Assembly (NCBI GenBank): GCA_963783375.1
Contig: CAWANH010000015.1
Location: forward strand, 1-11,344
Source: Candidatus Eiseniibacteriota bacterium
GTDB lineage: Bacteria > Eisenbacteria > RBG-16-71-46 > JABDJR01
DNA: 11,344 nt
Reading direction: 5' to 3'
The notes beneath the pieces are model-generated. The model was not told the DNA's origin. It made no database searches and saw nothing but the letters and a program-made list of their open reading frames with translations. The position numbers and the translations under genes were made by a program. This document shows positions 1 to 11,344 of this stretch, one piece after another. Numbering within the stretch: the first letter of the stretch is position 1; every line of letters begins with the position of its first letter.

Positions 1-2
1 AT

Positions 3-305
3 GCCGAGTTCCTGGTCGGGGACATTCGCGCCCTCCTCGCCGATCCCGAGCTTCGGCGAACCCTGGCCCCCGACGCGGTGGTCCTGGATCCGCCCCGGGA
101 GGGGATCCACGCCGACGTGGCGGCGGCGCTGATCGATCTCGCTCCGGGCCGGATCGTCTACGTCTCATGCAATCCGGCCACCCTGGCCCGGGACCTGGCC
201 CTCTTCGCCGCCGGCGGCTACCGGCCGGAGCCGGTCCTCCCGGTGGACATGTTCCCCCACACCGCTCACGTGGAATGCGTGACCGCGCTCCGGAGAGCCA
301 CATGA
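3..305 (+). CDS. rlmD: 23S rRNA (uracil-C5)-methyltransferase, RlmD/TrmA family, C-terminal part (5'-truncated by window edge)
   Basis: Frame is open from position 3 (AEFLVGDIRALL...). It contains the m5U methyltransferase motifs VVLDPPREG, IVYVSCNPATLARD (catalytic Cys) and DMFPHTAHVE. Stop TGA is at 303-305. Confidence 0.9.
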   Translation, partial: AEFLVGDIRALLADPELRRTLAPDAVVLDPPREGIHADVAAALIDLAPGRIVYVSCNPATLARDLALFAAGGYRPEPVLPVDMFPHTAHVECVTALRRAT

Positions 306-1195
306 CCCCCCTCCCCACGATCCGGCCGGCCCGGTCGGGCGACCTCGGCGAGGTGAGCCGGCTGGTCGGACGGTTGAACGCGCTCCCCGAGCAACGCTCT
401 CTCATGCTGGACGAGACGGTGGACGGGGTCCGGAAGAACCTCGAGGAGTTCGACGACCCCTGGGAGTCCTGCTTCGTGGTCTCGGAGATCGGGTCGGGGA
501 TCACGGGCGCCGCCGGCGCGGAGTGGACCCCCGCCAATCGCCGGGGCCGGCTGTTCGGACCCTTCGTGGAGGCCGAACCCGCGGGCCCGGCGTTCGGAGG
601 CCTCCTCACCGCAGCGGTGGCCCTGATTCCCCCGGGGATCGACACCCTGGACGCCTTCATCGATCACGCCGCGGTGATCGCCCGCCGAGGCCTCGAAGCC
701 GGCGCGTTCGAGGAGATCCGGCGGGTGCTGATCTACACCGCGCCACTCCCCGGCCGGAACCCCACCCCCGTCGAGCCCGGCCGCGATCTTTCCCCCGAAC
801 ACGAGAAAGCGTTCCTCGAACTCCACCGGCTCTGCTTTCCCGATTCCTACACCGAGGGACGAACGCTTCTGGCCTCACGGGACGAGCGGAGCCGGATCCT
901 CATGGCCACCGAGGGTCCGCGCCTCAGCGGCTACCTGGCCGCGAACCTGGAGGAAGGGCCGAGCGAGGGGTTCGTGCAGTACCTGGGGGTGGCGCCGGAT
1001 CTCCGCGGGAGGGGCCTCGGCCGACGGTTGTCGGCGCAGTCGCTTCGATGGTTCCGGGAGACCGGCATGCCCCAGGCCTCCCTCACCGTGGAGGACAAGA
1101 ACACCGGCGCCCGCGGCCTTTACGAGAGCGTGGGGTTCTCGGTGTTCCGGAGCGGGGTGGTGCTCCGGAAGGATCTCGCCGCCGCGACTCCCTGA
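302..1195 (+). CDS. GNAT-family N-acetyltransferase with two tandem GNAT domains (297 aa), substrate unknown
   Basis: ATG at 302 overlaps the rlmD stop (ATGA); the ORF-track start at 167 lies inside rlmD. The N-terminus TIRPARSGD is a typical GNAT start. The C-terminal domain has acetyl-CoA motif A (LGVAPDLRGRGLGRRL) and LTVEDKNTGARGLYESVGF. Confidence 0.88.
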   Translation: MTPLPTIRPARSGDLGEVSRLVGRLNALPEQRSLMLDETVDGVRKNLEEFDDPWESCFVVSEIGSGITGAAGAEWTPANRRGRLFGPFVEAEPAGPAFGGLLTAAVALIPPGIDTLDAFIDHAAVIARRGLEAGAFEEIRRVLIYTAPLPGRNPTPVEPGRDLSPEHEKAFLELHRLCFPDSYTEGRTLLASRDERSRILMATEGPRLSGYLAANLEEGPSEGFVQYLGVAPDLRGRGLGRRLSAQSLRWFRETGMPQASLTVEDKNTGARGLYESVGFSVFRSGVVLRKDLAAATP

Positions 1196-1199
1196 GGCC

Positions 1200-1220
1200 G
1201 ACCCGCGCGCCGGGCGGGTT
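1200..1220. terminator. possible weak hairpin between the convergent GNAT and coaX genes
   Basis: ACCCGC (1201-1206) and GCGGGT (1214-1219) form an inverted repeat with a 7-nt loop. There is no U-tract on either strand. Confidence 0.2.
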
Positions 1221-1232
1221 CAAGGCGGGGGG

Positions 1233-2009
1233 TCACGATTTGGCGGCGCGCTCCCATACCAGCCGGATCCCGTTCACGGTCAGGGATTCGTCCACTGCGG
1301 TGATGGTCTCCGAGGCCTCGGCAATGGCGGTCGCCAGCCCCCCGGTCGCCACCACCGGGAGCCCCGGTGCCAAACCCATCTCCTTCACCACCGCCCGCAC
1401 CAGCGCGTCCACGCCCCCCACCGCCCCGTAGAAGATCCCCGCCTGCATGCTCTCCTCGGTGGTGCGGCCCACCACGTGGGCCGGACGCTTGATCTCCACC
1501 CGGGCCAGGCGCGCGCCGTGGGAGAACAGGGCGTTGGCCCCGGTGGAGATCCCCGGGGCGATCACCCCCCCGGCGTACTCCCGGTTCGCGGTAATCACGT
1601 CGAGGGTGGTGGCGGTGCCGAGATCCACGACGATGGATGGCGCGCCGTACCCCGCGATGACCGCGACCGCGTTCACCAGGCGGTCGGCCCCCACCGAGGC
1701 GCGATCGTGATAGAGGATGGGAAGGTCGGGGACCGCCCGGTGGTCGATCACCATTGCCTCCCGGTCGAACAGCCGGCGGGCCAGGACGCGATACTCGGGG
1801 GTGAGTCCGGGCACCACCGAGGACACCGCCATCCCGGTGATCTCCCGCTCCTCGGCGCCCACGCTGCTCAGGAGATAGTGGAAGAGCACCGAAAGCTCGT
1901 CCCCGGTCTGGCGGGGGGAACTGGTGAGCCGCCAGTGATGCTTCAGGGTCTCCCCCTCGAAAAGGGCGACCAGGGTTTCGGAGTTTCCGACGTCGACGGC
2001 CAACAACAT
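1233..2009 (-). CDS. coaX: type III pantothenate kinase
   Basis: Motifs LLAVDVGNSET, SSVVP, VGADR, VVDLGTATT, GGVIAPG and VATGG are present in a 258-aa protein. A purine-rich RBS (GGAAAGGAAAAGACC) precedes the ATG. Confidence 0.95.
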   Translation of the reverse strand: MLLAVDVGNSETLVALFEGETLKHHWRLTSSPRQTGDELSVLFHYLLSSVGAEEREITGMAVSSVVPGLTPEYRVLARRLFDREAMVIDHRAVPDLPILYHDRASVGADRLVNAVAVIAGYGAPSIVVDLGTATTLDVITANREYAGGVIAPGISTGANALFSHGARLARVEIKRPAHVVGRTTEESMQAGIFYGAVGGVDALVRAVVKEMGLAPGLPVVATGGLATAIAEASETITAVDESLTVNGIRLVWERAAKS

Positions 2010-2034
2010 GGTCTTTTCCTTTCCGGCCTCGGGA

Positions 2035-2859
2035 TCAGTCCTCGGGAGCCTCGGGTTCCGCCGGCTCCCCGGCCTCGCGCTCCCGGCGCCGTTCCTCCCG
2101 CTCCTCCCGGGCTCGAGTGGCGCGCTTTCCCTTGTAGACCGTGGACGAGACGATGAAGCTCAGGACGAGGAGGATCAGCAGAGGGATGGCCAGGGCGATC
2201 TGCGATATCGGGTCCGCCGGGGTCAGCACCGCGGAGGTGATGAAGATGACCACCACCGAATGGCGCCAGAAGCGCTTGAAGAACGACGGGTTCAGGACGC
2301 CGATCGAGGTGAGGAACGCGGAGAAGAGCGGGAGCTGGAAGATCAGCCCGCAGGCCAACCCCATGGCGAACACCATGTCCAGGAGGGAACCCACCTCGAT
2401 CTGGGGGGCCAGGTTCAGGGTGCCGAAGCCGATCAGCACCCTCACCATGAGCGGGGTCATGATGAAGTAGGAGAAGCTGATCCCCACGTAGAACAGCAGC
2501 ACCGAGGAAACCACCCCGGGCAGCACCACCTTGCGCTCCCGGTCCAGGAGACCCGGCCCCACGAAGCTCCAGATCTTCCAGAAGATGTACGGCAGGGTGA
2601 GAATGATGCCGAGGATGATGGCGACCTTGAGCCGGGCGAGGAAGGCCCCCTGGGGCTTGAGGAACACCGCCTTCGTGGCGGTGGAGTTGATGAGCCAGGT
2701 GAGGATGCGCCCCGAGAAGGACCAGGCCAGCGCCCCTCCCACCGCGACGGCAATGATGACGCGGATCAGGGTCTGCCGGAGTTCCTCCAGGTGCTGGAGG
2801 AAGGGCATGACCCTATCATCCTGGGAGTCGCCGATCCGGTCGGGGGAATCCACGGGCAA
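2035..2859 (-). CDS. tatC: twin-arginine translocase subunit TatC
   Basis: Motifs MPFLQHLEELR, IWSFVGPGLLDRER, GLIFQLP and VLTPADPISQ, about six hydrophobic segments, and a charged C-terminal tail. The start is uncertain: TTG 2859, GTG 2853 or ATG 2808. Confidence 0.95.
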   Translation of the reverse strand: MPVDSPDRIGDSQDDRVMPFLQHLEELRQTLIRVIIAVAVGGALAWSFSGRILTWLINSTATKAVFLKPQGAFLARLKVAIILGIILTLPYIFWKIWSFVGPGLLDRERKVVLPGVVSSVLLFYVGISFSYFIMTPLMVRVLIGFGTLNLAPQIEVGSLLDMVFAMGLACGLIFQLPLFSAFLTSIGVLNPSFFKRFWRHSVVVIFITSAVLTPADPISQIALAIPLLILLVLSFIVSSTVYKGKRATRAREEREERRREREAGEPAEPEAPED

Positions 2860-2864
2860 GGGAG

Positions 2865-3344
2865 CTACTCTCGGGATCGCGGCGGCTTCGGCTCACCGGC
2901 GCCCAGCCCCTGGATCTCATCGAGAAACTGATTGACGTCCTTGAACTGCCGGTAGACCGACGCGAACCGGACGTAGGCAACCTCGTCGAGACCCTGCAGC
3001 TCTTCCATCACCCGCTCCCCGATCAGCTTGCTCGGGACCTCGCCCGGGGCCCGGCGCTGGATCTCGGTCTCGATCCGGTCGACCATCTCCTCGATCTGGG
3101 TGAGGGAAATGGGCCGCTTCTCGCAGGCCCGGGAGATCCCGGCGATGATCTTCTCGCGGCTGAAAGTCTCCCGCTTCCCGTCCCGCTTCACCACCACCAT
3201 GCTGGCGTTTTCCACGTACTCATAGGTGGTGAACCGGTTTCCGCACCCGATGCACTCCCGGCGCCGGCGGATGGCTCGGCCTTCCTTGGTGGACCTGGAG
3301 TCGATGACGCGGTCCTCGAGGTGGCCGCATTTCGGACAGCGCAT
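2865..3344 (-). CDS. nrdR: transcriptional repressor NrdR (zinc ribbon + ATP cone), 159 aa
   Basis: N-terminus MRCPKCGHLEDRVIDSR...AIRRRRECIGCGNRFTTYE, then ATP cone VVKRDGKRE...DEVAYVRFASVYRQF. The true start is ATG 3344 with SD GAGGGGG; the extension to 4313 in the ORF track is spurious. Confidence 0.97.
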   Translation of the reverse strand: MRCPKCGHLEDRVIDSRSTKEGRAIRRRRECIGCGNRFTTYEYVENASMVVVKRDGKRETFSREKIIAGISRACEKRPISLTQIEEMVDRIETEIQRRAPGEVPSKLIGERVMEELQGLDEVAYVRFASVYRQFKDVNQFLDEIQGLGAGEPKPPRSRE

Positions 3345-3367
3345 GGCTTCCCCCCTCGCTCCCGGGA

Positions 3368-3383
3368 GCGCAGGATCTCGTGG
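3368..3383. promoter_or_regulatory. NrdR box 2 (putative, weaker)
   Basis: The minus strand reads ccaCGAGATCCTGcgc (9/16 match to consensus). It is offset exactly 31 bp from box 1, the typical tandem NrdR-box spacing, and lies just downstream of the predicted transcription start. Confidence 0.5.
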
Positions 3384-3391
3384 GAGGTGGG

Positions 3392-3421
3392 ATGCTACCC
3401 GCCATATCTGGGGGTTGTCAA
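3392..3421 (-). promoter_or_regulatory. sigma70-type promoter of nrdR(-tatC-coaX)
   Basis: The minus strand reads TTGACA (3421-3416, perfect -35), an 18-nt spacer, then TAGCAT (3397-3392, TAnnnT -10), 47 nt upstream of the nrdR ATG. Confidence 0.75.
3399..3414. promoter_or_regulatory. NrdR box 1 (putative)
   Basis: ccgCCATATCTGGggg resembles the NrdR consensus acaCwAtATaTwGtgt, with C, A, central AT, T and G all conserved. It lies between the -35 and -10 of the nrdR promoter. Confidence 0.65.
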
Positions 3422-3442
3422 CGCGTCCCGACGGCCCGCCGC

Positions 3443-3471
3443 TAGGCAACAACGGACGCTTCTGGTAGTAT
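3443..3471 (+). promoter_or_regulatory. putative sigma70-type promoter for the FG-GAP gene
   Basis: TAGGCA (3443-3448), a 17-nt spacer, then TAGTAT (3466-3471) preceded by TG-n (extended -10), within an AT-rich patch. It sits back-to-back with the nrdR promoter. Confidence 0.45.
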
Positions 3472-3600
3472 TTAGGGCTCAACTTCCGCCAGTGACCACC
3501 GACCCTGATCGCCTCAGCATCCCAAGAGAATCCGGTTCCGGCCGATTCGCGAGCCCCGAGGCCCGGCGCGAGTTTTCGACAGGATGCCGGAACGAGCACC

Positions 3601-6600
3601 ATGAAGCTTGGACGGCTCTCCCTCCTCATAGTTCTCCTCTCGACAGGAATCCCGGCCAACCCCGGGCGGGCCGCCGCGTCCACCCCGGTTCCGTACTGGG
3701 ACCTCTCCCGCGACTGGAACCCGGGCCAGATCACCTTGTTCAACCCGGACAGCCTGGACGGCCAGAATGGGGTTCCGGTCAAGGCGGCGGATCTGAACGG
3801 GGACGGCCGATCCGAGGTGGTGGTGAGCGCCTTCAACGGCGACGGGCCCCGAGGAGGCGCCTTCCGGGAGTCGGCCGGCGAGATCCACGTGTTCTTCTGG
3901 GACGGGACGCCGTTCGGGCAGGCGGTGGATTTCGCCCGCTCCGACTCCCGGGTGCTGGAGATCTTCGGACCCGGACCGGGATGGTATCTCGGGGATGCCC
4001 TGGCCCGAGGCGACGTCGACGGCGACGGCATCGACGACGTGGTGGTGGGGGCCTTCGGCGCCGGCCAATCCGGGAGGGTCCACGCCGGGATGGTGTACGT
4101 CCTTTTCGGAGACTCCACCCTGGCCGGGGGGGCGAGCATCGATCTTGCCCAGGGCCTCCCCCCCGGCATGACCTCCGTCCTGGGAAGCGACCCCGACGAT
4201 CGTCTGGGGGTCTGGAGCGCGGTGGGCGACGTGAACGGGGATGGATCCCCGGACCTGGTTATGGGAGCGGACCGCGCCGGCGGGCCGGGGGGAGCCAGAG
4301 CCGAGGCCGGCAAGGTGGTCGTGCTCTACGGCCCCATCCCGCGGGGAACGGCCATCGATCTCGCCGACACCACCGCGTGGTCCACCAGCCTCATCTGGGG
4401 AATCGACTCCGAGGACCACTTCGGGTCCACCACCGAATGCGCGGACCTGGACGGTGACGGCTACGCCGACGTGGTGGGCGCGGCCTCCGCGAAGGGTCTC
4501 TCCCGGAACACCTACGACAACGGCGGAGCCGCCGACGGACCACCTTATAAGTACCGGCCGGACTCCGGGGAAACCTGGATCGTCTGGGGGGGACCCGCCC
4601 TCCCCGACACCGTGGACCTGGCCGCTCCCCCCGCCGGGGTGTCGCTGACCGTCATCTACGGCCGGGCGAGCGGGGCCCTCTGCGGCGAGGAGCTGAGCGT
4701 TGCGGACGTGAACGGGGACGGCCTGAGCGACCTGCTCGTCGGATCCCTGACCACCGACGGCCCCCCCTACGACTATCGCTCGAACGGGGGCGAAGGCTAC
4801 GTCTTCTACGGCTCCCCCACCCTCCGGGACACCCTTCTGGACATGGCCTCCACGGCCTACCCGCACCTCACGGTCTACGGGGTCGACGGGTCCATCGCCA
4901 CGGACTCCTTCACCGCCGGAGACGTGAACGGCGACGGTTACGACGACCTCCTGGTGGGCATGCCCCACGATCCGGGACCCACGGGCCGGAAAGCGGGAGC
5001 GGTGGGCGTCCTCTACGGCGCTCCCGACCTACCTCCGGTCATCGACCTGGAGTCCCCTCCCACCCCCTACACCCTGATCGAGGGGGCCGATCACGACGAC
5101 GACACCGCCTACTGGTCCAGCATCGGCGACGTGGACGGGGACGGTCGGATGGACCCGATCATCAACGCCATGTCCGGCGGCGGACCGCGGAACAGCCGCT
5201 ACCACACCGGGGACGCCCGGATCGTGAGCGGGGCCTGGCTCACCCTCCATCCCGCCCCACCCACGAATCTCTCGGTCACGCTCACTTCCCCGGGGAATCG
5301 GGCGCGCCTCTCCTGGAGCCCCTCCCCCACCCCGGAAACCACCGGATACCGGGTGCTCCAGGGCCCGGATGCGGATCATCTCTACCCGAGCCCGAGCGCC
5401 GTCCTCACCGGGACCGAAGCCCAGGTCCTCGACCTCCCGTTCTACACCCCGGTGACCTTCGCGGTGCAGGCGGTCATCGGGGGTCTGGAGAGCCGCACAT
5501 CCGACCCGGTGGGCGCGAAGCCGGGGACCACCCCACCCACGGCGCTGGCCGCCCAGCGTCTGGGAAACACCTCGGTCGCCCTCACCTGGAAGGCCTCCCC
5601 CGACCCCGACATCCTCGGCTACCGCCTGTACCGGGTTTTCGAGGTGGACGAAGCGGGGTCCGAGACACCCCTCCCCGGCGTCCACGACCTGGTCACGCCG
5701 GAGATCCTGCCCACCTGCGCCTTCGTGGACACCACCGCTCCACCCTTCAGCGCCCTACAGTACCGGGTGACTACGGTGGTGGGACCTCTTACCGAATCCC
5801 TTTTTTCGGAACCGGCGAACGTCTTCACCCGGCCCGACACGGTGGGGAGCGGCCTGCTCCTGGTCAACGACTACAACTGGTTTCTGTACTCCGACGGCCC
5901 CGCCCCCAACTATCCCGCGGACCCGTACGAGATGTACGATGCCCGCGCGGTGACCGGGAGCGTGCCCTTCGACTTCTGGGACATGCGCACCGGCTGGAGC
6001 ACGTATCCCTCGGGGTACGTCCCCTTGGGAAAGGGAAGCCTGGACCCCGCCGTGCTCTTCCAGCACGCGGCGGTCCTCTGGTGCGCCCAAGGCCTGGACA
6101 ACACCGACGACGAGCGGATCAGCGACCTGCAGGACCTCCTCCTCGGCTTCCATGAGGCCGGGGGCAGGATCATCTTCGCCGGCTGGTTGATGGACTTCTA
6201 CATTCCCCCGGAGATCCAGCAGGTTCTGAACGTCGTCGACTGGGACCGGCCGGTCAGCGTCACTCCGTCGCGCCTGCTCACCCCCCAGCTCCCGGGGCTC
6301 ACGTCCATCGGCCCCGCCCCCGACGTCTCCTCCGCGTTCAACTGCGCGGTGCCGGTCTTCGGCCCCGGTGGGGGCATCTACACCTATTACCGGCTGAATT
6401 TCGAGGCTCACCCTCCACTCTGCTTCAGCTCCACCGACTCCACCGGAGCCCAGATCGTGGTGATCTCCGCCGGCCCGTCCTATCTCGATCCGGTTGCCCT
6501 GGGTCAGAACATGTCCCGCATCCTCGCGACCCTCGGGCTCGATCCGGGGGTGATCGCGGTGCCGGACGGGGGAGCCCCGCCACCCACGCTCAGCCCGGCC

Positions 6601-6855
6601 TTCCCCAATCCATCCCACGGATCCGCGTCGGTCAGCTTCCGGCTCGACGCTCCCTGCCCGGTCGACGCCCAGGTGTACGACCTTCAGGGGCGCCGGGTGC
6701 GGCTCCTGACCTCGGGAAACTGCCCGGCCGGAGTCTCGATCCTGACCTGGGACGGCCGGGACGACGCGGGCCGCCGGGCCCCGGGGGGACTCTATTTCGT
6801 GCGGGTTTCCACCCAATCCTTTCACGCCTCCCGGCGCGTGATGCTCCTGCCCTGA
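3601..6855 (+). CDS. secreted FG-GAP repeat (integrin-alpha-like beta-propeller) protein with two FN3 domains and a C-terminal FlgD-Ig/T9SS-type sorting-like domain
   Basis: Sec-type signal peptide MKLGRLSLLIVLLSTG...AAA; seven D[LV][ND]GDG loops; FN3 signatures PAPPTNL..LSW..GYRV and TPPTAL..LTW..DILGYRLYR; C-terminus FPNP..VYDLQGRRVRLL..WDGRDDAGRR..GLYFVRV..RRVMLL. Confidence 0.9.
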   Translation: MKLGRLSLLIVLLSTGIPANPGRAAASTPVPYWDLSRDWNPGQITLFNPDSLDGQNGVPVKAADLNGDGRSEVVVSAFNGDGPRGGAFRESAGEIHVFFWDGTPFGQAVDFARSDSRVLEIFGPGPGWYLGDALARGDVDGDGIDDVVVGAFGAGQSGRVHAGMVYVLFGDSTLAGGASIDLAQGLPPGMTSVLGSDPDDRLGVWSAVGDVNGDGSPDLVMGADRAGGPGGARAEAGKVVVLYGPIPRGTAIDLADTTAWSTSLIWGIDSEDHFGSTTECADLDGDGYADVVGAASAKGLSRNTYDNGGAADGPPYKYRPDSGETWIVWGGPALPDTVDLAAPPAGVSLTVIYGRASGALCGEELSVADVNGDGLSDLLVGSLTTDGPPYDYRSNGGEGYVFYGSPTLRDTLLDMASTAYPHLTVYGVDGSIATDSFTAGDVNGDGYDDLLVGMPHDPGPTGRKAGAVGVLYGAPDLPPVIDLESPPTPYTLIEGADHDDDTAYWSSIGDVDGDGRMDPIINAMSGGGPRNSRYHTGDARIVSGAWLTLHPAPPTNLSVTLTSPGNRARLSWSPSPTPETTGYRVLQGPDADHLYPSPSAVLTGTEAQVLDLPFYTPVTFAVQAVIGGLESRTSDPVGAKPGTTPPTALAAQRLGNTSVALTWKASPDPDILGYRLYRVFEVDEAGSETPLPGVHDLVTPEILPTCAFVDTTAPPFSALQYRVTTVVGPLTESLFSEPANVFTRPDTVGSGLLLVNDYNWFLYSDGPAPNYPADPYEMYDARAVTGSVPFDFWDMRTGWSTYPSGYVPLGKGSLDPAVLFQHAAVLWCAQGLDNTDDERISDLQDLLLGFHEAGGRIIFAGWLMDFYIPPEIQQVLNVVDWDRPVSVTPSRLLTPQLPGLTSIGPAPDVSSAFNCAVPVFGPGGGIYTYYRLNFEAHPPLCFSSTDSTGAQIVVISAGPSYLDPVALGQNMSRILATLGLDPGVIAVPDGGAPPPTLSPAFPNPSHGSASVSFRLDAPCPVDAQVYDLQGRRVRLLTSGNCPAGVSILTWDGRDDAGRRAPGGLYFVRVSTQSFHASRRVMLLP
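3790..5240 (+). repeat. seven FG-GAP protein-level repeats
   Basis: DLNGDGRSE, DVDGDGIDD, DVNGDGSPD, DLDGDGYAD, DVNGDGLSD, DVNGDGYDD and DVDGDGRMD, each followed by a hydrophobic strand and a G-x-hydrophobic strand such as AGKVVVLYG. Degenerate at the DNA level. Confidence 0.85.
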
Positions 6856-6865
6856 TCCGTCTCAA

Positions 6866-6924
6866 GTTCCTCTCCCCGAGTCCGATATCCGAAGCACCCG
6901 TCCGTGTCATCCGGGGAGGAGAAT
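6866..6924 (+). promoter_or_regulatory. possible anti-Shine-Dalgarno stem over the RBS of the PilB-like gene
   Basis: GTTCCTCTCCCCG (6866-6878) can pair with CGGGGAGGAGAAT (6912-6924): 10 Watson-Crick pairs, 2 G-U pairs, 1 mismatch and a 33-nt loop. The stem covers GGAGG (6915-6919). Confidence 0.35.
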
Positions 6925-8458
6925 GTCCATGTCCTCGACGGTCAAGAATCGACCCAACCTGGGTGATATCCTCACCCGACTCAACCTGATCGACGACGAG
7001 CAGGTCCGCGCCGCCCTGGAACTCCAGCAGGAGACAGGGAAGCTGTTCGGAGAGTGCCTGCTGCAGCTCGGCGCCATCGCCGAGGACGACCTTGGGTGGG
7101 CGCTCAGCAGCCAGCTCGATCTCCCGTTCATGAACGTGACCCCGGAGATGCCCGACCCGGAACTCCTGGCCCGCTTTCCCCGGGACTTCCTGCGGCGGAA
7201 CCTCGTCCTTCCCCTGGTGGAGTCGGAGGACAGCCTGTCGGTGGTGCTCTCGGATCCTACCGATGAGCTCACCATGGCCCGCTTGAAGCGGCTATCGGGA
7301 TGTGAGCTGCAGGCGGCGGTGGGCACCCCCACCGCGATCCGCCGGGCCCTGGACGTTCTCCTCGGTCCCGCGGCCGACGGCGATGAGGAGGCGGGGGCCG
7401 ACCGGGTCGTCGCCGGGGTCAAGCGTCGCGCGGCCAGTCTGGCCGCGCCCGAACTCACCCAGCTCCTGGACCGGGCGCTCACCGAAGGGGCTTCGGCCAT
7501 CCATCTGGACCCCGAGGAGGGAAAGGTGCGGGTGCGGTTCCGGGTGAACGGCTATCTTGTCGAGGGCGGGGGTATCCCGGCCAAGGCGATGGACGAGCTG
7601 ATGGAGAATCTTCCGGGATGGCTGGGAGATCCGATCGAGACCGCCCCCGGCGTCCATCGCTGGGGCGAGGGAGCCTCGGGAGCCGAGGCGGCGCCCTTCC
7701 GGGTGATCACGGCCGCCGGGCGGGAAGGGGCCTCCGCCACCCTCATCCTGGAAGGAATGGACTACACCCGTCGCAAGCTCTCCGCTCCGTTCGAACCGGA
7801 GTGGGACCGGCTGAACGGCCTCGTGAACCGACCCCGCGGCCTGGTGGCCGCGGTGGCGCCGTCCCTGGCCGAACGCGAGCAGCTCCTGAGCCGACTTCTG
7901 GGTCTGATCGATGTGTCCCACCGGCGCGGGTGGGTGCTGGCCCCCGAGGGGCTCGCGCTTCCCCGCCGGATCTCCTGCTTCCCCGCCGATCCCAGCCTGG
8001 AGCTCACCCGGGCCTTTGCGGAAATGGAGGGGGTGGACCTCCTGGCCGGGGTCTTCGCCGGCCCGGAACACGCGACCGTCCTTGCCGAGGCCGCCGAGCG
8101 CGACCGGCTGGTGGTGGCGGTCTTCCCCGGGAACTCCGCCCTCGGATTCCTGGCCCGGCTTCACGAGTCCGGCGTCTCCGCGGTCCTTCTCGCCGAGTCC
8201 CTCGTGGCGGTGGTGGCCCAGCGCATCCTCCCCGGGCCGGACCCGGAAGGGGCGGCCCGCGCCATCGCCGAAATTCTTTTCGTGGACACGGGGATGCGAC
8301 GAACCCTCCAGAACGGGGGGCGGATCCAGGACCTTCGCGGGGCGGCCGCCGAGCAGGGGTTCGTGGAGCTCGCGGGCCGGGCCCGTTCTCTCGAGTCCGT
8401 GGACGCAACCGTGATCGACGACCTCGACCGGCACCGGTATCTGGAGGACGCGGCATGA
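6923..8458 (+). CDS. PilB/GspE-family protein with an N-terminal MshEN-like domain and a degenerate, predicted inactive ATPase domain
   Basis: 24-5-24 MshEN-like repeat; T2SSE N-domain (LARFPRDFLRRNLVLP..VVLSDP); N2 motif GASAIHLDP..VRVRFRVNG; PilB-like RLHESGVSAVLLAESLVAVVAQR and RAIAEIL. Walker A, Walker B and the His box are substituted. Start is ATG 6923 or 6929, the latter better spaced from GGAGG. Confidence 0.85.
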   Translation: MSMSSTVKNRPNLGDILTRLNLIDDEQVRAALELQQETGKLFGECLLQLGAIAEDDLGWALSSQLDLPFMNVTPEMPDPELLARFPRDFLRRNLVLPLVESEDSLSVVLSDPTDELTMARLKRLSGCELQAAVGTPTAIRRALDVLLGPAADGDEEAGADRVVAGVKRRAASLAAPELTQLLDRALTEGASAIHLDPEEGKVRVRFRVNGYLVEGGGIPAKAMDELMENLPGWLGDPIETAPGVHRWGEGASGAEAAPFRVITAAGREGASATLILEGMDYTRRKLSAPFEPEWDRLNGLVNRPRGLVAAVAPSLAEREQLLSRLLGLIDVSHRRGWVLAPEGLALPRRISCFPADPSLELTRAFAEMEGVDLLAGVFAGPEHATVLAEAAERDRLVVAVFPGNSALGFLARLHESGVSAVLLAESLVAVVAQRILPGPDPEGAARAIAEILFVDTGMRRTLQNGGRIQDLRGAAAEQGFVELAGRARSLESVDATVIDDLDRHRYLEDAA

Positions 8459-9549
8459 GCCTCGACATCAACAAGCTCCTGGCTTTCACCCTGAAGCAGG
8501 GCGCCTCGGACCTCCACCTGAGCGCGGGGATGCCCCCCATCATCCGCCTGCACGGGGAGATGACCCGGCTCGACGTTCCCGCTCTTGCCTCCGAGGAACT
8601 CGAGTCGCTCCTCAACTCGATCATGACCGAGGACCAGACCAGGGAATTCGAGAAGGCCATGGAGCTGGACTTCGCCATCGAGCTGGGGGACATGGGCCGG
8701 TTCCGGGTGAACGCCTTCAACCAGACCCGGGGGCCGGGAGCGGTGCTCCGCACCATCCCCACCCAGGTCCCCACCCTCGATGACCTCAAGCTCCCCAAGG
8801 TGCTGGCGGAATTGGCCATGAAGGAGCGCGGGCTGATCCTGGTCACCGGGCCCACCGGGAGCGGGAAGTCCACCACCCTGGCCGCCATGGTGAACCATGT
8901 GAACGAGCGCCGTCGCGGCCACATCATCACCATCGAGGACCCGATCGAGTTCGTCCACCAATCCAAGAGCTGCCTCGTCAACCAGCGCGAGGTGGGACGG
9001 AACACCCATTCCTTTGCCGCCGCGCTCCGGAGCGCGCTGCGCGAGGACCCCGACGTGATCCTCGTGGGCGAGCTCCGCGACCTCGAGACCACCCAACTCG
9101 CCATCACCGCCGCCGAAACCGGCCACATCGTCTTCGGTACCCTGCACACCAACAGCGCGGCCAAGACGGTGGACCGCATCATCGATGTCTTCCCCAGCGG
9201 CCAACAGGCCCAGATCCGGAGCATGTTCTCCGAGTCGATCGTGGGCATCATCTGTCAGACCCTGCTCAAGACCAAGGACGGCAAGGGGCGGCTCTGCGCT
9301 CAGGAGATCCTGGTGGCGGTGGCCGCGGTCCGGAACCTGATCCGCGAGGACAAGACGTCGCAGATCATGTCGGTGATCCAGACCGGAGCCCAGCACGGCA
9401 TGCAGAGCATGGACCAGTGCCTGAAGGCCCTGGTGATGGAAGGGAAGGTGGCGGCGGAAGAGGCGGCGACGAAAGCCACCATGCCCTCGATCATCCTGGG
9501 TGCGGGGAAGGACGCCGAGGGCCTGCCGCCCGCGCGCAAGGCGGCCTGA
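8455..9549 (+). CDS. pilT: type IV pilus retraction ATPase PilT (364 aa)
   Basis: ATG 8455 has SD GGAGGA and overlaps the upstream stop (ATGA). Motifs: GASDLHL, Walker A GPTGSGKS, Asp box TIEDPIE, Walker B DPDVILVGE, His box AETGH..TLHTNSA and the PilT signature AVRNLIRE. Confidence 0.96.
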   Translation: MSLDINKLLAFTLKQGASDLHLSAGMPPIIRLHGEMTRLDVPALASEELESLLNSIMTEDQTREFEKAMELDFAIELGDMGRFRVNAFNQTRGPGAVLRTIPTQVPTLDDLKLPKVLAELAMKERGLILVTGPTGSGKSTTLAAMVNHVNERRRGHIITIEDPIEFVHQSKSCLVNQREVGRNTHSFAAALRSALREDPDVILVGELRDLETTQLAITAAETGHIVFGTLHTNSAAKTVDRIIDVFPSGQQAQIRSMFSESIVGIICQTLLKTKDGKGRLCAQEILVAVAAVRNLIREDKTSQIMSVIQTGAQHGMQSMDQCLKALVMEGKVAAEEAATKATMPSIILGAGKDAEGLPPARKAA

Positions 9550-9574
9550 TCAGGAGGCCGACCCGGAGATCGCC

Positions 9575-9600
9575 TCGACCGCCGGCCCCGGCGGAATCGA
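9575..9600. terminator. GC-rich hairpin between the convergent pilT and GlmU-like genes
   Basis: TCGA-CCGCCG-gccc-CGGCGG-aa-TCGA. A second inverted repeat, CGGCCT/AGGCCG, is at 9542-9560. No U-tract is present. Confidence 0.3.
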
Positions 9601-9642
9601 CGGACGCGGGCGAGGATGTCGCGGCCGCGGGCCGGAGCCCGG

Positions 9643-10911
9643 TCAGGGTTTGAGCGCCCACTCCGCGTGGACGCTGCGGAAGAGCACCTCGTCCGCCGGC
9701 TCCATCAAGACCTCGCGTCGGGCCATGACCCGGCGGGCGACGACCAGGGCCTTTTCCAGGTCGTAGGGAACGATCCCTCCCGAGCCGCCCCATGAGAACG
9801 AGGGCACGTGCTTCGGCCCGAACCCCGCCCCGAACACGTTGGCGCTCATCCCGACCACGGTGCCGGTGTTGGTGAGCGTCCCGATCGCGGTCTTGGAGTG
9901 ATCCCCCATGAAGAGCCCCACGAACTGCTCCTCGGAGTCGATCTCACCCCCCGGGGTCCAGATCCGGACGGTGGAGTAGTTGTTCTTCAGGTCCGAGGTG
10001 TTGGTGGCCGCGCCCAGATTGGTCCAGGCCCCCAGATACGAGTGACCCACGTAGCCGTCGTGCTGCTTGTTGGCGTAGCCCTGAAAGATCGATGCCTCGA
10101 CCTCTCCCCCCACCTTGCACTGCGGACCGATGGAGACCGGGCCCTCGATCTTGGCCCCCACCTTGATCACGCTTCGCGGCCCCAGGTAGGCCGGGCCGAG
10201 GATCACCGCGTTCTGAAGCACCCGCGCCCCTTCGCCGAGGATGATCGGACCGGACCCCGCGTCGAGGATGGCCCCGGCCTCGATTCTCACCCCCTCCCGA
10301 AACAGGATGCGGTCGCGGTGGAGGATCTGGCAGCCGGGGGCGAGCTCGGGTTCGGCCCGGGGGGTCGAGGCGTCCACCCCGGCGAAGTCGTCGACCAGGA
10401 CCTCGCCGTTCCACTTCACCAGGTCCCAGAGATGGCGAACCAGGCGGATCCCCGCGGGGGCGCCGGTCACGGTGTGGTCGCGGGGGAGGGGCGACGGTCC
10501 GCCCGCGGCCAGGGCCTCCTCGAGGGTCCGCCGGAAGTCCGAGACGGCCCGGCCGGTGACCCGCGCCGCGGCCAGCTCCCCGCTCTCCTGCACCGCCACC
10601 GCCTTGTCGAGAAGGGTGATGAGGTCGTCGAGGGCGTCTCCGAGGCAGAGGAGACGCCCGTTCAGGAACAGCACGTCGCCTTCCGCGTCGTGGTTCACCC
10701 GGTGGCCGGGGTGGTCCCGCTCCACCAGGGGGCGGAGCACCGGCCGGCAGAGGTAGTCCACCCGCTTGATGTCGCGCTGGGCGAGCTGGGCGGCAAGCCG
10801 GCGTCCGAGGCTCACCGCCCCCACCCGGCAGTCGAAAGCCGGACGGGTGAGGGTGATCGGATAGAGCCGCCGCCAGCCCACGTCCTCGAAGATCACCACC
10901 TGGCGGCTCAT
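9643..10911 (-). CDS. GlmU-like putative sugar nucleotidyltransferase/hexapeptide-repeat acyltransferase (Bacteroidota-type alternative GlmU family), 422 aa
   Basis: ATG 10911 has SD GGAGG and an ATGA overlap with the upstream stop. N-terminus IFED..RLYPITLTRPAFDCRVG and FLNGR; left-handed beta-helix repeats; NKQHDGYVGHSYLGAWTNLGA, TSDLKNNY and GDHSKTAIGT. The canonical GlmU LAAGxGTR motif is absent. Confidence 0.85.
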   Translation of the reverse strand: MSRQVVIFEDVGWRRLYPITLTRPAFDCRVGAVSLGRRLAAQLAQRDIKRVDYLCRPVLRPLVERDHPGHRVNHDAEGDVLFLNGRLLCLGDALDDLITLLDKAVAVQESGELAAARVTGRAVSDFRRTLEEALAAGGPSPLPRDHTVTGAPAGIRLVRHLWDLVKWNGEVLVDDFAGVDASTPRAEPELAPGCQILHRDRILFREGVRIEAGAILDAGSGPIILGEGARVLQNAVILGPAYLGPRSVIKVGAKIEGPVSIGPQCKVGGEVEASIFQGYANKQHDGYVGHSYLGAWTNLGAATNTSDLKNNYSTVRIWTPGGEIDSEEQFVGLFMGDHSKTAIGTLTNTGTVVGMSANVFGAGFGPKHVPSFSWGGSGGIVPYDLEKALVVARRVMARREVLMEPADEVLFRSVHAEWALKP

Positions 10912-11342
10912 CGTTCGCCCTCCGAAGCGGGGAAGGCCGGGTCCTTCCACGCGGTCTTTCCGTCCACCACCGTCCAGAGCGCCCGGGCGCCGAGCAGGTC
11001 CGGCGGATCGCAGGTCACGAGGTTCCGGTCGAAGACCGTGAAGTCGGCGCGCTTCCCCGGGGTCAAGGTGCCGGCCGCGGCGAGATCGCCGGAAACGTAG
11101 GCGGGGCCCGCGGTCGCCGCGACGAGGGCCTCCTCGCGGCCCAGCCGCTCCTCGGGGATCCATCCCCCTACGGGGCGGCCTTGGGCGTCCTGCCGGCTGA
11201 CCGCGGCGTGGAGTCCGCGAAGCGGATCGTGGGACTCCACCGGAAAATCGCTCCCCAGGACGAACACGGCGCCCCCGTCCACGAGGGTACGCCAGGCGTA
11301 AGCCCCGTATAGCCGGTCCTTCCCCAGCCGGTCCGGCGCCCA
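10908..11342 (-). CDS. amidohydrolase family 3 (YtcJ-like) metal-dependent hydrolase, C-terminal part (5'-truncated by window edge)
   Basis: The frame is open to the window edge: WAPDRLGKDRLYGAYAWRTL..LGSDFPVE..P..GLHAAVSR..GWIPEERL..GTLTPGKRADFTVFDRNL..TVVDGK. Confidence 0.9.
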   Translation of the reverse strand, partial: WAPDRLGKDRLYGAYAWRTLVDGGAVFVLGSDFPVESHDPLRGLHAAVSRQDAQGRPVGGWIPEERLGREEALVAATAGPAYVSGDLAAAGTLTPGKRADFTVFDRNLVTCDPPDLLGARALWTVVDGKTAWKDPAFPASEGER

Positions 11343-11344
11343 CG

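Follow-up and report, generated by a model that had tools for sequence, protein, structure and literature searches.

The PilB, GspE, MshE and PilF extension ATPases (TIGR02538, TIGR02533; PDB 5OIU, 5TSH, 4PHT) share an MshEN-N2D-CTD architecture and a common fold. The N1D of PilB is known to bind partners, and regulators of PilB such as PilZ, FimX and CpiA also control a motor without catalysis; FimX employs degenerate enzyme domains as a regulator (PMC11656802). In Vibrio cholerae the c-di-GMP motif of MshEN is a tandem RLGxx(L/V/I)(L/V/I)xxG..LxxxLxxQ with a five-residue linker, and a change at the Gly position of the first motif abolished c-di-GMP binding in MshE (PMC5013675). On the retraction side, an ATPase-dead PilT can still serve as a needed partner of PilU (PMC6821130). 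In Geobacter sulfurreducens, GSU0435 ('mshE') lies directly upstream of pilT3 (GSU0436) (PMC5065972; PMC8557921). This pair stands apart from the pilB-pilT4-pilC-pilS-pilR-pilA cluster; PilT3 is the Geobacter PilT paralogue most like that of P. aeruginosa (56%), functions alone in a foreign host, and its loss gave only delays (PMC5065972). RT-PCR in the same paper did not show co-transcription of mshE and pilT3; that assay failed for pilB-pilT4 as well. GSU0435 shares 26% identity with PilB, is transcribed and has been named as a candidate back-up PilB (PMC8557921).

Here we analyze a window of DNA, the whole 11,344-nt stretch, in which a gene for a PilB-like protein, hereafter pseudo-PilB, directly precedes an intact pilT (Table 1). 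The pair is a real, conserved and selected module made of known parts in an undescribed arrangement. The literature searched, with subscription journals outside its coverage, contained no description of a dead PilB paired with a PilT, in agreement with the preliminary description of the module as a candidate undescribed one.

Table 1. Features of the pseudo-PilB/pilT locus, in window coordinates.
Feature	Position	Strand	Basis or remark
GGAGG ribosome-binding site, pseudo-PilB	6915..6919	+	sequence; 9 nt 5' of ATG 6929
Pseudo-PilB ORF	6923..8458	+	511 aa from 6923, 509 aa from 6929; MshEN, N2D and RecA-like CTD, predicted catalytically degenerate
MshEN_N, tandem c-di-GMP-type motif	6956..7114	+	aa 12-64; NF053729 (aa 13-64), 49.1 bits (cut-off 38)
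Trp59, family signature E.D[IL].WALS.QL	7097..7099	+	alignment rows
MshEN_C subdomain	7115..7366	+	aa 65-148; PF05157, 67.8 bits
Degenerate Walker A	7856..7879	+	APSLAERE versus GPTGSGKT; alignment with active PilB
Degenerate Walker B	8036..8053	+	Val377 at catalytic Glu position
Degenerate His box	8105..8128	+	Arg395 and Pro402 at the two His positions
GGAGG ribosome-binding site, pilT	8443..8447	+	inside pseudo-PilB gene; 7 nt 5' of pilT ATG
ATGA stop/start overlap, pseudo-PilB/pilT	8455..8458	+	sequence; -4 overlap in 5/5 same-family relatives found; short-read contigs span the junction
pilT, intact	8455..9549	+	364 aa; TIGR01420, 488.6 bits (cut-off 319.1)

The window is a duplicate haplotig of a region of another contig, C29 (94.3% over 11.3 kb), whose copy of the pseudo-PilB gene carries four single-base deletions. 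Short-read contigs are gap-free across those four places, indicating that the intact reading frame is the right one, and they also span the junction with pilT, which rules out an assembly artefact. The true product is probably the 509-residue protein starting at ATG 6929: this start is favored by the spacing of its predicted ribosome-binding site and by the nearest relative (L002), which begins at the matching Met, and it is favored over 6923 by a substitution in the C29 haplotype at 6924, within the 6923 codon.

The stop-start overlap and the pilT Shine-Dalgarno site inside the upstream gene, both pointed out in the preliminary description, are present in the sequence. So is the convergent unrelated gene after pilT, an alt-GlmU (TIGR03991, 380.9 bits), and ORF and profile searches found no pilC, pilU or pilin within the window. 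Promoter and terminator scans of positions 6600-9800 gave no match. Two conclusions drawn earlier from this layout did not hold up. The absence of pilC and pilU is uninformative, as both exist elsewhere in the genome or in relatives, and the pilC genes of the genome's other pil loci rule out a meaningful gap at this one. The overlap itself is not special: -4 overlaps join 270 of 1507 co-directional neighbors (18%, from a crude gene caller on 2.7 Mb of the genome) and are thus little proof of coupling. What exceeds chance is the conserved adjacency of the two genes.

Pseudo-PilB retains the N1D-N2D-CTD architecture and the fold of the PilB/GspE extension ATPases. A Foldseek search with its AF2 model (pLDDT 81.4, pTM 0.48) returned PilF, GspE and PilB as best matches (E 3.6e-23), and over residues 23-230 the protein shares 27% identity with the PilB of the same genome. 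Its T2SSE/PilB profile matches are only weak, TIGR02538 giving 86 bits versus 676. Unlike the extension ATPases, pseudo-PilB lacks the Walker A Lys, the Asp box (EDPxE, missing in the alignment with active PilB), the catalytic Glu, the His box and the Zn site; it does not lie beside pilC, and it is conserved in its head rather than in its core.

Relatives of pseudo-PilB are mostly Candidatus Eisenbacteria; a second phylum carries the NCBI label Armatimonadota, which we take to be the CSP1-3/Sysuimicrobiota group. At most 1 of 50 Eisenbacteria rows and none of 114 second-phylum rows carry the Walker A Lys, while the catalytic Glu is kept in 4 and 9 of them, respectively; the Walker A pattern matches none of 89 pseudo-ATPase loci. 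The second N2D Arg finger of pseudo-PilB is replaced by Ile, and the first aligns to an Arg that is kept in only 6/50 Eisenbacteria and 9/114 second-phylum relatives. The tetracysteine Zn motif is absent from all 50 Eisenbacteria rows and present in 113-114 of the 114 from the second phylum. Judged by these motifs, pseudo-PilB is, as first proposed, a paralogue of PilB that has become catalytically degenerate, with Walker A, Asp box, catalytic Glu and His box all changed. By its predicted catalytic features it stands outside the PilB/GspE ATPases, though with their fold.

The gene nonetheless bears the marks of purifying selection. By a counting method, and with GC3 high, dN/dS against the nearest relative is 0.046/0.255 over the whole gene (0.18) and 0.030/0.258 over the CTD (0.12), and a second close pair of pseudo-PilB genes gives 0.143/0.902. 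Ratios of 0.12-0.2 in close pairs all but rule out pseudogene decay.

The preliminary description had proposed a survey of gene neighborhoods and named a lack of conservation as evidence against the module; instead the pairing proved to be conserved. Among complete genes, 52 of 53 from Eisenbacteria have a pilT start about -4 to +30 nt from pseudo-pilB, with an overlap in 34, and 34 of 35 from the second phylum have one at -28 to +27 nt; these counts exclude 11 loci missed by the signature pattern, where pilT is adjacent too, and 10 contig-cut genes, and the kin within them are non-independent. The genes that flank the pair differ between families, and adjacency this consistent rules out chance. 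Across 201 genomes of the Eisenbacteria phylum, with thresholds placed by hand at score gaps, the pseudo-ATPase occurs in 88, a Pseudomonas-type PilT in 86, both in 80 and neither in 107. Eleven of the 14 discordant genomes reflect contig ends or frameshifts, and three are real exceptions. In the window's own family, pilT occurs without pseudo-PilB in G006 (100% complete, with the same flanking genes) and in G005; pseudo-PilB occurs alone in a single genome, and it stands without an adjacent pilT in G103 and L179. Neither gene, therefore, strictly needs the other.

Many relatives carry behind pilT a third gene closest to PilU, which the window's family lacks at this locus. In most of the second phylum a receiver domain is fused in front of the pseudo-ATPase, and kinases or receivers adjoin the pair in some relatives. 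The coupled PilT and this third gene are closest in the PDB to P. aeruginosa PilT and PilU, respectively; in contrast to the PilT-PilU systems of Pseudomonas and Vibrio, a PilB-derived, apparently dead third member here leads the operon.

The PilT encoded in the window keeps Walker A, Asp box, Walker B, His box, Arg fingers and AVRNLIRE, and has no N1D. Its best PDB match is P. aeruginosa PilT at 443 bits, with Geobacter PilT4 at 354, whereas the PilT of the genome's pilB-pilT-pilC operon shows the reverse order (338 and 457 bits). By sequence affinity, then, the coupled PilT is Pseudomonas-type, unlike the Geobacter-type PilT of that operon. The genome encodes an ordinary pilB-pilT-pilC-pilS-pilR-pilA cluster away from the window locus, a second locus of the order pilB-pilC-pilin-pilM-secretin-pilT, a third PilB-like ATPase and six PilT-family genes. 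The opposite affinities of the two PilTs, together with the ordinary cluster elsewhere, suggest that the pseudo-PilB/pilT pair constitutes a second, different retraction module.

In quick IQ-TREE runs, made without bootstrap and without an outgroup, a single branch parts the pseudo-ATPases of the two phyla from 24 active PilB/GspE (99), and the MshEN part alone yields the same split (98). Coupled PilTs from Eisenbacteria make up a clade (99) separate from that of the PilTs of pilB-pilT-pilC operons (100); the PilU-like third genes group into one clade across the two phyla (98). The coupled PilT clades of the two phyla were each supported and were not recovered as sisters.

Conservation in the pseudo-PilB family is centered on the MshEN head, the reverse of active PilB/GspE: mean pairwise identity over MshEN_N and CTD is 0.49 and 0.25 in 29 pseudo-ATPases versus 0.31 and 0.59 in 22 active enzymes. 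This pattern fits the earlier suggestion that the protein may dock or control PilT through its N-terminal domain. Within the head, Trp59 is Trp in 50/50 Eisenbacteria and 114/114 second-phylum rows and in none of 24 active PilB/GspE, where the position holds varied, mostly polar residues. Mapped on the published motif, it sits between two ligand-facing Leu of the last motif helix (PMC5013675). It probably lies on the helix face away from the ligand, and that face, its exposure deduced from helix position, is likely a protein contact.

A profile HMM search of 1.84 billion representatives brought in more remote members, Walker-degenerate and carrying the same Trp, some of them named Armatimonadota or unclassified. 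These retain more PilB features, and a few, such as P0268, keep part of the P-loop. Of 141 new rows, 77 had an intact Walker A, and the family signature occurred in none of those 77. Few new lineages came from word-indexed protein searches, whether the query was a divergent member or the 72-row alignment, and the 30 matches listed of 618 from a plasmid search are distant, GspE/PulE-type proteins (22-27%).

Pseudo-PilB shares its head with the MshEN c-di-GMP receptors (PMC5013675) and differs from them in having lost both motif Arg. Against the V. cholerae motif it keeps the spacing and G14, L32, Q35, G43, G50, L57, L61 and Q64, and has lost the equivalents of R9, R38 and G18 (N12, L41 and N21). 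Whether such a head would bind c-di-GMP is uncertain. The RLG..RLG motifs are intact in the second phylum and eroded in Eisenbacteria, where Thr replaces the Gly of the first motif in 31 of 50 rows; the genome itself contains nine GGDEF matches.

With roughly even confidence, we propose that pseudo-PilB is a non-catalytic adaptor or regulator of the coupled Pseudomonas-type PilT, and of PilU where present, and that it likely lends the MshEN head that PilT lacks. The dead ATPase core would hold PilT, and the head would dock, by its Trp59 face, on a pilus-base partner, for instance PilM. Docking would then time the engagement of the second retraction motor with the machine that the pilB-pilT-pilC operon builds, with signal gating where the c-di-GMP motifs survive; in Eisenbacteria the eroded motif suggests that little or no signal input is left, with docking the role that likely persists. 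In favor of an adaptor are the lost catalytic residues, purifying selection, conserved adjacency, co-distribution with one PilT clade and head-centered conservation, to which the second phylum adds its intact c-di-GMP motifs and receiver fusions. On the other side, the pseudo-PilB core is only ~25% identical between families, which, set against a PilT conserved at 57-65%, makes it a weak candidate interface, and pilT persists alone in two genomes of the window's family. Also against the adaptor are the functional autonomy and mild loss phenotype of Geobacter PilT3, the RT-PCR result for mshE and pilT3, and the coupled PilT clades of the two phyla not emerging as sisters. Eight positions came out as specific to the coupled PilT; six of them recur in the partner-less PilT of G006, so they give no interface mark. 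Complex prediction for pseudo-PilB with PilT from 72-row alignments scored 0.00 in two runs (mark 0.32) and was counted neither way.

A broader version of the adaptor reading, which we hold only tentatively and think rather less than probable, takes pseudo-pilB/pilT/pilU as an old multi-phylum unit. The dead extension ATPase would be a retraction-motor loader that lends PilT an N1D/MshEN head in trans and docks it on the pilus machine, with c-di-GMP and phosphorylation switching retraction on. Motor exchange would thus be controlled on the retraction side, and the pilT-pilU of the Pseudomonas type would be a remnant after loss of the loader.

The same head could instead act on extension. A dead PilB might compete with active PilB for PilM or PilC, or cap PilB assembly, and, being co-expressed with pilT, let one operon stop extension and start retraction with no need for contact with PilT. 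Such a brake would account for pilT living without pseudo-PilB; the protein derives from PilB and keeps N1D best, and a protein inhibitor of PilB exists in CpiA (PMC11656802). We judge it unlikely. Pseudo-PilB tracks one PilT clade and not PilB: nine sampled genomes outside the window's family that lack pseudo-PilB have active PilB, and in none of them does any PilT exceed 54% identity to the coupled PilT. The absence of Trp59 from active PilB also implies a changed head surface.

Receiver fusions and neighboring kinases or receivers raise a distinctly unlikely option, a signal relay outside pilus mechanics. The pair would sense c-di-GMP or phosphorylation together with PilT state and pass this to another output such as exopolysaccharide, adhesion or a second secretion-like machine. 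The genome's second PilB-PilC machine and third PilB-like ATPase would offer such outputs, and the Geobacter pilT3 mutant showed delayed attachment rather than hyperpiliation (PMC5065972). Yet the nearest matches of the coupled PilT and PilU are proven retraction motors, and the pair is kept in Eisenbacteria despite the frequent Thr at the first-motif Gly.

The preliminary description also envisaged mixed hexamers, in which the dead subunit would co-assemble into PilT or PilB rings and slow or stall them. The whole N2D and CTD fold is retained, N2D His194 and Arg207 vary little or not at all in the family, and coupling would give matched amounts. Against this, the equivalents of Geobacter PilB T411, H413, H420, R257, R286 and R455, residues behind the open and closed ring contacts (PMC5424180), are changed in the alignment, most of the ring-interface residues T411, H413, H420, R271 and R455 are lost, and PilT and PilU, though far more alike, form separate homohexamers (PMC6821130). 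We therefore rate co-assembly as very improbable, and in summary as the weakest reading. We give hardly any credence to the idea that pseudo-PilB is what is left of an old pilB-pilT operon in decay, or that it is a divergent ATPase still at work, for all the truncated copy L101, the clean losses, the PilB/GspE database labels of relatives and the partial P-loops of a few distant members, given the low dN/dS, which largely refutes the relic half, the full-length frames or contig-cut parts in 88 of 201 genomes and the change of all four catalytic motifs.

The GSU0435-pilT3 locus of Geobacter looks like the same kind of pair, with the same arrangement and the same PilT split as the window, a likeness drawn from published description. 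The two published accounts treat GSU0435 as a putative active ATPase (PMC5065972; PMC8557921), whereas pseudo-PilB is predicted to be catalytically degenerate. A published GSU0435 primer matched metagenome contigs at 79 chance loci, none with the second primer or a family match, and a term search for GSU0435 in two supplements of PMC5013675, whose machine-read tables may miss entries, did not find it. As a lead only, ESM Atlas clusters from Thermodesulfobacteriota scored 0.94 and 0.98.

How PilB and PilT exchange at the pilus base is an open question, and the known regulators act mostly on PilB; PilZ, FimX and CpiA do so and, unlike pseudo-PilB, are not ATPase paralogues (PMC11656802). The pseudo-ATPase, conserved and linked to a single PilT/PilU clade across two phyla or more, is a candidate regulator on the retraction side. 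If GSU0435 is an orthologue, such a regulator would be testable in a cultured, genetically tractable bacterium, and the Geobacter gene proposed as a back-up PilB (PMC8557921) may not be a motor. More widely, many database entries labeled PilB, GspE or MshE may not be motors.

Genes for histidine kinases and for stand-alone receivers directly adjoin the module formed by the pseudo-PilB gene and its coupled pilT at seven loci (L078, L079, L084, L085, L170, L175 and L179). Apart from these neighbours, a receiver is fused to the pseudo-PilB itself in most of the second phylum that carries the module, labelled Armatimonadota by NCBI. A two-gene pair, divergent from the module and adjoining it, is present at about 27 loci of family f9 (L057-L102); we take its members to resemble topoisomerase VI B and A. 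The gene preceding the module in the window has a similar counterpart upstream of the module in one relative (G008), and in another (G006) upstream of a pilT without a pseudo-PilB partner.

Gene flanking the module in the window
Feature	Position	Strand
FG-GAP repeat, fn3 and FlgD-Ig protein, 1084 aa, T9SS-type C-terminal tail	3601-6855	+

The c-di-GMP motif is better kept in the pseudo-PilB and the second PilB than in the main PilB of the window's genome (L135:7992-9680), in whose N-terminus the RLG motif is not recognisable. A protein of Planctomycetota (P0305, HUT32238.1) carries two MshEN domains in tandem, each with the Trp signature of the pseudo-PilB family (E.D[IL].WALS.QL), and lacks the ATPase part.

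Two intact PilT-family genes lie in tandem at L139:7040-12343, immediately after a Ser/Thr kinase gene with HEAT-like repeats; similar pairs from other Eisenbacteria form two sister clades in a quick IQ-TREE phylogeny of PilT, computed without bootstrap or outgroup. In families without the pseudo-PilB, a conserved gene of about 400 aa, presumably DUF4388-like, comes directly after the PilT of highest similarity (L283, L284 and L309).

The entire window corresponds, as a duplicate haplotig (94.3%), to positions 1018072-1029315 on the large contig C29 of the same assembly (G000), most of whose small contigs are likewise duplicate haplotigs and whose large contigs contain frameshifting single-base deletions.

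At L101:7083-7715 the pseudo-PilB copy is truncated to about 210 aa, with pilT absent and unrelated genes behind it; this truncated copy represents a loss that is still under way.
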